Below are positions 1-64,000 of a stretch of DNA of 64,000 bases, one piece after another. Made by a program: the position numbers and the translations under genes. Source of the stretch: Alphaproteobacteria bacterium (GTDB taxonomy: Bacteria; Pseudomonadota; Alphaproteobacteria; CAAHEQ01; UBA3637); assembly GCA_045614025.1 (NCBI GenBank), contig JAZLCE010000027.1, positions 63,033-127,032 on the forward strand, written 5' to 3'. Under the pieces are notes generated by a model that was given only the letters and a program-made list of their open reading frames with translations, did no database searches and was not told where the DNA came from. How positions within the stretch are numbered: position 1 is the stretch's first letter; every line of letters starts with the position of its first letter.

Positions 1-473
1 TAAAACGCCCGATATTTTCCTTTTAAACAGTAAGAATCTAAAATATGCCCATCCATTGCTTTCAAAAGAGCTTCATATGAAAACCCCTGTTCTAAAGAAA
101 GCTCTGTATCTAAAGCATAAACCGTTAAATCATAAACATGATCTTTATCAGGTGGTGCCATTCCACCATAAAGATTTTGATTCCAACTATTTGATCCTTG
201 AATAAATTCAGCATTAATGTTTGTTGATTCACCAGCAACCAAATGATTTTTTTTCAAATTACAAATTAACCAATGAATCCAATCAAATCCACAAACAGGT
301 ATAGCATCTTTATCATCTAAAATAACAGCAAAAGAAACCGTTTTTTCTGGCTCATCTTCAATTTGAAATGGCAGTGAAAAACTTGGCATATCACCAATAA
401 AACTATTCCCAAATTTTCCAAATTTATCTTCGATTATACCATTATGAATACCTGATGATAAAACCTTCATAAT
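1..473 (-). CDS. PEBP/YbhB-YbcL family protein (Raf-kinase-inhibitor-like). The 3' end is at the window edge, so the stop codon is only partly visible.
   Basis: ATG at 473-471 preceded by GGAGGT RBS. Translation MKVLSSGIHNGIIEDKFGKF...DKDHVYDLTVYALDTEL is typical of bacterial YbhB/YbcL PEBP proteins. Confidence 0.55.
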   Translation of the reverse strand, partial: MMKVLSSGIHNGIIEDKFGKFGNSFIGDMPSFSLPFQIEDEPEKTVSFAVILDDKDAIPVCGFDWIHWLICNLKKNHLVAGESTNINAEFIQGSNSWNQNLYGGMAPPDKDHVYDLTVYALDTELSLEQGFSYEALLKAMDGHILDSYCLKGKYRAF

Positions 474-479
474 TACCTC

Positions 480-1328
480 CTATTTACTTAAAACAGATTC
501 CAGATATTTTAAATGAGTATCCGTTACAACTTTATCAATAATTGACTTAACAAAAATATCAATTGATTGATTAGATGAATAATCTGCAGGCGCAATAATA
601 TCAGCGCGTTCCGAACCCAATAAACTTTTCATTTTTTTCTTATTCTTTTTTTGATAAACAGCAATCGTATGCCCACCTTCGCGCTTCACTGTTTTCATTG
701 AAGGAACATCTGTATCCCCATCTCCAATATATATAATATTTGAAAATGGAATTGGTTTATCTTTATCATCCATATGAGCATTTAAATGCGCATCATCACT
801 TACATCTAAACAACCTTTATTAATGCGATATAAAAATTGCGTTTTATTCGTATAATTTACAACAAGTGCTGGCCAAATCGCATAATTATTATCATCATAC
901 ATAAAAGATGACGCAAAAATTTCTTTAAAAAATGGTGCAATCTTTGTGCCCTCCACCATTTCTTTTAATCCCGATGAAATGATATAATGCTCTAATTCAA
1001 CCCCTCTTTTTAACGCATATTCATTTATACGCTTAAACCAAGTTTCAACACCATCAAAAAGCTCAACCTTGGCAGCATAATCTGTTAAATCTTGTTTTGT
1101 AAAAGGAATTGCTCGCTTTAATGATTCCTTTTTCATTTGATACATATATGCTAAAATGTTATCCACTTTTTTTGTTTTAGCCAATGTATTACTCTTTTTC
1201 CAAAACTCTTCTGGCGTCATCCCAAGCTTTTCAATAAACCCATATTCTTGCATATTTCCAGGAGCCAGCGTTCCATCAAAATCATAACAAATTGCCATTT
1301 TTATCAATTGTGGAGTTTCTTCTTTCAT
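480..1328 (-). CDS. HAD-superfamily hydrolase
   Basis: DxDGT motif (ICYDFDGTL) right after the internal Met. The ORF-track start at 1400 is trimmed to the ATG at 1328, giving MKEETPQLIKMAICYDFDGT. Confidence 0.6.
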   Translation of the reverse strand: MKEETPQLIKMAICYDFDGTLAPGNMQEYGFIEKLGMTPEEFWKKSNTLAKTKKVDNILAYMYQMKKESLKRAIPFTKQDLTDYAAKVELFDGVETWFKRINEYALKRGVELEHYIISSGLKEMVEGTKIAPFFKEIFASSFMYDDNNYAIWPALVVNYTNKTQFLYRINKGCLDVSDDAHLNAHMDDKDKPIPFSNIIYIGDGDTDVPSMKTVKREGGHTIAVYQKKNKKKMKSLLGSERADIIAPADYSSNQSIDIFVKSIIDKVVTDTHLKYLESVLSK

Positions 1329-1483
1329 TTTGTTCCTCTTTTGTTTCTTAAAAAGACATTTTATAACAAAAGTATGCTTTTGTAAAGAGCAAAACAACAA
1401 TTGTATTTATACTTATAATAATCCTCTTGTTATCAAAATACAAAAAGAGCCCGATAAAATCGAGCTCTTTTTTCACTATTCTT

Positions 1484-3286
1484 TTATTTTAAACGACATT
1501 CAAGAAGCGTTAGCTCTGCTTCAAATTCTTTTGGCAATCGTTTTTGTTTTTTAAAAGTTTTAAAATAATCACGTTGCGCTTGAACATCAGATAAGGCCAT
1601 TTTTTTATCCACAGCCATTAACTCTTCAAATCTTTCTTCAGTCATGGAAAGACCTTTCCAGTTTAAATCGTTATAGGTTGGAGAATATCCTAAAACAGTT
1701 TCTGTTGCTGCCGCTGATCCATTAACGCGTTTTAAAATCCATTCAAGAACACGCATATTTTCCCCAAATCCTGGCCAAATAAATTTGCCTTCAGCATCTT
1801 TTCTGAACCAGTTTACACGGAAAATAAGAGGTTTTTTAGAGACCTTTTGTCCCATAGACAACCAATGAGCCCAATAATCACCCATATTATATCCACAAAA
1901 TGGTAACATGGCCATTGGATCTCTGCGAATTTCACCTGTTTTACCTTCAGAAGCTGCTGTTTTTTCAGAACCCATTGTGCTGGCAAGATAAACACCATGT
2001 TGCCAATTATAAGATTGATACACAAGCGGTGTATTTGTTGCCAAACGCCCCCCAAAAATAAACGCATCAATTTCAACCCCTTTTGGATCTTCCCATGCAT
2101 CATCTATTGAAGGGCATTGAGCTGCAGGTGCTGTAAATCTAGAGTTTGGATGAGCAGCAGGTCTTCCACAATCAGGAGTCCAATCATTCCCTTGCCAGTC
2201 AATTAAATGAGAAGGAGTTTTATCTGTTAACCCTTCCCACCAAACATCACCATCATCTGTTAAAGCAACATTTGTGAAAATCGTATTTGCTCGGCATGAT
2301 TCAATTGCATTTTTATTTGTTTTTGCAGATGTTCCTGGCGCAACACCAAAAAATCCAGCTTCTGGATTAATTGCTCTTAAAACCCCATTTTTATCTGGTT
2401 TAATCCAAGCAATATCATCACCAACAGTTGAAACTTCCCAATCAGACATTGATTTTGGCGGAATCAACATGGCCATATTTGTTTTTCCGCAAGCGCTTGG
2501 AAATGCAGCTCCCACATAAGAAGAAAGGCCTAATTTTTTGTTTTTAAGTCCAACAATTAACATATGTTCTGCAAGCCATCCATCTTTTCTTGCCATAGAA
2601 GAAGCAATTCTTAATGCTAAACATTTTTTGCCTAACAAAGCATTACCGCCATAACCTGATCCATAAGAAATAATTTCATTTGTTTCTGGGAAATGAGTGA
2701 TATATGTTTCTTCTGGATTGCATGGCCAAGCCACATCTTTTTCACCTTGTTTCAATGGAGATCCAACCGAATGGAAACACTTAACAAAATCTCCATCTTT
2801 TAAAACCGTCCAAACCTTTTTACCCATTCTTGTCATAATACGCATATTTGCAACAACATATGGCGAATCTGTAATTTCAACACCAATTTTTGCAATATCA
2901 GAACCCAATGGGCCCATTGAAAATGGAATAACATACATTGTTCTTCCTTGCATGCATCCCTTCATCAATTTGCCTAATTTCTTTTTCATTTTTTTAGGAC
3001 TTGCCCAATTATTTGTTGGACCTGCATCAATTTCTTTTTCAGAACAAATAAAGGTTCTTTTTTCAACACGCGCCACATCTTTTGGATTTGAACGAGCCAA
3101 AAAACTATTAGGGCGTTTTTTAGGATTAAGTGGAATAAAAGTTCCATTTTGAACAAGCAAGGAACAAATATTTTTATTTTCTTTTTCTGTTCCATCACAC
3201 CAATAAATGGAATCTGGCTTTGTTATTTTTGCAATTGAATTTACCCAGTCAATAACTTTTTGATTTTTTGTTGGATATTTTTCCAT
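1484..3286 (-). CDS. pckG: Phosphoenolpyruvate carboxykinase, GTP-dependent
   Basis: 600 aa. Diagnostic GTP-PEPCK motifs are [13 protein letters not shown] (kinase-1a) and FPSACGKTN (P-loop). Confidence 0.9.
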
Positions 3287-3475
3287 TATTTATCTCTCCT
3301 AAGTTTATGAAACATAAGAATATGATAACAACTCCCTTAAAAAAGTCAAAACATTTTTAGTTAAAATATTAAAAACATATATCCCTATGTTTTTTCGGTT
3401 GTAGCAATAAAAAAGTTGAAATCTAAAAGAATTTTTGTTAGCATTAAGAAAACAAAAAATCAAAAGGATGTAATC

Positions 3476-4234
3476 ATGAAAAAATTTCAAGTTGGACTTT
3501 GTTTTTCTTTGTTCGGATTATTATTAACAGGCTGTGCGGCTGGCGATAATTCAATTCCAGATACGCCTGTTGAATATCTTTACACGGAAGCTCATACATA
3601 TTTTAAAGATAAAAATTATGAAGAAGCCGCTAAATATTTTGATGAAGTTGAGCGTCAACATCCCTACTCTGTTTGGGCTCCACGCGCTCAAATTATGGCA
3701 GCTTATTCTTTTTATAATGCCGATAAATATGATGATGCTATTTTAGCACTTGATCGTTTTATTCAATTGCATCCTGGAAACAGAAACATTGCATATGCTT
3801 ATTATTTAAAAGGCCTTTGTTATTTTGAACAAATGTCTGATGTGAGCCGTGAACAAAAAATGACAGAAGATGCTCTTGAAACATTTAAAGAATTGCTTTA
3901 TCGTTTCCCAAATTCTATTTATGTTGCTGATGTGAATGAAAAATTAAAAGAAATTTATTCACACTTGGCTGGAAAAGAAATGTCTGTTGGTCGTTATTAT
4001 CAAAGAAACAAAGAATTTGTTCCTGCTCTTAATCGTTTCCAATCTGTTTTACTTGATTATCCAAACGCAAATCAATCTTCAGAAGCGCTTTATCGCTTAG
4101 CAAGTTGTTATGTTGCGCTTGGCATGATAAATCAAGCAAATCAAATGCTTTCTATTTTAAATTATTATTATCCACAAAGCGTGTGGACACAAAAAACTAA
4201 AACCTTAACTCAAAAATATAAAAAAGAGAAATAG
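3476..4234 (+). CDS. bamD: Outer membrane protein assembly factor BamD (TPR lipoprotein)
   Basis: Lipobox LLLTGC and TPR repeats. Start trimmed to the ATG at 3476 with an AAGGA RBS. Stop overlaps the recN start (TAGATG). Confidence 0.8.
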   Translation: MKKFQVGLCFSLFGLLLTGCAAGDNSIPDTPVEYLYTEAHTYFKDKNYEEAAKYFDEVERQHPYSVWAPRAQIMAAYSFYNADKYDDAILALDRFIQLHPGNRNIAYAYYLKGLCYFEQMSDVSREQKMTEDALETFKELLYRFPNSIYVADVNEKLKEIYSHLAGKEMSVGRYYQRNKEFVPALNRFQSVLLDYPNANQSSEALYRLASCYVALGMINQANQMLSILNYYYPQSVWTQKTKTLTQKYKKEK

Positions 4235-5911
4235 ATGATTGATTCTTTGTCAATTCGTAATGTTGTTTTAATTGACAAACTTGATTTAACTTTTGAAAAA
4301 GGTTTAGGGGTTTTTACAGGGGAAACCGGCGCGGGTAAATCAATTTTGCTGGATTCATTGTCGCTTCTTTTAGGAGCGCGAGCCGATTCTTCATTGGTAA
4401 GATATGGCGAAAATCAACTTTCTGTTGCAGCCGAATTTTCAGCAGTTTCACCTGAAGTTATTTCGTTTCTATCAGAACAAGGCATTGAATGTGAAGATAG
4501 AAATATTTTAATCAGGCGCGTTGTTACAAAAGATGGCAAAAGCAAATCTTTTATCAATGATCAAAACGTGAGTGTTTCATTTTTAAAAGCGATTGGTGAA
4601 AATTTGGTTGAAATCCATGGTCAATTTTCAACACATAGTTTGCTTAATCCTTCAACACATTTATTTGTGTTAGATACTTTTGGAAAATTAACCAATGAAA
4701 CATCAAAAACAAAAGATTTATGGCATCAATATCAACAAGCTGTCAAACAAACCGTTGTTGCCAGAGAAAAATTAGAAAATGCAACTAAGCAAAAAGAATA
4801 TCTTGAACAATCACTCGAAGATTTAGAAAAATTAAATCCATTAGAAGGCGAAGAAGAATCTCTTGTTCAAAAAAGAACGAACTTAATGAATAGTGAAAAA
4901 ATTCTATCTTCCACAAGTGCAGCTTATCAACTTTTATCGGATGAACAAAACGGTATTGAACGACAATTATCCCTTGCCACAAGACATCTTGAAAAAGCAA
5001 GTCAATATGATGAAAAATCATTCACAGAAATTATTGATATTTTAGATCAAGCACAAAATCTTCTTTCTGAGGCAGAATATAAACTTGAACAAATTACCGA
5101 AAATTTTGGCGATACGAGTGAACTCCCCATCATTGATGATAGGTTATTTTCTTTAAGAGCGGCTGCAAGACGACATCAAACAAACATAGATGATTTGCCA
5201 AATCTTATTCAAAGATTAAAACAAGAACTCATAGCTATTGATAATGCTGATGACACATTAAAACAACTTGAATCTCAAGAAAAAAAACTTTTTAAATTAT
5301 TCATTGAGCAAGCTGAAAAATTATCAGAGAAAAGAAAAAAAGCTGCAGCTCAACTAGATGAAAAAGTTAAAACAGAATTACCTGCATTGAAACTTGAAAA
5401 AGCGATTTTTAAAACAATCGTGGAAACCAAAGGTTTAGAAGAAGCATCAGAAACAGGTTTAGATGTTGTTTCATTTACTGTTTCAACAAACACGGGAACG
5501 CCTTTAGCTCCTTTGCATAAAATTGCTTCTGGAGGGGAATTATCTCGCTTTATGTTAGCCCTTAAAGTTAATTTAGCAAAACAAAGCGCGTTGCCTACAA
5601 TTGTTTTTGATGAAATTGATAGCGGGGTTGGAGGATCGACGGCTGATGCTATTGGATCAAGATTAAATAAATTAGCATCTGATTGCCAAGTTCTTGCAGT
5701 CACTCATGCACCACAGGTTGCTTCTTATGGCATACAGCATTGGACTGTTTCTAAATCTGAAAAAGAAGGAAAAATTATTACATCAGTTCAAAAATTAAAC
5801 AGTGATGACCGATTAAAAGAAATTGCACGAATGCTTTCTGGTGATAAAATCACTCAAACAGGCCTTGAAATGGCAAAAGAATTACTTTGTAAACAAAAAA
5901 CATTACTTTAA
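4235..5911 (+). CDS. recN: DNA repair protein RecN
   Basis: 558 aa. N-terminal Walker A GETGAGKS, a central coiled coil and C-terminal SMC-like signature motifs. Confidence 0.9.
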   Translation: MIDSLSIRNVVLIDKLDLTFEKGLGVFTGETGAGKSILLDSLSLLLGARADSSLVRYGENQLSVAAEFSAVSPEVISFLSEQGIECEDRNILIRRVVTKDGKSKSFINDQNVSVSFLKAIGENLVEIHGQFSTHSLLNPSTHLFVLDTFGKLTNETSKTKDLWHQYQQAVKQTVVAREKLENATKQKEYLEQSLEDLEKLNPLEGEEESLVQKRTNLMNSEKILSSTSAAYQLLSDEQNGIERQLSLATRHLEKASQYDEKSFTEIIDILDQAQNLLSEAEYKLEQITENFGDTSELPIIDDRLFSLRAAARRHQTNIDDLPNLIQRLKQELIAIDNADDTLKQLESQEKKLFKLFIEQAEKLSEKRKKAAAQLDEKVKTELPALKLEKAIFKTIVETKGLEEASETGLDVVSFTVSTNTGTPLAPLHKIASGGELSRFMLALKVNLAKQSALPTIVFDEIDSGVGGSTADAIGSRLNKLASDCQVLAVTHAPQVASYGIQHWTVSKSEKEGKIITSVQKLNSDDRLKEIARMLSGDKITQTGLEMAKELLCKQKTLL

Positions 5912-5915
5912 ATAA

Positions 5916-8018
<2,103 letters not shown>

Positions 8019-8084
8019 AAAAATAGTTATGATATTTTTACATGTAAGGGGAAAGAATTTTGTCTTAAAATCGGGGTTAAAAAC

Positions 8085-10724
8085 ATGGCAGAAGATAGGG
8101 AACAAAATCAAACAGAAACAAAACAAACTGCTAGGCCTGCATACGGGATAAACAGCGAAGGTGAATTACTTCAACAAATCGCTTCAGCCGATATTCAAAA
8201 AGACCTTGCTAAGAAAAAGAAAAAAAAGGTTGTTCATAAATCTTTATCCTCTTTTTCAATTGTTTTCGTTATGAGAACAACTCTTTTTATTGATTCTCTT
8301 AAAAGAAATCATAAAAATTTTTTCAGAATTTGTTCTTACTTGTGGGCGTTTTTCCTTTCGCTGATTTATGCGGGTGGAATTACTATGATCAGCACCATTC
8401 ACTATTCTAAAATCCACTTTCCAACAATTGTTTCAAATCATTTAAAAAGAAATGAAATTTCAGTTGAATCTCTTAAAGTTGTTGATAACTCCTTATCGCA
8501 TATTCAAATTGCAGGACTTGAGGATACTGAAAAAACATATCGTGTTTCATATGTAAACCTTTATTCAACATTTGGTGATTTTTTAAGAAAAAAAGTAGAA
8601 CGCGTTGAACTTGAAAACGTTGTTGTAAAAATCAAAGAATCACAAAACTCTGTAAATCTCAGTCCATTGCTTTCACTGATTTTAAATTTAAGCGAAAGAT
8701 CAAGAATTAACATTCAAACAGTTGTTATTAAAAGTGGTGTTCTTGAATTTGAAGGTGAAAATTACAAAATCCCTATCAACTTTTCAATGGATGCAACATT
8801 GCAAAACAATAACCGTATGGATATTCCATTACGCATCAAAGATGAAAATACCAACTTAATGGCCCATTTAACCATTTCAAAAAATGGTGAAGATTTCATT
8901 TGGTCTATTAAAAACTTGCGAGGCAGTACAGATATTTTAAGCAAAAAACCAGAAAACGTTTCTGGATCTATCACATTAAAAACAAAAGAACTTTCCCCAA
9001 CTGAATTAAATATTGAAACAAACTTTTCATTAGGGTCTTCCAAAAAAACTCTTTTTATCGATTTGAAAAAAAATGGTCGCCTTTTCGAAGGGATAACAAC
9101 CTATACAAAATCTCATACACAAGATGATAAAACACAAATTGATGCAGATATATCCTTTAACTTTAAAGGATTAGAAATAACATCTTTTTCTTCTTTTTCC
9201 ACAAAAAAACCTTTTTCAATTAATGTTGAAACTTTAACACAACCCTCGTTCGAGTTAAATAGCCTTAAAACAACAATTAATGGTGATTTAAATTGTCAAA
9301 GGCGAATTTGTCAAATTGATATAACTCAACCATCCTCTATTCGTATTAAAGAAATTTCTTATAAAGATGGTGTTAACTCATATTCAAATACAAATCCTTT
9401 ACTTTTCACATTGTTACCTCAAAAAAATACTATGAAACTTGCCAATAGTTTTGTTAATATGAATATTAAAGGTGAAGATTTAGAGTTTAAAGGGAAAAAA
9501 TCAATCACAAATACACCTATTGAATTAACAAGCAAAGAATTTATCATTGCAACTGATATATCAAAACCAGATCAACCAGCTTCTTTTTCTGGTAGAAACT
9601 TAAACTTCAAAAATAAATCTCATGAAATCAAAAATGCTGCTGTTTATGTAAAAGATATTTATAACACATCTAATCAATTTTCTTTGAGCACAGATTATAT
9701 TAAATTATTTGAAAACAGCGTCATCAAACAACCTTTTGCTTTAGATATCCAATCTGAAAATGGGGATACAAAAGCTAAAGCTATTTTTGCTGATGGGCAA
9801 ATTGAAACCCTCTTCAATGGCACGATCAATTTAAACTCTGGTCACTTTTCTGGAACTATTTACATGCCACCAGTTAATTTGGCACATATTAAAAATATTT
9901 CAGAAGTTTCAGATTTATTCCCCGAGAGATTAACAGATTTAACTGGTAAAATATCTTTATATGGGAATATTGACTGGAAAAATGAACGTCAAATTTCAGG
10001 ACCAATGTATCTTTCTCTTAAAAATATAAACTTTGCCAAGGGAGAAACAAAGATTAAAAATTTAAACTCGGTTTTAACTCTTCAATCTTTAGCTCCATTT
10101 GTTTCACAAGCAACCCAAAATTTAGCTATTGATGAAATTGAAGCAGCCATTCCTTTGCAAAATGTTCGAGCCTCTGTTAAATTTGAAAATCAATTATTAC
10201 GTATTTTCTCTTTAACAGGATCTTTTGCGGGAATCCCTTTGACGGCTGATCATACAACTATTCCATATAAATCTTATAGCTCTTTACTTTATTTTAGAAA
10301 TGGTTCTTTTGATTGGAAAGATATCAATCCTTATTTAAATGTTACAGATTTAACATTACAGGGAACAGGAAGTATTTATATCCCAATTGAAGCCACACCA
10401 ACAAGTACAAAAATTAACAATGCCGAAGCAAGATTAATTAATACAACTTTGCTTTATAATGGAGATAATGAAGAACTCAAGAAAAACTTCTTTACAAAAG
10501 GAAATGAATATTCTGTGCGTAGTGGAACCATTGTTTTAAACAGCAAAGAAAAAAATGTTTTAGATGCTTATATTAACTTTGAAGGGCGCGAAAAGAATGA
10601 AACAGAACGCTCTTTTTATAGAGCAGATAAAACTTTTAACTTCCAAGAATTGTTTAAACCAGAGGCCACAACACCTCTTCCTTCAAACATTTTAAAAATG
10701 CAAAAACAACTTTTTGGGAACTAA
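8085..10724 (+). CDS. Large membrane-anchored beta-rich protein, possibly AsmA-like (function uncertain)
   Basis: 879 aa. Poly-Lys stretch then one N-terminal TM helix (FFRICSYLWAFFLSLIYAGGITMI), followed by a long Asn/Ser/Thr-rich domain with alternating hydrophobics. Confidence 0.5.
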   Translation: MAEDREQNQTETKQTARPAYGINSEGELLQQIASADIQKDLAKKKKKKVVHKSLSSFSIVFVMRTTLFIDSLKRNHKNFFRICSYLWAFFLSLIYAGGITMISTIHYSKIHFPTIVSNHLKRNEISVESLKVVDNSLSHIQIAGLEDTEKTYRVSYVNLYSTFGDFLRKKVERVELENVVVKIKESQNSVNLSPLLSLILNLSERSRINIQTVVIKSGVLEFEGENYKIPINFSMDATLQNNNRMDIPLRIKDENTNLMAHLTISKNGEDFIWSIKNLRGSTDILSKKPENVSGSITLKTKELSPTELNIETNFSLGSSKKTLFIDLKKNGRLFEGITTYTKSHTQDDKTQIDADISFNFKGLEITSFSSFSTKKPFSINVETLTQPSFELNSLKTTINGDLNCQRRICQIDITQPSSIRIKEISYKDGVNSYSNTNPLLFTLLPQKNTMKLANSFVNMNIKGEDLEFKGKKSITNTPIELTSKEFIIATDISKPDQPASFSGRNLNFKNKSHEIKNAAVYVKDIYNTSNQFSLSTDYIKLFENSVIKQPFALDIQSENGDTKAKAIFADGQIETLFNGTINLNSGHFSGTIYMPPVNLAHIKNISEVSDLFPERLTDLTGKISLYGNIDWKNERQISGPMYLSLKNINFAKGETKIKNLNSVLTLQSLAPFVSQATQNLAIDEIEAAIPLQNVRASVKFENQLLRIFSLTGSFAGIPLTADHTTIPYKSYSSLLYFRNGSFDWKDINPYLNVTDLTLQGTGSIYIPIEATPTSTKINNAEARLINTTLLYNGDNEELKKNFFTKGNEYSVRSGTIVLNSKEKNVLDAYINFEGREKNETERSFYRADKTFNFQELFKPEATTPLPSNILKMQKQLFGN

Positions 10725-10781
10725 AAAACTAAACAACATATTAAAATCTATGTAAATTTTTCAAGAATTATAAAAAAATAC

Positions 10782-10810
10782 TTGCAAATTAGATAATTTT
10801 TATGTATAAG
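10782..10810 (+). promoter_or_regulatory. Candidate sigma70 promoter of rpmF-plsX-fabH (TTGCAA-17-TATAAG)
   Basis: -35 TTGCAA at 10782-10787, a 17-nt spacer, and -10 TATAAG at 10805-10810, about 70 nt upstream of rpmF. AT-rich background makes chance matches likely. Confidence 0.3.
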
Positions 10811-10882
10811 ATAAGACCTATTATAAGCAAAAAACATCAATGGTTGGTGTTTAATACATTAAAATGAAGAAGAGAGATTAAA

Positions 10883-11074
10883 ATGGCAGTACCTAAGAAA
10901 AAAACATCTAAATCCAAAAAGAACATGCGTCGTTCACATTTGGCTTTAGGCACAAATGCTTGCATTGAATGCCCAAAGTGCGGTGAATTGGTTCGTCCAC
11001 ACCACGTTTGTGAATCATGCGGTCATTACAATAAAAAAGATATTATTGTAAAGGAATCATCTGAAGCAAAATAA
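10883..11074 (+). CDS. rpmF: 50S ribosomal protein L32
   Basis: [20 protein letters not shown]-terminus and a C4 zinc ribbon (CIECPKCG...CESCG). Confidence 0.9.
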
Positions 11075-11086
11075 GGAATTTGACTG

Positions 11087-12130
11087 TTGAGTGAAACATT
11101 AGTCATATCAATTGATGCAATGGGGGGCGACAATGCTCCCCAATCAGTGATCGAAGGCGTTAGCCGGGTTATCAAAAAAGATTCGGATACGTTTTTCTTT
11201 TTATTTGGCGACGAAGCAAAAATAAAAAGTTTAGCGGACGAGTATCATATTCCGGATACGAGATATAAAATTCATCATACAACTGATGTTATCAGTGGTG
11301 ATGCTAAACCATCTGTTGCGATTCGAAGTGGTCGTGAAAGCAGTATGTGGAAAGCAATCATGTCTGTTAGAAATGGTTATTCAAAAGCCGTTGTTTCAGC
11401 TGGTAACACAGGCGCCTTAATGGCAATGAGCAAAATTTGTCTTGGAACATTATCTGGTATTGATAGGCCAGCAATCGCGGCTATTTTACCAACAAGCAAA
11501 AATCCTCTTGTTGCCCTTGACTTAGGGGCAAACGCTGAGTGCAATTCTCAAAATCTTGTTGAATTTGCCATTATGGGACATGTTCTTCACCGTGTTTTAT
11601 ATAAAACTGAGCATCCAACAGTTGGCTTGCTTAATATCGGATCTGAAGAAACAAAAGGGCGAGATGAAATTAAAGAAGCCGCCACAACTCTCAAATCATT
11701 AGATGGCAAAATTAACTTTATTGGATTTGTTGAGGGAAATGATATTTGTGCTGGCAAAGCAGATGTAATTGTTTCTGATGGTTTCTCAGGAAATGTTGCT
11801 CTTAAAACTATTGAAGGAACGGCAAAGTTTATTTCAAATGTTTTAAAACAAACAATCCGTCAATCAATTATATCAAAAATTGGCTTTGTGTTGGCAACAC
11901 CCGCTCTTTTAAAAATGAAGAAAAAGATGGATCCAAGAAATTATAATGGCGCCATGTTTTTGGGATTAAAGGGCATATCAGTTAAAAGTCATGGTGGCGC
12001 AGATGCTTATGCTTTTGCATGCGCAATTGAATCTGCAATCCGAATGGCTAAAAATGATTTGTGCAACAAAATCAAGGATGAACTGCGTCATGCAATTGAT
12101 GTAGATATCCCAGACGAAGTTATTGAATAA
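11087..12130 (+). CDS. plsX: Phosphate acyltransferase PlsX
   Basis: 347 aa. IDAMGGD N-terminus and conserved rpmF-plsX-fabH synteny. Confidence 0.9.
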   Translation: MSETLVISIDAMGGDNAPQSVIEGVSRVIKKDSDTFFFLFGDEAKIKSLADEYHIPDTRYKIHHTTDVISGDAKPSVAIRSGRESSMWKAIMSVRNGYSKAVVSAGNTGALMAMSKICLGTLSGIDRPAIAAILPTSKNPLVALDLGANAECNSQNLVEFAIMGHVLHRVLYKTEHPTVGLLNIGSEETKGRDEIKEAATTLKSLDGKINFIGFVEGNDICAGKADVIVSDGFSGNVALKTIEGTAKFISNVLKQTIRQSIISKIGFVLATPALLKMKKKMDPRNYNGAMFLGLKGISVKSHGGADAYAFACAIESAIRMAKNDLCNKIKDELRHAIDVDIPDEVIE

Positions 12131-12145
12131 AAAAAGGGTTATAAA

Positions 12146-13117
12146 ATGATTAAATCTATCATCACTGGTGTCGGAGGATACCTTCCTGAAAAAATTTTAA
12201 CAAACTTTGATTTGGAAAAAATGGTTGAAACCAGCGATGAATGGATCCGTGAAAGAACAGGCATTCAATCTCGTCATATTGCTTCTGATGAACAAACAAC
12301 ATCATCATTAGCTGTTTTGGCTGCAAAAGAAGCCATTGAAAATGCTGGAATTTCAGGCGAAGAAATTGACCTTATTATTTTAGCAACAACAACTCCTGAT
12401 GATACAACACCTGCAACAGCTATGCGTGTTCAAGCAGAAGTTGGGGCTGTTAATGCTTTTGCATTTGATGTTCAAGCTGCATGCTCTGGCTTTATGTATG
12501 CTTTAAGCGTTGCTGATAAATTTATTAAAACAAAATCAGTTAAAACAGCTCTTGTTATTGGTGCAGAAACCCTTTCAAGAATTGTTGATTGGAAAGATAG
12601 AAATACCTGTGTTCTTTTCGGTGATGGAGCTGGCGCTGTTGTCGTAAAAGGCGAAGAAGAAACAGATCAAAACAAAGATCGAGGTATTCTTAATATTATT
12701 TTACACTCAGATGGCAGATTAAGAGAATTATTAACAACAACTGGCGGTGTTTCAAGAACACAAAATGCTGGTTTTGTTCACATGGAAGGCAGAGAAGTAT
12801 TTAGACACGCTGTTACAAACCTTTCAAATGTTGCTCAAGAATTAATTGATGCTTCCAATATCCAACTTTCTGACGTTGATTATTTGGTTCCTCATCAAGC
12901 TAATTTAAGAATTATTGAAGGAACAGCAAAAAAATTAGATATTCCAATGGAAAAAGTTATTGTAACATTACCAGAGCAAGGTAACACCTCTGCTGCATCA
13001 ATTCCACTTGCATTATACAATGGAATTAAATCCCAAAAAATCAAAAAAGGCGATCTGGTTTTACTAGATGCTATGGGCGCTGGGTTCACATGGGCAGGCG
13101 CTTTAATTCGTCTTTAA
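12146..13117 (+). CDS. fabH: 3-oxoacyl-ACP synthase III FabH
   Basis: 323 aa. Active-site Cys in AACSGF and His/Asn motifs (PHQANLRI, GNTSAAS). Confidence 0.9.
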   Translation: MIKSIITGVGGYLPEKILTNFDLEKMVETSDEWIRERTGIQSRHIASDEQTTSSLAVLAAKEAIENAGISGEEIDLIILATTTPDDTTPATAMRVQAEVGAVNAFAFDVQAACSGFMYALSVADKFIKTKSVKTALVIGAETLSRIVDWKDRNTCVLFGDGAGAVVVKGEEETDQNKDRGILNIILHSDGRLRELLTTTGGVSRTQNAGFVHMEGREVFRHAVTNLSNVAQELIDASNIQLSDVDYLVPHQANLRIIEGTAKKLDIPMEKVIVTLPEQGNTSAASIPLALYNGIKSQKIKKGDLVLLDAMGAGFTWAGALIRL

Positions 13118-13208
13118 TTTTTTTGTTATAAATTAAAAAAGTACTTGATTATATTTGAAATTTATGACATTCTAACAACAGAAAATTTGAAATAAAAAGG
13201 AAAATAAT

Positions 13209-13496
13209 ATGACACAAAAAACGATTACACGTGCAGATATTGCAGATGCTATTTATAGGGAACTTGGTTTTTCCCATGCTGAATCATTCAAATTAATTGA
13301 ACAAATTTTGCAAGACATTATTGAAGCATTAGCAAAAGGCGAAACTGTTAAAATTTCAAAATTTGCATCATTTATTCCACATGCAAAAAAAGAAAGAATC
13401 GGCCGTAATCCAAAAACAGGTGTCAAACATGCCATTTCTCCTCGCACGGTTGTTTCTTTCAAAGCTTCAAATACTTTGAAAAACACTTTAAAATAA
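13209..13496 (+). CDS. ihfA: Integration host factor alpha subunit
   Basis: 95 aa HU/IHF fold (GFGxF-like, RNPKTG arm), followed by a MerR-type gene as in alphaproteobacteria. Confidence 0.85.
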   Translation: MTQKTITRADIADAIYRELGFSHAESFKLIEQILQDIIEALAKGETVKISKFASFIPHAKKERIGRNPKTGVKHAISPRTVVSFKASNTLKNTLK

Positions 13497-13508
13497 CAGG
13501 AGTGATTT

Positions 13509-13853
13509 ATGCTTAAGGCCGAAAACGCCTATCGAACCATTACTGAAGTTGCCGAACTTTTACAAGTTCCAGCCACAGTTCTTCGCTTTTGGGAAACTCA
13601 ATTTCACCAAATAAAACCAATGAAGAGAATGGGACGACGTTATTATCAAGCTCAAGACGTTGTATTACTAGCAAGAATTCGTGATTATCTTTATAAAGAA
13701 GGATATACGATTAAGGGCGTTCAAAAACGGCTTAAAAATACTGATAAATCTTCTGATTCTTCCATTTTTGAAAAAGAAAAAAATAATCTTGCAACAGATA
13801 CATTAATCAGAGAAATATCAGATATTAAAACATCTCTTGAAGATTATATTTAA
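13509..13853 (+). CDS. MerR-family transcriptional regulator
   Basis: N-terminal HTH ([22 protein letters not shown]). Conserved partner downstream of ihfA. Confidence 0.8.
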
Positions 13854-13864
13854 GTTAATGAAAA

Positions 13865-13890
13865 GCGCCTCATAAAGGCGCTTTTCTTTT
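13865..13890 (+). terminator. Rho-independent terminator after the merR-like gene
   Basis: Stem GCGCCT/AGGCGC with a 5-nt loop, followed by TTTTCTTTT. Confidence 0.5.
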
Positions 13891-14065
13891 AAAGAAAATA
13901 AATTATTTTTTCTTTGTTCCGCATCCACAACCTGGCATGAAAATCCCCTCCTTTCCTAATTTTAAATATTATCATCACAAATAAATTAATTCCTTCTTTT
14001 ATACTTGTCAATAGATGATAAATTTGATACACTTATCTTTAGATTAATCAAAATTAAGGCAAAAC

Positions 14066-14842
14066 ATGTTTTTAAAAAAAATGAAAAACTCTTTTATACT
14101 TGCTTTTCTGCTTTTAGCAACTGGTTGTGCACATAAAAATCCATTAACAGACTTTCAATTTCAAACCGTTATGGCGCCTCCTTATGTTTTAGCCTCTTGG
14201 TATCGCATATCAGAACCTGGAACCCCTATTCGCATCTATATCGAAGGGGATGGTCATTCGTTTGATGCCTATAACAGACCAACAGCAAATCCAACACCAA
14301 GATCAACATTTCTAAGAGAAATAGCTGCAAATGATCCAAATCCAAATGTTGCCTATTTGGGAAGACCTTGTCAATATCTTCAAACAAATACATGCACGCA
14401 AGATGATTGGACCTGTGGCCGTTTTTCTCCACAAATCATTAATTCTATGGAACAATCTGTTCTTCAACTTTCAAAAAAGAGTCAAACGAAAGAAATTATA
14501 TTAATTGGATATTCTGGCGGCGCTCAAATTGCTGGCCTTGTTGGGGTTAGACATCCCAAAATGATTAATAGAATTATCACAATTGCTGGTGTATTAGATC
14601 AACAAGCATGGACTGCTTATCATAATGACTCTCCATTAGATAAATCATTAAATCTTAAAAATTATGAAGAAATTTTTCATCAAATTCCTCAAACACATTT
14701 TATTGGGAAAAAAGATAGAGTTGTTCCAAATCATTTAACTGAAAGTTTTGTGAAAGATAAAAGTTCAATTATCACTCTTGAAAAAGCAGACCATCAAAAA
14801 GGATATGAATCTGCTTTAAAACAGTTGTATCACTTAAATTAA
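14066..14842 (+). CDS. Lipoprotein with alpha/beta-hydrolase-like GxSxG motif
   Basis: Lipobox LLLATGC and GYSGG nucleophile-elbow motif, 258 aa. Confidence 0.5.
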   Translation: MFLKKMKNSFILAFLLLATGCAHKNPLTDFQFQTVMAPPYVLASWYRISEPGTPIRIYIEGDGHSFDAYNRPTANPTPRSTFLREIAANDPNPNVAYLGRPCQYLQTNTCTQDDWTCGRFSPQIINSMEQSVLQLSKKSQTKEIILIGYSGGAQIAGLVGVRHPKMINRIITIAGVLDQQAWTAYHNDSPLDKSLNLKNYEEIFHQIPQTHFIGKKDRVVPNHLTESFVKDKSSIITLEKADHQKGYESALKQLYHLN

Positions 14843-14851
14843 GGAGCCAAA

Positions 14852-15805
14852 ATGACAAAAACCGTTTGGATACTTGCTGACGATAGAACTGGAAATGTTA
14901 ATCAACTTTTAGGCATTGCAGAACGCCTTCCCTTCCCTTTTGAACGAAAAGAAATTCGTTATAATTCATGGATTAAATTACCAAATTTTTTAAGAGGGAA
15001 AAGCTTGATTGGATTAACGAGTGAAAGCAAAAAAAATCTATCAACAGCTTCATATCCAGATCTTGTTTTAAGTGCAGGAAGAAGATCATACCCTGCCGCT
15101 TTATGGATCAAAAAGAAATCAAAAGGTAAAACTAAAATTATTCAATTAATGAATCCTGGAAAAGCATATTTTAAACAAGCAGATTTAGTTATTTTGCCTG
15201 AACATGATTTATATAAGGGATATTCCAAAAATGTTTTAATCTCAACAGGAACACCACACAGAATAACTCCTGAGCGATTAAAACAAGAAAAAGAAAAATG
15301 GGCTTCTCAATTTAAAAAATATTCCTCTCCACGACTTTCATTAATTGTTGGGGGGGCAACAAAAAATAATCCATTTACATTAGAAATGGCTCATGATTTA
15401 CTTAAAAATGTTAATGCACTTAAACCAAAAAGCGTTTTAGTTACAACCTCTAGACGAACACCAAAAGAAATTGTTTCCTATCTCAAAAAAAATCTTGATA
15501 AAAAAACAACTTTCTTTTATCAATTTGGAGATAAAATTGAAAATCCTTATTTTGGGCTCCTTTCTTCAGCAGATATAATTCTTGTTACAGGGGATTCAAT
15601 GTCTATGTGTTCTGAATGCTGTGCAACGAATGTTCCTGTTTTTATTTTTGCGCCAGATTTAATGATGAGCGAAAAACACAAACGTTTTCACAAAAGCCTT
15701 TTTAAAAATGGATATGCCCTTCCAGCTGGATCAAAGCTTAAACCCACAAAAGGGAATTTCAATCCTGCTGGAAATATTATTCATCAGATTCTAAAATTAT
15801 TTTAA
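14852..15805 (+). CDS. ELM1/DUF1022-family protein (glycosyltransferase-like, mitochondrial-fission ELM1 homologue)
   Basis: 317 aa. The N-terminus VWILADDRTGNVNQLLGIAERL resembles alphaproteobacterial DUF1022 proteins. Confidence 0.45.
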   Translation: MTKTVWILADDRTGNVNQLLGIAERLPFPFERKEIRYNSWIKLPNFLRGKSLIGLTSESKKNLSTASYPDLVLSAGRRSYPAALWIKKKSKGKTKIIQLMNPGKAYFKQADLVILPEHDLYKGYSKNVLISTGTPHRITPERLKQEKEKWASQFKKYSSPRLSLIVGGATKNNPFTLEMAHDLLKNVNALKPKSVLVTTSRRTPKEIVSYLKKNLDKKTTFFYQFGDKIENPYFGLLSSADIILVTGDSMSMCSECCATNVPVFIFAPDLMMSEKHKRFHKSLFKNGYALPAGSKLKPTKGNFNPAGNIIHQILKLF

Positions 15806-15819
15806 ACCGGAGATTTGAC

Positions 15820-16815
15820 GTGCCAAAAATAAGTATTATCATTCATCTAACTGCTCAAGAAAATATTGCAAATCTCTGTATTGAAAGTTTGCTTAAGCAA
15901 ACATTTCAAGACTTTGAATGTTTATGCGTTCTGTCAGATGCTGAAAAAGAATATCCTTTTTTAACAACTCTTTCAAAAAAAAATAAAAAATTCAAAATAT
16001 TAAAACAAATAAATTCCCCATCCAAATGGCACTGTTATAATGAGGCGCTTTATCAAATGAAGGGCGAATATGCGCTTTTCTTAAATGATTCTGATTTATT
16101 GCATCCACAAGCTTTAGATATTTATATGGATGCCTTACGTTATTCGCATGCTGATATTGCCACTGCAAATCCTTTTTATTTTTCTGGAACAAAAAAAATA
16201 AAAGCATTGGAAAAGAAAATTGCATTTGAAAAAAGCTCACTCAAAAAGAAAAACAATAATTTAATTGCCGAATTTTGGCAAGAAAATTTACCCTATATTG
16301 ATGAAACACTTGAAGGAAAAATGTTTTCTCAAACTATTCTTGCTTATCTTAAATTTCATCCGTCTCTTTGTGAATTTGCACCATACTTTTTTATTGAGCA
16401 ATTTTATTCTATGACACAATCTTTGGTATATATTCGCCATCAACTTTATTTTTATCGAAAAGAGGCTCATATCCCTTCTGTTGCCTCTTATGAAACGCTT
16501 ATGAATTTAAAAGAGCGCATTTCATTTGAATATGCCTATTTTGTTGATGATGGAAGAATAAGCTCATACACCGAAACGCTCTTAAACCATAGATGTTCAC
16601 AAGATTTGTTTTTAGCAGTTAAACATATTTTAACACACACACCTGAGAGATCTTTTATCTGCATTAATCAACAAATTATCACTTTGATTGAAGAGCTTAA
16701 AGATTTTGGTTTATTAAAAGGCCTTAGTCTTTCTTTAGTTCAAAAAAGCATTCTTTGGGCCCTAACAAAAGGCCATCTATCCTTGGCTAAAAAACTTATT
16801 CAATTCTTTTATTAA
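15820..16815 (+). CDS. Family 2 glycosyltransferase (GTG start)
   Basis: N-terminal SIIIHL...QTFQDFE pattern of the GT2 Rossmann domain. GTG start is tightly spaced after the upstream gene. Confidence 0.55.
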   Translation: MPKISIIIHLTAQENIANLCIESLLKQTFQDFECLCVLSDAEKEYPFLTTLSKKNKKFKILKQINSPSKWHCYNEALYQMKGEYALFLNDSDLLHPQALDIYMDALRYSHADIATANPFYFSGTKKIKALEKKIAFEKSSLKKKNNNLIAEFWQENLPYIDETLEGKMFSQTILAYLKFHPSLCEFAPYFFIEQFYSMTQSLVYIRHQLYFYRKEAHIPSVASYETLMNLKERISFEYAYFVDDGRISSYTETLLNHRCSQDLFLAVKHILTHTPERSFICINQQIITLIEELKDFGLLKGLSLSLVQKSILWALTKGHLSLAKKLIQFFY

Positions 16816-17402
16816 ATGTTGTTTTTTAAAATTTCATCATATCGACGCTTAATTTCTTGGATATCTTCCCACATAAGTGCTTTTGGTGAACCTGGTCTTG
16901 CGATTGGATTTCTAAGCAAATATGATGGATGAAAAATAGGCATCATTTTTGAACCATTTGGCCCATCAAACCATTTTCCACGAACTTTTGAAATGGCTGA
17001 TGCATTTGGCAAAAAGCTTGTTAATGCAACACGTCCACACAGCAAAATAATTTTTGGTTTCAAAATATTTAATTGAGCATCTAAATAATTTCTACAAGCT
17101 TCTTTTTCACTTGGCAATGGATCTCTATTTTCTGGAGGACGACACTTTAATGTGTTACAAATATAAATATCTTTTTCTCTGCTTAAACCAACAGATTCAA
17201 AAATTTTATCAAGTAATTGACCGGCGCGACCAACAAATGGCTTTCCTTGCAAATCTTCATTAGCCCCTGGAGCTTCACCAATCAAAACAATATTTGAATT
17301 TGGCTTCCCATCAGAAAAAACAACATTTGTTCTTGTTTTTGCTAAAGGACATTTTTGACAATTTAAACATTCTAATCTAACTTTTTCTAATTCTTCTAAC
17401 AT
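16812..17402 (-). CDS. Uracil-DNA glycosylase, family 4 (4Fe-4S type)
   Basis: GEAPG motif (LIGEAPGANEDLQGKPFVGRAGQLL) and CxxC...C cysteines near the N-terminus. Confidence 0.85.
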   Translation of the reverse strand: MLEELEKVRLECLNCQKCPLAKTRTNVVFSDGKPNSNIVLIGEAPGANEDLQGKPFVGRAGQLLDKIFESVGLSREKDIYICNTLKCRPPENRDPLPSEKEACRNYLDAQLNILKPKIILLCGRVALTSFLPNASAISKVRGKWFDGPNGSKMMPIFHPSYLLRNPIARPGSPKALMWEDIQEIKRRYDEILKNNI

Positions 17403-17510
17403 GGTGTCTCCTATAAAATTTTATGTTGGCAGTTTATCCAAAATAAAAGAAAAAAACAATCTAAAAACACTCTCTTGATTTTTTTTATAAATTTATGATA
17501 TAAAAAACGC

Positions 17511-18485
17511 ATGAAAAAAAAAGAAAATTCAGCTCCATGCAAAAAAGATTTAATCTCGTTTTTAGAAAAAAACGTTTTTAAAGAACCTGTTGTTTCTCTT
17601 TATCAATTTGAAAGAGGGGCATCTTCTTATAATTATTTAGCAACCCTTCAAAATAAAAAAGTTTTGGTGAAACTAGCTTGGAAATATAAAAAATCTGGGG
17701 TTGAACGGCTTGTTCAAATTATTTCTTTACTCTCTAAACAAGATAAACTTCCAATTGCAAAAATTCTTACATTCAATAATAAAAATATTTTCAAATATAA
17801 AAATAGTTATGGTTTTGTTTTGGAATATATTGAAGGGGCTTCTCTTGCAGCAACAAAAATATCAATAGATCATATTAAGCAAGTTATTTCAGCATATAAA
17901 AATTTTGAAAAAATAAAAATCACAAATGAAAAAATTCTTGTTCCAGCTTATAATTTTTCAAAAATACAACAAGAATATCTTCTTAATTGCGAAATAATGA
18001 TTAAAAAATCAAAAACAAATCCCATCTCGGCTTTTTTGCTAAACAAATGCAAAAAAAATCTTGTTAAAATTGGCAACTCTCCTTTAAAAATTTCGAAAAA
18101 CAAAAAAAGCATTATTCATGGTGATTTTCATCATAATAACTTGCTATTCAAAAACAACAAACTTGTTGCTATTTTAGATTTAGAAGATTTGGGATATGGA
18201 TATACAAGCGAAGATTTATTGCGCTTTATTTTATGCTTAACGGCGCGGCAACCTCTTTTTTATCCAAAGAAGAAATATCTATATACTTATCTTGATTTTA
18301 TAACAAAAGAATTTTCCTATTCAAAAGAAGAATGGTTAACGGGCCTTAATTCTTTCACTCTACAAAAATATAAAAAAGTATTCTCAAAAGATAAAAAAGC
18401 CAACTTCTCAAGTTGCAAAAAAATGCTTCAACTTTTGTTTTTCATGCGCCAATATAATTGGATTCAATCATATTTTGAAAAGTAA
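17511..18485 (+). CDS. Phosphotransferase (APH/choline-kinase-like) family protein
   Basis: Brenner-type catalytic motif HGDFHHNN and a DLED divalent-cation motif. Confidence 0.6.
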   Translation: MKKKENSAPCKKDLISFLEKNVFKEPVVSLYQFERGASSYNYLATLQNKKVLVKLAWKYKKSGVERLVQIISLLSKQDKLPIAKILTFNNKNIFKYKNSYGFVLEYIEGASLAATKISIDHIKQVISAYKNFEKIKITNEKILVPAYNFSKIQQEYLLNCEIMIKKSKTNPISAFLLNKCKKNLVKIGNSPLKISKNKKSIIHGDFHHNNLLFKNNKLVAILDLEDLGYGYTSEDLLRFILCLTARQPLFYPKKKYLYTYLDFITKEFSYSKEEWLTGLNSFTLQKYKKVFSKDKKANFSSCKKMLQLLFFMRQYNWIQSYFEK

Positions 18486-18495
18486 AAAAATTTAA

Positions 18496-20097
18496 TTAAT
18501 CAGCTAAACTTTTTTCTTTTTCAATATCTTGATTTTCTAATCCCGCCAAACGAATAACTGTATGAATCACGTGTTCTGTATTATATGATTTTTCTTGATT
18601 TTGATAAAGATTATAAACAATTTGTTTTCTCATATGACGATACTTATCAGAAATCCATAAAACAAATGGAATTGTTGTCATCGGTTCATTTGCAAGTTCA
18701 GAATGTCCCAAAATTTTTGTTTCAGAAGTATCATATATATCTTCACCATGATCACTAAAATATAAACAATATGAAAGTTCTTCTTGTTTTTGAGTCATAC
18801 TTATAATTTCATTAACAACATAATCCGTATATCTAATCGAATCATCATAAGCATTCAATAATTCGTGTCCTTGGTCTGATAAATTTTTATTTGGCATTTT
18901 ATCTTTAAAATAAACCCATTCAGATGGATATCTATTTGTATAAGCAGAGTGAGATCCAATTAAATGAACAAAAATCACTTTTTTATGAGAAGACTTGTCA
19001 TTTAAAATTTTTTCAATGTCTGGCAACATATCTCCATCAAAACCTGTTTTTTCAAATCTTTTCATACCACTAAAATTATAAGATTTTTCCCAATCTGCAT
19101 GAGAAGAAATTGCAGTTACTAAAGTATCTGATAATGCATATTGATTTGAAAGCCAATATGTTTTAAAACCGGCTTGTTTAAAATAATTAACAATCGTTCC
19201 TTTTTGTGTTAAAAAATTCATCTTACCTTCTTCTGCAAACGTTAACACGCGTTCTAAAACAGGCATGGTTTGCGCAAAGGGTGATTTAACATTTTTAAAA
19301 ACAAACAAATCTTCTTTTCTTGCATCAGAAAAAGGCGTTGTTTGACGTGGATATCCATATAAAGATAAATGTGTTCGATTAGATGATTCACCAATAATCA
19401 CAACATATGTTTCTGGGATATCTTGTTGAACATCAGAAACAATATTTTCAAAAGGATTGGCATTATTTTTAGCTAAAGTTTCTTTCAATTCTCCATATGT
19501 TTTTTTGTATAATAAAAAATGATAGATAACATTGCTGTATGGATTTAAAACATATCCATCTTTAAATTTAAACCCTTTTTTAAAAAGATTTCGAATAAAT
19601 GGAATTCCCAAAATTAAGCAAATAAAGAAACCTAAAAACTGTTGTTTCAAGCTCAAAGAAAGTTCAGGCAAATTAATAATTAAAAAAACAGGACAAATCA
19701 AACAAATACCGGCTAAAACAAAAATTGAAACAGGTATATTTTGCATTAAAAATTCTTTTGTTTCTTTCATGTTAGAAACAAATAATGTGAAAAATGTATT
19801 TAACCCAATTCTTGTTTTAAAAAAATAAATATGCCCAATTTCTAACAACATTAATGGCACAAAAACAAAATGCAAAATAAGCAAATAGCCTTTTAAACAG
19901 GATGGAAGAAGAAAAAGAGGCGTCAACATTAAAAAACAAATTGGAAATGTGCGCACAACATCTTTTAAAAATAACTTATAAAAAAGTTTATTCTTCAAAT
20001 CAGCCTGTTTAATTGATTTAAAAAAAGTATAGAAAAGAGGCAAAAAACCAATTAAAAAGACATATGTAAAAGAAAAAATTAGATTTGACATTTTCAA
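18496..20097 (-). CDS. Lipid A / LPS phosphoethanolamine transferase (EptA-like sulfatase-family membrane enzyme)
   Basis: 533 aa with an N-terminal multi-TM region and an alkaline-phosphatase-like domain (GSHSAYTNRYP, YFSDHGE). Confidence 0.75.
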   Translation of the reverse strand: MKMSNLIFSFTYVFLIGFLPLFYTFFKSIKQADLKNKLFYKLFLKDVVRTFPICFLMLTPLFLLPSCLKGYLLILHFVFVPLMLLEIGHIYFFKTRIGLNTFFTLFVSNMKETKEFLMQNIPVSIFVLAGICLICPVFLIINLPELSLSLKQQFLGFFICLILGIPFIRNLFKKGFKFKDGYVLNPYSNVIYHFLLYKKTYGELKETLAKNNANPFENIVSDVQQDIPETYVVIIGESSNRTHLSLYGYPRQTTPFSDARKEDLFVFKNVKSPFAQTMPVLERVLTFAEEGKMNFLTQKGTIVNYFKQAGFKTYWLSNQYALSDTLVTAISSHADWEKSYNFSGMKRFEKTGFDGDMLPDIEKILNDKSSHKKVIFVHLIGSHSAYTNRYPSEWVYFKDKMPNKNLSDQGHELLNAYDDSIRYTDYVVNEIISMTQKQEELSYCLYFSDHGEDIYDTSETKILGHSELANEPMTTIPFVLWISDKYRHMRKQIVYNLYQNQEKSYNTEHVIHTVIRLAGLENQDIEKEKSLAD

Positions 20098-20149
20098 AGT
20101 ATCCTGTAGAATAAAAAGACCGAAAATATCTTACTGAAAGGGCGTTAAA

Positions 20150-21397
20150 ATGTCAATATTAATCAGACACGTTTTGTTAAACAATAAACCTGTTGATATT
20201 CTTATTAAGAATAACAAAATTGAACAGATTTCTGATCATATTCCGACAGCTCTTTCGGACGAAATTATTTCCGGTGAAGGTAAAGCCATTACGCCCGCAT
20301 TTTATAACATGCACACACATTCACCAATGACATTATTCAGGGGAATTGGCGAAGATAAAGATTTGTTTGAATGGCTTCAAACAGATATTTGGCCTCGCGA
20401 AGAAAAATTAACAAATGAACAAGTTTATATTGCTTCTAAATTATCTATTTTAGAAATGATAAAATCAGGAACTGTTTTATTTAATGACATGTATCCTTTT
20501 GCATCTGAAACTGAAAAAGCGGCTGATGAAATGGGTGTCAAAATGCTTTCTTCTTGCGTTGCATTTGATTTATTTAATCCCCAAATGACTTCAGAAAAGA
20601 AAAAAAACATGAGTGAATTTATGGAAAGAAAAATAAATTCTCCACTCATTAAAAAAACTGTTTCCTGCCATGCAGTATATACTGTTTCGGAAGAACTTTT
20701 GCGTTTTTCAAAAGAATTAGCATTAAAACACCATGCCTTCTTGCATATTCATTTAGCTGAAACACAAAAAGAAGTTTCTGATTGCATCGAAAAAACGGGG
20801 CTAACACCAACAAAATATTTGGATAAACTTGGTCTTTTAACAAATAAAACAATTCTTGCTCATTGTGTGTGGTTAAATGATGAAGATAGAAAAATCATCA
20901 AGGAAAGAGGGTGCTTAATTGCTCATTGTCCAACATCAAACTTGAAACTTAATTCAGGCCAAATGCCTTTTAATCTTTATAAAGAGGAAGGTCTTAAAAT
21001 TTCACTTGGAACAGATGGCGCATCATCAAATAATTCACTAAGTATGCTCAGCGAAATGAAAATAGCCGCCTTATCTGCCAAAGGAGAATCTAAAAATATC
21101 ACGGCAGGAAAAGTTGATCATATTTTAGAATCCTCTCAAAAAGAAGCTGCAAAATTCTTGGGATTAAACGCTGGAGAAATTAAAGTTGGTACCATTGCTG
21201 ATTTCATCCTTTGGGATTTAAATAATTTGCTTCTTCAACCACAAGCCTTTTTAAAATCACATCTTGTTTATAGCGCTGATTCAAGTTGCATTTCAGATGT
21301 TTGTTCAAACGGGCGGTTTATCTTAAAAGATAAGCACCACCCGTTCGAAAATGAAATTATTGATTCATTTTTAAAAGTAACAGAATCAATTATTTGA
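20150..21397 (+). CDS. Amidohydrolase (MTA/SAH deaminase or chlorohydrolase family)
   Basis: Metal-binding HxH (YNMHTHSPM) and the downstream His/Asp pattern typical of MtaD / guanine-deaminase-like enzymes. Confidence 0.7.
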   Translation: MSILIRHVLLNNKPVDILIKNNKIEQISDHIPTALSDEIISGEGKAITPAFYNMHTHSPMTLFRGIGEDKDLFEWLQTDIWPREEKLTNEQVYIASKLSILEMIKSGTVLFNDMYPFASETEKAADEMGVKMLSSCVAFDLFNPQMTSEKKKNMSEFMERKINSPLIKKTVSCHAVYTVSEELLRFSKELALKHHAFLHIHLAETQKEVSDCIEKTGLTPTKYLDKLGLLTNKTILAHCVWLNDEDRKIIKERGCLIAHCPTSNLKLNSGQMPFNLYKEEGLKISLGTDGASSNNSLSMLSEMKIAALSAKGESKNITAGKVDHILESSQKEAAKFLGLNAGEIKVGTIADFILWDLNNLLLQPQAFLKSHLVYSADSSCISDVCSNGRFILKDKHHPFENEIIDSFLKVTESII

Positions 21398-22354
21398 TTT
21401 GCCACTTATCTTTCTTGTTTGATAAAGCGAAATCAAAATACCTAATATTAAAATACCAAAAGTAACAATTAAAGAAACACTTGTTGTTACTTTTAAACCG
21501 ATATAAGGCAAAAAGATTTTTGACCCAATAAAGATTAAAACAAAGGATAATGCATGTTTTAAATAGACGAATCTGGAAACAGCTTGAGCCAATAAAAAGT
21601 ATAAAGACCGCAAACCCAAAATAGCAAAAATGTTACTTGTGTATACAACAAAAACATCTTGCGTAATTAAAAAGATGGCAGGAATGCTATCAATCGCAAA
21701 AATTACATCCATTGTTTCAATAATTAGCAAAGCCAAAAACAAAGGTGTTGCTACCCATTTACCAGCTTGCTTGATAAAGAAATGTTCTTCATGAATTTTA
21801 TTTGTCATTGGAAGATATTTCTTAACAAAAGATAACATTTTTCCTTCTGTTTCTGGCTCATTTTCTTCTTTTTCATCCTTCATTGTTTCAATAAGCATTT
21901 TTGCGCCTGTATAAATTAAAAAGGCCGAAAAAAGATACAACACCCAATGGAATTGACTAACTAATTGAGCGCCAATTAAAATCATCACAGCGCGCATCAC
22001 AACGGCCCCTAAAACACCCCAAAATAATACGCGGTGTTGATACATAGATGGCACTTTTAATGAAGTAAAAATAAGCGAAATCACAAAAATATTATCCATG
22101 GATAAACTAAACTCAACGAGATAGCCTGTATAAAAAAGCATTCCCGTTTCCATGCCCTTTTCAAACACAACAAACAACCCAAACAATAGTGATATAATCA
22201 CATATGAAAGGCAAATCTTAAAAGTTCCTTTCATTGTTGGCATTTCTGTTTTTTTATGAAAAACAAACAAGTCTAAAAATAAAATAGTAAAAACAATAAA
22301 ACCAAAAATTCCCCACATAACACCTGTGGATAAGTGCGATAATGCATCTAACAT
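21386..22354 (-). CDS. TerC-family integral membrane protein
   Basis: 322 aa, multiple TM helices and the conserved SxDNxF-like motif (SMDNIFVISLIF). Confidence 0.7.
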   Translation of the reverse strand: MLDALSHLSTGVMWGIFGFIVFTILFLDLFVFHKKTEMPTMKGTFKICLSYVIISLLFGLFVVFEKGMETGMLFYTGYLVEFSLSMDNIFVISLIFTSLKVPSMYQHRVLFWGVLGAVVMRAVMILIGAQLVSQFHWVLYLFSAFLIYTGAKMLIETMKDEKEENEPETEGKMLSFVKKYLPMTNKIHEEHFFIKQAGKWVATPLFLALLIIETMDVIFAIDSIPAIFLITQDVFVVYTSNIFAILGLRSLYFLLAQAVSRFVYLKHALSFVLIFIGSKIFLPYIGLKVTTSVSLIVTFGILILGILISLYQTRKISGKSNN

Positions 22355-22905
22355 TTATCTTGTTCCTTTACAAATAAATTATTCCCATTTTCATCTAAAA
22401 CTGGTCGGCGATCGGGATTTATCGCCAGTCCTTTTTGAACAAAAATTTCCCATGGAAATGTAATACCTGGATCAAACTTGCGAAAAGGAGCAATATCTGA
22501 ATGACCGACAACATTTTCTGGTTTAATTTTATATCTGTTCATAATATCTTCGCAAAGCAAAAGACCTGATTCAATTTGCTCTTTTGAAAAATCAATGAAT
22601 GTTTTTTCACCACTTGGAGGACATTGAAATTCAATCCCAATAGAATGAGAGTTTATATCTTCTTTAATTTCATTCCATGAAGAAACACCCGCATGCCAAG
22701 CTCTTTTTTCTTCTGGAATAACTTGATAAATTGTTCCATCTCTATCAATCACATAATGAGAGCTTACTCGCCCACCATCTTCTTTTTCAATAAAAATCTT
22801 AAGCGTTTCTTCTATAGAGTTTGTTGCTGTTGCGTGAAAAACAATCATATCAATTTTTGCTTTTCTTTCATCAAAATGCGTAGAAAATTTTTGAATAATC
22901 TTCAT
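22348..22905 (-). CDS. N-acetylmuramoyl-L-alanine amidase (AmpD/Amidase_2 family)
   Basis: 185 aa. IVFHATA...AWHAGVSSW...IGIEF pattern of zinc amidase_2. Confidence 0.75.
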   Translation of the reverse strand: MKIIQKFSTHFDERKAKIDMIVFHATATNSIEETLKIFIEKEDGGRVSSHYVIDRDGTIYQVIPEEKRAWHAGVSSWNEIKEDINSHSIGIEFQCPPSGEKTFIDFSKEQIESGLLLCEDIMNRYKIKPENVVGHSDIAPFRKFDPGITFPWEIFVQKGLAINPDRRPVLDENGNNLFVKEQDKC

Positions 22906-22915
22906 TTCGTCCCCA

Positions 22916-23404
22916 TTACTTTTTCAAACTAATTGGCCGCATAAAACTGTGACATAAAGAAATAGCTAAGGCATCTGCTGCATCAGGTGGAATTTTTTCT
23001 GGAACACTTTTTAATAATGTTCGAACCATCATATCCACTTGTTTTTTATCAGCATGACCAACACCAACAACCATTTTTTTTATCTGATTCGGTGTATATT
23101 CTGCAACAGGAATATTAAACAAAGCAGGCGTTAATAAAACAACACCTCTGGCCTGCCCTAATTTAAGCGTTGAAGTTGGATTGTTATTAACAAATGTTTC
23201 CTCAACGGCAGCTTCATCTGGTTGATAAGCTTCAATAACTTTTTTTAAATCAGTATGCAACTCTCCCAATCTATTGCATAACTGATTTTCTGTATCCGGA
23301 TTAATTACACCGGCTGCAATAAAACGCAAACGGGAGCCATCTTTTTCGATGACTCCCCAACCTGTGTGTCTTAATCCTGGATCAAGTCCCAAGATGCGGA
23401 CCAT
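22916..23404 (-). CDS. ruvC: Holliday junction resolvase RuvC
   Basis: ILGLDPGLRHTGWGV N-terminus and a catalytic acidic tetrad pattern. Confidence 0.9.
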   Translation of the reverse strand: MVRILGLDPGLRHTGWGVIEKDGSRLRFIAAGVINPDTENQLCNRLGELHTDLKKVIEAYQPDEAAVEETFVNNNPTSTLKLGQARGVVLLTPALFNIPVAEYTPNQIKKMVVGVGHADKKQVDMMVRTLLKSVPEKIPPDAADALAISLCHSFMRPISLKK

Positions 23405-23407
23405 CGA

Positions 23408-24160
23408 TTATTCCCCCAATTGTGCCATAATTTCTTCTGAAATATCAGCGTTTGTGATCACGCGTTGAACGTCATCATCTTCATTTAAGACATCTAAAAA
23501 TTTCATTAATTTTTGTGCTGTTTCTAAATCAGTGATTTCTTTTTGAACCATTGGTTTCCAATCACGTCTTGCAACATTTGGTGTTCCAAGCTTTGCTTCT
23601 AAAGCATCACGAACAGAGCCCAAATCATCAACTTGACAAGTAATTTCATGTGTTTCATCTGTTGAAACAACATCATCTGCACCTGCATCTAAAGCAGCTT
23701 CAAAAATAGCATCTGGAGTTCCAACTGCAACAGGATATTCAATATATCCAATACGTTCAAAATTAAATGTTACAGAACCTGTTTCGCCCAAAGCACCACC
23801 GCTTTTTGAAAACAATGAACGTAAAACTGGAGCTGTTCTTGCGCGATTATCTGTTAACGCTTCAACAATCACAGAAACTTTACCCGGCCCCATACCTTCA
23901 TATCTAACTTCTTCATAGTTAGAGGTATCTGTTCCTTGAGTTCCTTTTAAAATTGCGCGTTCAATATTATCTTTGGGCATATTTTCAGAACGAGCTGTTT
24001 GAATTGCCAAACGCAAACGAGGGTTAGATGCTGGATCACCACCACCTGTTTTTGCAGCAACAGTGATTTCTCTTGCCAACTTTGAAAAAACTTTTGCACG
24101 CATCTTATCTTGCGCACCTTTACGATACATAATATTTTTAAACTGTGAATGTCCTGCCAT
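23408..24160 (-). CDS. yebC: YebC/PmpR-family transcriptional regulator
   Basis: [19 protein letters not shown]-terminus. Start trimmed from the ORF-track 24229 to the ATG at 24160, which removes the overlap with the upstream gene. Confidence 0.88.
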
Positions 24161-24206
24161 ACTTTTTCCTTTTAAAATAATAATAAAAAATGGTTTAATC
24201 TTTATA

Positions 24207-25019
24207 TCACACTTCGTGCGTATTTTCAAGTATTTGCCCTAAACGAAGGGGAAAAATTTCTTTTGCACAGCCTGTTTTTTCATCAACATCAACAACAACA
24301 GCACAAAATGTTGCATTTTTTTCAGCTGGTTCTAATCTGCTTCTTTTTGCTTCAGTTAAAAATCTTGGAAACGCCAATTCTTTTTTCATACCAATAACCG
24401 AATCATAATCTCCACACATTCCCACATCAGACATATATCCTGTTCCTGAAGATAAGATATGCGCATCTGCCGTTGGAATATGAGTATGCGTTCCAACAAC
24501 AAGAGAGGCGTGCCCATCTAAATAATGACCTAAAGCAACTTTTTCAGCTGTTGCTTCCGCATGAAAATCAACAACTAAAACATCATAATCTTTGCCTTTT
24601 TTATATGTTTGCAACCACTTTTGAATTGATTCAAATGCGCTTTCGCTTGTTCGCATAAAAACATTTCCAAGCAATTGAACAACGGCAACTTTTACCCCGT
24701 TTGCAGATTGAATAATTGTGAATCCTTTTCCAATGGTATTTTCAGGATAATTCATCGGACGAATAATATTATCAGCTGTTTCCAAAATTGGGAAAATATC
24801 TGCTTTATCAAAAGAATGATTTCCAAGCGTGATCACATTAACACCAGCTTCCAAAAAGGCATTATATATTTTTGGTGTTATACCAAATCCATGAGCTGCA
24901 TTTTCACCATTAACAATAATAAAATCTAATTTGAATTTTTCTTTTAATTTTGGCAAATAAGATAAAACCAATTTTCTGCCGGATTTACCGACAACATCAC
25001 CGCAAAATAATATTTTCAT
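24207..25019 (-). CDS. YmdB-like metallophosphoesterase (TIGR00282 family)
   Basis: [15 protein letters not shown]...GENAAHGFG...GNHSFD calcineurin-like motifs. Confidence 0.7.
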
Positions 25020-25022
25020 TCG

Positions 25023-25349
25023 TTATTCTTCTTTATTTGTTTCTTCTGACAAACCTGCTGTCAAAGAATTAATTTTCAATGTTAAATTTTGAATCAAATC
25101 AATAACTTGTTTTTGATTATCTAAATAAGTTCCACTATGTGCATTTTTTTCAATTTGACTTTTTTCTTCTGCCAACAATAAACACAACATTGCTAACAAC
25201 TGGCCTTCTTGCATAAAACCAATCGATTTTAACAACTTTTCTGCACGCGCATCTAAACTTTCCGCCAAAGAAGCCATATAACTTTCCTGCCCATCTGCGC
25301 AAGAAAACTTATAATATCTACCGCCGATTTTTAATGAAACAACAGCCAT
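25023..25349 (-). CDS. zapA: Cell division protein ZapA
   Basis: 108 aa. The N-terminal beta region VSLKIGGRYYKFSC plus a C-terminal coiled coil is characteristic of ZapA. Confidence 0.65.
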   Translation of the reverse strand: MAVVSLKIGGRYYKFSCADGQESYMASLAESLDARAEKLLKSIGFMQEGQLLAMLCLLLAEEKSQIEKNAHSGTYLDNQKQVIDLIQNLTLKINSLTAGLSEETNKEE

Positions 25350-25543
25350 TATTCACTCCCTTGATCTTGATGATATGTTGTTAATGCATTATCTAAACGT
25401 TCATAAGTTGTTTCGATAACTTTTTTCAACTCATCCACTTTTGCAATTGATTGTTCTTTATCTTTTTTTGTTTGCAATAATGCCGTCTCTAAAGAAACCA
25501 AAGCTCGTTCTAATCCATTAATTGCTTTTTTAATTTCTTCCAT
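25349..25543 (-). CDS. Small coiled-coil protein (DUF4164/ZapB-like partner of ZapA)
   Basis: 64 aa, all-helical heptad pattern. Its stop overlaps the zapA start as TAATG. Confidence 0.5.
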   Translation of the reverse strand: MEEIKKAINGLERALVSLETALLQTKKDKEQSIAKVDELKKVIETTYERLDNALTTYHQDQGSE

Positions 25544-25550
25544 ATTTCAC

Positions 25551-26144
25551 CTACACATTTCGCCTGGCCTTAAATGCAAGTTGCAAAGTGCCGTCATCTA
25601 AATAATCTAATTCACCACCCACAGGAACGCCCCGTGAAAGCGTTGAAACACTTATATTAAACTCACTTAATTTATCAGATAAATAATGAACTGTTGTTTG
25701 CCCTTCTACTGTTGCTGGAAGAGCTAAAACAACTTCTTTAATTGTTCCTAAAGCTGCTTTTTGAATCAGCGAATCAATTGCTAATTCATCTGGACCAACG
25801 CCATCTAATGCTGAAAGAACACCACCCAAAACATGATATGTTCCTTTAAACACCCCTGCCCGTTCAAGCGCCCAAAGATCGGACACATCTTGAACAACGC
25901 AAACAACCGATTTATCTCTTTTTTCATCTTGACAAATGGCGCAAGGCTTTAAAGTATCCATATTTCCACAAATAGGACAAGCATCCACCTTTTCAAGAAC
26001 CGTTTGCATTGCACCAACAAGCGGAACAAATTTACTTTCTTTTTGCTTTAACAATGACAAAACCGCCCGTCTTGCAGACCTTGGTCCCAAAGCAGGCAGT
26101 TTTGAAAGCAAACCGATTAATTGTTCAAGTTCCGGCGCCGCCAT
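25551..26144 (-). CDS. recR: Recombination protein RecR
   Basis: C4 zinc finger CPICGN...CAIC and a Toprim region. Confidence 0.9.
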   Translation of the reverse strand: MAAPELEQLIGLLSKLPALGPRSARRAVLSLLKQKESKFVPLVGAMQTVLEKVDACPICGNMDTLKPCAICQDEKRDKSVVCVVQDVSDLWALERAGVFKGTYHVLGGVLSALDGVGPDELAIDSLIQKAALGTIKEVVLALPATVEGQTTVHYLSDKLSEFNISVSTLSRGVPVGGELDYLDDGTLQLAFKARRNV

Positions 26145-26154
26145 TTATTCTTCC

Positions 26155-26478
26155 TTAGAATGGCATTTTAAAACCTGAAGGCAATCCAAGAGAAGATTGA
26201 ATTCTTTCCATTTCACTTGCCATTGCTGTATCAACATTTTCATATGCGGAACGCATAGCAACCAAAACCAAATCTTCCAATGTTTCTGTATCTTGTGGAT
26301 CAACAACAGATGGATCAATTGAAACCTTAACTGGAATATGCTTTCCTGTTACTGTTACTTTAACAGCACCACCAGCAGAAACCCCTTCAAATTCTTGCTT
26401 TTCCATCTTTTGTTGCAAGATTGTCATTTGAGATTGAACCATTTGAGCTTTTTTCATCAAATCGCCGATATTACGCAT
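26155..26478 (-). CDS. ybaB: Nucleoid-associated protein YbaB/EbfC
   Basis: 107 aa, typical ybaB-recR pairing. Confidence 0.88.
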   Translation of the reverse strand: MRNIGDLMKKAQMVQSQMTILQQKMEKQEFEGVSAGGAVKVTVTGKHIPVKVSIDPSVVDPQDTETLEDLVLVAMRSAYENVDTAMASEMERIQSSLGLPSGFKMPF

Positions 26479-26656
26479 ATTTTTCTCCTTAAAAATGAAT
26501 GAATAAACGTTATTTAAGGGTATTATAGAAAAAAAACTTTTAAAAGTAAACGATTATCTTTCATTTTTAACAAAAAGATTTAAGGAAAAAAGGCCGTTTC
26601 AAACTTTTTTATTTGAATATTTTTATCTTCCAACACAAAACATTAAATGGCATCAG

Positions 26657-28534
26657 CTAAAAACCTCCTCCGCCACCTCCGCCGGCACCACCACCGGCAC
26701 CACCACCAGAACCACCGCCGCCTGATCCTCCCGATGAAGAACTATGCGAAGTTGAGGCACTATGCAAACAGGAGCTAACACTTGAAAAAACAGACGCATC
26801 TGAAAAAACATCGTCATCCGGCGGTATAAAATTAAAGTATGTTTCCATTTTTTCACACCACTGATTTTGTAACCCAAGCAAAATGGCATAAGGCAATAAC
26901 TTTTCCATTTCAACTTGCTCAGGTGTTTTATCTTTTAAATCATCAGTTCCTTTTAAGAACATTTCTATTCCTTCTAAATGCTCTATCAAATCCAAACCTT
27001 TATCATAAACGCGAACAATAATGTATTTATAAAAAGCAACAATACAAGAAAATAAAAAGACAAAACACCATACTTTATAATCTGCCATACTTGTTATAAG
27101 CTCATCAACCTCTTTTAATAATAAATCAGAAAGCTCATATATAGCATGTAAAAACAAGAAACTAAAACAAGATAAAAAAACCGTCAATATGATCACACCA
27201 ACTGCAATTATAATCCAATTTTTACCTCTTGTAAAAACACTTAAAACAACATTTGAAAACCCAAGCGTTACACCACCCAAGATAAGAGAAACAAATAAAA
27301 ACGAAAAATCATTAAAATATAACATGAAAAAACAAAAACAAAAAACAAACATTAAAAATTTAAACATCAAAAGACATTTTGTGTTATATTTAAATAATAC
27401 AGATGTCTGTTTTTCAGAATATTGTTTATACTCTTCAACATACTTTACAAACGAAGAACTATATACCCCCTTTTTAAGCGAATACTTGTTTTTTGCCCTT
27501 TCAATAAAAAACTTTTCATCTGAATTGCTTGGCTTTATCTTCATATTTTTTTCAAGAGTTATTCCTTTTTTATCGGTTTTTATTTTTAACAATCCTTTTT
27601 GTGAAAGATATGCTAAATGAGGCATGATTAAATCACAAGAATCAATACCTAAACATTGATAATTCTTAAGAAAAAATAAAGCGCCCAATTTATTAAATTT
27701 AGGGATATCAAATCTTGGATAGGCAGGCCTTCTTATACCGTCTTCTCCATGTTTTTTCCATGAAAAATAAGCATAATATGCCACCCAATAGAACACAAAA
27801 AGTATAACTATTATAAATAAAATATTTACATACTTATTAAAAGGAATGCCTGGCTCTTGTATTTTAAAAAAACCTGAGTCAAAATCCACGTTCAAACTCA
27901 AAGCTTCTCGTTTTTTTAATCCATTTGGTAAATGAATTAAAATTTGATTATCTTGTTTTAAAAAGGGAGTGTCTTGATTTTTTGAACCATATTTCCCGAA
28001 AAATACTTTTGGTTCTTCTGCCAATGTGACACCAGAAGGCAAGCGAACAATGGCTGCAACGTCCAAAATATTAAACATCCATTCATTGCAAATCAAATTA
28101 TAATAAAACACATCCTGTATTTTCTCTTCATTATACCTTACAATATTTTGATGTTTATATGTTATTTTATATTCATAAATCCCCGGATAAATATATCGAT
28201 TCATATCCCCCAAATAAACACGTTTTTGATTATCTCCCCTTTTGGTGGTATAGGGAATATCTTTCCCATTTCTTGTTACAGATATAATTGAAACAGGAGT
28301 TTTTTCGCCCGCATAACGTGTTGGTAAATCCCTATAAATACCTCTTTTAATATCCTTACCTTGCGCTCTTACTTTAATTGTTTCGTGCACAAGCAAAGAC
28401 GAATCTTGATTTAATTCAGCATAAATATGATAAGATAAAATTTCTTCTTTTTGCACACTAGCATTTGCTATTAAATTGCAAAAAAAACAACCAAATAAAA
28501 AAACAAAAAGAAATAACGCTTTTTTAATCTTCAT
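26657..28534 (-). CDS. DUF2207-family membrane protein with a C-terminal poly-Gly/Ser tail
   Basis: Signal peptide, a central block of TM helices, and the tail SSSSGGSGGGGSGGGAGGGAGGGGGGGF. Its start overlaps the lemA stop (ATGA), the conserved LemA-DUF2207 pair. Confidence 0.65.
   Translation of the reverse strand: MKIKKALFLFVFLFGCFFCNLIANASVQKEEILSYHIYAELNQDSSLLVHETIKVRAQGKDIKRGIYRDLPTRYAGEKTPVSIISVTRNGKDIPYTTKRGDNQKRVYLGDMNRYIYPGIYEYKITYKHQNIVRYNEEKIQDVFYYNLICNEWMFNILDVAAIVRLPSGVTLAEEPKVFFGKYGSKNQDTPFLKQDNQILIHLPNGLKKREALSLNVDFDSGFFKIQEPGIPFNKYVNILFIIVILFVFYWVAYYAYFSWKKHGEDGIRRPAYPRFDIPKFNKLGALFFLKNYQCLGIDSCDLIMPHLAYLSQKGLLKIKTDKKGITLEKNMKIKPSNSDEKFFIERAKNKYSLKKGVYSSSFVKYVEEYKQYSEKQTSVLFKYNTKCLLMFKFLMFVFCFCFFMLYFNDFSFLFVSLILGGVTLGFSNVVLSVFTRGKNWIIIAVGVIILTVFLSCFSFLFLHAIYELSDLLLKEVDELITSMADYKVWCFVFLFSCIVAFYKYIIVRVYDKGLDLIEHLEGIEMFLKGTDDLKDKTPEQVEMEKLLPYAILLGLQNQWCEKMETYFNFIPPDDDVFSDASVFSSVSSCLHSASTSHSSSSGGSGGGGSGGGAGGGAGGGGGGGF
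26684..26707. repeat. Tandem 2 x 12-nt direct repeat (GGCACCACCACC) inside a GC-rich tract that encodes the poly-Gly tail
   Basis: Read directly at 26684-26695 and 26696-26707. An in-frame unit inside the CCACC-rich stretch 26665-26730. Confidence 0.8.
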
Positions 28535-29073
28535 AAAAAATCCTTCACATTTGGCACAACTTTTTCATGAGAGCCCTCTAATTGGAAAAAAGATTTATCG
28601 GAAAGCTTAAAGGTTTTTTTTAATAAGCAAATCGGAAATAAATTGATAAAGGAGTTAAATTTTCTTACCACCCCATTATAATAACGACGAGCATGTTGCA
28701 AATCATCCTCAATTAAAGACAATTCTTTTTGTATTTTTAAAAACGCTTCATCTGCTTTTAAATTTGGATAATCCTCTTTTAATCCCAAAATCAAACACAA
28801 TCCTTGCTCAAATTGATTTTCCAAATTTTCTTTTTTTTGCAATATTTTTTGATTCATTGTTTGATTTCTAAGACGAACAACTTCTTCAACAGTTTTCGAT
28901 TCATGTGTGCAATATGCCGAAACTGTTTTCACAAGATTAGGAACCAAATCATACCGGCGTTTCAATTGCACATCAACTCCGCTTTCGGCTTCAAGAATCA
29001 AATTTTTAAGATGGATGGTTTTATTATAGATAAAAATTAATCCAAGTATAAAAGCTAAAATAAAAATAAACAT
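28531..29073 (-). CDS. lemA: LemA-family membrane protein
   Basis: N-terminal TM (MFIFILAFILGLIF) then a helical LemA domain. Start trimmed to the ATG at 29073, which has an AGGGAG RBS. Confidence 0.78.
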   Translation of the reverse strand: MFIFILAFILGLIFIYNKTIHLKNLILEAESGVDVQLKRRYDLVPNLVKTVSAYCTHESKTVEEVVRLRNQTMNQKILQKKENLENQFEQGLCLILGLKEDYPNLKADEAFLKIQKELSLIEDDLQHARRYYNGVVRKFNSFINLFPICLLKKTFKLSDKSFFQLEGSHEKVVPNVKDFL

Positions 29074-29164
29074 ATCAAATCTCCCTGTTTGTTTTTTTAT
29101 AGAACAAAAAATGCCAGAATACAAGAATAATCACCCTGCACAAGAAAATAAAAAAAACAAACCC

Positions 29165-29192
29165 TTGACAAGAAATTTTTATTTACTATACT
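29165..29192 (+). promoter_or_regulatory. Near-consensus sigma70 promoter (TTGACA-16-TATACT) with no obvious downstream CDS
   Basis: -35 TTGACA at 29165-29170 and -10 TATACT at 29187-29192, in the lemA/lepA divergent intergenic region. Confidence 0.4.
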
Positions 29193-29247
29193 GAAGAGGA
29201 AGGTTTGGTTGTTTACCAACTAAATTTTTGTTACTTTTACCCTAAAA

Positions 29248-29283
29248 CGTTTATCATTTTTTGATAGGCGTTTTTTATTTTTT
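29248..29283 (+). terminator. Rho-independent terminator-like hairpin about 55 nt downstream of the orphan promoter
   Basis: Stem CGUUUAUCA/UGAUAGGCG (with G-U wobbles), loop UUUUU, then a T-run (TTTTTTATTTTTTA). Confidence 0.4.
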
Positions 29284-29299
29284 AAATTCTTTGAAAAGC

Positions 29300-29328
29300 T
29301 TGATTTTTTGATTTTTTTTTGGTATGAT
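29300..29328 (+). promoter_or_regulatory. Candidate lepA promoter with extended -10 (TTGATT-17-TGgTATGAT)
   Basis: -35 at 29300-29305, TG at 29320-29321, and -10 TATGAT at 29323-29328, about 25 nt upstream of the lepA ATG region. Confidence 0.4.
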
Positions 29329-29353
29329 ACGCCAAAATTAAAAGGAATAAAAA

Positions 29354-31156
29354 ATGACAGATTTATCACATATTAGAAATTTTTCAATCGTTGCCCATAT
29401 CGATCATGGCAAATCAACTTTAGCTGATCGACTCATCCAAAAATGCGGTGCTGTTTCAGATCGCGAAATGAAAGAGCAATTGCTTGACAATATGGACATT
29501 GAACGTGAACGCGGAATTACAATCAAGGCCCAAACAGTTCGCCTTAATTACAAAGCTCAAGATGGAAAAGATTATATTTTAAACCTTATAGACACGCCAG
29601 GACACGTTGACTTTGGGTATGAAGTTAGCCGTTCTTTGGCCGCTTGTGAGGGTTCATTATTAGTTGTTGATGCCTCTCAAGGCGTGGAAGCGCAAACGCT
29701 TGCCAATGTTTATAAAGCTCTTGATGCAAATCACGAAATTGTTCCTATTATCAATAAAATTGATTTACCAGCCGCTGAACCAGACAGGGTGAAAGCTCAA
29801 ATTGAGGATGTGATCGGTATTGATGCATCTGAAGCTCCGCTTATTTCCGCAAAAACAGGGATTGGAATTGATGAAGTTCTTGAAACAATTGTCACAAAAC
29901 TTCCAGCTCCTGAAGGAAACTCTGATGCCCCATTAAAAGCCATGCTTGTTGATTCTTGGTATGATTCATATTTAGGAATTATTGTTTTAGTGCGCGTAAT
30001 TGATGGAACGCTAAAAAAAGGCATGAACATTAAAATGATGGCAACAAATGCAGCTTACAAAGTCGAACGCTTGGGGCACTTTATGCCAAAAATGCAAGAC
30101 ACAACTGAACTAAAAACTGGCGAACTTGGCTTTATTATTTGCGGAATCAAATCAATCGGCGAAACACGAGTTGGTGACACGATTACTGATGAAAAAAATC
30201 CAACATCAGAAGCGCTTCCTGGTTTTAAACCTTCTTTAAGCGTTGTGTTCTGTTCCTTATTCCCTGTGGATATGAGTGATTATGAAAACTTAAAGGAATC
30301 ACTTGGAAAATTGCAATTAAATGATGCTAGTTTTCAATTCACACCAGATAAATCTCAAGCTTTGGGGCAAGGATTCCGTTGTGGTTTCTTAGGCCTTTTG
30401 CATATGGAAATTATTCAAGAACGGTTAAGTCGCGAATTTAATTTAGACTTAATTACAACAGCACCTTCTGTTGCTTATAATGTTCATATGACAAACGGAA
30501 ATATGACAACCATGCATAACCCAGCTGACATGCCTGATCCATCCTCTATTGTATTTATTGAAGAACCATGGGTAAAAGCTAGCATTTTAACACCAGATGA
30601 ATATTTAGGTGGTATCTTACAGTTATGCACAGAAAGACGTGGTGTTCAAAAAGATTTAACTTATGTTGGCAACAGAGCAATGGTTGTTTATCACTTACCA
30701 TTAAATGAAATTGTTTTTGACTTTTATGACCGTTTAAAATCCATTTCAAGAGGGTATGCTAGCTTTGATTATGAAGTTTCTGATTATGAAAAAAGCGATT
30801 TGGTACGCGTAAACATTATGGTTCATGGCGAACAAGTTGATGCCCTTGCCTTTTTGGCACACCGCTCCCAAGCAGAACGTCGTGGCCGTCAAATTTGCGA
30901 ACGGTTAAAAACACTTATTCCAAGACATCAATTTAAAATTCCAATTCAAGCCAGCATTGGTGGAAAAATCATTGCAAGAGAAGACATTTCTGCTTATCGA
31001 AAAGACGTAACGGCAAAATGTTATGGTGGCGATATTACCCGTAAACGCAAACTCCTTGAAAAGCAAAAAGAAGGTAAAAAGAGAATGCGTCAATTCGGGA
31101 ATGTTGAAATCCCACAAACGGCATTTATCAATGCCCTTAAAATAGGTGACGAATAA
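29354..31156 (+). CDS. lepA: Elongation factor 4 (LepA)
   Basis: 600 aa. G-domain motifs [18 protein letters not shown] and a LepA-specific C-terminal domain. Confidence 0.93.
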
Positions 31157-31198
31157 TTTTTTAATTCAATAAAATAATTAACTATTTGTTAAAAAAAT

Positions 31199-31228
31199 AA
31201 GCGCGCAACCCTTGACTTTTGCGCGCTT
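31199..31228. promoter_or_regulatory. Perfect 10-bp GC-rich inverted repeat (AAGCGCGCAA-N10-TTGCGCGCTT) overlapping a sigma32-like groESL promoter
   Basis: Read directly. The spacer contains CTTGAC, followed 13 nt later by CATACTAT (resembling sigma32 CTTGAA...CCCCATNT). No CIRCE (TTAGCACTC-N9-GAGTGCTAA) is present. Confidence 0.35.
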
Positions 31229-31275
31229 ACATACTATTTAATATACACCATTATTAAAGAAAGGAAGTATATACA

Positions 31276-31563
31276 ATGAACTTTAAACCATTACTCGATC
31301 GCGTTGTGATTAAACGCACTCAAGAAGAAAACAGAACAGCTGGTGGAATCATCATTCCAGACACAGCAAAAGAAAAACCATCACAAGGTGTTGTTGTTTC
31401 TGTTGGCCCTGGTGGTCGCGATGAAAGAGGGAACCTCATTCCAATGACGCTCAAAGAAGGTGATAAAGTTTTGTTCAGCAAATGGTCAGGCACAGAAGTT
31501 AAAATCAGTGGCGAAGATTTGTTGATTATGAAAGAAACAGATGTATTAGGTGTTTTAGAATAA
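31276..31563 (+). CDS. groES: Co-chaperonin GroES
   Basis: 95 aa. Mobile-loop and roof-hairpin pattern ([22 protein letters not shown]). Confidence 0.93.
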
Positions 31564-31568
31564 GTTAA

Positions 31569-33230
<1,662 letters not shown>

Positions 33231-33242
33231 GCCAAACAAATT

Positions 33243-33280
33243 AAAAAAATCCCTGCTTTTTAGTGGGGATTTTTTTTATA
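33243..33280 (+). terminator. groESL terminator hairpin
   Basis: AAAAAAATCCC...GGGATTTTTTT stem with a roughly 12-nt loop, followed by a T-run. Confidence 0.4.
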
Positions 33281-33380
33281 TATAACACTTTTATAAAAAC
33301 TTCTTTTTTTTATATAAATCAAAAAAAATATATAAGTAACTGTTAAATTATTTATAATAAACTCATTCTAATCATTAAAA

Positions 33381-33410
33381 AAAGGCGACCTTTGGGTCGC
33401 CTTTTTATTT
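33381..33410. terminator. Bidirectional terminator between convergent groEL and pnp
   Basis: Stem GGCGACC/GGTCGCC with loop TTTG, flanked by an A-run and a T-run, just downstream of the pnp stop. Confidence 0.55.
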
Positions 33411-33424
33411 AAGAAGAAAACATC

Positions 33425-35614
33425 TTATTCTGCTGTTTCTGTTGTTTCAACAGTTTCTTCTGAATGTTCTTTATGATGTTTTTTCTTATGTGGTTTTTCT
33501 TCCAATTGAACTGGTTCACCTGTTGTTTGGTCAACGCGTTTCATTGAAAGTTTAATCTTGCCACGGTTATCAATTCCCAAGCAAACAACTTTAACTTTAT
33601 CGCCTTCTTTTAACACATCAGCAACTTTTTCAACACGGTGAGGTGCAATTTCAGAAACATGAACTAAACCATCTCTTGTTCCCATAAAGTTAACAAATGC
33701 GCCAAAATCCATCAATTTCACAACAGTTCCATCATAGATTTGACCGATTTCTGGTTCACAAACAATGCCTTTAATCCAGTTCAATGCAGACTCACCTGCA
33801 CCACCATCAACTGAAGCAATGTGGATTAAACCATCATCATCAATATCAATTTTGGCACCCGTTTTTTCAACGATTTCTCTAATAACTTTACCACCTGTTC
33901 CAATAACATCACGAATTTTTTCTTTATCAATTTTATAAGAAATAATGCGTGGTGCATTTGGGCTTAATTCTGCACGTGGTTCAGCCAAAGATTCGGCCAT
34001 TTTACCCAAGATAAACAAACGACCTTCATGAGCTTGTTCAAGAGCAATAGCCATAATTTCTTTTGTGATAGATGTGATTTTAATATCCATTTGAAGAGCT
34101 GTAACACCATCTTTTGTTCCAGCAACTTTAAAGTCCATATCGCCCAAGTGATCTTCATCACCCAAGATATCAGATAAAACAACAAATCCATCTTTTTCTT
34201 TAATTAATCCCATTGCAATACCTGCAACAGGTTTTTTCATTGGAACACCAGCATCCATTAATGCCAATGTTGAACCACAAACTGTTGCCATTGATGAAGA
34301 ACCATTTGATTCCATAATTTCAGAAACAACACGCAATGTGTATGGGAATTCTTCTTTGCTTGGCAACATTGGATGAATGGCGCGCCATGCTAATTTACCA
34401 TGACCAATTTCACGACGACCCGGTGAACCCATGCGACCAACTTCGCCAACAGAATATGGAGGGAAGTTATAATGCAACATAAAGTGTTCTTTATATTCGC
34501 CTTGCAATGCATCAATAATTTGTTCATCTTCGCCTGTTCCAAGTGTTGCAGTTACAAGAGCTTGTGTTTCACCACGAGTAAACAATGCAGACCCATGTGT
34601 TTTTGGCAAGACATTAACTTCTGTTTCAATCACACGGATTGTTTTTGTGTCACGGCCATCGATACGAAGACCTGTGGATAAAACCATATCACGAACTGTT
34701 CTTGCTTCCAATTCATGGAAAACTTTATCGCAAATTGCATCTTCGGCTTCTCTATCAGCAAATAAAGCATGAGCTTTTTCTCTGATCACAGAAATTTGAT
34801 TTAAACGATCTAATTTATTATGAATATGATAAGCTTCTTTTAATTCTTCGCCTAAATTTTCCAAGATTTCAGAACGAACTGTTGCATATTCTGCAGGTTC
34901 TTCTTTCACATCCCATGGATCTTTAGCACATTCTTCAGCTAATTCAATAATCATATCGATAACTGGTTTAATGCTTTCATGACCAAAAGCAACAGCGCCT
35001 AACATTGTTTCTTCTGAAAGTTCTTGAGCTTCAGATTCAACCATTAAAACGCCTTCTTTTGTTCCAGCAACAACCAAATCTAATTTGCTTGATTTAATTA
35101 AATCTAAATCTGGGTTTAAAACATATTCGCCATCAACATAACCAACTCTAGCGCCACCAATTGGGCCCAAGAATGGAATACCAGAAATTGTTAACGCTGC
35201 AGAAGCACCAATCATGGCAATGATATCTGGTTGTGTTTTTAAATCATGGCTAAGCAATGTTACCGTCACTTGTGTTTCATTGTTAAAGCCTTTAACAAAT
35301 AAAGGTCTGATTGGACGGTCGATTAAACGAGATGTTAAAATTTCAGCTTCAGATGGTTTACCTTCGCGCTTAAAAAATCCCCCAGGGATGCGACCAGCTG
35401 CATAGCTTTTTTCAATATAGTTAACTGTTAATGGAATAAAATCTTCAAACGTATCTGGTGATTTCTTGCTTGCACAAACAGCTGCATGAACCATTGTGTC
35501 CCCATAACGAACAATCACGGCACCATCAGCTTGACGTGAGATTTTACCTGTTTCAATGGAAAGTATTTTGCCCCCCCAAACGATTTCTTTCTTAAATGTT
35601 TTAAAAATTGTCAT
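33425..35614 (-). CDS. pnp: Polyribonucleotide nucleotidyltransferase (PNPase)
   Basis: Two RNase PH domains plus KH and S1. Start trimmed to the ATG at 35614, which has an AGGAA RBS. Confidence 0.93.
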
Positions 35615-35707
35615 ATTATTTTCCTTCATACATACAAAAGACTTAAAACCCATTTTCAAGTCTTGAAAGGGGATCATCCCTTGATGACCCCCTTTAAAAT
35701 TTTTTGG

Positions 35708-35977
35708 TTATTTACGTAAACCTAAACGTTTGATGAGTTCGCCGTAACGGTTTTCATCATCTTTCTTCAAATAAGCAAGCAAACGACGACGATTTGAAAC
35801 CATTTTAAGCAACCCACGTCTTGAGTGGTGGTCATGTTTGTTTGATTTCATGTGTTCTGACAAATAGTTAATTTTAGCTGTCAAAACTGCAACTTGAACT
35901 TCTGGTGAACCTGTATCACCATCTTTAATTGCGTAATCTGTGATAATTTGCTTTTTCATTTCTTTTGAAAGCGACAT
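35708..35977 (-). CDS. rpsO: 30S ribosomal protein S15
   Basis: 89 aa. Conserved rpsO-pnp linkage and [11 protein letters not shown] motif. Confidence 0.93.
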
Positions 35978-36005
35978 CGTTAATTTCCTTTCTTAAATAT
36001 TAAAT

Positions 36006-36917
36006 TTAATTTTCTGCTGGAAAAACACGAAAAGGTTTAAATAATCCTTTTTCATATTTAACCAACGCGATTGGTTCTTGATCCAAAGCTAATGCTATCA
36101 CCTGCCCCATTTGAAAATTTTGATTATTACAAACAGTTTTGGCTTTCAGCGCTTTGCCTTGTCTCAACATACTTGCCATTTCGCTATCTACAGCCAGCAC
36201 CAAGATGTCGTCCAGTGCGGTTAAAATACCGATAAGTGGCAAATTCAATGTATTATACTCTTCTTTTTCAAATTTTTCAAGTAAAATCGAATGGTTAAGC
36301 GAAAAAGGTCCACATTTTGTTCTTCTTAAAAGAGTGATATATCCAAAACATCCAAGTTTTCGCCCCATATCATGCCCTAAAGAACGCACATATGTTCCTT
36401 TTGAACAAACAACTTCAAAAAGAGTTTTATCTTCCGAATGTGATAAAATTTTTAATTCTTCAACCGTTACTAAACGTGGTTTTAATTCAACATCAACGCC
36501 TTTTCTTGCCAAATCATAAGCCCGCTCTCCATTAATTTTAATTGCAGAATAAAGCGGTGGAACTTGAGAAATTTCCCCTATAAAAAATGGCAAAATGGCT
36601 TCAATTTCTTCTCTTGAAGGCAACACATCTGATTGAAATAAAACTTCGCCTTCTAAATCATCTGTTGAAGTTTCTTTTCCCCATGTTACTTCAAATTGAT
36701 AAACTTTTTTTCCATCCATCACATACGGGATTGTTTTTGTTGCTTGCCCCAATGCTATCGGCAAAACTCCAGTCGCCAATGGATCTAGTGTTCCTGCATG
36801 TCCAATTTTTGATGGATGCAAAAGCCGTTTGAGACGGTTTACAACAGTTGTTGATCCCATCTCATACGGCTTATCAATAATTATCCATCCATTAATTTGA
36901 TTAACAATTTTTGCCAT
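36006..36917 (-). CDS. truB: tRNA pseudouridine(55) synthase TruB
   Basis: Catalytic Asp in HAGTLDPLATGVL. Confidence 0.9.
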   Translation of the reverse strand: MAKIVNQINGWIIIDKPYEMGSTTVVNRLKRLLHPSKIGHAGTLDPLATGVLPIALGQATKTIPYVMDGKKVYQFEVTWGKETSTDDLEGEVLFQSDVLPSREEIEAILPFFIGEISQVPPLYSAIKINGERAYDLARKGVDVELKPRLVTVEELKILSHSEDKTLFEVVCSKGTYVRSLGHDMGRKLGCFGYITLLRRTKCGPFSLNHSILLEKFEKEEYNTLNLPLIGILTALDDILVLAVDSEMASMLRQGKALKAKTVCNNQNFQMGQVIALALDQEPIALVKYEKGLFKPFRVFPAEN

Positions 36918-36922
36918 TCAAA

Positions 36923-37339
36923 TTAAAACTCTTCCTCAATTTCTTTTTCAACATCAGCACGCACTTGTGGATTATTTAAAAGCTGATTAATATGTTCTGA
37001 AACTGCAAATCTTTTATCTGCTTTAAAAATAATATCTGGCACAATGCGTAAACGAATAGCCTTACCAATGCGATAACGAAAAGCGCCTTTATGCAAATTT
37101 AAAAGCTTAATTTGTTCATCAACATCTGTATCTCCAATTGTTTCAACAAACGCTGTTGCATATGATAAATCTGGTGAAATCGTTACTTGAGTGATCATTG
37201 TGAATGAAGGTTTTAATCCTTCAATAAAAAGATCATCTTGAGAAAGCATTTTTGCAATAATATGACGAATTTCTTCTGCAACACGAAGCTGACGTTGACT
37301 TGGAGCTTTTGATTGCCCTTTTTCTGTTTGTTTCATCAA
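36923..37339 (-). CDS. rbfA: Ribosome-binding factor A
   Basis: 138 aa, KH-like fold. Positioned between infB and truB. Confidence 0.88.
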   Translation of the reverse strand: MMKQTEKGQSKAPSQRQLRVAEEIRHIIAKMLSQDDLFIEGLKPSFTMITQVTISPDLSYATAFVETIGDTDVDEQIKLLNLHKGAFRYRIGKAIRLRIVPDIIFKADKRFAVSEHINQLLNNPQVRADVEKEIEEEF

Positions 37340-37345
37340 AACCTC

Positions 37346-39796
37346 CTATACATCAAAATTAAGTTTAACGGCAATTTCTTCCATTTCAAAACATTCGATC
37401 ATATCACCAACTTTGATATCATCATAATTTTCAAAACTCATACCGCATTCATAATTTTCGCGAACTTCTTTCACATCATCTTTAAAGCGTTTCAATTGGC
37501 TGAGAGCGCCTGTATAAATCACAACAGAATCGCGAAGTAATCTAACTTTTGCACCACGTTTAACAAGACCTTCTTTAACCATACAGCCTGCAATTTTGCC
37601 AACTTTTGAAATTGAAATAACTTGTCTGACTTCTGCATAACCTAAAATCTTTTCTTTCAATTCAGGTTCAAGCAAGCCTTCAACAGCATGTTTCATATCA
37701 TCAGCCACATCATAAACAATGGAGTAATAACGAATATCAACGCCATCACGTTTTGCCATTTCACGAGCAGTTGGATTAGCGCGAACATTAAATCCAATAA
37801 TAATTGCTTTTGATGCACGAGCCAAAGTAACATCTGATTCATTAATAGCACCAACTGCGCTATGTAACACATGAACTTTAACTTCATTATTTGCAATTTT
37901 AGAAAGAATACCATTTAAAGCTTCAACAGAACCTTGAACGTCACCCTTAATTAAAACAGGCAATTCTTTAATTTCACCAGCTTTAATTTTTGCCAATAAA
38001 TGTTCTGCACCACTCATTGTTTTTACTTGCAATTGTTCACGGGCTTTTCTTTGACGATAAGCAGAAATTTCTCTTGCTTGAGCTTCAGAATCAACCACAA
38101 CAAAATCATCACCTGCTGATGGTGTTCCTTGTAAACCAATTACTTCGACAGGTTGAGATGGCAATGCTTTTTCAACGCGTTGCCCTTTATCATTAAAGAG
38201 CGAACGAACACGACCCCATTCTTGTCCCGAAATAAAGATATCACCAACATTAAGTGTTCCCTTTTGAATCAAAACAGTTGCAACAGATCCACGGCCTTTA
38301 TCCATTCTTGCTTCAACAACAACACCTTCAGCACTTCTGCTTGGAGATGCTTTTAAATCCAAAACTTCTGCTTGCAATAAAATTGTTTCAATCAATTTAT
38401 CTAAATTAATGTGTTTTTTAGCTGATACTTCAACATCTAAAACTTCACCACCCATTGATTCAACAACAACATCATGTTGCAACAAGTCTGTGCGAACTTT
38501 TTGAGGATTGGCTCCTGGCACATCAATTTTGTTAATGGCAACAACAATTGGAACACCCGCTGCTTTAGCATGGTGAATAGCTTCAATTGTTTGAGGCATA
38601 ACACTATCGTTAGCCGCCACAACTAAAACAACTAAGTCTGTTACTTTTGCCCCACGAGCACGCATAGCTGTAAATGCTTCGTGACCCGGCGTATCAATAA
38701 AGGTAACTTTTTGACCTTCGGATAACATCACTTGGTAAGCACCGATATGTTGTGTAATACCACCTGATTCTCCACCAGCCACATTTGAAGAACGCAAAGC
38801 ATCTAATAAAGATGTTTTACCATGGTCAACGTGTCCCATAACAGTAACAACTGGAGAACGTGGCAACAAATCTTCTGGCGCATCTTCTTCTTTTTTCAAA
38901 ATATCTTCAACATCCGATTCTGCAACACGTTTTGCCTTGTGACCCAATTCTTCCACAACTAATTCAGCTGTATCAGCATCAATGGTTTGCGTAATTGTTA
39001 CCATCATACCAAGCTTCATCAAAACTTTAACAACAGCAGCTCCTTTTTCGCTCATACGGTTAGCCAATTCAGCAACTGTAATCGTTTCAGGAATAACCAC
39101 TTCTCTGATCACTTTTTCTTGAACCTTTGGTTCCATATGTTTCAAACGTTCTTTTTCTCTTGAACGTTTAATAGATGCCAATGAACGACGTTGATGACGA
39201 ACACCATCTTCCATATCATCACCATCAGAATCACTTACACTCATATTTCTATAAGCATTCATATTCACTTTTGAAGAGCGTTTTTCCTCATGATATCCAC
39301 GGTTACGACCTCGATCGTCTCCTTCTGATTCACGTTCTTTTTTGCGAGAAAATTGAGCTGGCTCAGAAACTTGTTTTTTCTCAAATTTCTTTTCTTGTTT
39401 TTCTTGAACAGTTTCTTTAACCGTAACTTCTTCAACCTCTTCAACTTCCTGAGCTTGAATTTCAGTCTCTTCTTTTAAAACCTTTTCCTCAGCCTCTTTT
39501 TGAATAAGCAATTTTTGCTCTTCTTCACGTTGTTTTTGTTCAGCTTCTAATTTTGCTTTTTGAGCCGCACGTTGTTGCGCTTCTTGAATAAGTTTTAATT
39601 TTTGAGTTGCCTCACTTGAAAGGACGTTAGAAGGCTGTTCGCTTGTAATAACGCGTTTTTTACGCACTTCAACTTGAACCATATTCGACTTACCCGTCCC
39701 AGTATTTTGACGAACATGCGTGTTCAAAGAAAGAGTTTTATTTTTCAGTTCTAAAGTCTTTCCTGATAATGAGAGTTGTTTTTTTTCTTCAGCCAT
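37346..39796 (-). CDS. infB: Translation initiation factor IF-2
   Basis: 816 aa. Charged N-terminus and G-domain motifs [18 protein letters not shown]. Confidence 0.95.
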
Positions 39797-39799
39797 AGC

Positions 39800-40414
39800 T
39801 TATCCTTTCTTTTCAATACCTTTTAAAAGGCTTATCTTTTTTATGGTTTGTTCTAAAACACCAGCAATTTTTTTATCCGTTACTGCAACATGCACTTGGC
39901 TTTCCTGCCCAGTTATTTCTCCTAATTCTTCACGGGTAAAACAATCAAAAATCAAAAATTCATCTGTTGGTTTATATAATTTTTTTCGACCATTTTGAGC
40001 AGAATCATCCGCCTCTATTGCCAAACAAACAATCCCTGATTCTATTGCTTTTTTAACACCTTCATAACCAAAAACCAAAGAACCAGATTTTCTTGCAAAC
40101 CCGATTAATTTTAAGGCTTTTTCTTTTAAGGCGGATAAAACAATTTCTTCTAAATTTTCAGGAATTTTCACCGTTCCTTTAGCTGCTTTATAAAAAATTC
40201 TTTTTTGAACGGCTTGATCAAAATTTTCTTTCGAAGGATATAACCAAATACCGCTTCCTGGCAATTTTTCATTTGCATCAAAAACAACCTCTTTAAAGGG
40301 AGAGATAACAAATCTAATCATCTCTTCCCTTGGATAAAAGGTTTTAGTCACAAAACAGCATTTTAGTCCTGTTTCGGCAGCGCGTTTATGCTGATGTCTG
40401 TTAATTTTATTCAA
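39800..40414 (-). CDS. YlxR(DUF448)/L7Ae-like fusion protein of the nusA-infB operon
   Basis: N-terminal RKC-type motif (GLKCCFVTKTFYPREEMIRFV) and a C-terminal L7Ae-like region. Its start overlaps the nusA stop. Confidence 0.65.
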   Translation of the reverse strand: MNKINRHQHKRAAETGLKCCFVTKTFYPREEMIRFVISPFKEVVFDANEKLPGSGIWLYPSKENFDQAVQKRIFYKAAKGTVKIPENLEEIVLSALKEKALKLIGFARKSGSLVFGYEGVKKAIESGIVCLAIEADDSAQNGRKKLYKPTDEFLIFDCFTREELGEITGQESQVHVAVTDKKIAGVLEQTIKKISLLKGIEKKG

Positions 40415-41906
40415 ACCAGTGTTCCCGTGCTTTCATGATTAAGGCATTTGCGTCTACTTCCGTAATAGATCCTTTTCCTAAAATATCAATCAATTCATCC
40501 GCAGCCAAATCAGCTAAATCATCTAATGTTTTAACATTGTTTTCACCTAATTTAACCAACATATCTAATGTCAATCCTTCAAAATCCTTTAAAGAGTTAT
40601 CAAGATTTAATTCTTCAAGTTGTTTTTCCATAGAATCTTGTTTCATGATTAAATAAGCTTTTGCTCTGTTTTGAAGTTCTTCTGCCAAAGCTTCATCAAA
40701 ACCTTCAATATCGGCCAATTCATTCATTGAAATAAAGGCAATATCTTCAACTTTTGAGAATCCTTCTTGAATAAGCAAATGAGCCATCATATCATCAATA
40801 TCTAAAGCTTGCATAAAGAGATCAACACGTTCTTTTGTTTCATTGATACGGTGTTCCGATTCTTGAGCTTCATTCATCATATCAATATGCCAACCAGTTA
40901 ATTGACTGATCAAACGGATGTTTTGACCACGACGACCAATAGCTAATGATAATTGTTCTTCACTTAAAACAACTTCAACATTTTTGGATTCTTCATCAAT
41001 AACAATTTTTAAAACTTCACTTGGAGCTAAGGCATTCACAATAAATGTTGCTGGATCAGATGACCATTGAACAACATCAATTTTTTCACCTTGTAACTCT
41101 TGAACAATTGCTTGAACACGAACACCGCGCATACCAATACAAGCTCCTCTGGCATCCAGAGTGTTATCTTTTGACCAAACAGCAATTTTTGCTCTTGAAC
41201 CTGGATCACGTGAAACAGATTTAACTTCAATTGTTCCATCATAAATTTCTGGAACTTCTGCAGCAAACAATTTAGCCAAGAATTGAGGATGGGAACGGCT
41301 TAAGAAAACTTGTGGTCCTTTGACTTCAGCACGCACATCTAACACATAAGCACGTAATCTATCTCCCACACGATACGTTTCTCTTGGAATTAATTCATCT
41401 CTGCGAAGCAAGGCTTCAACATGAGATACTTCAATAATTAAATTACCACCTTCAACACGTTTAACAATACCGCTAACGATTTCACCTTTACGGCTTTTCA
41501 TTTCGTTATATTGACACATTCTTTCAGCTTCACGAACTTTTTGAGTGATAACTTGCTTAGCTGTTTGTGCTGCAATACGACCAAAATCCATTGGTGGCAA
41601 TGGATCAACAATTTCATCACCCAATTTTAATGAAGCATCTTTCTTTTGAGCGCTTTCTAATGAAATTTGGGTGAATTCATCTTCAACAACATCAACAACC
41701 GTAATATAACGAGCCATTTCAATTGCACCCGTTTGAGGATCAATTTTTGTTCTGATATCATATTCAGGACCATACTTTGAACGACCAGCTTTTGAAATAC
41801 CTTGTTCCATAGCTTCTAAAACATCTTTTTTTGAGATGTTTTTTTCACGGGCTAATAAATCAGCCATTTGAATAAGTTCCGGTCTTGGAAGAGTTGCAAT
41901 TTGCAT
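40407..41906 (-). CDS. nusA: Transcription termination/antitermination factor NusA
   Basis: 499 aa. S1 and two KH domains (GRRGQNIRL) and an acidic C-terminal repeat region. Confidence 0.93.
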   Translation of the reverse strand: MQIATLPRPELIQMADLLAREKNISKKDVLEAMEQGISKAGRSKYGPEYDIRTKIDPQTGAIEMARYITVVDVVEDEFTQISLESAQKKDASLKLGDEIVDPLPPMDFGRIAAQTAKQVITQKVREAERMCQYNEMKSRKGEIVSGIVKRVEGGNLIIEVSHVEALLRRDELIPRETYRVGDRLRAYVLDVRAEVKGPQVFLSRSHPQFLAKLFAAEVPEIYDGTIEVKSVSRDPGSRAKIAVWSKDNTLDARGACIGMRGVRVQAIVQELQGEKIDVVQWSSDPATFIVNALAPSEVLKIVIDEESKNVEVVLSEEQLSLAIGRRGQNIRLISQLTGWHIDMMNEAQESEHRINETKERVDLFMQALDIDDMMAHLLIQEGFSKVEDIAFISMNELADIEGFDEALAEELQNRAKAYLIMKQDSMEKQLEELNLDNSLKDFEGLTLDMLVKLGENNVKTLDDLADLAADELIDILGKGSITEVDANALIMKAREHWFE

Positions 41907-41923
41907 TGTTATTCCTTTCTTTT

Positions 41924-42412
41924 TTATTTTTTAGGTTGTTTTTGCATAATGGTGTCTGTTAACAATAATTTTGCTTTTGAAATTTCAGAAAAAGCAATTT
42001 CAAGACGTTGATCTTCAAAAGAAAAATGAACTGTATGAGTTATTTCATCATAACTTAAAATTTTTCCCTTAAAACGTTTGCGACCATTAATATCATGAAG
42101 TGTTTCAATTTTAGCATCATATCCAGAAAATCTTGAATAATCAGATTCGCGAACCAGTGGCCTGTCAACACCTGGAGATGAAATTTCAAGCATATATTTA
42201 TTTTGAAAAATATCTTCAACATCCAACAAAGCTGAAGCCGTCCTACTAATTTTTTCACAATCAGAAAGCGTCATCGCATTTCGATCTTCTCTTTCAGCCA
42301 TAATCTGAACCGTTTTAACATCACCACCTTGAATTGAAATACGAACGATTTCATACCCCAAATCAGCCATGGAGGGCGCCAACATCTCAGTTAACTTTAC
42401 ACTTATTTCCAT
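41924..42412 (-). CDS. rimP: Ribosome maturation factor RimP
   Basis: 162 aa. First gene of the rimP-nusA-infB operon. Confidence 0.88.
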   Translation of the reverse strand: MEISVKLTEMLAPSMADLGYEIVRISIQGGDVKTVQIMAEREDRNAMTLSDCEKISRTASALLDVEDIFQNKYMLEISSPGVDRPLVRESDYSRFSGYDAKIETLHDINGRKRFKGKILSYDEITHTVHFSFEDQRLEIAFSEISKAKLLLTDTIMQKQPKK

Positions 42413-42633
42413 TTTATTTCCTTTATCAAAAAAGGTGAGTCAAACGACCCACCCTCATTAAACTATTGAGAATATGTTTGTATTATATACATTTTTTTTA
42501 AAAAATACAAGCTCTTTTTTTAAAAAACACTAAAAAAAACAATGAAAATTTATTCCAAACATAAAATAACTTGCAAAATCACAAAAAATAACCTTTAAAT
42601 TAAAGAAGAAAAAAATAAAAAAAGGGGATTAAT

Positions 42634-43884
42634 ATGCTATTTTCAAAAAAACCACCTATGCCAACAAACTTTAAATTAGGGACTCAGGAAAAAACCTTAA
42701 ATCAACCTTTTGAAAATGAACCTAAAATTCAACAACCAAAACCGTCTTTTCAAATGCCTGAACCTCCTGCATTTAAAGAGCCAATGTTTATGCCTCAAGC
42801 ACCTAAATTTTCTCAAGATAATTCATCTTCTCAATCTTTTACCCCCCCCATTGAAACAACGGTTATTAAAGAAGAAACAACCCCTCACGAAGAAATAAAT
42901 GAAAATGGGCAAAAAGTTTTTAAAGCAAAATCCATTAAAGATGTTGATTTTTCAGACATTTGGTTCACGCCTGAAAAAATTGCTTATATCCGAGATAAAA
43001 ACACAAAATTTGCCCTCATTCCATTTGAAACAGAAGATTTAGATGATTTCTTAAAAATTTTGGAACAAGGGTATCAAGGATCCGCAAGCTATGCCATTCG
43101 TTTTTTAAATGAAGCATATCGTGTTGAACGCGTTATCACTTCAACAGGAACTCAATATAATTGCCGTAAAATGCCGGCCACAACACCAAGTATCTATAAA
43201 TTAGGATTACCTGAGCCAATTGTAAAATATATGACTTCTTTAGCAACCGAATCAGGTCTTATTTTACTTGCAGGACCAACTGGTATGGGGAAAACAACAA
43301 CAGTTTCAGCTTTAGTTAAAGAGTTTTTGGAAACACATGGTGGCTTTTTATACACCATTGAAGATCCACCTGAAATGCCTCTTGATGGTCTTTATCATGC
43401 AAGAAATGGAGGCCTAGGGTTATGCAAACAAAGCTCTGTTGAAAATGAAAGATGGGGAGATGCATTAAAATCAGCTCTACGTTCACGTCCAAGATATATC
43501 CTTGTTGGGGAAATCAGAACGCCTGAAGTTGCCTCTCAAGCTTTACGGGCCGCTACATCTGGTCACCTTGTTCTTTCAACCATTCATGCCAATAGTGTTG
43601 AAGATGCATTAAATTCCGTTATTAAATATGCTTCTGGCGCCGGGTTGGATGAAAAACTTGTTTGTGACTTATTAGCACGCGGGATTTTAGGTGTTGTACA
43701 TCAACAATTAGAAGGAACAACAAATTTAAGACCCATTATTCATACAGCATTTGCAAATCCAAATCCTTTAGTTGCTTGCCAAATGCGAATGACTATCAGA
43801 GAAGGAAAAATCTCACTCGCTACATTTATGGAAGCCCAAAATACAAGAATATTTCAAGGGCGACCAATGTTTAGAGAACTATAA
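42634..43884 (+). CDS. PilT/VirB11-class secretion ATPase (orphan) with a proline-rich N-terminal extension
   Basis: Walker A GPTGMGKTT, Asp box EDPPE, Walker B RYILVGEIRTPE, His box GHLVLSTIHA. The first ~90 aa are Pro/Gln-rich and low complexity. Confidence 0.75.
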   Translation: MLFSKKPPMPTNFKLGTQEKTLNQPFENEPKIQQPKPSFQMPEPPAFKEPMFMPQAPKFSQDNSSSQSFTPPIETTVIKEETTPHEEINENGQKVFKAKSIKDVDFSDIWFTPEKIAYIRDKNTKFALIPFETEDLDDFLKILEQGYQGSASYAIRFLNEAYRVERVITSTGTQYNCRKMPATTPSIYKLGLPEPIVKYMTSLATESGLILLAGPTGMGKTTTVSALVKEFLETHGGFLYTIEDPPEMPLDGLYHARNGGLGLCKQSSVENERWGDALKSALRSRPRYILVGEIRTPEVASQALRAATSGHLVLSTIHANSVEDALNSVIKYASGAGLDEKLVCDLLARGILGVVHQQLEGTTNLRPIIHTAFANPNPLVACQMRMTIREGKISLATFMEAQNTRIFQGRPMFREL

Positions 43885-43900
43885 TCCTTTTCCTATATTA

Positions 43901-43930
43901 AAAAAAAGCCCCTTCACGGGGCTTTTTTTA
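43901..43930 (+). terminator. Rho-independent terminator after the ATPase gene
   Basis: Stem GCCCC/GGGGC with loop TTCAC, then T7. Confidence 0.6.
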
Positions 43931-44118
43931 ATTAACCAATGATTTTACCAAATTCTTAATCATCAAAATACATCTTAAAAAACAAGATTTTTAAAGCTGT
44001 TAACAACAAAAATCACTTTTTCATCTTTATCATAAGTTATCAAATAAATATGTTTAAAAAAACAACTAAATAACCATTAATAAAATAAATATATTTTAAA
44101 TTTATCTACATCTAACCA

Positions 44119-44157
44119 TAAAAAAAAGCCTCTGACGAGCAGAGGCTTTTCTTTTTA
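44119..44157 (-). terminator. tuf terminator
   Basis: Stem AGCCTCTG/CAGAGGCT with loop ACGAG and a T-run on the minus strand immediately after the tuf stop. Confidence 0.6.
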
Positions 44158-44171
44158 GCGTTTGCTTTGAA

Positions 44172-45362
<1,191 letters not shown>

Positions 45363-45423
45363 TATTGATTTCCTTAACTGATCAGTGTTAAAAAATTAAA
45401 ATCCCAAATGGGACTTCGTTAAT

Positions 45424-45497
45424 TGGAGCGGGTGAAGGGAATCGAACCCTCGTAATCAGCTTGGAAGGCTGGAGCTTTACCATTAAGCTACACCCGC
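45424..45497 (-). tRNA. tRNA-Gly (anticodon UCC)
   Basis: Cloverleaf folded by hand: acceptor GCGGGTG/CACCCGC, anticodon loop CUUCCAA, T-loop TTCGATT, 74 nt. Confidence 0.85.
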
Positions 45498-45516
45498 GCA
45501 TCAGTCGGGTTCGTCC

Positions 45517-45602
45517 TGGTGGAAGGGGAAAGATTCGAACTTTCGTAGACATAAGTCGGCAGATTTACAGTCTGCTGCCATTAACCACTCGGCCACCCTT
45601 CC
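45517..45602 (-). tRNA. tRNA-Tyr (anticodon GUA), type II with long variable arm
   Basis: Acceptor GGAAGGG/CCCTTCC, anticodon stem GCAGA/TCTGC, loop CUGUAAA, 14-nt variable arm, T-loop TTCGAAT, 86 nt. Confidence 0.85.
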
Positions 45603-45724
45603 ATCTTTGGACGGACAACTTACACAAAGCTCTGTGCAAGTAGGGCTATTATGCCCCTAAAATAACAAGATGTCAAGAACTTTTTTTAAAAATTAATAAC
45701 TCTCTAATTTTTAAGAGAAAAAAG

Positions 45725-47452
45725 TTACTTTAAGCGCTCTAAAAGCTTTTGTTCAAGCTCTGGGGTTAAATCAAATTCAAGCGCCAAAGCCTTTTCATAT
45801 TGCGATTGAGCCTCTCTGATTCGGCCCAAATCTTTATAAATATCGCCCAAATGCATATTTGCAACGGAACTAGCCCCCAAAAGATCAACAGCTTTTTCTG
45901 CATAAGGAAGAGCTTTTTCAGGCTCACCTTTCTTATAATAAGCCAAAGCCAAAGAATCTAAAACATCTGGCGAATCGGGGGCTTTTTCATAAGCTTTTTC
46001 AAGGAATGCCAAAGCTTCTTTTAAATTAATATCCCTTTCAAGCCAAGCATATGCCAAATAATTTAAGATATTGGCATCATAAGGATCTTCTTGCAAAGCG
46101 GAATATGCATATTTTTCAAACTCTTTAAAATTATCTTCTTTTAAATAACATCTTGCCGCTTGGAATTTAATATCTTTTGCTTGTTTAATTCCCCAACGAT
46201 TCATCAAAAACAACGCTCTTTCATAAAATGGAAGAGCAGATTTACAATCCCCAGTTGATTCATATCCTTGCGCAACTAAAAGCAAAACAACTGGATTTGA
46301 AACATTTCTTTTTAATAACTCTTTAAAAATTTTAAGTGCCCCTTCTGAATTTTTATGATGCATATAAACAAGGCCTTTTTTATAAAGAATAATATCAGCA
46401 GAAGGTTTTTCTTTTAAAATTTGATCATAAATTTTATGCGCAAAACCATATAAATCCATCACATCTAAAACTTCGGCAGACCATACTTTTGCCATTGTGT
46501 GTTCTGGATTTAAGAAAACGGCAACATTTGATAATAAAACCGCTAAATCAGGTTGCGAACCTAAACTATTTGCCCAAGCATAAAAAAGTTCAGAAACAGC
46601 TTCTTGAACCGTTTTAATTGGATTCATCCCCACTTGGGAAATAACATCATAAAAAACTGGATTTTCTTCTGATAAGCCTTCATATTGTTTATAAAAAACA
46701 TTTTGGCTATCCCATTTATTTTTTTGTTCAAAAAAGTTTTTGGCTGAAATATAGAAAGTGAATGAAATATCTTTCGTTAATCCTTGCAACTGATTATAAT
46801 AAACTTCAGCTGTTTTTGGATCATTAAAATATTCATGCATCAATGCTAAATGATATCGTTTAATTTGATGAAGTGGCGATTCTTCTTTCAAAGAATTCAA
46901 AGTTAAAACTGCCTTTTGTTTATTATCTAATCCAGCATAGCACCATGCTTTTAAAACCGTTATAAACGGCGATTTGTTTTGATGTAACGAAATAAAATCA
47001 AGAGATTCTTGATATTTTTTCTCTTTAATTAACTGAGCAATTTTTAATTCTGATGCATAATGAAGGGTTTTATCTTTATAAAAATCATTTTCAAACAAAT
47101 CAAAAAGAGATTGAATATCGCCAGCCAACCCCTTCATAGCATAAAGATCTCTTCTGATGTCATAATTTTCTTTATCGGCCAAATAAGCTTTTTCTAAATA
47201 TGAAAGAGCCGTTTTAAAATCACCATTGTTTCTTGCAACAACACCGGCTAAATAAGCGCCCAATTCTGCGGATTCTGGGATTTTTCTGGTTGTTTTTAAA
47301 AGCTTATCTATTTCTTTATCATCAACTGAAGCTATTTGTTTTTCTTTAACATGTTTTTTAACGATTTCTTGAACATTCACTGTAATTTTATCATAGAAAA
47401 AACCAACTGACAAAACACCAGTTAACATAAGCATATATATAATTTTTTTCAT
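45725..47452 (-). CDS. Secreted TPR-repeat protein
   Basis: Signal peptide MKKIIYMLMLTGVLSVGFF and multiple TPR-like 34-residue repeats (AxxYxxxG...Y patterns). Confidence 0.6.
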   Translation of the reverse strand: MKKIIYMLMLTGVLSVGFFYDKITVNVQEIVKKHVKEKQIASVDDKEIDKLLKTTRKIPESAELGAYLAGVVARNNGDFKTALSYLEKAYLADKENYDIRRDLYAMKGLAGDIQSLFDLFENDFYKDKTLHYASELKIAQLIKEKKYQESLDFISLHQNKSPFITVLKAWCYAGLDNKQKAVLTLNSLKEESPLHQIKRYHLALMHEYFNDPKTAEVYYNQLQGLTKDISFTFYISAKNFFEQKNKWDSQNVFYKQYEGLSEENPVFYDVISQVGMNPIKTVQEAVSELFYAWANSLGSQPDLAVLLSNVAVFLNPEHTMAKVWSAEVLDVMDLYGFAHKIYDQILKEKPSADIILYKKGLVYMHHKNSEGALKIFKELLKRNVSNPVVLLLVAQGYESTGDCKSALPFYERALFLMNRWGIKQAKDIKFQAARCYLKEDNFKEFEKYAYSALQEDPYDANILNYLAYAWLERDINLKEALAFLEKAYEKAPDSPDVLDSLALAYYKKGEPEKALPYAEKAVDLLGASSVANMHLGDIYKDLGRIREAQSQYEKALALEFDLTPELEQKLLERLK

Positions 47453-47534
47453 ACAAAATCCCTATCTTTAGAAAAACCTTTACTTTTTAGGTCATTTTAT
47501 GCTATCATCTTTTTATAAAAAAAAGAAGTAAAAA

Positions 47535-48347
47535 ATGAATTATAGCGCTATTTTAAAATGGTATCAACTTTCTGGGATTTCGGAAGTCATCAGTGAAACA
47601 CCTGTTGACCGTTTTTTTGCGTTTAAAATGGGGCAAACTGAAACACCCCTTCAAAAAGAAGAAACAAAGAAATTTGTTTCACCGAAAAAAGAAACGACAA
47701 TTCAACCAAAAGATGAAAGTTTATCTTTTGTTGCCCAAGCCAAAAATCTTGCAAATGAAGCAACAACGCTTCAACTTTTAAAAGAAAAAGTTTCTGCTTT
47801 TGAAGGATGCTCTCTTAAAAAGACAGCGTTAAACACGTTTACTGGCGTTGGAAAAGAAAAAAATCCAACTGTTTTTTGCATTTTTGATGCCCCAAAAGCG
47901 CCTGCAGAACGATCAGGAAATCTTTTTGAAGGGCCTCAAGGTATTTTGCTTCAAAAAATGCTTGCCGCTATTCAACTGTCACCCCAAAATAGTTTTATAG
48001 CACCATTAATTCCTTGGCGCCTTCCAGGGGATAGAAAACCCTCTTTAACGGAAGAAAAAATTTGCGCGCCGTTTATTATGAGGGCATTGGAATTAACAAA
48101 TCCTGATTTTATTTTAATTTTTGGATCCATTCCAACAAGAGCTTTGCTTGGCATTGAAAGCATTTCAAAAGCGCGTCAACAAATTCAAAAAATAAACATT
48201 AACAACAGGGAAATACCCGTTATTTCAACTTTTGGACCAGACATGGTCTCAGCCTCCCAAACATCAAGAAAAAATGCATGGGATGATTTAAAAAAACTTT
48301 CTGAACTTATTCAAAATAAAGCACCTAACAACGAAGAGGATAAATAA
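47535..48347 (+). CDS. Uracil-DNA glycosylase superfamily protein (divergent family-4-like) with an N-terminal extension
   Basis: C-terminal domain has VFCIFDAPKAPAERSGNLFEGPQGILLQKML (a GEGPG-like motif variant). About 100 aa of unknown N-terminal region. Confidence 0.6.
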   Translation: MNYSAILKWYQLSGISEVISETPVDRFFAFKMGQTETPLQKEETKKFVSPKKETTIQPKDESLSFVAQAKNLANEATTLQLLKEKVSAFEGCSLKKTALNTFTGVGKEKNPTVFCIFDAPKAPAERSGNLFEGPQGILLQKMLAAIQLSPQNSFIAPLIPWRLPGDRKPSLTEEKICAPFIMRALELTNPDFILIFGSIPTRALLGIESISKARQQIQKININNREIPVISTFGPDMVSASQTSRKNAWDDLKKLSELIQNKAPNNEEDK

Positions 48348-48348
48348 A

Positions 48349-49623
48349 ATGCTTGATATAAAATTCATCAGAGAAAATGCTGATTTAGTTAAAAAAACAT
48401 TGCAAGAAAAATGCTTAACGCTTGATATTGACGAATTGCTTTCAATTGATAAGCAAATCATTCAAATTAAGCAATTGATGGAAGCAGAACTTCAAAAAAG
48501 AAATGCTTTAAGCAAAGAAATGCCAAAAGCAAGCCCTGAAAGAAAAGAAGAAATCAAAGCTCTTTCAAAACAATCTGGGCAACAAGCCGCCGCTTATGCT
48601 GAAGAATTAAAACCACTGGAAGAAAAATTCAAAACCATGATGGGGATGACACCAACCATTCCAGCTCCAGATGTTCCTCGTGGCGAAAGTGAAGAAGAAA
48701 ACGTTGTTGTTCGCACAGTTGGTGAAAAACCTGTTTTTGATTTTGAAATGAAAGATCATGTTGCTTTAATGGATTTAAACGATTGGGGTGAATTCAAAAA
48801 AATCTCTCAAATTTGTGGCAGCCGAACAGTTGGCATTAAAGGCGAATTATTGCAACTTGAAATGGCCTTGTGGCAATATACGGTTAATAAATTAATCGAA
48901 AAAGGTTTCCAAGTAATGAGTGTTCCATCACTTTCATTTGAAAATGCTTTTTATCACACAGGGCACTTCCCATTTGATTATGAATCAGTTTATTCTATGC
49001 CAAAAGATAACCTCTTTTTAGCGGGAACAGCTGAAGTGATTTTAAACAGCATTCATGCCGGCGATATTTTAAAAGAATCTGATTTGCCAATCATGTATGC
49101 TGGATTTTCTCCATGTTTCAGAAGAGAAGCTGGCGCTGCTGGTAAAGATACGCGTGGCCTTATTCGCGTTCACCAATTCAGCAAAGTTGAACAATATATC
49201 ATTTGTAAAGCAGATGTTGCAGAATCAGATAAAATGCATCAATTCATTCTTCAAAATGCAGAAGAAGTTATGCAAGATATGGAAATTCCTTATCAAATTA
49301 TTGCAAACTGCACGGGCGACATGGGCGCAGGGAAATATCGCATGAATGATATTGAAGCTTGGTGCCCTGGTCAAGATAAATATCGCGAAACACACAGCTG
49401 TTCTTCATTATTAGATTGGCAAGCACGACGCACAAATATTCGCTATCGTGAAGATGAAACAGGCAAAGTTAAATATGCATATACATTGAATAACACTGGC
49501 CTTGCAACACCTCGTGTTTTGGTTGCCTTTATTGAAAATCATCAACAAGCAGATGGCTCTGTTAAAATTCCAACTGCCTTACAACCATATATGGGTGGCA
49601 AAACAAAAATTGGCGGAAAATAA
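48349..49623 (+). CDS. serS: Seryl-tRNA synthetase
   Basis: 424 aa. N-terminal coiled coil and class II motifs (FRREAGAAGKDTRGLIRVHQF, TGLATPR). Confidence 0.93.
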   Translation: MLDIKFIRENADLVKKTLQEKCLTLDIDELLSIDKQIIQIKQLMEAELQKRNALSKEMPKASPERKEEIKALSKQSGQQAAAYAEELKPLEEKFKTMMGMTPTIPAPDVPRGESEEENVVVRTVGEKPVFDFEMKDHVALMDLNDWGEFKKISQICGSRTVGIKGELLQLEMALWQYTVNKLIEKGFQVMSVPSLSFENAFYHTGHFPFDYESVYSMPKDNLFLAGTAEVILNSIHAGDILKESDLPIMYAGFSPCFRREAGAAGKDTRGLIRVHQFSKVEQYIICKADVAESDKMHQFILQNAEEVMQDMEIPYQIIANCTGDMGAGKYRMNDIEAWCPGQDKYRETHSCSSLLDWQARRTNIRYREDETGKVKYAYTLNNTGLATPRVLVAFIENHQQADGSVKIPTALQPYMGGKTKIGGK

Positions 49624-49644
49624 TCCGTTTAACTTAAAAAGAAA

Positions 49645-49680
49645 AACCCATCTGTTTTCAGATGGGTTTTCTTTTGGTTT
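49645..49680. terminator. Bidirectional terminator between serS and the convergent CC-repeat operon
   Basis: 10-bp stem AACCCATCTG/CAGATGGGTT with loop TTTT, and T-runs on both strands. Confidence 0.6.
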
Positions 49681-49738
49681 TGATTTCAAAAGAGGAAGAA
49701 TTACCAAATATTTTCATTGGTAACCCTTCCTCTTTTTT

Positions 49739-51208
49739 TTATCGTCCACCTAACGGACCAGCATATCCCTTATCTCCTTCTTCTGGTAGGCCATCAGCAA
49801 CACAAGCACCATTAATTTTTTTGCCCCATGTGATGCAACAAAATGAATTATACATCCATTTACCACCAGCATTTTCGCAACAAGCTGCTGTTCTTGAACC
49901 AGTCATAATATCCATTGATCCTCTACAGCAAGAAGCGCTCGATTCTTCTTGATCTGGATCGCCAGGAGCACTACTGCTACTAGTAACCCATTCACCATAT
50001 GCATGTTCGCAACAAGCTTGAGTTGGTTTACCCTTTATATTTCTCGGAGAAGTTGGGTCTTCGCAACATTCCCCTTCACCACCATTACCGCCATCTGCAT
50101 AATTAGAGCTTGGGCAACAACCATAATAATCTCCATCAGGATACTCTTTATCATCACTGTTTTGACAGCAAGCCCCACCTATAGCAAACTTTCCAGTTTC
50201 ACAACAATCCGTATCGCCATAATTGCCGTTTTGTGGATTCACAAATTTTTTAATATAAACATTACCCTTACAACAAGCCCCTGATTTTAATTCAGAACCA
50301 TCGTCCAGCGTTACTTTTTTCACATAACCATCTTCATCTGATGCACAACAAGCATCAATATCTCCGAGATCTGATACTACTTTAGGGCTTTTACAGCAAT
50401 CTTCTATCACATCTGTTTCACTTGAATCATTATAGGCGCGCCCATAAACAGTTCCTCCTATACAACAACCAAGATCGGCCACCCCTGAATCAAAAGCTTT
50501 GTTATAGGCGTTTCCTCCATCCCCTACGCAACAATTAGAGGTTACTTTTGCGCCTGAATAAGTGATTACAACTTTACCATCTAGAGTCATCGATTGATAC
50601 ATTTGATTTGCCATTGCCGTGCCATCTTTTTCGGTTGCACAGCAATCGCCATTTTCCCATTTACCCTCTGCCGCCTTGCAACATTCCTTTGAATGGGCTT
50701 TTTTATCAAAATCATAAGCTTGAAAGCAACAGCGGTCTGAGTGTTCTTCCCCACCTTGCGCCCGGCAACATCTGGCATTATTCGACCCAGTTGACCAATA
50801 TTTCCAACTATCTGCAATGCAACAAATTCCACCGTTTCCTGGCATATTTTGAGTATCTGCAGCTCCTTCTAATGGCCAAAAGACATAGTTCCCAGGATCC
50901 TTTCCTTTTGCTATTTGACTTGTGCAACAATCTTCTGTTACAACTCCACCGCGAATTGGAATACCCTCTGGAGATAAAGCATATGCCGCGGTAACATTAT
51001 TGATTGAACAACAAGTGCCTCCACGCCATTCAAAGTTTTCTTCATTTCCCCAACCACCTTTGCAACAATCTTCAGAGGTTGAAATTTTAGACATGTAACA
51101 ACAATTTGGATTTAATACGGCTCCACCTCCACCTGACTGAGACATTACTTCGGTTGAAATCACCAAGGCGCCACTCAAAGATAAAATCATTCCCCATTTT
51201 TTCATCAT
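49739..51208 (-). CDS. Secreted vicinal-cysteine (CC-doublet) repeat protein B. Novel; no family recognised.
   Basis: Start trimmed to the ATG at 51208 (MMKKWGMILSLSGALVISTEVMS signal peptide, preceded by a G8 RBS-like tract). The mature ~465 aa contain about 22 Cys-Cys doublets spaced 8-35 residues apart and one single Cys. Gly/Asp/Asn-rich. Confidence 0.7.
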   Translation of the reverse strand: MMKKWGMILSLSGALVISTEVMSQSGGGGAVLNPNCCYMSKISTSEDCCKGGWGNEENFEWRGGTCCSINNVTAAYALSPEGIPIRGGVVTEDCCTSQIAKGKDPGNYVFWPLEGAADTQNMPGNGGICCIADSWKYWSTGSNNARCCRAQGGEEHSDRCCFQAYDFDKKAHSKECCKAAEGKWENGDCCATEKDGTAMANQMYQSMTLDGKVVITYSGAKVTSNCCVGDGGNAYNKAFDSGVADLGCCIGGTVYGRAYNDSSETDVIEDCCKSPKVVSDLGDIDACCASDEDGYVKKVTLDDGSELKSGACCKGNVYIKKFVNPQNGNYGDTDCCETGKFAIGGACCQNSDDKEYPDGDYYGCCPSSNYADGGNGGEGECCEDPTSPRNIKGKPTQACCEHAYGEWVTSSSSAPGDPDQEESSASCCRGSMDIMTGSRTAACCENAGGKWMYNSFCCITWGKKINGACVADGLPEEGDKGYAGPLGGR

Positions 51209-51214
51209 TTTTAT

Positions 51215-51222
51215 CCCCCCCC
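51215..51222 (-). repeat. Homopolymeric G8 tract (C8 on + strand) in the ribosome-binding spacer of CC-repeat gene B
   Basis: Read directly. It lies 6 nt upstream of the ATG at 51208 and 2 nt downstream of the stop of the preceding gene. Unusual in this AT-rich genome. Confidence 0.85.
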
Positions 51223-51224
51223 TT

Positions 51225-52484
51225 TTAATTGCGCTCTCTGGATGCGCTTTGATTCCGGCGTGTATTTCGCGCATTTCTTGAACTTGTTGTTCTTGTTCTA
51301 GATGAAGATCGGGATGATGCTCTGGAAGAGGATCTTGAAGAAGACCTGCCATCATATAATCCCCTAATAGGAACAACATCATAAACATGGTTCACCCCTT
51401 CTTCAATCTCATACGTATTAAAAGAGTTTACAACATATGTGTGCTTTACCAATTCTTCAACATACCGATTTGCTTTTTGATAGGTAAGGCAAAGCGCTCT
51501 GGTTAAGGGGGTTTTATTCATTGAAAGTGAGCGAACATTTCCACCTTTTTGTTGAATAATTTGTTCTAGCCCATCCATCATTTCCCTTAAAGCGGCTGGA
51601 GCATTCAATAATTGAGCTGCGCGAGCTGATAAGGATGGATTAATATCCTCTGGACTTGGTTGATTAAAAAAGGTGAGACTTATTGTACGATTATTGGCAA
51701 AAGATGTCGTAACAATTCCTTTACCTCCACAATCAGAACCAATGCCTAAAATTCCTGTTTCTAATAAACCTTCATAAGAATAAAGTGGATGCCCCAAAGT
51801 GCGATAAAGCGAAGCTTGTTGCTCTGTATAATTGGATAAATCCAATGCATCCGTATGTTGTCCAAAAAGAATCCATTTTGTTGGTATAAATTTACCCATT
51901 AATTGAGCTGGGTCCACCTCAGGATCGCGCCCCAAATCAACCAATTGCATGCCATAAAAATAATGAAAGTTTTCATTTAAAATAGCAAGAACATCTTTTA
52001 AAAATTCTTGATCAGGTTCATCCATCACTTTATTTCCGCGGTTCACTGCTCTTAATTCAGAAGCCGATAATTCAATCCATGGCCGATCCGTTTGCGGGTT
52101 AATGGCGGGTTCTTTTCGATATTCCCATGCTTGATCATCCCCAAAAAAGCGCGTGCGATATAAAAAGATATGCCCCCCTTTTTCATAAAGACCAATGCCA
52201 TCTTCATCATTCACATAAAGCAAGCTTTCGCCTGACATCAAATATCGATAATTGTTTCTATTTTGCTCTATCCATTCTTTAAAAACAGGATGAAGGGTGG
52301 CATAGTTATCGGCTTCTCGATAAAGCCTATAAATCGAAGTAGGGTTTTTGCGTTTGGATCCAAACCTTCCACTTGAAACGCGTTCACTTGGCGTATATTC
52401 GCAAGCAAGCAAATCCCTTGATTCCAAGGTGGAAGCGCAAACGCCCCACATAACCGATAATAACAATAAGTCTTTATATCTCAT
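51225..52484 (-). CDS. Secreted protein with a C-terminal Arg/Ser-rich (RS-repeat) tail. Unknown function.
   Basis: Signal peptide MRYKDLLLLSVMWGVCAST. The last ~40 aa read GRSSSRSSSRASSRSSSRTRTTSSRNARNTRRNQSASRERN. No recognised catalytic motifs. Confidence 0.65.
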   Translation of the reverse strand: MRYKDLLLLSVMWGVCASTLESRDLLACEYTPSERVSSGRFGSKRKNPTSIYRLYREADNYATLHPVFKEWIEQNRNNYRYLMSGESLLYVNDEDGIGLYEKGGHIFLYRTRFFGDDQAWEYRKEPAINPQTDRPWIELSASELRAVNRGNKVMDEPDQEFLKDVLAILNENFHYFYGMQLVDLGRDPEVDPAQLMGKFIPTKWILFGQHTDALDLSNYTEQQASLYRTLGHPLYSYEGLLETGILGIGSDCGGKGIVTTSFANNRTISLTFFNQPSPEDINPSLSARAAQLLNAPAALREMMDGLEQIIQQKGGNVRSLSMNKTPLTRALCLTYQKANRYVEELVKHTYVVNSFNTYEIEEGVNHVYDVVPIRGLYDGRSSSRSSSRASSRSSSRTRTTSSRNARNTRRNQSASRERN

Positions 52485-52517
52485 TTATCCTCACTTTCAC
52501 TTTGCTTTTTTAAGCAA

Positions 52518-55337
52518 TTATCCATTCCCCCCAACAACGCCTTCTTCAGGACAGGAGCCAACATATGTGCCATAACCATTTTCAACACCTGGAGGACAAT
52601 CATATGTTCTTAGCGTTTTTCTTCGCTCAACTTCAACAATGCCACCAGGTTTTGAGCTTCCAGGAATATGCGTATATTTAAAGCATTCTTTTGCTGGCTT
52701 ATTTTTCAAACCTCTGGGTATGAAGCAATCATCCCCATAAGCAAGCCCACTTGGATTACTTGGACAACAAGCACAAGATATTGTTCCATTAGCCAAAACA
52801 CCTTCCTCTTGACAGCAATTTCCATTAATCTCTTTACATACTGTGGTATCACATTCCATTTCTTGCGTGTCTGGAATCACTTCTTCTTCTGTCTTAATTG
52901 TATCTATATACGTGCAATAATCATAGCATTTATCTGGGTTTGGTTGGGGCCCCTCTGTGCACTTTTTACAACTTGTGCATTTTGAACCATCCCAATATAT
53001 GCCTTTTCCACCAGCTTGCATGGATGCATAATCACAACAAATTTTACTTTCCGTTCCATCAATAGCTTGCCCCGTTTTTAAATCACAACACATACTTTCA
53101 GTTGTGTTATATGAGATACCCGTTGGATAACAAGTTGTTCCAGAGGTCCCAGTTGGGCACTGACCCGCCTGAGCATACCCTTGAATCGTTGTTCCCACCA
53201 AAACAAACGTTCCTTTGGAGCGAATAAGTGGATTTGTTGTATTATAATAAAGAGGAGATTCGCAACATTCTTTATAATTATTTTTCACATCACCTTCTGT
53301 TGCGCTCATAGAAGTACCCTCTAATGTTTGGCAACAATATTCTGGCGAAGGCATCCCGCTCCAATCTCTAATCTTTTGATCATAAGTTAACGCAGTTCCA
53401 GAACGTTCAAGCTCTTTATAATCCACACAACAGTTGCGATCTGGCTCTGGAACACTGGTAGGCGCAGTCGCAATAATTCCACATTCTTGTGAAATATTTT
53501 GTCCAACTTGATAATGTGGGCCATGAACATAAGAAAGTTTTCGTCCATTCATATCCGTTGCCACATTACAGCATTCTTGAGAATATTTAAGCACACCACC
53601 TTCATAAGCACAAGCAGATGTTTTTAAACGTTTTTGAAGCCCTTCCATTTTATAACAGCAATCTGTTGTTGGCGTTCCCATAATATCCAATGGAGCAGCC
53701 CCTGTAATCGGCGTTCCCAATGTTGGAACATTAGAAACACCTTCCCATGGACATTGCTCAGTTGTTGAAGCCGTGCGAAACGCCAGCACATCATTTTGCG
53801 AACAACAAAGCGCTTTTCCAGTTTCTGATGTAAGATTTGTACCAGCAACTTGGCCATCGGCTTCTGCCCAATATCCTCCTCCTGCAATGCAACACTGATC
53901 GACCGTTACTTCACTTGTTTGAGATGAACTTCCCAATGGACAGTTTTGATATTGGGTGGATGTTGATCCTTTTGATGTAGCAATTGTCCACGGCAATACT
54001 GCCCCCGTGATGGATGAAATGTGACATGGCACGGTAATAGATGTTGTAGGAGGTTCACCCGGGCAACAAGATGCATCCATCTCACCAGCCCAGTTGCCGC
54101 CAATATAAATCTCTTCTTCCGAAGTGATAGCGTCCGTATCAAAAACCCACGTTTCTTCATAAACCGGTATTCCATTTTCATCTACAACTGGTTTACCTGT
54201 GGCATCTGTTTTAGCAGTGATACGAACAGAATAACGCCCATCTGGGCCCACTTTACAACGAGGTGTATTTTCAATATTTTCAACCAGTTTACAACATTTT
54301 GGCCCCCCTGGAATGAAAACAACATCATCACCCAACAATTCACAACATTCTTGCGATTCAATGTGTCCACCACTTTCTTCAGTATATGGCGTACCAGGAA
54401 CACAAGTCATATCCGGTGTTGGCAGTAAATCAATCCCTTGTTTTTGACCGAAATAAAGAACCAATGTTTGAAGTGGAATCATTTTCTTTGATCCATCCTC
54501 ATTTTTTTCACCCGTATCTACCCTTGCCCCATAGGCCATACAAGCCAAACTTTTTTTATTTTCGCAAACAGAACCTGCCCCTGGAGCGGTTTCTGGATTA
54601 TCTTCATCTTCAAGATTTCTGAGATATTTTTGCGCTAAAGAAATATTTCCTTTAGTTGGGTCAATCATGGTGCAAACTTTATCAATTTGTTCTTTTGTTG
54701 CAATGCCTTCTTCCCCACCCCGTTCTGGGTTTGCATATTTATTTTCTTTTGAAATATTCAAAAAGTCTGGCGTAAAAGGATCCATCGGCGATCCACTCTG
54801 ACTTTGAAGCGCAACATATGCATAATCAAAACCTAAATCGCTTTTGTATAATAACTTTTCACATAACGTATAGGAAAGCCCTGTAACACGAACAGTCCAG
54901 TTATTTTCATCTTCAGCACGAACCCAAGCTGGTGCATCAAGCAAGGTATCAAACGATTCATGTTCGCGCACCTCAACCATCTTGGATCTATCGCCACCAA
55001 CAAGCTTGCCCTCTTCGTCAATTAACCCAGCATCAAAGGCCGATTCTTCCGAACGATACCGCACCCTTGAAACAACATCTCTGATTGGAATAATATATGG
55101 AACATAGTCATCAGCAATACCAACTGTTTGAAATCCATAATGAAGAGGAATATCCCATGAACGACCACCTGCAACTAAAACACTAAGCTGATCCAATGTT
55201 TCAGCTTCTTGATATAAACGCATTGCGTAGCCATAACCAACAATTCCACCAATTGATAAAACCCCCGCCAAGGCCAAAACGCCAAGCATTTCAGCCATTG
55301 TTCGTCCGTTCTCCATCCCAATTTTTTCTTTTTGCAT
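52518..55337 (-). CDS. Large membrane-anchored/secreted Cys-rich protein A with CC doublets and a pilin-like N-terminus. Novel.
   Basis: ATG at 55337 with AGGGGA RBS is preferred over the upstream TTG at 55364. N-terminus MQKEKIGMENG/RTMAEMLGVLALAGVLSIGGIVGY has a Gly before a hydrophobic helix and Glu at +5. The ~900-aa Gly/Thr/Ser-rich body has 14 or more CC doublets plus about 30 single Cys. Confidence 0.65.
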   Translation of the reverse strand: MQKEKIGMENGRTMAEMLGVLALAGVLSIGGIVGYGYAMRLYQEAETLDQLSVLVAGGRSWDIPLHYGFQTVGIADDYVPYIIPIRDVVSRVRYRSEESAFDAGLIDEEGKLVGGDRSKMVEVREHESFDTLLDAPAWVRAEDENNWTVRVTGLSYTLCEKLLYKSDLGFDYAYVALQSQSGSPMDPFTPDFLNISKENKYANPERGGEEGIATKEQIDKVCTMIDPTKGNISLAQKYLRNLEDEDNPETAPGAGSVCENKKSLACMAYGARVDTGEKNEDGSKKMIPLQTLVLYFGQKQGIDLLPTPDMTCVPGTPYTEESGGHIESQECCELLGDDVVFIPGGPKCCKLVENIENTPRCKVGPDGRYSVRITAKTDATGKPVVDENGIPVYEETWVFDTDAITSEEEIYIGGNWAGEMDASCCPGEPPTTSITVPCHISSITGAVLPWTIATSKGSTSTQYQNCPLGSSSQTSEVTVDQCCIAGGGYWAEADGQVAGTNLTSETGKALCCSQNDVLAFRTASTTEQCPWEGVSNVPTLGTPITGAAPLDIMGTPTTDCCYKMEGLQKRLKTSACAYEGGVLKYSQECCNVATDMNGRKLSYVHGPHYQVGQNISQECGIIATAPTSVPEPDRNCCVDYKELERSGTALTYDQKIRDWSGMPSPEYCCQTLEGTSMSATEGDVKNNYKECCESPLYYNTTNPLIRSKGTFVLVGTTIQGYAQAGQCPTGTSGTTCYPTGISYNTTESMCCDLKTGQAIDGTESKICCDYASMQAGGKGIYWDGSKCTSCKKCTEGPQPNPDKCYDYCTYIDTIKTEEEVIPDTQEMECDTTVCKEINGNCCQEEGVLANGTISCACCPSNPSGLAYGDDCFIPRGLKNKPAKECFKYTHIPGSSKPGGIVEVERRKTLRTYDCPPGVENGYGTYVGSCPEEGVVGGNG

Positions 55338-55394
55338 CGGACATCCCCTTTTTTCATATGTCAAAAAGAAGGGTTAACAACCCCGTATACTTTC

Positions 55395-55423
55395 AGAATA
55401 CCAAAAAATACGCATATCGTCAA
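55395..55423 (-). promoter_or_regulatory. Candidate sigma70 promoter of the CC-repeat operon (TTGACG-17-TATTCT on minus strand)
   Basis: -35 at 55423-55418 and -10 at 55400-55395 (minus strand), giving a leader of about 50 nt to the ATG at 55337. Confidence 0.4.
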
Positions 55424-55470
55424 TAACTTTTCTGTTTTTACATAATTTTTTAACAAATAAAAAATGATTT

Positions 55471-56172
55471 TTAATCAACAGATAACCAAGCCCATGCTCC
55501 CAAAATGGCAATAGATGCTGTTTCAGCCCTTAAAATGGTATCCCCCAAATGAAGGGGCACAACATTTTTTTGACATAAAATAAAATCAACTTCATCTGGT
55601 GTAAAACCACCTTCAGGACCAATAATAAATGCTGGATTTTTCACTTCAAATAACGTTTTTGATCCTGTTTTACCGCGCTCGGTTAAAAAAACAGGCGTGA
55701 CCTCTTTTGAAAATTTTAAAAACAAATCTTTTAAAAGAATCGGTTCAAAAATTTCAGGCACATCCAACCTTTCTGATTGTTCAGCCGCCTCTTGTATAAT
55801 TAAATGAGCTCTTTCAATATTAAATCCACGCACAACAGTTCGATTTGTTATAACAGGATAAATTTTGGTGACCCCCAATTCCGTTGCCTTTTCTAACACA
55901 AGGTCCATATTTTCTTTTTTAATCACAGAGGGGCATAAAATAAGCTCTGCGCGCTTTGAAAATTCTTTTGTTTTTTCTAATACTTGCAATAAACAATTTT
56001 TTTTCTTTACATTGCTTACTTTTGCTTTAAATTCGCCATCAACCGAATTAAAAAGCAAAATTTCAGAACCTTCTTTTTGGCGCATCACATGAACTAAATA
56101 ATGCGCTTGTTTTTCATCCAAAGAAAGTTCCTGCCCTGTGGATAACTTTTCTTTTACAAATAATCTAATCAT
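55471..56172 (-). CDS. rsmE: 16S rRNA (uracil1498-N3)-methyltransferase RsmE
   Basis: 233 aa. N-terminal PUA-like region and a C-terminal SPOUT domain. Start overlaps the stop of the upstream gene (ATGA). Confidence 0.75.
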   Translation of the reverse strand: MIRLFVKEKLSTGQELSLDEKQAHYLVHVMRQKEGSEILLFNSVDGEFKAKVSNVKKKNCLLQVLEKTKEFSKRAELILCPSVIKKENMDLVLEKATELGVTKIYPVITNRTVVRGFNIERAHLIIQEAAEQSERLDVPEIFEPILLKDLFLKFSKEVTPVFLTERGKTGSKTLFEVKNPAFIIGPEGGFTPDEVDFILCQKNVVPLHLGDTILRAETASIAILGAWAWLSVD

Positions 56173-58169
56173 CTTTTTTTCCTGTGTGATGAAAGTGGCA
56201 ATCCTTCAACCCAAACAAGGGTCACATCATCTTGCGGAGGTGGGGGTATCATTTTGAAAAAGAGTTGCATTAATTCAGAAACAGCTTCCCTGCTATCCTT
56301 ATAGTCAAAAACTGTTTGTAACAAACTTAAAAAGCCATCTGTTCCCAAACGCAAACCATCAGAAGACATTTCCTCAGTGAGCGCATCACTATATAAAATT
56401 AACTTATCGCCAGCACAAAAATCAATTTTATAATCATCATATTTTGCATCAGGACTAATTCCCAATGGAAGCCCTTGTGTTGAAAGCAATAAAACGCCAT
56501 TTCTTGTTTTTAAAAATGGCGCAGGTGACCCTGCTCCTGCATAAGAAAGTGTTTGGGCATTTGTATCAAAAATGCAAAAGAAAAACGTTGCATACTGCCC
56601 ACGTGGTAACAACTGACACAACTGCAAATTTAAAAGACGCAAGAAATCTGATGGATTTTTAACTTCTTTTTTCAATTGATGAACCAATGTATGCAGCCTA
56701 AAGGTATTTAACGCCGCTGAAAGCCCATGCCCTGAAAAATCGCATAAAAACAATCCAAATTTCTTTTCAGAAAGCTCTATAACCTGCCAAAAATCGCCAC
56801 CTAATCTATCTGATGGTGAAAAATAAGAAGCAATATCAATATGACATTTTTCCCGAATATTTTCAAGAGTATCAACCGTTGGCAAAAGCGATTGTTGCAT
56901 TTCTTGAGAAATCTTCATTTCCTCATTCAGCTGATCTAATTGATCTGATAAATATTCAACCAATTTTTTATTTTCTAAATGAACACGAACCCTTGTGAAA
57001 AACTCCAAGGGATTAATTGGCTTTGTGATAAAATCAGAAGCACCTGCTTTAAATGTTCGATCCCTTGCTTCCCGCGTGTCACTTGATGTTTGAATTAAAA
57101 TTGGAATATTTTTAACTTCAGGAATTTTTTTAAGCTCCAATAAAACATCATATCCATCCATTTTTTCCATTACAATATCAAGAATAATTAAATCTGGATG
57201 AAATAAAATAGCTTTTTCTATTCCTTCTTCGCCGGAAGAAGCGACCTCAATTTTATGGATTCCCATTTGGGTTAAAAGGCCAGCTAAAAGTGCCTGATTA
57301 CTTTTATTATCTTCAATAATTAATACTCTTCCTTTTGAAATATCTGTTTGCATAACAAATTCTGGAATAGAAGATAAATTTTGAATAGAGGTATTTTCTT
57401 TATTCTCCTTCAAAAAAGAAAGAGTAATTTCTTTACCATAATTATCAATCGTGCATGAATCAACAGCATGCGCAATAATTTGAAGACCACGACCACTTTT
57501 AGAAGAAACATCCCCTGAATTTCTTTTTAAAATTTGCTCTAAAGAATAACCCACACCCTCATCTTTAATTTTAATTTCTAATCGCATTTTATTCCATACA
57601 GAGCAAATTGATATGGCTTTTTGGGCATATGCAGGCGTATTTAACCTTCTTGCAACCAAATCTAAATAAGAAACAAATCCAACAACATCTTGACGCATTG
57701 AACTTGATAATTGCAAATTTCCATGAAAAAGACCATTCACTAAAGCTTCATGAACAGCCAAGTGAATCGCTTGTTTTCGTTCATCTGAAAATTTTCTTCG
57801 TTGTTGCAAAGCTGTTGTGAAAACTTGCGCAACATCATACCTATAAACCATTGGCCCTGTTAAAAGCAAACTTAAAGAAAAAGGATGCTTTCTTTCTTTT
57901 TGTTGCTCAACAAAATCAACGATACTTTTTTTCGTTGCATTTGCATCAATAATGCAAGCAATCGGCAATTTTAAAATTTCTCGCCCATGTTCTTCAGAAA
58001 CATCTGGCGTTACAACAACATATAAAATCGGATGGTCTTTTTTAAGTGGGGTTACTAAAAACGGCTCTTCTTCACTTGGCCAAAGTGGCAACTTAACCCA
58101 AGATGAAATTTTTTTCATCTTTTCAAGACTAACGCCAACCCCTGTTAAACATATTTGTGTCTCACTCAT
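56169..58169 (-). CDS. Fused signalling protein: RsbW/SpoIIAB-like GHKL serine kinase domain, then a response-regulator receiver, then a PP2C/SpoIIE phosphatase
   Basis: GHKL N-box HEALVNGLFHG, G1 DEGVGY and G2 GRGLQI. Receiver VLIIEDN...DLIILDIVM...K. PP2C region GGDFWQV...LCDFSGHG. Confidence 0.7.
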   Translation of the reverse strand: MSETQICLTGVGVSLEKMKKISSWVKLPLWPSEEEPFLVTPLKKDHPILYVVVTPDVSEEHGREILKLPIACIIDANATKKSIVDFVEQQKERKHPFSLSLLLTGPMVYRYDVAQVFTTALQQRRKFSDERKQAIHLAVHEALVNGLFHGNLQLSSSMRQDVVGFVSYLDLVARRLNTPAYAQKAISICSVWNKMRLEIKIKDEGVGYSLEQILKRNSGDVSSKSGRGLQIIAHAVDSCTIDNYGKEITLSFLKENKENTSIQNLSSIPEFVMQTDISKGRVLIIEDNKSNQALLAGLLTQMGIHKIEVASSGEEGIEKAILFHPDLIILDIVMEKMDGYDVLLELKKIPEVKNIPILIQTSSDTREARDRTFKAGASDFITKPINPLEFFTRVRVHLENKKLVEYLSDQLDQLNEEMKISQEMQQSLLPTVDTLENIREKCHIDIASYFSPSDRLGGDFWQVIELSEKKFGLFLCDFSGHGLSAALNTFRLHTLVHQLKKEVKNPSDFLRLLNLQLCQLLPRGQYATFFFCIFDTNAQTLSYAGAGSPAPFLKTRNGVLLLSTQGLPLGISPDAKYDDYKIDFCAGDKLILYSDALTEEMSSDGLRLGTDGFLSLLQTVFDYKDSREAVSELMQLFFKMIPPPPQDDVTLVWVEGLPLSSHRKKR

Positions 58170-58318
58170 AGTATCGAGTATAATAAAACAATTAAAAAAA
58201 ACAAGTTTTTTTATTGTTATATGAAAAAAACTTTGCTCTTTATTTCTCTTTTTGTTATATTATCCCTATTAAATTAACTCTTGTTCCAAAAAAAACAAGA
58301 TAACTGAAAGGATAAAAA

Positions 58319-59875
58319 ATGAAAAAAGTTAATCCCGTTATGATTTCCGGCAAAGAGGTTATTCCTTTAATTGAAGGCGGAAAAGGTATTGCTGTTTCTG
58401 ATGGACAATCATCAGGCGCTTGGGCAAAAGCTGGTGCTGTCGGAACAATTTCTGGGGTTTTTGCTGACGAATATGATGAAAATGGAAAAATCATTCCAAA
58501 AGTTTATCAACATAAAACCAGACCTGAAAGACATAAAGAACTTATTGAAATGTCAATCAGAGGGGGGATTTCTCAAGCGAAATTAGCTCATGAAATTTCA
58601 GAAGGTAATGGCAGAATTCATATGAATGTTCTTTGGGAAATGGGTGGAAGTATCCCTATTTTGGAAGGCGTGATGAACTCTTGCGAACAAGTTGTTCGTA
58701 ACTTAAGAGAAAAAGCCCCTGAAAAATATCAAGAAAAAATCACTGCTGTTGGTGAAAAAGTTCAAGAAACTTTAGGCTCTCTTCGTTTTCAATATCAAAA
58801 ACGCATGAATGATGCTGTTCCTGTTGTTGATGGAATGTTAGATAAAGTTCACAATCTTGTTCATGGGATTACTTGTGGCGCAGGGATGCCTTATAAATTA
58901 GCAGAAATCGCTTCAAAATATGGTTTATTTTATTATCCAATTGTTTCATCAGCCAGAGCTTTCCGTGCTTTATGGTTAAGAAGTTATAAAAACTGCATGG
59001 AATATTTGGGCGGGGTTGTTTATGAAGATCCATGGCGTGCTGGTGGTCACAATGGTTTATCAAACTCTGAAAATCCAGAAATGCCTGAAAGCCCATATCA
59101 ACGCCTTGTTGAATTAAGAAAACAATTAAATGAATATGGATTACAACATGTTCCATTAATTATGGCTGGTGGTGTTTGGAATTTAAAAGAATTTGAAGAT
59201 TTAATTGATAATCCAGAAATTGGCCCTATTGCTTTCCAACTTGGAACAAGACCATTGCTCACAAAAGAAAGCCCTGTTGCAAAAGCTTGGCAAGGTTGTT
59301 TAAGATCTTTGAAAAAAGGTGATATTATCTTGCAAAGATTTTCACCAACAGGTTTCTATTCTTCTGCTGTGAATAATAAATTTTTAAAAACATTAATGGA
59401 AAGAAAAGATACCGAAATGCCATATACTGAAAAAGCTGAAGGCATTTTCGTTAAACCTTTTGCATTAAATGCCGCTTTAACTGTTTATTTAACAGAACAT
59501 GATTTTAAAAGAGCAAATGAATTTTTAAGCAGCACCAGACCTGTTGTTGCAAGAACACCAGATAAATCCATTATCTTCTTAACAAATGAAGAAAATGAAC
59601 AAATTAAACAAGACAGAGCTAATTGTGTTGGTTGTTTATCTGCTTGTGCATTCTCTGGTTGGTCTCAAGCAGATGGCCACTTAGACAGATTGCCCGATTC
59701 ACGCTCATTTTGCATCAATAAAACTTTAACAGCTATTGCTCATGGTGAAAGTATTGATAATAACTTAATGTTCTGTGGTCACAGCGGCTATCGCTTTGGC
59801 GAAGATCCAATGTATAAAAATGGAAATATCCCAAGCGTTCAAGAATTAATTGATGCTTTATTACAAGGAAAATAA
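58319..59875 (+). CDS. Putative TIM-barrel flavin oxidoreductase (nitronate monooxygenase/FabK-like), enlarged
   Basis: 518 aa. N-terminal IEGGKGIAVS and AGGHNG-like motifs resemble the NMO family. A C-terminal Cys cluster CVGCLSAC follows. Assignment is weak. Confidence 0.35.
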   Translation: MKKVNPVMISGKEVIPLIEGGKGIAVSDGQSSGAWAKAGAVGTISGVFADEYDENGKIIPKVYQHKTRPERHKELIEMSIRGGISQAKLAHEISEGNGRIHMNVLWEMGGSIPILEGVMNSCEQVVRNLREKAPEKYQEKITAVGEKVQETLGSLRFQYQKRMNDAVPVVDGMLDKVHNLVHGITCGAGMPYKLAEIASKYGLFYYPIVSSARAFRALWLRSYKNCMEYLGGVVYEDPWRAGGHNGLSNSENPEMPESPYQRLVELRKQLNEYGLQHVPLIMAGGVWNLKEFEDLIDNPEIGPIAFQLGTRPLLTKESPVAKAWQGCLRSLKKGDIILQRFSPTGFYSSAVNNKFLKTLMERKDTEMPYTEKAEGIFVKPFALNAALTVYLTEHDFKRANEFLSSTRPVVARTPDKSIIFLTNEENEQIKQDRANCVGCLSACAFSGWSQADGHLDRLPDSRSFCINKTLTAIAHGESIDNNLMFCGHSGYRFGEDPMYKNGNIPSVQELIDALLQGK

Positions 59876-59892
59876 TTCTGTTAGAAAAAAAT

Positions 59893-59925
59893 AAAAAAGC
59901 GCTTTAAAAGCGCTTTTTTTTATTC
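59893..59925. terminator. Bidirectional terminator between convergent genes
   Basis: Stem AAGCGCTTT/AAAGCGCTT flanked by an A-run and a T-run. It abuts the stop of the minus-strand GT11 gene. Confidence 0.6.
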
Positions 59926-61323
59926 GGTAATAAATTGATTCTTTTTTTTGCTCCAATAATGCTTTTCAACTTCAATTACAACAAAATTTGGAGCAAGCAA
60001 ATTTTTAATCCAATCGGTGTCCCAACTCGTATGTTTATCTGGAGTAATTATAATTTTATTTTTATTTCTGCTTAAAAAAGATCCCCACCAAGAAAAGCTT
60101 GAGTTTGCATTGATAAAATGTTTACAATTGCTCATCAGTTGCAAATCTTCATAATCTTTACGTGTCCAGTCAACATAAACATGTGGTGCATCAATTTTTA
60201 TATTTTCTTTTGACCATTTCAAATCATTTGAAAAAATATAAAATACTGGATTTTTTACATTTCTTTTAATATATTCAATAGCTTGAGAATAATAATTTTG
60301 TGTCAACAAAATATATTCAAAATAAATATAGTCACCTCTTCTAACATGAAGGGCCACACTATTTTCTGACTTCATTTTATTCATGATTTCTTTATTTTTA
60401 TCACTTACTTCATTTTTAAAAACAACATTTTCGCGAATATAATCTTCGTATCCAGCAAAGTTCTTCCATGATTGCAAATACCACCCTGTTTCATAGCATG
60501 ATGCATTAGTTGGAAATTCATGATTAAAATAACATTTAGTCAAATTTAAATAGCGCTTAACAAATTCTGGAGCTCTTTTATATTTCAATAATGAGTTATC
60601 TGTTGTTGCCTTTATCGGTGTATCTAAAAAGTTATCAAAATAAGACCATTCTACCCTATAAAGCGTTTTATGATTTCTTTTCGCATAAACCAATCCACTT
60701 AAATATGAAAAAAGCTGGTTACCTAATCCACCAATATTTGGCGAACTTAAAACATAATCATTAATATTCTTAAAACCTTCTTTTTCTAAATAAGGATCTA
60801 AATTATATTTTTCATTTGTTTTCACATACTCAAATTCTTTATTTTTTTTAAAAACTTCTACGCCATGATTTAACCAACCCAAAACAACTTTTTGATTATT
60901 ATCTTCAAGCAAAACCGCACAATCATTTCTGGATTTGCATAACAATTTGGAATCATTAGATTGATACATGATAGCATTCCAATGTGGATGTTTGAAATAT
61001 GACATATCCGCATCTGGTGTTTTGCATTTTATATCTAAAAATCTATTTAATCTTGAAACATCAAAAACTTTTTTTGTTGCATTTTGATCTATTATCTCGT
61101 TTTTAAATAAACATAAATGGGATTGATCAATTTCTTTTATTTTAGATTCCGAAAAAATCTTTTTCAAAAAAACATTTCGCCGTTCTTGATCATTAAAAAT
61201 TGTTTTTTCAAATCCCCAATAAAAATGCTCAGGGAACTGTTCTTCTAAAGAGATGGATTGCTCCTTAACTCCTTTAGAAAAAAACATACACACTATGCTT
61301 AAGAAAATAATAATTATTTTCAA
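59920..61323 (-). CDS. GT11-family alpha-1,2-fucosyltransferase homologue with a ~190-aa N-terminal extension
   Basis: GT11 motifs HVRRGDY, GGLGNQLFSY, SNDLKWSKEN in the C-terminal 280 aa. N-terminal signal peptide or anchor MKIIIIFLSIVCMFFS. Confidence 0.75.
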   Translation of the reverse strand: MKIIIIFLSIVCMFFSKGVKEQSISLEEQFPEHFYWGFEKTIFNDQERRNVFLKKIFSESKIKEIDQSHLCLFKNEIIDQNATKKVFDVSRLNRFLDIKCKTPDADMSYFKHPHWNAIMYQSNDSKLLCKSRNDCAVLLEDNNQKVVLGWLNHGVEVFKKNKEFEYVKTNEKYNLDPYLEKEGFKNINDYVLSSPNIGGLGNQLFSYLSGLVYAKRNHKTLYRVEWSYFDNFLDTPIKATTDNSLLKYKRAPEFVKRYLNLTKCYFNHEFPTNASCYETGWYLQSWKNFAGYEDYIRENVVFKNEVSDKNKEIMNKMKSENSVALHVRRGDYIYFEYILLTQNYYSQAIEYIKRNVKNPVFYIFSNDLKWSKENIKIDAPHVYVDWTRKDYEDLQLMSNCKHFINANSSFSWWGSFLSRNKNKIIITPDKHTSWDTDWIKNLLAPNFVVIEVEKHYWSKKKNQFITE

Positions 61324-61473
61324 AATAACCCCTCTTTCATTATTAATATAACTACAAAAAATACTTTTTCATGTCAACTTAAAAAGGGAATTTTTTTACA
61401 AGAACTTTTTATTTGCAATTTATTTTTCTTTTAGTTAGAATGAAATAAACCACTTTTAGGGAAGGGATTTACC

Positions 61474-62772
61474 ATGCATATTCGCTCGTTTATGTTTTTA
61501 TCCACTATCGCTTTTTTATATACAGGTCTGATAGCTCAAGCAACAACTTTACCCTCTGTTGTTTGTCAAAATAAAAAATGTTACCCAGCAGAAGCCTCTT
61601 TAACAAGAAAGAGTTTGTTTGATCGTGTTCAAAATTTAATCAATGAAAACGTTAATAAAGATATTTTAATTTGCGAAGCAGATTCCTATTCAAAAATGTG
61701 TTTAACAAAAGGATTTTCCCTTCCATTACATTCATCTTCTGTTTCAACAAAAATAAATTTTCTTTCAGCCAAAATTATCAGTAATGAAAGTATTGAAAAT
61801 TCCACTGGAACTGATTTAATTATCGATTATAAAACAAAATCAGACAATATTTTTCCTAATTGTCAAACTGCACCCAGCCGTTTAGGAATTTTAGATAAAA
61901 ACAGCATTCAAATGGTGACTCCAGACTTTACCTGCAGTTTCGGAAACTTAAACCAATCCACTATCAGTCTTACTTATCATATTGACTATATCAATTTTGA
62001 TAATGGAACTATTGGTGCCCATTATAGTATTGCAGCAGGGCAAAGATTAAAAGGGCAATCTTATGGATATGTGTTATTTAGATTTGCTCAACCAAGCTCT
62101 ATCAATTCAAACGAACCATTCCCTATGCAAGATGTTTTGCAAAACTATCAAATAGAGCATCAAAACGCTCAAATGCAAATGCCTCCTGTTTGGATGAAAC
62201 CAACACCTGTTCTCAATATTGAAACACCACAAGTAATAACAAAAGCAGATGGATCCTTAGTTGTTCAAAACCAACAACCGCAAAACACACCATCAACACA
62301 AGGTGTTCCCTCAACAACTGGATTAATTACACAAGAAAAAAATATTTTACCTCCAACACAAGGCTTAAGAAAAACTGTTACAATAAAAAAACAGATATTC
62401 CAAGAAGGCAAACCCGTTGTTTATGAGGAAGATGTTCGCCACTATGTTCAAGAAAATGAAAATGCACCATTAATTGAGGAAAAACAAAACGCTCAACAAG
62501 TTGAAGAAAAACAGCCTGATATTCCTCAAATGCCAACCCCGGTTAATCATTTACCACAAAATCAAATAAACCCTCAAATTCCAAGTTATATTTTTCCACA
62601 TGAGGTGATATTATCTCCAGAAGAAATGGAACAAATTCAAAAAGAATTACCCCCAGAAACACCTGTTCAATCTCATCAGATAAACCCTCAAAATATCATG
62701 CCGATTGAAACAGATGAACCATCTGGTTTAAATAAACTTTGGAATAAAATTGAAAAATTACTTTACTTTTAA
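61474..62772 (+). CDS. Secreted protein with a Pro/Gln-rich low-complexity C-terminal half. Unknown.
   Basis: Signal peptide MHIRSFMFLSTIAFLYTGLIAQA. The N-terminal half is Cys-containing and globular. The C-terminal half has PQ/NPQ repeats. Confidence 0.6.
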   Translation: MHIRSFMFLSTIAFLYTGLIAQATTLPSVVCQNKKCYPAEASLTRKSLFDRVQNLINENVNKDILICEADSYSKMCLTKGFSLPLHSSSVSTKINFLSAKIISNESIENSTGTDLIIDYKTKSDNIFPNCQTAPSRLGILDKNSIQMVTPDFTCSFGNLNQSTISLTYHIDYINFDNGTIGAHYSIAAGQRLKGQSYGYVLFRFAQPSSINSNEPFPMQDVLQNYQIEHQNAQMQMPPVWMKPTPVLNIETPQVITKADGSLVVQNQQPQNTPSTQGVPSTTGLITQEKNILPPTQGLRKTVTIKKQIFQEGKPVVYEEDVRHYVQENENAPLIEEKQNAQQVEEKQPDIPQMPTPVNHLPQNQINPQIPSYIFPHEVILSPEEMEQIQKELPPETPVQSHQINPQNIMPIETDEPSGLNKLWNKIEKLLYF

Positions 62773-62782
62773 TGGATAAAAA

Positions 62783-64000
62783 ATGTTACAAACAGCTACC
62801 CTAAAAAACCAAATTAGAGTTATCACAGATTCAAATTCAAATGCCGAAAGTGTTTCTTTAGGTGTTTGGGTTAATGTTGGTGCCCGTTTTGAAACAGAAG
62901 AAATAAACGGCATTTCTCATATGTTAGAACACATGGCTTTTAAAGGAACAAAATCTCGTTCTGCTTTCCAAATTTCAAAAGAAATTGAAGATGTGGGAGG
63001 TTTTATTAATGCGTACACAGGGAAAAATATGACGGCATATTACGTGCGCGTTTTAAAAGAACACCAAGAAAAAGGCCTTGATATTATTGCTGATATTTTG
63101 CAAAATTCTGTAATGGATAAAGAAGAACTTCAAAAAGAAAAAGGCGTTATTATCCAAGAAATAAATATGCAAAATGATACACCTGATGACTTAGTATTTG
63201 ATTATTTCAATGAAGTTGCTTATCCAAATCAACCATTAGGTAGAGCTATTTTGGGAACTGTTGAAACAGTTAAACGTATTTCCAGTGAAGAATTATTAAA
63301 TTATATGCACACGGAATATACAACTCCTAGAATTATTATCAGTGCATCTGGCGCTGTTAATCATGACGAATTTATTCAACAATGCGAAGAAAAATTTACT
63401 GCATTTAATCAAAATCAAAGACCAAACGCACAAAAAGCCCTTTATAAAGGCGGAGAAAAACGCGTTTTAAAACCAAACGAACAAGTGAACCTTGTTGTTG
63501 GATTTGAAGGTGTTTCTTATACGGATGAAAATTATTATGGACATAAGATCCTTTCCAGCGTTTTAGGTGGTGGAATGTCTTCAAGATTATTTCAAGAAAT
63601 TAGGGAAGAACGCGGTTTAGTATATTCCATCTATGCTTTTTCATCTTCAGAAACAGATACTGGTATTTTTGGCGTTTATGCAGGGACAGGAGAAAAAGAA
63701 GTCGAAGAATTAATCCCTGTCTTATGTGATGAATTAACAAGATTACCACACACATTAACAGATGAAGAAATTGAAAGAGCAAAAGCAAGATTAAAAGCCG
63801 GCCTTCTTATGAGACATGAAAATATTTCTTCGCATGCAGAAATGAATGCCATTGATACGATTTTATATGGAAAAGTTATTTCTAAAGAAGAGGTTATTAA
63901 AAAAATTGAAGATGTTTCTAAAGAAAATCTTGAACGAATCGCTAAAGAAATAATTCAAAAACCATTAACTCTTTCAGCCTTAGGACCTATTGGCAAAATT
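62783..64000 (+). CDS. M16-family zinc metallopeptidase (pitrilysin / processing-peptidase-like), 3'-truncated by the window end
   Basis: HxxEH zinc motif (ISHMLEHMAFKGT) near the N-terminus. Open in frame to position 64000. Confidence 0.8.
   Translation, partial: MLQTATLKNQIRVITDSNSNAESVSLGVWVNVGARFETEEINGISHMLEHMAFKGTKSRSAFQISKEIEDVGGFINAYTGKNMTAYYVRVLKEHQEKGLDIIADILQNSVMDKEELQKEKGVIIQEINMQNDTPDDLVFDYFNEVAYPNQPLGRAILGTVETVKRISSEELLNYMHTEYTTPRIIISASGAVNHDEFIQQCEEKFTAFNQNQRPNAQKALYKGGEKRVLKPNEQVNLVVGFEGVSYTDENYYGHKILSSVLGGGMSSRLFQEIREERGLVYSIYAFSSSETDTGIFGVYAGTGEKEVEELIPVLCDELTRLPHTLTDEEIERAKARLKAGLLMRHENISSHAEMNAIDTILYGKVISKEEVIKKIEDVSKENLERIAKEIIQKPLTLSALGPIGKI

Follow-up and report, generated by a model that had tools for sequence, protein, structure and literature searches.

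The three-gene cassette described here encodes, as judged from its sequence, a giant modular type IVb-like pilin with a novel Cys-rich C-terminal module of 630 aa (gene A), an exported protein with a fold without match (gene B) and a Sec-exported protein with a galaxin-like di-cysteine architecture (gene C). We propose, giving this reading an even chance, that the cassette supplies a type IVb-like pilus system with its accessory end, exposed at the surface and composed of a tip adhesin module and a partner exoprotein, both stiffened by disulfide ladders. As originally predicted, genes A and C are exported and dominated by conserved CC doublets, and among the roles put forward at that stage a disulfide cross-linked appendage remains the best reading.

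The cassette lies in a 64-kb window (the whole stretch of DNA that was analysed) of an uncultured Alphaproteobacterium and consists of three co-directional ORFs of the minus strand, at 52518-55364, 51225-52484 and 49739-51388. Ortholog alignments and Shine-Dalgarno sequences place the real start of gene A at 55337 (MQKEK) and that of gene C at 51208 (MMKKWG). Gene A thus extends over 52518..55337 (minus strand, stop codon included; 939 aa), with a start kept in 11 orthologs, gene B over 51225..52484 (minus strand; 419 aa) and gene C over 49739..51208 (minus strand; 489 aa). The neighbours on either side are rsmE and serS according to Pfam annotation of syntenic loci, confirming the operon-like triad of co-directional minus-strand genes expected between them. 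With the corrected starts the intergenic gaps are of 33 nt and 16 nt, the former within and the latter below the 20-35 nt initially read. Both predicted regulatory elements were found. A consensus scan detects 5′ of gene A a promoter-like element in which TTGACG is separated by 17 nt from TATTCT with a TG extension (55395..55423, minus strand), and a bidirectional intrinsic terminator (49642..49671), with a hairpin of 12-13 pairs and T runs on both strands, is common to gene C and the convergent serS. For the promoter this is to be read with caution, matches of this kind across the region (22) being not clearly above the shuffle expectation (15.7 ± 4.5).

The A-B-C triad is found next to serS in the window and at the loci L001-L004 and L087, and next to ftsH in L088. 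In L083 an A-like gene directly adjoins a CC-rich gene, without gene B. The recurrence of the cassette in three genomic contexts (in L083 as the A-like/CC-rich pair only) supports a functional linkage of A, B and C.

Contrary to the initial view that these proteins contain no other recognisable domain, a type IVb pilin module sits at the N-terminus of gene A. It spans residues 1 to ~310 (54408..55337, minus strand) and is, according to the identity gradient, the most conserved part of the protein. It opens with a class III (prepilin-type) signal and an alpha1-N helix, MQKEKIGMENG/RTMAEMLGVLALAGVLSIGGIVGYGYAM (55203..55337, minus strand; the slash marks the predicted cleavage site), with Gly at -1, Arg at +1 and Glu at +5. 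In the segment MENG/RTMAEMLGVLALAGVLSIGGIVGY, G11, E16 and the hydrophobic stretch that corresponds to the ~20 hydrophobic residues of a pilin alpha1-N are invariant in 11 orthologs. In the alignment of the 11 full-length gene A orthologs (A2), G11, R12, M14, E16, M17 and L18 do not vary, and this N-terminal segment aligns in register with the cleavage site of Geobacter PilA. Because gene A bears an N-terminal type IVb pilin module, its leader is of the prepilin type and not Sec; the signal peptides predicted for both large proteins are thus retained for gene C, which has a Sec-type one, but not for gene A.

Alphaproteobacteria MAGs, sampled for the most part from gut and rumen, contain this 60-aa N-terminus at >524 sites. 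When A2 is compared by hhalign with an alignment of small-pilin paralogs (A3), residues 5-164 are matched with a probability of 99.5% (E 2.5e-22), and C159 of gene A, in GLSYTLCEKLL, falls on the Cys that is invariant in the pilins and belongs to the D-region disulfide; the paralogous pilins retain the two invariant Cys expected for this bond, which speaks for a capacity of the lineage to form disulfides. A3 matches BfpA (1zwt, E 7.6e-13) and also TcpA and CofA, and scores above cut-offs with Pfam Bundlin (PF05307) and PilS (PF08805). A small paralog with the same N-terminus reaches TIGR02532 (16.6 bits vs a 16.3-bit cut-off), and small paralogs match N_methyl (PF07963) below threshold only. 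The AF2 model of gene A (pLDDT 47, with residues 1-94 below 50) is too poor for a fold search and does not show the pilin fold directly.

The Arg at +1 is peculiar. It is invariant in gene A orthologs and in 21/21 paralogs, at a position where the usual residue is a hydrophobic Phe, Met, Leu or Val; the hydrophobic +1 residue of type IV pilins becomes N-methylated. Gene A itself has no Pfam or NCBIfam pilin match at E ≤ 1, N_methyl and TIGR02532 included, and in one copy truncated after the pilin module (L005) Asp replaces Glu at +5. In the window, genes for a major pilin, a prepilin peptidase, a secretin and a platform protein are absent. There is one divergent PilT-like ATPase (42634-43884; 123 bits vs a 319-bit cut-off), the rest being housekeeping genes, and the cassette lies among these, outside any pilus operon. 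Together with an Arg atypical for prepilin peptidase substrates, such traits would suit a gene A product that stays out of any filament, its pilin-like N-terminal helix serving only to anchor it in the inner membrane or making it a short endopilus subunit akin to those of type II secretion. A, B and C would then form a periplasmic or envelope-bound disulfide-rich complex. This would amount to a cross-linked structural layer with a loose resemblance to the Cys-rich envelope proteins of chlamydiae, of which OmcB is an exported protein forming disulfide cross-links in the envelope.

We consider this alternative unlikely, though it deserves attention. Gly -1 and Glu +5 are invariant in the 11 full-length orthologs of A2, and hundreds of genuine small type IVb pilins share the GRSMIEML N-terminus and are genomically isolated as well. 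These small pilins are scattered among housekeeping genes, which indicates that genomic isolation is normal for pilin genes of this group; two MAG loci with related pilins also have housekeeping neighbours only, with no pilus machinery adjacent. A literature search on pilins in gut RF32 Alphaproteobacteria found none. Moreover, strong diversification of the cassette is concentrated distally, which fits surface exposure better than a periplasmic scaffold, and no similarity to OmcA/OmcB was seen. We retain the assembled pilin as the preferred reading for gene A.

This places gene A close to the modular type IV pilins, such as PilB (vWA module) and PilC (lectin module) of Streptococcus sanguinis, many of which carry modules still undefined in databases (PMC8179133). 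[quoted passage not shown] On the other hand, gene A is not recognised by IPR012902-type models, and its 630-aa di-cysteine-rich module is absent from the architectures described in the text of that article (PMC8179133). The module (residues 311-939, ~630 aa; 52521..54407, minus strand) has a pI of 4.55, contains 49 Cys including 14 CC, and has no Pfam, NCBIfam or PDB sequence match. The whole gene A family comprises 12 sequence clusters in 5.8 billion proteins.

CC doublets number 14 in gene A, 0 in gene B and 22 in gene C. These figures bear out the 14 or more and about 22 first counted, and lie far above those of shuffled compositions (means of 2.8 and 3.4 and a maximum of 9 in 2000 shuffles). 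That the Cys would be exclusively vicinal is true for gene C, where 44/45 are within doublets, but not for gene A (939 aa), in which 28/53 are in doublets and 25 are single. Their conservation is in favour of a structural role: 41/45 Cys are invariant in gene C (down to 36% identity) and 36/53 in gene A, vs 12% of the other residues. Mis-framed translation as the source of the doublets is rejected, as the doublets keep their positions in orthologs of as little as 36% identity. The Cys count is odd in 8/9 gene C orthologs (45 or 51) and in 10/11 gene A orthologs (51, 53 or 55), and changes in steps of two. Despite their common richness in doublets, the CC regions of A and C have no detectable homology (hhalign of the C family vs the A family, 4.6% probability), and a shared ancestry of these regions, which would make A and C paralogs, was rejected on this basis. 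OmcA/OmcB and metallothioneins are likewise cysteine-rich but display CxC/CxxC patterns instead of spaced doublets; the distinction drawn from them at the outset is upheld, the cassette proteins having no Pfam or NCBIfam match to OmcA/OmcB or metallothionein at E ≤ 1.

Gene C begins with a Sec-type signal peptide, MMKKWGMILSLSGALVISTEVMS/QS (51140..51208, minus strand), read from the sequence and kept in orthologs. The mature protein has a pI of 4.5 and a Cys content of 9.7%. Its 22 CC doublets are followed, 10 residues past the last one, by a single Cys, which sits about one inter-doublet distance after that doublet, and no single Cys is present upstream of the doublets; it is because this upstream Cys is missing that the count is odd. 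The spacing is irregular, with 10-35 residues (median 16) separating doublets that lie 12-37 residues apart, and conserved Trp, Tyr and Gly between them. In the AF2 model, which is weak (pLDDT 60), a CC-bearing short helix alternates with a CC-bearing hairpin, in units of ~30-35 aa; a disulfide ladder is not directly visible in it.

That no known architecture would correspond to such proteins is not supported. Di-cysteine repeat proteins are a described class, the galaxins and calcarins (Pfam PF24748, PANTHER PTHR34490; PMC2726143, PMC12419799), defined as secreted proteins with 10-23 evenly spaced di-Cys motifs and a single Cys at each end, and predicted to form disulfide ladders (PMC12419799). 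Gene C shares with them a signal peptide followed almost wholly by di-Cys motifs (22 vs 10-23), a repeat unit of ~30 aa with two di-Cys, a terminal single Cys and an acidic pI of ~4.5, and a disulfide ladder joining small hairpins may be its structure too. It differs by a wider and irregular spacing and by the lack of the upstream single Cys, and it scores below threshold on Pfam Galaxin_repeat (17.8-18.2 bits, i.e. about 18, vs a 28-bit cut-off). Within its family, P0073 obtains 25.2 bits and P0074, with 57 bits, passes the 28-bit threshold. Furthermore, descriptions of the galaxin family come from animals, other eukaryotes and archaea, whereas the host of gene C is a bacterium, and gene C is genetically linked to a pilin and not involved in biomineralisation. 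The literature search for bacterial galaxin-like proteins gave coral work only, and in the literature found di-cysteine repeat proteins (galaxins, calcarins) are reported outside bacteria only. The resemblance may reflect either homology or convergence. The family is very rare: an exhaustive profile search retrieved 10 gene C representatives among 1.84 billion, and genes A and C form ~10-12 clusters each.

Another possibility is that the doublets serve as ligands or redox centres, either in an extracytoplasmic thiol or metal sink or buffer (Zn, Cu, Fe-S, heavy metals) or in a redox sensor based on vicinal-disulfide rings. The Cys content of mature gene C (9.7%) would be in line with this, and the odd counts leave at least one free thiol. 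The MAGs with related pilin genes, labelled Alphaproteobacteria, are mostly from gut and rumen samples, and one of them (L027) encodes an anaerobic ribonucleotide reductase, suggesting life without oxygen, under which thiols could remain reduced. The largely anoxic state of the gut also counts against a disulfide-based model. Nevertheless, the doublets are spaced, conserved Trp/Tyr/Gly and predicted secondary structure (strands and helices) accompanying them, whereas metallothioneins have tight CxC/CxxC clusters, and no metallothionein or metal-binding family match was obtained in Pfam or NCBIfam. The fusion to a pilin and the fast evolution of non-Cys residues fit better a scaffold presenting variable loops, and galaxin-type di-Cys proteins are predicted disulfide ladders (PMC12419799). 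A metal or redox function thus appears improbable to us, and the ladder is kept as the working structure for gene C. The same sample origins and the same reductase bear on the suggestion of an intracellular bacterium, for which no support was obtained.

Gene B has an N-terminal signal peptide, the conserved motifs KEPAINPxTxRPWIEL and ILNENFHYFYGM, and a basic Ser/Arg-rich disordered tail (residues 378-419, pI 12; 51228..51353, minus strand) whose basic character, but not its sequence, is kept in the family. Profile searches gave no significant Pfam, NCBIfam or PDB match, and exact-sequence look-ups of gene B and of the P0001 protein returned no record. The gene B family has 49 sequence clusters. 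It is missing from the L083 pair, and L081 carries it with neither A nor C. In L085, 116 nt separate it from the end of the contig, beyond which its upstream neighbours would lie.

The cassette contrasts sharply with its surroundings in its rate of change. Flanking genes are 77-100% identical among relatives, SerS reaching 97-100%, vs 31-69% for A, B and C, and the nucleotide identity profile across the cassette is mosaic. Variability peaks in the distal 200 aa of A and in the first ~90 mature residues of C. The hypervariable distal end of gene A (residues ~731-939; 52521..53147, minus strand), delimited on the identity profile, is 40-57% identical in the closest relative, vs 65-100% for the other regions of that relative; compared with L001, it shows 56-68% nucleotide identity for 92-97% in the flanks. 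Conserved flanks, a hypervariable mosaic interior and invariant Cys together make the cassette a likely major variable surface determinant of the lineage.

The cassette is GC-richer than its neighbours, as had been noticed by eye (0.39-0.42 vs 0.34 ± 0.035 in 42 other genes). The excess is carried by codon position 2 (0.42-0.52 vs 0.345 ± 0.046), GC3 being raised slightly only (0.255-0.29 vs 0.21 ± 0.03), and therefore reflects amino-acid composition and not the foreign origin at which it had seemed to hint. The latter is rejected in view of this location of the excess and of the synteny of the cassette conserved across relatives. A phage origin was also discarded, as no relatives of gene C were found in IMG/VR.

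Hypervariable exposed parts and a mosaic, recombination-like pattern could also be produced by an arms race with competitors. The cassette would then be a contact-dependent or secreted antagonism or host-effector module without relation to adhesion, with C as a disulfide-stabilised toxin or antimicrobial, B as a processing or immunity factor and A as a delivery subunit. The triad changes its genomic context as a unit, and type IVb pili are known exporters of exoproteins (PMC10120004), both of which speak for such a module. However, no toxin, immunity, peptidase or defence family was matched in Pfam or NCBIfam, C is large, acidic and repetitive and not a compact toxin, and B has a signal peptide, hence is not a cytoplasmic immunity protein. 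We find it hard to favour this possibility and rate it as poorly probable.

The pilus-end reading finds its closest precedents in two type IVb systems, in which the exoprotein CofJ is held by the minor pilin CofB (PMC6048534) and the disordered N-terminal export signal of the exoprotein TcpF binds the minor pilin TcpB (PMC10120004). Like CofB and TcpB, gene A combines a pilin module of the type IVb class with extra C-terminal domains in a large protein, ~twice the size of either, and like them it is co-encoded with a Sec-exported protein, here C. In these systems specificity is set by the N-terminal segment of the exoprotein and the distal domain of the pilin, which are the most variable parts in the cassette. 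Differences are nonetheless numerous. CofB, TcpB, CofJ and TcpF have no sequence similarity to the cassette proteins; cof and tcp lie in pilus operons, whereas the cassette has rsmE and serS on its two sides or, in L088, ftsH as a neighbour; and it has the additional gene B and the CC-rich modules.

Following these precedents, gene A, through its class III signal and its pilin module, would be processed by a prepilin peptidase and inserted into the pilus, and the bulk of the mature protein (928 residues) would make the tip its most likely position, with the 630-residue acidic Cys-rich module displayed outward. Gene C would be sent to the periplasm by Sec. There, its ~11 units of two CC doublets each could be linked as in galaxins and calcarins, each Cys of a doublet bonding a different neighbouring doublet, and the resulting continuous disulfide ladder would give a stiff, protease-resistant rod. 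C, and possibly B, would act as partner exoprotein binding distal A, and would be exported or retained at the pilus tip in the manner of TcpF with TcpB and CofJ with CofB. Indirect support for such binding comes from the co-occurrence of the genes in three contexts and from the hypervariability of both the distal end of A and the N-terminus of C. The one conserved unpaired Cys in each of A and C may provide an intermolecular bond. The exposed ends would diversify fast by mutation and recombination under the pressure of hosts, phages or competitors, and the cassette would have an adhesive role.

A bolder version, which we view as rather doubtful, would make A and C together a novel pilus-tip appendage, with a galaxin-like ladder on a type IVb pilin, a second, separately secreted ladder and a covalent joint through the single conserved unpaired Cys of each protein, resulting in a protease-proof, disulfide-linked rod whose exposed ends are swapped by recombination. 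Such a covalent appendage would be the first covalent pilin-exoprotein linkage and the first bacterial di-Cys ladder fold, arising by convergence or ancient transfer.

Modular pilins account for the acquisition of new functions by simple filaments. In the present case, the grafted module is an undescribed, very large domain rich in Cys pairs, accompanied by a secreted protein of like architecture that would be its dedicated partner. Should the ladder model be true, a fold class mainly tied to animal biomineralisation proteins would also be used by bacteria, and the cassette would offer a compact system for studying correct oxidation of vicinal Cys, probably in the periplasm of an anaerobe. The cassette may be relevant to colonisation and strain typing as well as to recognition by phages or the immune system. 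Beyond the cassette, standard pilin-motif models give scores at or below their thresholds to a large family of type IVb pilins whose N-terminus, GRSMIEML with Arg at +1, does not vary. Finally, a shufflon or silent cassettes were considered as a source of variation and rejected, the window having no significant direct or inverted repeats except a single 52-nt internal repeat, which is held by gene C.

The cassette between rsmE (PUA_4/Methyltrans_RNA) and serS very probably encodes a modular type IVb-like pilin (gene A) and two exported partners (genes B and C). ORF calls (A, 52518-55364; B, 51225-52484; C, 49739-51388; A and C as first called) and the annotation of syntenic loci agree with the three co-directional minus-strand genes of the original prediction. 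Alignment of orthologs places the true start of gene A at MQKEK (nt 55337, 939-aa product) and that of gene C at MMKKWG (nt 51208, 489-aa product). Each of these starts has a Shine-Dalgarno sequence upstream of it, and the intergenic gaps become 33 nt (A-B) and 16 nt (B-C). The NCBI gene C protein (511 aa) starts at MREIHAG, 22 codons upstream of the MMKKWG common to all orthologs; its extra N-terminal segment (51209-51274, minus strand) runs into the gene B 3′ end, and this start is probably mis-annotated. The bidirectional terminator that had been proposed was found on both strands at 49642-49671. As for the cassette's own promoter, a TTGACG-17-TATTCT element is indeed present (55395-55423, minus strand), but promoter-like matches show no clear excess over chance in the region. 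The presumed 5′ leader, between this element and the start codon of gene A, contains a small GC-rich hairpin (GGGTTAACAACCC, 55370-55384). The cassette is also GC-richer than its neighbours, as noticed by eye (0.39-0.42 versus 0.34 ± 0.035 for 42 other genes). The excess sits in codon position 2 (0.42-0.52 versus 0.345 ± 0.046) and mirrors the Gly, Cys, Ala, Ser and Thr content of the proteins; the rise in GC3 is mild and stays inside the range of EF-Tu and SerS.

Vicinal Cys-Cys (CC) doublets dominate genes A and C as announced: there are 14 in A and 22 in C against means of 2.8 and 3.4 in per-protein shuffles (maximum 9), and none in B. That cysteines would be exclusively vicinal holds for C, where 44 of 45 belong to doublets, but not for A (28 of 53). 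Among nine gene C family members with identities as low as 36%, 41 of the 45 Cys are invariant versus 12% of the other residues. The doublets are therefore a selected feature, and an origin from mis-framed translation is rejected. Of nine gene C orthologs, eight have an odd number of cysteines (45 or 51), as do 10 of 11 gene A orthologs (51, 53 or 55, always in steps of two); if all remaining Cys pair intramolecularly, one unpaired Cys would be left in each protein.

In the gene C product, a Sec-type signal peptide and a short Gly-rich N-terminus precede the 22 doublets, which are spaced by 10-35 residues (median 16), and a single Cys lies 10 residues past the last one; the mature pI is 4.5. 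Its sole Pfam signal is Galaxin_repeat (PF24748), below the cut-off (18 versus 28 bits); P0073 and P0074 (the gene C equivalent of another triad) score 25 and 57 bits. Galaxins carry a signal peptide followed by repeats of ~30 aa with two di-Cys motifs, and have a pI of 4.5 (PMC2726143). Galaxins and calcarins display 10-23 di-Cys motifs, spaced by ~10-15 residues and flanked on either side by a single Cys; in AlphaFold predictions each doublet Cys bonds to the neighbouring hairpin, resulting in a continuous disulfide backbone, and PTHR34490 members are reported in animals, other eukaryotes and archaea (PMC12419799). The architecture of gene C is alike, although doublet spacing is wider and the upstream single Cys is missing. 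Gene C thus appears to encode a galaxin-type di-cysteine repeat protein, the likeness being due either to homology or to convergence. We consider a disulfide ladder rather likely, and improbable that the cassette works as a metal or thiol sink. The gene A CC region was also tried as a homolog of gene C, with no detectable homology (hhalign, 4.6%). The lone notable DNA repeat inside the cassette consists of two 52-nt copies (49856-49907 and 49988-50039, 71% identical) encoding the gene C units CCENAGGKW and CCEHAYGEW; shufflon-like inverted repeats or silent cassettes were not found in the window.

Gene A had been described as devoid of any other recognisable domain, which no longer holds. Its conserved N-terminus, MENG/RTMAEMLGVLALAGVLSIGGIVGYGYAMRLYQEAETLDQ (slash, predicted prepilin cleavage site), combines Gly at -1, Glu at +5 and a hydrophobic helix, features which, as read from sequence, are those of a class III signal peptide. 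Searching the genome collection with back-translated patterns of this N-terminus gave 599 matching stretches, of which 524 are confirmed relatives, nearly all of them in Alphaproteobacteria MAGs, where a genome often has more than 10. Most of the 136 ORFs extracted with it encode 180-260-aa proteins starting ...GRSMIEMLGVLAIIGVLSVGGIAGYSKAM. An alignment of 21 such small pilins (A3) matches the BfpA bundlin structure 1zwt (E 7.6e-13) as well as TcpA, CFA/III pilin and Geobacter PilA; in Pfam, its members match Bundlin (17/21), PilS (18/21) and N_methyl (20/21, below threshold), and one passes the TIGR02532 threshold. Gene A alone stays below all Pfam and NCBIfam pilin models. In profile-profile comparison, its family matches A3 over residues 5-164 (99.5% probability, E 2.5e-22), with the invariant Cys of GLSYTLCEKLL aligned to the invariant pilin Cys; gene A is therefore a modular pilin, in which a type IVb pilin module of ~300 residues precedes a 630-residue acidic module with 49 Cys.

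The small pilin genes (loci L006-L080, e.g. L027, L009, L011 and L039) share a near-invariant N-terminus, GRSMIEMLGVLAIIGVLSVGGIAGY, with an unusual Arg at +1, and often exceed 10 per MAG, mostly from gut and rumen samples. In the two annotated loci (L006, L027), they lie among housekeeping genes for SecY, CysS, NrdD and FtsK, not in pilus operons. Other large modular pilins (460-511 aa; L017:10754, L044:335 and L061:1516, plus strand) occur in rabbit-gut MAGs; they have this N-terminus in common with the small pilins and carry a different Cys-rich module, in which 34-36 Cys form spaced CxxC-type repeats and CC doublets are almost absent. In the closest GTDB representative genome (L005:574-1548), a 324-aa gene A relative stops right after the pilin module and has Asp instead of Glu at +5 (GRSMADTL), possibly as a copy that is truncated or decaying, or else through an artefact of assembly.

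Gene B encodes a 419-aa protein with a signal peptide, the conserved motifs KEPAINPxTxRPWIEL and ILNENFHYFYGM, and a Ser/Arg-rich tail of pI 12 (RSSSRSSSRASSRSSSRTRTTSSR..., 51228-51353, minus strand), whose basic character is kept across the family. Exported bacterial proteins do not usually carry Ser/Arg repeats of this kind. Pfam, NCBIfam and PDB contain no credible relatives of gene B.

In the window and in five database loci (L001-L004, L087), rsmE and serS flank the A-B-C triad; in L088, the triad adjoins ftsH. In L083, an A-like 891-aa pilin is directly followed by a protein of 369 aa and 12 CC doublets, and gene B is absent; B-like genes are also seen on contigs where neither A nor C is close by (L081, and L085, where the contig ends 116 nt upstream of the copy). 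Genes A and C are therefore the linked core. In L081 (3477-6064, a more distant lineage), the gene B homolog is 447 aa long with 40% identity, and upstream of it lies a 405-aa protein with a Lys/Ala/Glu-rich region, coiled coil-like by eye. Compared with L001, SerS is 100% identical, other flanking proteins 91-98% and A, B and C 68-69%; compared with L087, SerS is 97% and C 31% identical. Nucleotide identity to L001 is mosaic (flanks 92-97%, mid-A 91-96%, distal end of A 56-68%), which points to recombination. Conservation within gene A is highest in the pilin module and lowest in the last ~200 residues; in gene C, variation is highest in the first ~90 mature residues.

From architecture, linkage and variation we infer a mechanism in which processing, location, disulfide pairing and binding are predicted. 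By analogy with modular pilins (PMC8179133), A would be processed and built into the pilus tip via its pilin module, from where it would display the disulfide-stapled module outward. In CofB-CofJ and TcpB-TcpF, the minor pilin is bound at its distal domain by the N-terminal segment of a protein exported through Sec (PMC6048534, PMC10120004); C could likewise be the partner exoprotein, possibly linked covalently to A through the odd Cys. The lineage should be able to make structural disulfides, since its ordinary pilins retain two invariant Cys, as the D-region disulfide would require. This tip-adhesin and exoprotein mechanism is plausible, at slightly less than even chances. No pilus machinery is visible in the 64-kb window, whose only candidate is an orphan secretion-superfamily ATPase (Pfam T2SSE; 42634-43884, plus strand, between rimP and tuf) with PilT/PilU as its best NCBIfam match, far below cut-off (123 versus 319 bits), and the gene A +1 residue is an invariant, unusual Arg. 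Both points favour a membrane-anchored periplasmic or envelope complex of A, B and C, which we nevertheless hold unlikely, and with the low-confidence AF2-based models of the cassette proteins (pLDDT 47 for gene A) they are the main weaknesses of the pilus model. An antagonism or effector module has little probability. Both modular pilins and di-Cys repeat proteins are already known; our literature search retrieved no description of a di-Cys-rich module on a pilin, of a bacterial di-Cys ladder protein family, of their genetic pairing or of the conserved odd Cys parity.

The families are small: word-indexed searches of 5.8 billion proteins retrieved 12 gene A clusters, 49 gene B clusters and 11 gene C clusters, and an exhaustive HMMER search of 1.84 billion representatives, using the gene C family profile, gave 10 proteins at E ≤ 0.001. 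The six retrieved are all CC-rich except P0079, a Cys-free repeat protein (E 1.6e-4) that is probably a spurious match. NCBI labels these proteins as hypothetical, from 'Alphaproteobacteria bacterium' MAGs, and viral contigs yielded no gene C relatives. We saw no sign of the intracellular bacterium that had been suggested: among the GTDB representative genomes scanned, the MAGs that carry related pilin genes are labelled Alphaproteobacteria and were recovered from human gut, rumen, rabbit and comparable sources, and one encodes an anaerobic ribonucleotide reductase. The remainder of the window is chromosomal housekeeping (PEPCK, RecN-like, LigA, PlsX, FabH, RuvC, LepA, GroEL, PNPase, IF2, NusA, EF-Tu). 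It also contains, on the plus strand, a Mito_fiss_Elm1 family homolog (14852-15805, E 1e-73) and a large YdbH-like intermembrane lipid-transport protein (8085-10724), the latter consistent with a diderm envelope. Two tRNA genes (45427-45602, minus strand) lie directly upstream of tuf (EF-Tu).

Follow-up and report, generated by a model that had tools for sequence, protein, structure and literature searches.

We describe a conserved bacterial protein family of CC-doublet design, with a cap cysteine on one side of the array only and an odd number of cysteines, whose operon also encodes a pilin-like giant and a protein of novel fold. Its representative here, protein B, lies on the minus strand of a 64-kb stretch of alphaproteobacterial DNA (the whole analysed stretch is called the window) as the third gene of the unit A-M-B. 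We hold with moderate confidence that B is a bacterial di-Cys ladder protein, a chain of hairpins zipped by its CC doublets, which would join A and M in an extracellular fibre, coat or adhesin resistant to proteases; most likely it is the acidic, Gly-rich, secreted counterpart of the hairpin-stack architecture of animal galaxins and granulins. The CC architecture is already known from animals, the idea for the fold comes from granulin and from galaxin predictions, and the protein chemistry is not new; the novelty lies in the bacterial family and its genetic setting.

The open reading frame of B extends 60 codons further in the 5' direction (to 51388, 549 aa) and there overlaps the preceding gene, which ends at 51225, as had been described before this analysis. 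The original prediction preferred the internal ATG at 51208, which has a G8 stretch 6 nt upstream, and this start is supported, since orthologues begin at the corresponding M(M)KKWG. Nine orthologues (36-100% identity) do so in the alignment; the exception is the NCBI call for the source genome (P0001, 511 aa), which begins 22 codons upstream of this ATG and hence too early. The stop codon of gene M lies at 51225..51227, and M and B are therefore tightly coupled. Consistently with the Sec signal peptide proposed earlier, the N-terminus, MMKKWGMILSLSGALVISTEVMS/Q, looks Sec-type, with a KK n-region, a 13-residue hydrophobic core and V-M-S before Q24, and is conserved in all orthologues. The predicted mature protein has 466 aa, a mass of ~49 kDa and a pI of 4.5. 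Coordinates are collected in Table 1.

Table 1. Positions of the A-M-B genes and of associated features, counted from the first letter of the window.
Feature	Position	Strand	Description
Terminator-like bidirectional hairpin	49638..49675	.	between B and the convergent SerRS gene
Second hairpin	49688..49736	.	20-nt arms, 90% complementary; directly after the B stop codon
Protein B CDS	49739..51208	-	489 aa with stop; 22 CC doublets and C469 (translation); orthologues keep the start and almost all Cys
C469, single cap Cys	49802..49804	-	12 residues past the last doublet; invariant
Module copy 3, residues 427-458	49835..49930	-	in the most conserved C-terminal block
Module copy 2, residues 160-190	50639..50731	-	best-predicted region of the model, pLDDT 80-90
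Module copy 1, residues 36-67	51008..51103	-	CC-x10-CC-KGGWG...-CC; z 3.8 against the Cys-fixed null
First doublet, C36-C37	51098..51103	-	C36 would lack an upstream partner under the ladder model, by extension from the galaxin model (PMC12419799)
Putative signal peptide of B, residues 1-23, MMKKWGMILSLSGALVISTEVMS	51140..51208	-	sequence features by eye; N-terminus conserved in orthologues
G8 ribosome-binding stretch	51215..51222	-	6 nt upstream of the B ATG; read from the sequence
Gene M	51225..52484	-	419-aa predicted secreted protein; globular body, Ser/Arg-rich basic tail; always between A and B
Gene A	52518..55337	-	939 aa; prepilin-like N-terminus, Cys-rich C-terminal two-thirds
Prepilin-type N-terminus of A	55203..55337	-	G11-R-T-M-A-E16-M-L, then a hydrophobic helix
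Promoter-like site	55395..55423	-	TTGACG-17-TATTCT with upstream TG; ahead of A; candidate operon promoter by consensus match

Translation of 49739..51208 gives 45 cysteines, distributed over 22 CC doublets and the single C469, which bears out the earlier observation that nearly every Cys of B belongs to a doublet and all but one are paired; the peptides quoted as examples, from NPNCCYMS to NSFCCITW, are all present. Doublets 1-11 stand at residues 36, 48, 66, 94, 129, 147, 160, 176, 189, 226 and 248, and doublets 12-22 at residues 271, 287, 312, 335, 347, 364, 381, 399, 427, 443 and 457. Their spacing had been given as irregular, at 8-35 residues; it is indeed irregular and wide, but the lower bound does not hold, the segments between doublets measuring 10-35 aa (median 16) and the start-to-start distances 12-37 residues. 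This pattern is far beyond chance, as 22 doublets were reached in none of 100,000 residue shuffles of B, in which the highest number was 11. Cys makes up 9.2% of the protein, which also contains 68 Gly, abundant Ser, Ala and Asp, 38 aromatic residues and only 3 His, and the sequence, with a minimum doublet spacing of 12, has neither CxC nor CxxC motifs. No single Cys lies upstream of the doublets in the mature chain of B or of its close orthologues, the cap (C469) being at the downstream end only.

The B family is very narrow. A search of 5.8 billion proteins returned 11 relatives of B, all unnamed and without Pfam domains, a B-family profile run against 1.84 billion representative proteins gave 10 matches at E<=0.001, and a JGI metagenome scan found no relatives. 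In the orthologue alignment, which has a mean column identity of 60%, nearly all 44 doublet Cys and C469 are invariant or at least 90% conserved; almost all doublets and C469 are invariant in the orthologues of 55-80% identity, and they are mostly kept in one at 36%. Lack of conservation of the CC pairs in homologues had been named beforehand as a result that would count against the original prediction, and the pairs are almost all kept. More distant members carry 5, 11, 22, 24, 25 or 32 doublets, and in every member the last doublet is followed by exactly one single Cys, at a distance of 12 residues (20 in the smallest member); further single Cys are confined to the signal peptide or to an N-terminal extension, and the mature Cys count is odd in 15 of 15 members. 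The part most conserved family-wide is the C-terminal block, which includes residues 427-458 of B. Because odd and even doublet numbers are both present, an open ladder fits the family better than closed two-doublet units, a model that we rejected on the members with 5, 11 and 25 doublets.

Searches of Pfam and NCBIfam with the window proteins A, M and B gave nothing above cutoff. The Pfam Galaxin_repeat model (PF24748) scored 18.7 bits on B (E 0.0018, residues 35-99), under its 28-bit gathering cutoff, 25.2 bits on the relative P0015 and 57.0 bits on P0016 (E 2.5e-15). Since P0016 has the C-terminal block in common with the family, by way of which the B-family profile detects it at E 1.9e-36, and comes third in an A-M-B operon, we regard it as a true member of the B family. 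Passage of the cutoff by this homologue brings B into PF24748 by transitivity, with the reservation that regular spacing of CC doublets, and hence convergence instead of homology, could account for most of the score of P0016. The B-family profile reached no eukaryotic protein, galaxins included, among the 1.84 billion representative proteins.

Galaxins are secreted, acidic, tandem-repeat proteins whose sole conserved feature is the di-Cys arrangement (PMC2726143); together with sponge calcarins they carry 10-23 di-Cys at intervals of 10-15 aa, flanked by one single Cys on each side, upstream and downstream, at inter-doublet distance (PMC12419799). According to high-confidence AlphaFold models of both groups, a doublet is tied by its first Cys to the second Cys of the hairpin before it, so that the disulfides run as one continuous backbone (PMC12419799). 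B shares with galaxins, galaxin-like proteins and calcarins of corals, molluscs, squid and sponges a signal peptide, a pI of ~4.5 and a Cys complement lying nearly all in CC, and its 22 doublets compare with 10-23 in the animal galaxins and calcarins; in B as in galaxins, a single Cys at inter-doublet distance closes the array and little is conserved besides the doublets. Unlike galaxins, B is bacterial and encoded in an operon with a pilin-like protein, its segments are longer and less regular (10-35 versus 10-15 aa), helix-borne doublets alternate with strand-borne ones in its model, only the C-terminal end is capped, the number of Cys is odd, and a link to biomineralisation is not evident.

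The CC-flanked units of B had been proposed for alignment as a possible cryptic repeat, and a repeat was detected by hhalign and Cys-fixed shuffles, at the protein level only; Tandem Repeats Finder found none in the DNA of the gene. When segments of the alignment were compared by hhalign, residues 141-192 matched residues 393-460 with a probability of 95%, and a module of the form CC-x(10-14)-CC-x-x-[AG]-x-G-x-W-x(3-4)-CC occurs at residues 36-67, 160-190 and 427-458. Against a null in which all Cys were fixed and the other residues shuffled, the module had a z of ~3.8, attained by 3-4 of 2,000 shuffles. The distant homologue P0016 has four copies of a three-doublet unit in plain tandem, and the three segment types of this unit recur in B at residues 312-364.

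An AlphaFold2 model of B built from a 10-sequence alignment had a mean pLDDT of 61.6, rising to 80-90 over residues 130-230. In this model the doublets alternate between one-turn helices (e.g. 144-150, 174-179, 397-402, 441-446) and short hairpin strands (127-131, 159-162, 188-190, 456-459). Foldseek gave no significant match of the model in the PDB, the top entry being an Entamoeba lectin (E 0.05, TM 0.08), and sequence-profile searches of the PDB with the B and M alignments had no matches. The Giardia VSPs and the heavy chain of the Entamoeba Gal/GalNAc lectin are Cys-rich, protease-resistant surface proteins of anaerobic gut protists; they use CxxC and CxC where B uses CC doublets, and we found no significant sequence or fold similarity between B and either of them.

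The sole fold match of B was a weak one, to granulin AaE of zebrafish (PDB 6cku). Granulin is the one known solved fold built on CC doublets; its 12-Cys motif reads C-C-CC-CC-CC-CC-C-C, and each doublet bonds two different distant Cys. Granulin AaE is a stack of four hairpins (PMC7463432). As a closed 12-Cys unit of ~56 aa with loops of 5-8 residues and two caps per end, granulin differs from the open 22-doublet array of B with its longer loops; the 12-Cys motif is absent from the B sequence, and there was no Pfam Granulin match at E<=1. The helix/strand pattern of the B model and the weak granulin match are compatible with a continuous ladder between hairpins. A granulin-type ladder (i to i+2) was set aside as less parsimonious than the galaxin type (i to i+1), as it would need two caps per end and B has one cap.

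The structural reading of B as a ladder, which we consider the most likely, draws on conservation, the single Cys that caps the array, the match to granulin and the link to Pfam; from these we infer the disulfide connectivity and the free Cys described here. B would be exported via Sec with removal of its 23-residue signal peptide and, once folded, would consist of many small beta-hairpins and one-turn helices in a long row, with one CC doublet on each. Within each doublet the first Cys would be bonded to the second Cys of the doublet before it, and the second Cys to the doublet that follows; the 22 doublets would in this way form a single continuous covalent backbone, closed at its C-terminal end by C469. 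The galaxin bonding rule, when applied to B, predicts 21 inter-doublet bonds plus C458-C469 and leaves C36 unpaired; with the N-terminal cap missing, C36 would be free for one intermolecular disulfide, either B-B or B-A (A also has an odd Cys count). The resulting rod is expected to be stiff and protease-resistant, with a length set by the doublet number (5-32 in the family), and B, A and M would together build a protease-resistant extracellular fibre, coat or adhesin of an uncultured gut alphaproteobacterium.

B is the last gene of a three-gene minus-strand unit, with tight spacing and a common promoter-like site and terminator, and the A-M-B genes span ~5.6 kb in total. The order A-M-B is kept in six loci beside RsmE and SerRS and in three loci beside FtsH instead, which identifies the operon, not the neighbourhood, as the conserved unit. 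Protein M has a signal peptide, a body that is well conserved (49 relatives) and a C-terminal tail of ~45 residues that is Ser/Arg-rich and has a pI of 12. Protein A, read from an ATG preceded by AAAGGGGA, is Cys-poor over residues 50-300 and carries 14 CC doublets and 25 single Cys over residues 310-939; its total Cys number is odd in 10 of 11 orthologues, which may be coincidence among related sequences. Both A and B have an acidic pI (4.5-4.6) and carry CC doublets, but their similarity in BLASTP was not significant, and they are thus not paralogues at a detectable level.

The N-terminus of A, G11-R-[TS]-M-[AI]-E16-M-L followed by a hydrophobic helix, has G11, R12, E16 and the helix invariant in 11 orthologues and resembles a prepilin leader, with Arg rather than Phe or Met as residue +1 of the motif. 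TIGR02532 scored 19.0 on P0034, the most divergent orthologue, against a cutoff of 16.3, and 14.5 on P0033, with the window copy below cutoff, and N_methyl (PF07963) scored 18.5 on P0034 against a cutoff of 21.2. The window copy has a weak match to the prepilin peptidase-dependent protein PRK10506 (E 0.14), and the A-family profile matched Geopilin (7tgg_A, E 0.3) in the PDB, at the N-terminus of A, and otherwise nothing. In type IVb pili, the large minor pilins TcpB and CofB each bind a secreted protein from their own locus, TcpF and CofJ respectively. The A-M-B unit is like these type IVb loci in having an oversized pilin-like protein encoded beside Sec-dependent secreted proteins, a likeness of gene logic; it differs from them in that the remaining pilus genes are absent from the window, where a divergent PilT/GspE-family ATPase lies 6 kb away. 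The obligatory partnership of B with a giant, pilin-like, Cys-rich A and a basic-tailed M suggests an extracellular fibre, coat or adhesin, and from this context we infer that B serves in a surface structure or in attachment.

The other genes of the window are housekeeping genes (PEPCK, LigA, GroEL, PNPase, IF2, NusA, EF-Tu, SerRS and BamD); the BamD homologue indicates an outer membrane, and hence a periplasm. The A-M-B genes have 39-42% GC, whereas the window as a whole has 34%; the excess lies at codon position 2, and GC3 (0.26-0.29) equals that of EF-Tu and LepA, as in native highly expressed genes. By these measures the operon has no sign of recent foreign origin, and horizontal transfer of B from a eukaryote was rejected on the same GC3 and position-2 values. 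A genome scan found 2 loci, both in MAGs labelled 'Alphaproteobacteria bacterium' and one of them from sheep rectum, and the remaining relatives of B come from ENA and Logan metagenome assemblies; all those with a known source are from gut-derived samples or alphaproteobacterial MAGs. Low-GC gut Alphaproteobacteria of the order Rs-D84 have genomes below 1 Mb, lack a respiratory chain and presumably depend on partner organisms (PMC12306168). If the host belongs to this order, it may lack the usual quinone-linked DsbB pathway by which 22 disulfides would be made.

Two alternatives to the ladder concern the state of the cysteines themselves. As in the original prediction, whose interpretation of B is partly supported, each doublet might close on itself as a vicinal, eight-membered-ring disulfide, making B a series of strained, redox-active switches and leaving C469 as its one free thiol. 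The adjacency of the Cys speaks for such rings, which tolerate any doublet number, as observed. Vicinal disulfides are, however, rare and usually single functional sites, the invariant cap Cys at inter-doublet distance would have no role, and the model would leave unexplained why hairpin-forming G-G-x-W and aromatic positions are conserved between doublets. Peptide work cited in the galaxin literature has di-Cys forming cyclocystine loops, and this was earlier proposed for galaxin (PMC2726143); against it, the AlphaFold galaxin models show bonds between hairpins (PMC12419799), and the doublets of granulin, the sole fold match of B, bond distant Cys (PMC7463432). We consider vicinal closure very unlikely, and the CC doublets more likely act as two-way hooks of the ladder. 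It is also quite unlikely, in our view, that the Cys of B stay reduced and work as thiols or as ligands of Zn, Fe or Cu, or else provide an antioxidant surface rich in thiols, in an anaerobic gut bacterium poor at forming disulfides. The gut-derived or alphaproteobacterial sources of the relatives and the absence of Dsb genes from the 64-kb window would suit this possibility, as would the lack of respiratory chains in Rs-D84, which would hamper DsbB-type oxidation (PMC12306168), but membership of the host in that order, or in RF32, is a guess. Moreover, B is predicted to be exported and resembles the disulfide proteins galaxin and granulin, and a metallothionein-like binder was rejected because Cys amounts to about 9% of B, CxC and CxxC are lacking, His is scarce, aromatic residues are numerous and a signal peptide is present.

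The third alternative bears on function. B could be a soluble secreted effector, perhaps imitating granulin- or galaxin-type host modules that act as growth factors or antimicrobials, and A could assist its export, in the manner of type IVb colonisation factors. The Sec signal and the operon with a pilin-like A are in keeping with this proposal, as are the weak granulin-like fold match, the nearby PilT/GspE-family ATPase and the precedent of TcpB/TcpF and CofB/CofJ. We nonetheless judge it quite unlikely: the 22 doublets sit in one unbroken chain in which processing sites are not evident, a Pfam Granulin match and other pilus genes in the window are both absent, and a doublet number varying from 5 to 32 resembles the tuning of a rod's length and not a receptor ligand.

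The ladder reading can be extended to the whole operon, in a picture that we offer as speculation and regard as unlikely when taken in all its parts. A would be displayed by a machine of the type IV filament type and covalently extended or decorated, through C36 of B, by a disulfide-ladder rod of 5-32 doublets, with M as a basic-tailed assembly or anchoring factor. This would amount to a new surface apparatus, with the di-Cys ladder independently invented or inherited in bacteria, serving as a protease-proof tether to host or partner cells in possibly genome-reduced, partner-dependent gut Alphaproteobacteria.

Proteins made up almost wholly of CC doublets have until now been discussed as animal extracellular matrix or biomineralisation proteins, namely galaxins and calcarins, or as growth-factor modules, namely granulins, and the literature that we searched makes no mention of a bacterial example. 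A conserved and clearly functional bacterial CC-doublet family, tied by its operon to a pilin-like giant in an uncultured gut lineage, means that this architecture either arose much earlier than has been assumed or is readily invented anew. As a compact bacterial protein, B is perhaps easier to express than the animal galaxins and could settle how CC doublets pair, as vicinal loops or as a ladder. For the bacteria themselves, A-M-B is a concrete candidate for a protease-resistant surface or attachment structure, and B provides a handle on the surface biology of this uncultured gut lineage.

Protein A, encoded by the first gene of the A-M-B operon (in which M is the secreted protein between A and B), has an invariant, prepilin-like N-terminus with G-R-T-M-A-E-M-L and a hydrophobic helix, a Cys-poor domain at residues 50-300, and a Cys-rich region comprising 25 single Cys and 14 CC doublets. 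The protein matched no family, and 10 of 11 orthologues have an odd number of Cys. The ORF list begins the gene at a TTG (55364), probably in error; a ribosome-binding site, AAAGGGGA, accompanies the ATG at 55337. At the other end of the operon, an inverted repeat lies immediately 3' of the stop codon of B, the secreted CC-doublet protein, and is separate from the bidirectional, terminator-like hairpin at 49638..49675.

Just upstream of RsmE, neighbour of the operon, one gene encodes a single chain in which an HATPase_c_2 anti-sigma-type kinase domain, a response-regulator receiver and a SpoIIE/PP2C phosphatase are fused, and its synteny was kept at all loci. The divergent PilT/GspE-family ATPase, which scored 123 bits against pilT_fam (cutoff 319), stands isolated, 6 kb away from the operon, with translation genes around it; at L002, a locus compared with the window, a glycosyltransferase block of four genes is inserted between it and EF-Tu.

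Coordinates of the features (window positions unless a locus is named)
Feature	Position	Strand	Detail
Mito_fiss_Elm1 family protein	14852..15805	+	E 1e-73
Uracil-DNA-glycosylase superfamily, first	16812..17402	-	
625-aa ORF	26657..28534	-	
PilT/GspE-family secretion ATPase	42634..43884	+	top match pilT_fam
Uracil-DNA-glycosylase superfamily, second	47535..48347	+	
Inverted repeat	49688..49736		arms 20 nt, 90% complementary
Protein A	52518..55337	-	939 aa
HATPase_c_2/receiver/SpoIIE fusion	56169..58169	-	666 aa
432-aa ORF	61474..62772	+	
P0016	L007 4316..6226		B homologue, 32 doublets

Elsewhere, two separate uracil-DNA-glycosylase superfamily genes occur within one 64-kb stretch of a genome that may be small, the second product carrying an N-terminal extension of 100 residues outside the family coverage. 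A bacterial protein whose gene adjoins a family 2 glycosyltransferase matched, from end to end, the Mito_fiss_Elm1 family (mitochondrial fission ELM1). The 625-aa ORF, without a match in NCBIfam, overlaps the downstream LemA/MamQ-like gene (28531..29124) by 4 nt, and the 432-aa ORF had no match in NCBIfam or Pfam.

In P0016, a distant homologue of B with Ser/Asp-rich linkers, a three-doublet unit (CC-PNSDDEIY...-CC-DGGVYSKTSD..-CC-E/PxxxFxIDDKA) is present in four plain tandem copies, which shows a way in which the B family gains length.

Follow-up and report, generated by a model that had tools for sequence, protein, structure and literature searches.

An exported protein of gut Alphaproteobacteria with a polycationic, disordered Ser/Arg tail, and its transfer to Akkermansia

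The middle gene of a three-gene cassette (A-mid-B) in the 64,000-nt stretch of alphaproteobacterial DNA analysed here (the window) is a genuine gene whose product, some 45 kDa in size and exported through the Sec pathway, is a member of a small unannotated family confined to gut metagenomes. In ruminant-gut Alphaproteobacteria it forms an operon with genes A and B, yet it works as a self-sufficient unit. Akkermansia gained this gene alone several times and, as the sequence of one insert demonstrates, once from an alphaproteobacterial A-mid-B-serS locus. Our tentative reading, with somewhat less than an even chance of being right, is that the protein is an exported enzyme or binding domain of apparently new fold whose cationic tail tethers it to polyanions. 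The body would be an enzyme or ligand-binding domain working outside the cytoplasm, and the tail would act as an electrostatic tether of the body to polyanionic surfaces. Candidate surfaces would be the cell's own LPS and outer membrane, sulfated and sialylated mucin, and extracellular DNA; for the Alphaproteobacteria, proteins A and B, both very acidic and Cys-rich, would be further candidate partners of the tail. The features are collected in Table 1.

Table 1 Features of the middle gene and its surroundings in the window
Feature	Positions	Strand	Description	Basis
Middle-gene ORF	51225..52484	-	ATG to TAA, 419 aa	
Shine-Dalgarno sequence of middle gene	52488..52493	-	GAGGA, within the 33-nt gap after gene A	
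Signal peptide	52434..52484	-	aa 1-17, MRYKDLLLLSVMWGVCA; predicted cleavage after V-C-A	
Globular body	51351..52433	-	aa 18-378, mixed alpha/beta, unannotated family	AF2 model
Most conserved core	51885..52130	-	aa 119-200, KEPAINPQTDRPWIELS ... DVLAILNENFHYFYGMQLVDLGRDP	Alignments A1, A4
Cys252 codon	51729..51731	-	GSDCGG loop, invariant in 26 closer homologues	
Polycationic Ser/Arg tail	51228..51350	-	aa 379-419, disordered, ends ...SxRERN	Composition, pLDDT, conservation
TAA stop of middle gene	51225..51227	-	Identical stop in orthologues	
G8 tract, gene B ribosome-binding site	51215..51222	-	6 nt before the ATGATG start	
Gene A	52518..55337	-	939 aa from ATG (ORF extends to TTG at 55364)	ORF list
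Gene B	49739..51208	-	489 aa, Sec signal, 9% Cys, 22 CC doublets, net -25	
Bidirectional intrinsic terminator	49642..49671	.	13-bp stem; closes the A-mid-B operon and convergent serS	

An exported protein with a body of apparently new fold

The reading frame is as the first-pass annotation had described it. Its GAGGA lies 4-8 nt before the ATG and is kept in the alphaproteobacterial loci; the Akkermansia loci have AT-rich sequence instead. In a heuristic check against the features of Sec/SPase I substrates (a basic n-region, an h-region of 7-15 hydrophobic residues and small residues at -3/-1), the N-terminus MRYKD-LLLLSVMWGVCA-STLE shows all of them, with MRYKD as the basic n-region, a core of 12 hydrophobic residues (Kyte-Doolittle mean 2.31) and, before STLE, V-C-A as the V-x-A site. 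The signal peptide is conserved across homologues and appears as a low-pLDDT N-terminal helix in the AF2 model. A lipoprotein (SPase II, lipobox [LVI][ASTVI][GAS]C) was rejected, as W-G-V-C has Val at -1, and the signal-peptide Cys is missing in the P0025 and L007 alleles. Likewise, a C-terminal sorting signal of the PEP-CTERM, LPXTG or GlyGly-CTERM type, which would consist of a motif, a hydrophobic TM helix and a basic cluster, was rejected on a maximal 15-aa Kyte-Doolittle mean of -1.22 in the last 45 residues, and NCBIfam sorting-domain models gave 0 matches in the protein.

These signal heuristics, the ORF and the family searches together bear out the earlier description of an export signal followed by a body without recognisable motif. 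Searches of the body against Pfam and NCBIfam returned nothing above curated cut-offs; for the three cassette proteins taken together the two databases gave sub-threshold noise only (HTH_45, Sso10a, CoV_nucleocap and Galaxin_repeat), with HTH_45 and CoV_nucleocap the only Pfam models touching the middle protein at that level. PDB sequence searches with the single protein and the family profile found nothing below E = 0.5, and PHROGs and PADLOC gave 0 matches to it. The AF2 model reached a mean pLDDT of 83 and a pTM of 0.79, with 260 residues at 90 or above, and Foldseek of the modelled body yielded no match (best E 1.3 in PDB and 0.43 in BFVD). The body, which carries a net charge of -11, is thus apparently of a new alpha/beta fold, as predicted from the model.

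Conservation is concentrated in the core, where identity to every homologue is 53-95% (aa 119-200) versus 17-65% in aa 241-300. The core follows the pattern KEPAINPxTxRPW...DVLxILNENFHYFYGM, and N170, E171, N172 and H174 are near-invariant in alignments A1 and A4. Cys252 is at least 90% conserved even with distant homologues included, as is H174, and the alignments place the two in the order His then Cys. Cys252 may be catalytic or may be the disulfide partner of Cys28. Cysteine peptidases and transferases with a His/Cys dyad (such as clan CD, sortases and YkuD) have the two residues in an order typical of each family and within that family's fold; such families gave neither a sequence nor a Foldseek match.

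A small gut family with mosaic alleles

Among 1.8 billion proteins, members of the family fell into 49 clusters at the 90% identity level, with 32 representatives at the 50% level, none of them named beyond 'hypothetical'. When alignment A4 served as a profile against 5.8 billion proteins, it added no new relatives and no names. The closest relatives are encoded in Alphaproteobacteria MAGs from hindgut metagenomes of sheep, yak and deer. The first-pass annotation had placed the gene in an endosymbiont; its kinship with ruminant-hindgut MAGs and its exchange with extracellular Akkermansia argue against this. A Pfam scan of 27 diverse members detected fused ANK or thioredoxin-like domains only: ankyrin repeats in two distant members (P0057 and P0065) and a thioredoxin-like domain in one distant homologue. 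At two further loci (L016 and L026) a distant family member adjoins ankyrin-repeat genes.

Alleles of the gene are mosaic. Compared with L006, the window copy varies along its length from 49% to 96% in nucleotide identity; aa 28-118 of the window copy are nearest to an Akkermansiaceae allele, and its signal peptide and tail are nearest to alphaproteobacterial alleles. Recombination among variable segments of this kind suggests that the protein is exposed at the surface and is pressed to diversify in a mucus or hindgut niche. Fast evolution of this kind, with conserved and hypervariable segments alternating and dN/dS at 0.25-0.33, would also be expected of an antagonistic factor, that is, a bacteriocin-like or envelope-active enzyme whose tail docks on anionic target cells and which is traded horizontally and diversified by an arms race. 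Its transfer across phyla as a single gene, the conserved His/Cys pair and one distant homologue located beside a CPBP/Rce1-like protease and a transglutaminase-core protein agree with this idea. No immunity gene, however, adjoins it at any locus, no similarity to known toxin, bacteriocin, phage or defence families was found, and the gene is absent from the plasmid, phage and viral-contig collections searched, so that we consider an antagonistic function very improbable.

A tail conserved in charge rather than in sequence

The last 41 residues, GRSSSRSSSRASSRSSSRTRTTSSRNARNTRRNQSASRERN, contain S15 R12 T4 N4, with a pI of 12. Ser and Arg occupy 27/41 positions, compared with a frequency of 0.106 in the background (binomial P = 4e-17), and the tail is the sole such segment in 24,509 41-aa windows taken from six-frame ORFs of 60 aa or longer across the 64-kb stretch. 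AF2 pLDDT falls below 50 at residues 379-419 and the charge-hydropathy plot puts the segment deep in the disordered field, in line with the disordered, basic tail that had been proposed.

All homologues of about 420 aa end in a basic tail with a net charge of +8 to +15. The (SSSR)n form occurs only in close relatives, and distant homologues have Lys/Ser/Thr-rich or Lys/Arg/Glu-rich tails of like charge, in which R and K, and S and T, replace each other and a terminal RERN is often retained; conservation of the tail is also visible at the codon level. The first-pass annotation had named lack of conservation in orthologues as grounds for dismissing the tail. The tail is conserved: its basic character holds in all members of about 420 aa, and its RS makeup is a trait of close relatives only. 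As judged from these alignments, selection is on charge and polarity, realised as (SSSR)n in this lineage, and not on an RS-dipeptide motif.

The same annotation had asked whether the tail could be an out-of-frame read-through product, noting a TAA 2 nt ahead of the G8 tract; the stop is indeed at that position. One could imagine that the tail arose by a frameshift, by read-through or because a low-complexity DNA repeat happened to be translated, since the DNA encoding it has a second open frame, that of gene B, for 60 codons before the B start, which creates a spurious 549-aa ORF, and a homopolymeric G8 directly follows the stop. This is, nevertheless, almost certainly not the explanation. 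Orthologues from independent assemblies of two phyla share the frame, the stop and near-identical tails, with synonymous differences; the tails of distant homologues differ yet are equally basic; and the ATGATG start (51203-51208) and Shine-Dalgarno sequence of gene B are conserved. A frameshift or read-through origin of the tail is therefore refuted by the comparative data. The G tract, which varies from G5 to G8 across orthologous loci, is intergenic and serves as the Shine-Dalgarno sequence of gene B, so a phase-variation switch within a coding region was rejected as well.

The tail had been likened to eukaryotic SR proteins, which carry one or two N-terminal RRMs followed by an RS domain (PMC3173450). 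No RRM was detected by Pfam scan in the middle protein or in 27 family members, and the tail holds nine RS or SR dipeptides (3 RS and 6 SR) within SSSR-type units, its longest alternating run being 3 residues. Tails of 26 homologues contained 0 instances of (RS)2 or (SR)2. In a definition ascribed to Manley and Krainer in 2010, an RS domain is said to be no shorter than 50 aa and to have an RS content above 40% as consecutive RS/SR dipeptides; the tail here has 41 aa. A regular-expression scan of the last 45 aa for classical NLSs (K-K/R-x-K/R, or two basic clusters 10-12 residues apart), a prediction that had been suggested for the tail, found no match here and a monopartite match in only 6/26 homologues. 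The resemblance to eukaryotic SR proteins is, by all these comparisons, compositional only, and the tail is better described as a polycationic disordered segment than as an SR-protein module.

These results weigh on the proposal of a host-directed effector, whose tail would mimic RS domains or act as an NLS or cell-penetrating peptide, be phosphorylated by SRPK/CLK and target the nucleus or speckles. The Ser- and Arg-rich composition, the gut-associated hosts, the ankyrin fusions or neighbours, a hallmark of eukaryote interaction, and the repeated acquisition of the gene by a mucosa-associated bacterium are in keeping with it. Against it stand the missing RRM and consecutive dipeptides, the shortness of the tail, the missing NLS consensus and the restriction of RS composition to close relatives; furthermore, the protein has a Sec signal only, the window encodes no evident injection system except a lone T2SSE-family ATPase, and an intracellular life of the organism is putative at most. 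We regard such an effector as very unlikely, and a literature search on bacterial RS-repeat effectors found nothing relevant.

A further reading has the protein as a new-fold extracellular enzyme or adhesin for adaptation to intestinal mucus or for action on the host, whose tail would bind sulfated or sialylated mucin or host-cell surfaces and could mediate uptake. Because it works as a single gene, it would be traded across phyla, with at least five insertions from Alphaproteobacteria into Akkermansia, as a niche-adaptation module, and the ankyrin-fused relatives would point to direct engagement of eukaryotic proteins. We hold this to be rather unlikely.

Operon context and transfer to Akkermansia

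In the window, the gaps between A, mid and B are 33 nt and 16 nt, with Shine-Dalgarno sites present; no terminator was found between the three genes, and a single one follows B. The earlier link of the middle gene to two acidic, Cys-rich genes in one operon thus stands. The product of gene A opens with a pilin-like stretch, G-RTMAE-MLGVLALAGVLSIGGIVGY, and continues into a Cys-rich region that holds 14 CC doublets. Type IV pilin-like proteins begin with a short leader that ends in Gly; they have Glu at +5, and their globular domain follows a hydrophobic alpha-1 helix some 20 aa long. In gene A, which starts with MENG followed by RTMAEMLGVLALAGVLSIGGIVGY, G11, E16 and the hydrophobic stretch are invariant in 11/11 homologues; AF2 predicts a helix at 14-57 (44 residues) in its N-domain with low confidence (pLDDT 49), and no N_methyl or TIGR02532 match was obtained at E <=1 in Pfam and NCBIfam. 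Gene B gave the weak, sub-threshold Galaxin_repeat match (Pfam).

The A-mid-B order is invariant in 7/7 alphaproteobacterial loci, even where the cassette is relocated to a second genomic context (L011) or present in two copies in one MAG (L013 and L014). Along with the tight operon with coupled starts, the complementary charges (tail +11 versus A -51 and B -25) and the one distant homologue with a fused thioredoxin-like domain, this would fit a dedicated accessory, chaperone or assembly factor of the CC-repeat proteins, whose basic tail would hold on to the acidic partners while they are exported, folded oxidatively or built into a pilus. In 6/6 Akkermansia and Akkermansiaceae loci, however, the middle gene is solo, with no Cys-rich neighbour, so that co-occurrence with CC-repeat genes (7/7 alphaproteobacterial loci versus 0/6 Akkermansia loci) is not obligate. 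In the L008 lineage gene B has been deleted with the middle gene intact, and dN/dS between two Akkermansia copies is 0.26. The gene A family comprises only 12 clusters, all from one lineage, and the middle-gene family is wider; basic tails persist where hosts have no such partners. Since Akkermansia retains the gene on its own and purifying selection acts on it there, the gene works without CC-repeat partners and cannot be their accessory only. Of the accessory or chaperone role first suggested, the strict synteny in Alphaproteobacteria was upheld and the notion of a sole role was not. A dedicated accessory factor is accordingly an unlikely explanation, and the middle gene is, on these patterns of retention, a self-sufficient unit kept under purifying selection in Akkermansia.

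The Akkermansia copies have a GC content of 0.36-0.46 (about 40%) versus 0.53-0.57 in their flanks (genomes of about 55% GC), and occupy at least five insertion sites in 5 different contexts. One cluster at 90% identity holds Alphaproteobacteria and Akkermansia proteins together. At L008, the stop of the middle gene is followed by G8, then by ATGATGAAAAAATGGGGA, the start of gene B, and then by a 102-nt antisense serS relic that is 90% identical to the alphaproteobacterial locus L005, and the same junction was found in three further assemblies. As the insert keeps the B start and the alphaproteobacterial serS relic, transfer was from Alphaproteobacteria to Akkermansia. Donor relics were found at no Akkermansia insertion site outside the L008 lineage, and different sites share no flanking sequence. 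No vehicle emerged when 50,697 phage records and 72,556 plasmids were searched by tblastn or when IMG/VR viral contigs were scanned, and a literature search on HGT between Akkermansia and Alphaproteobacteria found nothing relevant.

Discussion

If the inferred role is true, the protein would represent a family of exported proteins that is uncharacterised, novel in structure and found specifically in the mammalian hindgut. Akkermansia, a health-relevant mucin specialist, has repeatedly captured this family from an uncultured alphaproteobacterial lineage. The insert with the serS relic is an unusually clean and directional case of a recent cross-phylum transfer of one secreted-protein gene. Further, a tail conserved in charge and variable in composition (RS in one clade, KST in others) offers a natural experiment on the selection of disordered tails, and it warns against taking 'RS-rich' in bacteria as eukaryotic mimicry.

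Among known systems, the RS domains of the SRSF family are likewise C-terminal, intrinsically disordered, Ser/Arg-rich and strongly basic; unlike SRSF proteins, the middle protein carries a bacterial Sec signal, lacks an RRM and has orthologues with Lys-rich tails. The Ser/Arg linker of the coronavirus nucleocapsid (PF00937) is the one Pfam model that reaches into the tail (aa 380-416); homology was rejected, the match (E = 0.14, 11.7 bits versus a cut-off of 30) being a low-complexity chance match. Accessory genes of type IV pilus and type II secretion pseudopilin systems offer a likeness of position, as the middle gene lies directly downstream of a pilin-like gene, and some 7 kb from it lies the gene of a T2SSE-family ATPase. 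Unlike them, the middle protein has no similarity to known pilus-assembly, chaperone or minor-pilin families, and its gene functions in Akkermansia without a pilin-like neighbour. Polycationic low-complexity regions of bacterial surface and secreted proteins, of which the Arg-rich region of Neisseria NHBA is one example, bind heparin, glycosaminoglycans, LPS and teichoic acids. The tail differs from regions of the NHBA type in having no sequence relationship to them and in being strictly C-terminal and Ser-rich, but it shares with polycationic surface-protein regions a short, disordered, highly basic segment on an exported protein, conserved in composition and not in sequence, and by this analogy it may plausibly serve as an electrostatic tether.

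Export signal and cationic tail of the middle gene

The N-terminus of the middle-gene product is built in three parts, like a Sec/SPase I signal peptide (MRYKD / LLLLSVMWGVCA / STLE), with a hydrophobic core of mean Kyte-Doolittle value 2.31 and a V-x-A site, and this N-terminus holds neither a usable lipobox nor a twin-arginine motif. The protein is therefore predicted to be exported, as the first-pass annotation had claimed. A GAGGA ribosome-binding site lies inside the 33-nt gap behind gene A. The last 41 residues (aa 379-419; GRSSSRSSSRASSRSSSRTRTTSSRNARNTRRNQSASRERN) include S15 R12 T4 N4 and have a net charge of +11 and a pI of 12. Ser and Arg occupy 27/41 positions, where the background frequency is 0.106 (binomial P = 4e-17), and the tail was unique of its kind among 24,509 41-aa windows drawn from six-frame ORFs of ≥60 aa in the 64-kb window. 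AlphaFold2, run with a 26-sequence alignment, left residues 379-419 under pLDDT 50, and the charge-hydropathy criterion likewise placed the tail in the disordered region.

The closest relatives have a near-identical tail (SSRSSSRxSSRSSSRTRxTSSR..RRNQSASRERN) in the same frame and with the same TAA. Tails of more distant ~420-aa members differ (e.g., ...KNGKGTSSKSKDKTTKRGKTKKSSRKRK, ...KKKVSTQKKKTTTTRRSKDRQR, and ...RERARKDKIRQKEVQRKKALRQKEEK) and are always basic and polar, with a net charge of +8 to +15 over the last 45 residues; a terminal RERN/RERD/RKRK is retained in many of them. The tail thus withstood both objections foreseen at first pass, namely an out-of-frame origin and a lack of conservation in orthologues, and an artefact is very improbable. 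Close relatives share near-identical tails and distant ones always have basic tails; what selection preserves is thus a polycationic disordered tail, and its Ser/Arg make-up is the form taken in one clade.

The TAA was confirmed to lie 2 nt ahead of a G8 tract, which serves as the Shine-Dalgarno sequence of gene B (see table). The tract is G8 in the window and in the Akkermansia locus L008, G6 in L001, and G5 in L005, L006, and L011 (alphaproteobacterial loci), and slippage in it could tune gene B translation. A 549-aa ORF overlapping the tail in another frame was rejected as a chance upstream extension of gene B, whose ATGATG start and Shine-Dalgarno sequence are conserved.

Coordinates of features in the window and in related loci
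Feature	Location	Strand	Remarks
LemA + DUF2207 gene pair	26657-29073	(-)	C-terminus of the DUF2207 protein consists of Gly and Ala only, ...GGAGGGAGGGGGGGF
T2SSE-family ATPase (type II/IV secretion, PilB/CpaF-like)	42634-43884	(+)	lone; ~7 kb from cassette
Bidirectional terminator	49642-49671	.	perfect 13-bp stem; strong hairpin after gene B, common to convergent serS and A-mid-B operon
Gene B	49739-51208	(-)	Sec-signal acidic protein, ~9% Cys, 22 CC doublets
Spurious extension of gene B (549-aa ORF)	51209-51388	(-)	frame open 60 codons upstream of ATGATG; crosses tail-coding DNA, overlaps middle gene
G8 tract, Shine-Dalgarno of gene B	51215-51222	(-)	G8-ATAAAA-ATGATG; from sequence and orthologous loci
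Middle gene	51225..52484	(-)	ORF listing, ATG to TAA, 419 aa
Gene A	52518-55337	(-)	~940-aa protein, upstream of middle gene
Family-11 glycosyltransferase (alpha-1,2-fucosyltransferase type)	59920-61287	(-)	homologue also in syntenic locus L001
Donor remnant 3' of solo gene	L008 9222-9400		Akkermansia sp. JAGBDZ010000029; also L022, L023, L024; cf. window 49512-49614, 51188-51224
Ankyrin-repeat genes with export signals	L016 2129-5088; L026 2233-3270		adjoin distant members

A conserved body outside described families

The body (residues ~45-378) was modelled by AlphaFold2 with high confidence (mean pLDDT 83, pTM 0.79, 260 residues ≥90). The earlier statement that it has no recognisable motif was upheld: neither the single sequence nor profiles gave a match at the curated cut-off in Pfam, NCBIfam, PHROGs, and PADLOC, or at E < 0.5 among solved structures (PDB sequences). 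The family search recovered 49 clusters. When 1.84 billion representatives were scanned exhaustively with HMMER, only 32 proteins emerged, and a profile search of 5.8 billion proteins yielded no additional relatives and no informative name. Judged by these searches, the body belongs to no described family. Its best-conserved stretch is aa 119-200 (KEPAINPQTDRPWIELS...DVLAILNENFHYFYGMQLVDLGRDP). N170, E171, N172, H174, and C252 are ≥90% conserved even in members ~20% identical overall, which is compatible with a candidate active or binding site. Taken together, the product of the middle gene is predicted to be exported and combines a folded body with a polycationic disordered tail, both of them conserved; its family is uncharacterised and its fold possibly new.

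Distant members include ankyrin-repeat fusions (P0057 and P0065) and one fused to a thioredoxin-like domain (P0061), and several share an ALPGVPGTG linker behind the domain. Upstream of another distant homologue, P0067, are encoded an Rce1/CPBP-like intramembrane protease, a transglutaminase-core protein, and an unknown protein of 104 aa (L019 242-3690).

An A-mid-B operon in gut Alphaproteobacteria

A one-genome-per-species scan returned 11 loci, in 5 'Alphaproteobacteria bacterium' MAGs and 6 Akkermansia/Akkermansiaceae MAGs. Sources named included sheep and yak rectum for the former, and water-deer rectum, roe-deer rectum, and goat caecum for the latter. With such rectum and caecum MAGs as carriers, the endosymbiont setting assumed at first pass was not demonstrated.

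Genes A and B flank the middle gene in 7/7 alphaproteobacterial loci (the window, L001, L005, L006, L011, L013, and L014), a count that includes two partial loci, L013 with only the start of gene B at a contig end and L014 with only the 3' end of gene A; these two are cassette copies within a single MAG. The window lies in synteny with the loci of the Alphaproteobacteria, and rsmE, serS, UDG, EF-Tu, and genes for a SpoIIE-type response regulator and a TPR protein are shared flanking genes. Its identity to L006 is ~88% across rsmE and the initial portion of gene A; in L011 the cassette sits in another genomic neighbourhood. The remaining window sequence is ordinary housekeeping. As the intergenic gaps measure 33 and 16 nt, the cassette holds no internal terminator, and a strong hairpin lies behind gene B, A-mid-B forms one operon. 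In its native host, the middle gene is thus transcribed jointly with the genes for two exported proteins that are acidic and Cys-rich. The cassette (49739-55364) has a GC content of 0.39-0.42 versus a window average of 0.34, and its nucleotide identity of 64-80% versus 88% for the flanking serS indicates faster divergence. Within the Alphaproteobacteria, the cassette could itself form an island that is mobile or evolves fast.

The N-terminus of gene A (MENG|RTMAEMLGVLALAGVLSIGGIVGY), with Gly and the Glu at +5 invariant in 11/11 homologues and a hydrophobic helix, resembles the leader of a type IV pilin or pseudopilin. The large region beyond it is rich in Cys and has 14 conserved CC doublets; the AlphaFold2 model (pLDDT 49) was too poor to confirm a pilin fold. 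The family comprises 12 clusters only, all from this alphaproteobacterial lineage. Besides the lone ATPase, no further pilus or secretion genes were recognised within the window. Gene B products contain 8-10% Cys and 11-26 CC doublets across loci, and their length (282 to 545 aa among the window, L001, L005, L006, L011, and L014) suggests repeat gain and loss; the window's gene B gave a sub-threshold Galaxin_repeat match (E = 0.0018). The family-11 glycosyltransferase is in keeping with a gut bacterium whose surface carries host-glycan-like fucosylation.

Directional transfer into Akkermansia

The strict A-mid-B synteny and the charge complementarity of the tail with the products of genes A (net -51) and B (net -25) would suit a dedicated accessory of the CC-repeat proteins, a role that the solo copies in Akkermansia make unlikely. 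There, the middle gene stands alone, and its GC content of 0.36-0.46 contrasts with 0.53-0.57 in the genes on either side. The compositional borders are sharp, and none of the Akkermansia loci has a Cys-rich neighbour. It occurs in five unrelated contexts: L007 (=L003, L004), L008 (=L009, L022-L024), L010, L012, and L015. Two copies at one locus (L008 and L009) gave a dN/dS of 0.26, so selection maintains the gene in its new host, where it is functional by itself.

Behind the stop codon of L008 stand, in this order, AAGGGGGGGGCTGAA; ATGATGAAAAAATGGGGA, which corresponds to the Shine-Dalgarno sequence of alphaproteobacterial gene B plus its six initial codons; a short fragment from inside B; and a serS relic (102 nt of the serS 3' end, antisense; 90% identical to L005 and 79% to window 49512-49614). 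Because L008 retains the gene B start and the serS relic, the remnant fixes both the donor, a mid-B-serS locus like that of the window, and the direction, from Alphaproteobacteria to Akkermansia, with gene B lost afterwards. A chimeric contig was ruled out by the identical junction in three further independent assemblies, with high-GC genes on both sides (arginine decarboxylase, L19, and nucleoside transporter). Furthermore, a single 90%-identity protein cluster holds MBR6730969.1 from an Alphaproteobacteria MAG and MBP3498945.1 from Akkermansia, and dS between L008 and L005 (0.32) is below that between two alphaproteobacterial alleles (0.72-0.74). No carrier of the middle gene was found in phage, plasmid, and viral-contig collections. 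One homologue, P0028 (MBR5261340.1), is labelled Oscillospiraceae bacterium and lies on a contig of 2.6 kb. P0085, from the same 90% cluster, lies on the 22.5-kb Akkermansia contig of L010, and misbinning probably explains the label better than an occurrence in a third phylum.

Mosaic evolution and proposed role

Nucleotide identity between the window and L006 starts at 95% over the signal peptide, drops to 49% in alignment columns 41-80, rises to 96% in columns 161-200, falls again to 56% in columns 281-320, and reaches 83-90% over the tail, and codon identity at conserved residues followed the same mosaic pattern. Over aa 28-118, the window protein shares 75-86% identity with P0025, an Akkermansiaceae allele, versus 52-71% with the alphaproteobacterial P0006 and P0008, whereas its signal peptide and tail share 89-100% with P0006/P0008 versus 30-60% with P0025. 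When the window gene was aligned with L005, L006, L007, and L008, its nearest neighbour changed by segment, even across phyla. This segment-wise incongruence indicates recombination among alleles. Allele recombination and hypervariable segments are typical of exposed proteins under diversifying pressure. That the product is an antagonistic, bacteriocin-like factor seems improbable to us.

We tentatively propose that the body would be an enzyme or ligand-binding domain at work in the envelope or outside the cell, and that the tail would act as an electrostatic tether to polyanions. Candidate polyanions are the LPS/outer membrane of the cell itself, mucin (sulfated and sialylated), and extracellular DNA, to which proteins A and B are added in Alphaproteobacteria. 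That a mucin specialist has captured the gene repeatedly suggests an advantage tied to the mucus or hindgut niche. We rate this mechanism as a whole somewhat below an even chance; the descriptive statements are much firmer. The directional, recurrent transfer across phyla into Akkermansia and the unannotated fold are what merit follow-up, and the eukaryote-mimicry reading is weak.

Eukaryotic SR proteins, to which the first-pass annotation had likened the tail, join N-terminal RRMs to a C-terminal RS domain (PMC3173450). No RRM was found in the middle-gene protein (Pfam) or in the family members scanned. The tail is made of SSSR-type units with nine RS/SR dipeptides, and two consecutive RS or SR dipeptides were found in 0/26 homologues. 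The classical NLS consensus K-K/R-x-K/R is missing from the tail, and on each of these counts the proposed eukaryote-like module failed. The sole Pfam model touching the tail, coronavirus N (11.7 bits, E = 0.14), was dismissed as low-complexity noise. A host-nuclear SR mimic or NLS effector, in whose favour tail composition and ankyrin associations speak and nothing else, is quite unlikely. The tail resembles the RS domains of SR proteins in composition and disorder only and lacks the defining features examined. Its closest functional likeness may instead be the basic, low-complexity segments that anchor surface proteins in bacteria.

Follow-up and report, generated by a model that had tools for sequence, protein, structure and literature searches.

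A candidate giant modular type IVb pilin with a cysteine-rich C-terminal module

In the 64-kb stretch of DNA analyzed here (the window), one gene, here called gene A, encodes a protein that is likely to be a giant modular type IVb pilin, and probably a low-abundance, adhesin-type subunit of the pilus tip that has the products of two neighboring genes, B and C, as partners. The architecture supported by our analyses is a pilin module (about residues 1 to 300) followed by a Cys-rich module (residues 311 to 939). An earlier note on this DNA had described a Cys-rich protein of ~940 aa with a class III prepilin signal; the protein has 939 aa and 53 Cys, and the signal is now backed by homology to a pilin family, by a fold match, by conservation of the register, and by the peptidases and pilus operons of related genomes. 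The same note had pictured the signal as tethering or displaying a Cys-rich ectodomain. The signal holds, but the ectodomain is not all that follows it, since a full pilin domain precedes the Cys-rich module. No principle is overturned by this architecture, which fits the known concept of modular pilins.

Gene A and the N terminus of its product

Gene A occupies the open reading frame (ORF) at 52518..55364 on the minus strand, and translation from the ATG at 55337 gives the 939-aa protein A; NCBI protein P0001 (939 aa) is identical to this product. Whether the ATG or a TTG at 55364 is the start had been left to be checked. The ATG and a GGGGA Shine-Dalgarno sequence are invariant in the five orthologous loci compared, and in the orthologue L084 the ATG is preceded by an in-frame TAA; thus, the TTG is not a conserved start. 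A block, TTTGGTATTCTGAAAGTATA, at the promoter-like site upstream of gene A is conserved in orthologous loci. A 5'-UTR hairpin was also considered and was rejected, as distant orthologues give no consensus structure. The features of gene A are the following:

55395..55423, minus strand: candidate promoter-like site upstream of gene A, TTGACG-17-TATTCT with TG extension, from a consensus scan
55344..55348, minus strand: Shine-Dalgarno sequence GGGGA, 6 nt before the ATG at 55337, read from the sequence
55305..55337, minus strand: leader peptide MQKEKIGMENG, residues 1 to 11, ending in the invariant Gly-1
55224..55304, minus strand: RTMAE (Glu+5) and hydrophobic alpha1-N segment, residues 12 to 38, the predicted mature N terminus
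54438..55169, minus strand: remaining pilin module, residues 57 to 300, comprising the end of helix alpha1 and a globular type IVb pilin-like domain
52521..54407, minus strand: Cys-rich C-terminal module, residues 311 to 939, with 49 Cys and 14 vicinal CC pairs

Protein A begins MQKEKIGMENG/RTMAEMLGVLALAGVLSIGGIVGYGYA, where the slash marks the predicted cleavage site. The leader is polar, 11 aa long, and of net charge 0. After Gly11 come R12, T13, M14, A15, and E16, which puts Glu at +5, and the hydrophobic stretch that follows runs for 22 residues, from M17 to A38. The earlier note had read the N terminus in exactly this way, as a leader whose last residue is Gly, with Glu at +5 and a hydrophobic helix of ~20 residues. 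G-1 and E+5 are the residues required for prepilin cleavage and assembly. Translated in six frames, the window contains one match to a loose class III pattern (G-x4-E and then a hydrophobic run); the number expected by chance is 0.035 per window by Markov resampling and 0.02 with shuffled real ORFs.

Protein A has two of the features by which class III signals are recognized, a short hydrophilic leader ending in Gly and a Glu+5 followed by ~21 mostly hydrophobic residues. It lacks a third, a hydrophobic or aromatic +1 residue (Phe, Met, Leu, or Val), which is N-methylated in such pilins, and has Arg there instead, as do all the orthologues. The leaders of type IVb pilins are about 13 to 30 aa long and usually basic, and that of protein A, at 11 aa with no net charge, is not of this kind. 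To our knowledge, Arg has not been described at +1 of mature type IV pilins, where the known residues are Phe, Met, Leu, Val, Ser, and Trp. We agree with the earlier note that Arg+1 and the nonbasic leader are atypical; both are family-wide, and Arg+1 is present in 138 of the 138 paralogues described below. Searches with PF07963 (E up to 10) and TIGR02532 (E up to 1) left protein A unmatched, and nothing in Pfam or NCBIfam matched the whole protein, its N-terminal 70 aa, or its C-terminal 629 aa.

The G...E+5 register, on whose presence in homologues the proposed signal depended, is kept in all orthologues. Among the 11 of these, which are 30 to 79% identical to protein A, Gly-1, Arg+1, Met+3, and Glu+5 are invariant; in the 12 full-length members of the family (identity down to 30%), so are L18 and V20 together with G11, R12, M14, and E16. 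When the set was extended to 20 large relatives, one partial protein had Asp at +5.

A pilin module and its family

In a sample of 1.18 Mb from gut and rumen Alphaproteobacteria MAGs, 138 ORFs (median length, 216 aa) have the consensus N terminus G/RSMIEMLGVLAIIGVLSVGGIAGYSKAM, and at least 51 such paralogues are present in one MAG. Within G/RSM[IV]EML, residues G-1, R+1, S+2, M+3, and E+5 are each found in 100% of the 138. The leaders are mostly 7 to 12 aa long with a charge of 0 or +1, and some have about 25 to 30 aa; they are variable and always end in G. The contrast between variable leaders and near invariance at positions +1 to +28 is what cleavage of the leader would lead one to expect. 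The leader of protein A resembles those of the paralogues in being polar and in ending in [NS]G.

The paralogue profile matched solved pilins: BfpA (1zwt; E = 2.5e-14, over the globular domain), TcpA (8uhf; 3e-8), CofA (9iuf; 2.8e-6), and PilS (1q5f; 2.8e-4). Two Cys are invariant in the paralogues, as in a pilin D-region. Against PF07963 (N_methyl), the paralogues aligned in the correct register with 20.0 bits, under the cutoff of 21.2, and two of them, at 16.6 and 16.9 bits, passed TIGR02532 (cutoff, 16.3). NCBI labels the members of this family "hypothetical protein," and a literature search returned no paper containing the motif and nothing relevant for RF32 plus pili. The paralogues are a massively expanded, so far unannotated pilin family of low-GC gut and rumen Alphaproteobacteria.

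As judged by profile comparison, the N-terminal ~184 residues of protein A are homologous to this lineage-specific type IVb pilin family. The hhalign program aligned residues 6 to 184 with the paralogue profile at 99.45% probability (E = 4e-22); the alignment places the N terminus in the same register as the paralogue consensus RSMIEMLGVLAIIGVLSVGG and pairs WTVRVTGLSYTLCEKL of protein A with the pilin motif F.I...GLS..C..L. The pilin module of protein A, which is common to P0013-P0025, contains the motif WTVRVTGLSYTLC(159)EKL, a conserved Cys159, and an invariant Cys222. Searched directly against PDB, the profile of A-type proteins had as its best match the geopilin precursor, with a nonsignificant E value of 0.086; the N terminus of the precursor, G/FTLIELL, aligns with that of protein A, a correspondence of register only. 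Homology to the globular domain of type IVb pilins therefore reaches protein A through the hhalign match to the paralogues and through Foldseek, not through a direct sequence search.

The AF2 model of residues 1 to 320 (pLDDT, 71.6; pTM, 0.75) has a helix at residues 30 to 56 and an alpha/beta domain, in keeping with the pilin arrangement, in which an alpha1 helix of about 50 residues packs on a globular domain with a beta-sheet. The pLDDT is 70 to 93 over residues 61 to 300, and the N-terminal 34 residues are of low confidence. In a Foldseek search of PDB with this model, the top 15 matches were all type IVb pilins, CofA being the first (probability, 0.99), at modest E values (best, 2.6e-3; TM, 0.34/0.47). 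That the predicted fold of residues 1 to 320 matches type IVb pilins is supported by these results. Full-length AF2 modeling of 12 orthologues gave a mean pLDDT of 49.8 and an unusable N terminus, and a PDB search with the full-length model returned weak pilin matches and none for the Cys-rich module.

All 14 vicinal CC pairs of protein A fall within residues 331 to 858, and they are invariant or nearly so in the orthologues. The Cys-rich module had no match in Pfam, NCBIfam, or PDB, and PF24748, the galaxin repeat, found nothing in residues 311 to 939 at E values up to 1.

Pilus genes and the A-B-C operon

The only pilus assembly gene in the window is the following:

42634..43884, plus strand: PilT-like ATPase (Pfam T2SSE)

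Its best NCBIfam match is pilT_fam, at an E value of 1.5e-35 and below the cutoff of that family. With phmmer, it matched the PilT-like ATPase of a pilus operon (L025:11392-12357) at an E value of 4e-105. By sequence, it has its orthologue in related genomes, where a PilT-like ATPase closes the type IVb pilus operon, and this orthology provides a real link from the window to a pilus system. The earlier note was right that the ATPase is the sole pilus component in the window; its description as an orphan does not survive the orthology. Lineage-specific queries found no prepilin peptidase, platform protein, secretin, or ordinary pilin in the window, in keeping with the earlier remark that no prepilin peptidase or pilus assembly gene is near gene A.

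Three related MAGs (L025, L008, and L016) have an operon of the order TcpQ-secretin-PilO-PilP-like-ATPase-T2SSF-pilins-PilT-like ATPase; the operon of L025 also encodes a pilin-domain protein that lacks a class III signal and has a plain membrane anchor. Paralogues in the related MAGs lie inside R64/TCP-like pilus operons and near genes for A24 prepilin peptidases, and in L052 and L044 the Peptidase_A24 genes are 2.7 to 6 kb from pilin genes. Pilins, operon, and peptidase are all three present in MAG JAFUSA01. The A24 peptidase has 428 close homologues, several of which are named "prepilin peptidase [Alphaproteobacteria bacterium]."

Gene A itself belongs to a different operon, A-B-C, which is flanked by rsmE and serS; the rest of this operon is as follows:

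51225..52484, minus strand: gene B, 419 aa, with a signal-like hydrophobic segment at the N terminus and a conserved tail rich in Arg and Ser at the C terminus
49739..51208, minus strand: gene C, a 489-aa predicted secreted protein, galaxin-like, with signal peptide MMKKWGMILSLSGALVISTEVMSQ and 22 vicinal CC pairs
49642..49671, no strand assigned: terminator-like bidirectional hairpin separating gene C from the convergent serS, with a 13-bp stem and a T run on both strands

Gene B starts 33 nt past the end of gene A, and it follows gene A, in synteny, in L078, L080, L081, L084, and L086. Protein B has 49 homologues, none with a Pfam domain, and its profile found no match in PDB. Against Pfam Galaxin_repeat (PF24748; cutoff, 28), the L084 orthologue of protein C scored 57 bits and protein C of the window a subthreshold 18.7 bits. 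Vicinal CC pairs recur every 12 to 76 residues in both A and C; homology between the Cys-rich module of A and protein C was considered and rejected (E = 0.16). Genes A, B, and C have stayed together in two different genomic neighborhoods, and a third has retained A plus a CC-rich protein. The gene after the distant orthologue P0012 was rejected as a homologue of B; it encodes a CC-rich protein.

Processing, tip location, and known systems

We propose that the prepilin of protein A is inserted in the inner membrane and that the A24 peptidase of the lineage would cut it between Gly11 and Arg12. The type IVb assembly machinery would then take up the mature protein, of 928 aa and with an N-terminal Arg. 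Given its bulk, the mature protein may be placed at the pilus tip as a low-abundance subunit, where the disulfide-stapled Cys module could act as an adhesin or a docking platform. The cotranscribed, secreted protein B and galaxin-like protein C are probably its partners, paralleling the pairs TcpB-TcpF and CofB-CofJ; we infer both the tip location and the partnership from analogy and synteny.

An unlikely alternative is that protein A is a bitopic periplasmic protein held in the inner membrane by its N-terminal helix, an uncleaved signal anchor, and is never processed or polymerized, its pilin domain having been exapted; the pilin ancestry would be real and nonfunctional. Gene A does lie away from any pilus gene cluster, its N terminus has drifted from the family consensus and lost the N_methyl and TIGR02532 matches, and the anchored pilin-domain protein of the L025 operon shows that the lineage makes such proteins. 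However, G-1 and E+5 have stayed invariant at 30 to 79% identity while their neighbors vary, which a mere anchor would not require, and the leader has retained the polar, [NS]G-ended pattern of the family.

We consider it quite improbable that protein A, although cleaved, is a pseudopilin-like piston that mainly exports B and C through a secretin, in the manner of type II secretion or of TcpB-TcpF, and is not an adhesin. The strict conservation of the A-B-C operon and the Sec-type signal peptides of both B and C would suit such a role, and there is precedent in the secretion of TcpF and CofJ, which depends on type IVb pili and passes through a minor pilin, as described in three papers (PMC9565799, PMC10120004, and PMC6048534). 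Against it, neither B nor C resembles TcpF, CofJ, or any solved structure, and a Cys-rich module of 630 residues exceeds what a docking site needs.

Cleavage by signal peptidase I after GYA is unlikely, and we give almost no credence to the soluble periplasmic or secreted Cys-rich protein that an ordinary Sec signal peptide cut after G-Y-A38 would yield: small residues do stand at -3 and -1 (G36 and A38), as S-K-A does at the same place in the paralogues, and a cut after G-Y-A38 is formally possible. An ordinary Sec signal, however, would have a basic n-region, an h-region of 7 to 15 residues, and an A-x-A site, and in protein A the n-region has a charge of 0 and the 22-residue hydrophobic stretch contains a conserved Glu. 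The helix also runs uninterrupted into pilin alpha1-C in alignment with BfpA, TcpA, and CofA, and the cut would part the conserved helix from the pilin domain, an outcome seen in no pilin.

The preferred reading of protein A as a giant tip pilin can be set against several known systems. The type IVb major pilins (BfpA bundlin, TcpA, CofA, and PilS of Salmonella Typhi) resemble protein A in having Gly-1, Glu+5, a non-Phe +1 residue, a long alpha1 helix, two conserved Cys, and an alpha/beta globular domain, and they have in common with it the strand-turn-helix motif F/W-x-[VI]-x-[VL]-x-G-L-[ST]-x-x-x-C. They differ in that their leaders are usually longer and basic, whereas protein A has an uncharged 11-aa leader and Arg+1; in addition, protein A is about four times larger through its 630-residue module, and its gene is away from the assembly genes.

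The large type IVb minor pilins CofB (CFA/III of enterotoxigenic Escherichia coli [ETEC]) and TcpB (the toxin-coregulated pilus [TCP] of Vibrio cholerae) extend, like protein A, beyond a pilin module into additional C-terminal domains. It is established that such pilins are located at the pilus tip, bind a co-encoded secreted protein, and act with it, CofJ and TcpF in these cases (PMC8179133, PMC6048534, and PMC9565799). PDB profile and structure searches detected no sequence similarity of CofB or TcpB to protein A. CofB and TcpB are roughly half the size of protein A and are encoded inside the pilus operon, whereas gene A is in a separate operon; their extra domains are of beta-repeat and beta-sandwich types, and that of protein A is the CC-rich module.

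Modular type IV pilins are themselves established, for example, Streptococcus sanguinis PilB with a vWA module and PilC with a lectin module (PMC8179133). The principle is the same as in protein A, a small pilin module with a bulky functional module grafted onto it, except that the grafted module of protein A matches no known domain. The "most extreme case" in that survey has 860 residues (PMC8179133), compared with 939 in protein A, and the survey could not find protein A because it relied on IPR012902, whose PF07963 and TIGR02532 signatures protein A fails.

The loci of the related genomes have a set of genes like that of the thin pilus (PilL-V) of the IncI1 plasmid R64, namely, TcpQ/PilL-like, PilN-type secretin, PAP_PilO, PilP-like, ATPase, T2SSF, pilins, and A24 peptidase. 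In R64, too, the +1 residue of PilS is unusual (Trp). The related loci differ from R64, which has the adhesin minor pilin PilV, in being chromosomal and in the spread of dozens of pilin genes across the genome; they showed no shufflon, and PilV is unrelated in sequence to protein A. Galaxin-like di-cysteine repeat proteins (PF24748) have recurring vicinal CC pairs, as do A and C, but the module of A is unmatched by that family. Galaxins are skeletal-matrix and symbiosis proteins of animals.

A broader proposal, which we offer tentatively and regard as somewhat doubtful, is that the low-GC gut and rumen Alphaproteobacteria have a distinct branch of type IVb pili in which all subunits mature to an N-terminal Arg in place of N-methyl-Phe or Met, with a hugely diversified pilin repertoire (at least 51 genes in one genome) and with the ~930-residue protein A at the tip, its vicinal-disulfide module docking C and B. 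If true, an N-terminal Arg on every subunit would mean a different chemistry of the filament core, for example, Arg1-Glu5 pairing, and a tip protein docking B and C would be a commensal counterpart, built of unrelated parts, of the TcpB-TcpF and CofB-CofJ colonization devices.

The analysis has identified an unannotated pilin family that has an invariant Arg+1 and dozens of copies per genome and that standard signatures miss or barely reach. Protein A is among the largest pilin-type proteins so far and carries a domain built on vicinal cysteine pairs. Were its processing and tip display confirmed, the substrate range of prepilin peptidases would widen, signature-based surveys would prove to undercount modular pilins, and a module for adhesion or secretion would become a testable candidate for the host association of these bacteria. 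In enteric pathogens, type IV pili are the principal organelles of colonization; in uncultured gut commensals they are, as far as we know, almost unstudied. The source bacterium of protein A is an uncultured gut alphaproteobacterium.

Start codon and N-terminus of protein A

The window holds an ORF at 52518..55364(-) that encodes protein A, the Cys-rich product of gene A, for which the earlier note had weighed two starts, TTG 55364 and ATG 55337. The NCBI entry P0001 is 939 aa long and identical to protein A, which places the start at ATG 55337. A Shine-Dalgarno sequence (GGGGA) lies 6 nt 5' of this ATG, and both are invariant in an alignment of the upstream regions of five orthologous loci. 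The TTG is not a conserved start, because the orthologue in locus L084 has an in-frame TAA upstream of its gene A start.

The N-terminus reads MQKEKIGMENG-RTMAE-MLGVLALAGVLSIGGIVGYGYA: an uncharged 11-aa leader whose last residue is Gly (Gly11, position -1), then Arg12 at +1, Glu at +5, and a run of 22 hydrophobic residues. The class III-like signal that had been proposed (short polar leader ending in Gly, Glu at +5, hydrophobic helix) can thus be read in the ORF. Translated in all six frames, the window contains a single match to a loose class III pattern, where chance would give 0.02 to 0.035. Among 5.8 billion proteins there were 11 full-length homologues (30 to 79% identity). M1, G11, R12, M14, E16, L18, and V20 are invariant in the protein A alignment, as are many CC pairs; since G11 and E16 are among them, the G...E+5 register, whose loss in homologues would have refuted the reading of the earlier note, is kept.

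A type IVb pilin family and its domain in protein A

With one genome scanned for each species, more than 524 stretches were seen to encode sequences related to the first ~60 residues of protein A, nearly all in MAGs named Alphaproteobacteria, with human gut, rumen, and rabbit as sources. In 1.18 Mb of loci fetched from related MAGs, 138 ORFs (the paralogues; median length, 216 aa) carry G|RSM[IV]EMLGVLAIIGVLSVGGIAGYSKAM after variable leaders of mostly 7 to 12 aa; G-1, R+1, S+2, M+3, and E+5 are each found in 138/138. The fetched loci of a single MAG, JAFUSA01, already contain at least 51 distinct copies. In NCBI, the label "hypothetical protein" is given to the paralogues and to the orthologues of protein A alike. 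Pfam N_methyl aligned in the correct register with a typical paralogue, scoring 20.0 bits against a cut-off of 21.2, and two paralogues passed TIGR02532 (16.6 and 16.9 bits; cut-off, 16.3). A profile of 40 paralogues (A2), which has two invariant Cys, matched the solved type IVb pilins BfpA (1zwt; E=2.5e-14, over the globular domain), TcpA (8uhf; 3e-8), CofA (9iuf; 2.8e-6), and S. Typhi PilS (2.8e-4). By sequence comparison, this is a family of type IVb pilins.

The at least 51 pilin genes (GRSMIEML) come from one rumen MAG, RGIG4773 (L005-L071, contigs JAFUSA01..., e.g., L023:476-20319). Often they form clusters that use both strands, and their 5' ends are nearly identical, a layout that could support recombination or inversion-based variation. 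Some alphaproteobacterial pilin/peptidase contigs (L002, L022, L026, L034, L052, and L072) are binned as Eubacteriales, Bacteroidaceae, or [Ruminococcus] gnavus, probably through bin contamination or mislabelling.

Profile-profile comparison of the protein A orthologues with the paralogues gave a 99.45% probability (E=4e-22) over residues 6-184, and WTVRVTGLSYTLC159EKL of protein A aligned with the pilin motif corresponding to TcpA FAISVDGLTQAQCKTL. For residues 1-320, AF2 run on 20 sequences gave a model with a pLDDT of 71.6 (70-93 in the globular part) and a pTM of 0.75. The best 15 Foldseek matches of this model in the PDB were all type IVb pilins (CofA, TcpA, PilS), with modest E-values and TM-scores, CofA being the best (probability 0.99, E=2.6e-3). 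Protein A alone reached no pilin HMM (Pfam including N_methyl, NCBIfam including TIGR02532), and searching the PDB directly with its profile gave nothing significant; it therefore lies outside the curated signatures, and the case for a pilin rests on transitive homology and fold. Together, the profiles and the model indicate that protein A contains a whole type IVb pilin domain. The module at 61-~345 is common to other large proteins (518-941 aa), all with G|R[ST]M.E[ML]L and CC-rich tails.

Further large pilin-type proteins of 384-511 aa with the same N-terminus (L013:10754-12136, L040:2090-3244, L057:1516-3051) imply that Cys-rich grafts on pilins recur in the lineage; one gave weak matches to a Myxococcus Cys-rich repeat and to the TraA outer-membrane exchange protein. 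The MAG of the protein A orthologue L001 has a second A-type N-terminus (L003:1466-1636) where a short contig ends; its +2 codon is an in-frame stop (GR*MIETLAVL...), so that it is a pseudogene or else reflects faulty assembly.

The Cys-rich module and the A-B-C operon

Protein A has 53 Cys, among them 14 vicinal CC pairs, and every one of these pairs lies within residues 331-858. Only 15 proteins among 1.84 billion cluster representatives matched residues 61-939. Residues 311-939 had no match in Pfam, NCBIfam, or the PDB, and the module has no detectable homology to protein C. The operon is as follows.

55395-55423 (-), promoter-like site, at one flank
52518..55337 (-), gene A, 939 aa
33 nt after gene A (-), gene B, 419 aa, signal-like N-terminus, conserved Arg/Ser-rich tail
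49739..51208 (-), 16 nt after gene B, gene C, 489 aa, Sec-type signal peptide, 22 CC pairs
49642-49671, terminator-like hairpin, at the other flank

The mechanical gene C ORF, 49739-51388 (-), has 60 extra upstream codons and overlaps gene B; the orthologues' starts place the real one at MMKKW, 51208. Pfam Galaxin_repeat was passed by a C orthologue (57 bits), the window's C being sub-threshold. None of the 49 homologues of protein B had a domain, and protein B had no PDB match. Its very basic C-terminus (51225-51350 (-); RSSSRSSSRASSRSSSRTRTTSSRNARNTRRNQSASRERN), kept in the family consensus, is odd on a protein bearing a signal peptide.

In four loci, rsmE and serS flank the syntenic triad, which is also found in another neighbourhood with a distant 847-aa A-type protein; in a third, the gene after A encodes a CC-rich protein of 369 aa. 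A small hairpin (GGGGTT-GTT-AACCCT) with a T run at 55370-55384 (-), between the promoter-like site and the gene A Shine-Dalgarno sequence, is kept with compensatory changes in the close orthologues L078 and L080; no consensus structure emerged when distant orthologues were compared. The operon's GC (window 50001-56000) is 0.39-0.41 versus a window average of ~0.34, which may reflect Gly/Cys/Thr/Pro-rich composition or foreign origin.

Pilus machinery and the possible role of protein A

The L025 operon encodes a TcpQ-like protein, a secretin, PAP_PilO, a PilP-like protein, a GspE-type ATPase, a T2SSF platform protein, two pilins, and a PilT-like ATPase; its pilin genes lie at the operon end, as in L008 and L016. 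Also within it, L025:9346-9969 encodes a 207-aa protein with a pilin-like globular motif (FDIIYKDLSRTQCVFLL), weak similarity to pilins, and a plain membrane anchor in place of a class III signal. In L052 and L044, Peptidase_A24 genes are found 2.7-6 kb away from pilin genes; close homologues of this peptidase number 428, and several of them bear the name prepilin peptidase of Alphaproteobacteria. A single MAG, JAFUSA01, combines pilins, the operon (L016), and a peptidase (L044). For such relatives, the refuting condition set by the earlier note, a genome with no prepilin peptidase, does not apply. Neither Peptidase_A24 nor pilus operon genes occur in the window, except an ATPase at 42634..43884, whose best NCBIfam family is pilT_fam. 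Previously called an orphan, it is the sole machinery component in the window and is orthologous to the operon's PilT-like ATPase (E=4e-105).

Protein A combines a class III-type N-terminus, a type IVb pilin domain, and a fused Cys-rich module within a conserved operon, and matching peptidases and pilus machines exist in the lineage. Every functional step after translation is one that we infer from established pilin biology (PMC8179133, PMC5207764, PMC6048534, and PMC9565799). An A24 peptidase would cleave at G11|R12, and a type IVb machine would extract the mature protein from the membrane. Because it is bulky, protein A would join the pilus as a rare, probably tip-located subunit. The disulfide-stapled module may have an adhesive or docking role, with B and C possibly its partners, as in TcpB-TcpF and CofB-CofJ. 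That the N-terminus instead stays as an uncleaved anchor is unlikely, that protein A is a secretion piston somewhat more so, and SPase I cleavage after GYA is highly improbable.

As a pilin subunit, protein A is of a known kind, a modular type IV pilin or large type IVb minor pilin. What is new is the Arg at +1, invariant through the whole pilin family; the grafted module on vicinal CC pairs, with its galaxin-like partner gene; and a pilin family, unannotated until now, that runs to dozens of copies per genome in gut commensals. To our knowledge, Arg at +1 is unusual for pilins, and the family's N-terminal motif was not found in the literature searched. The size is also new: 939 aa, whereas the largest modular pilin in a 2021 survey has 860 aa (PMC8179133).
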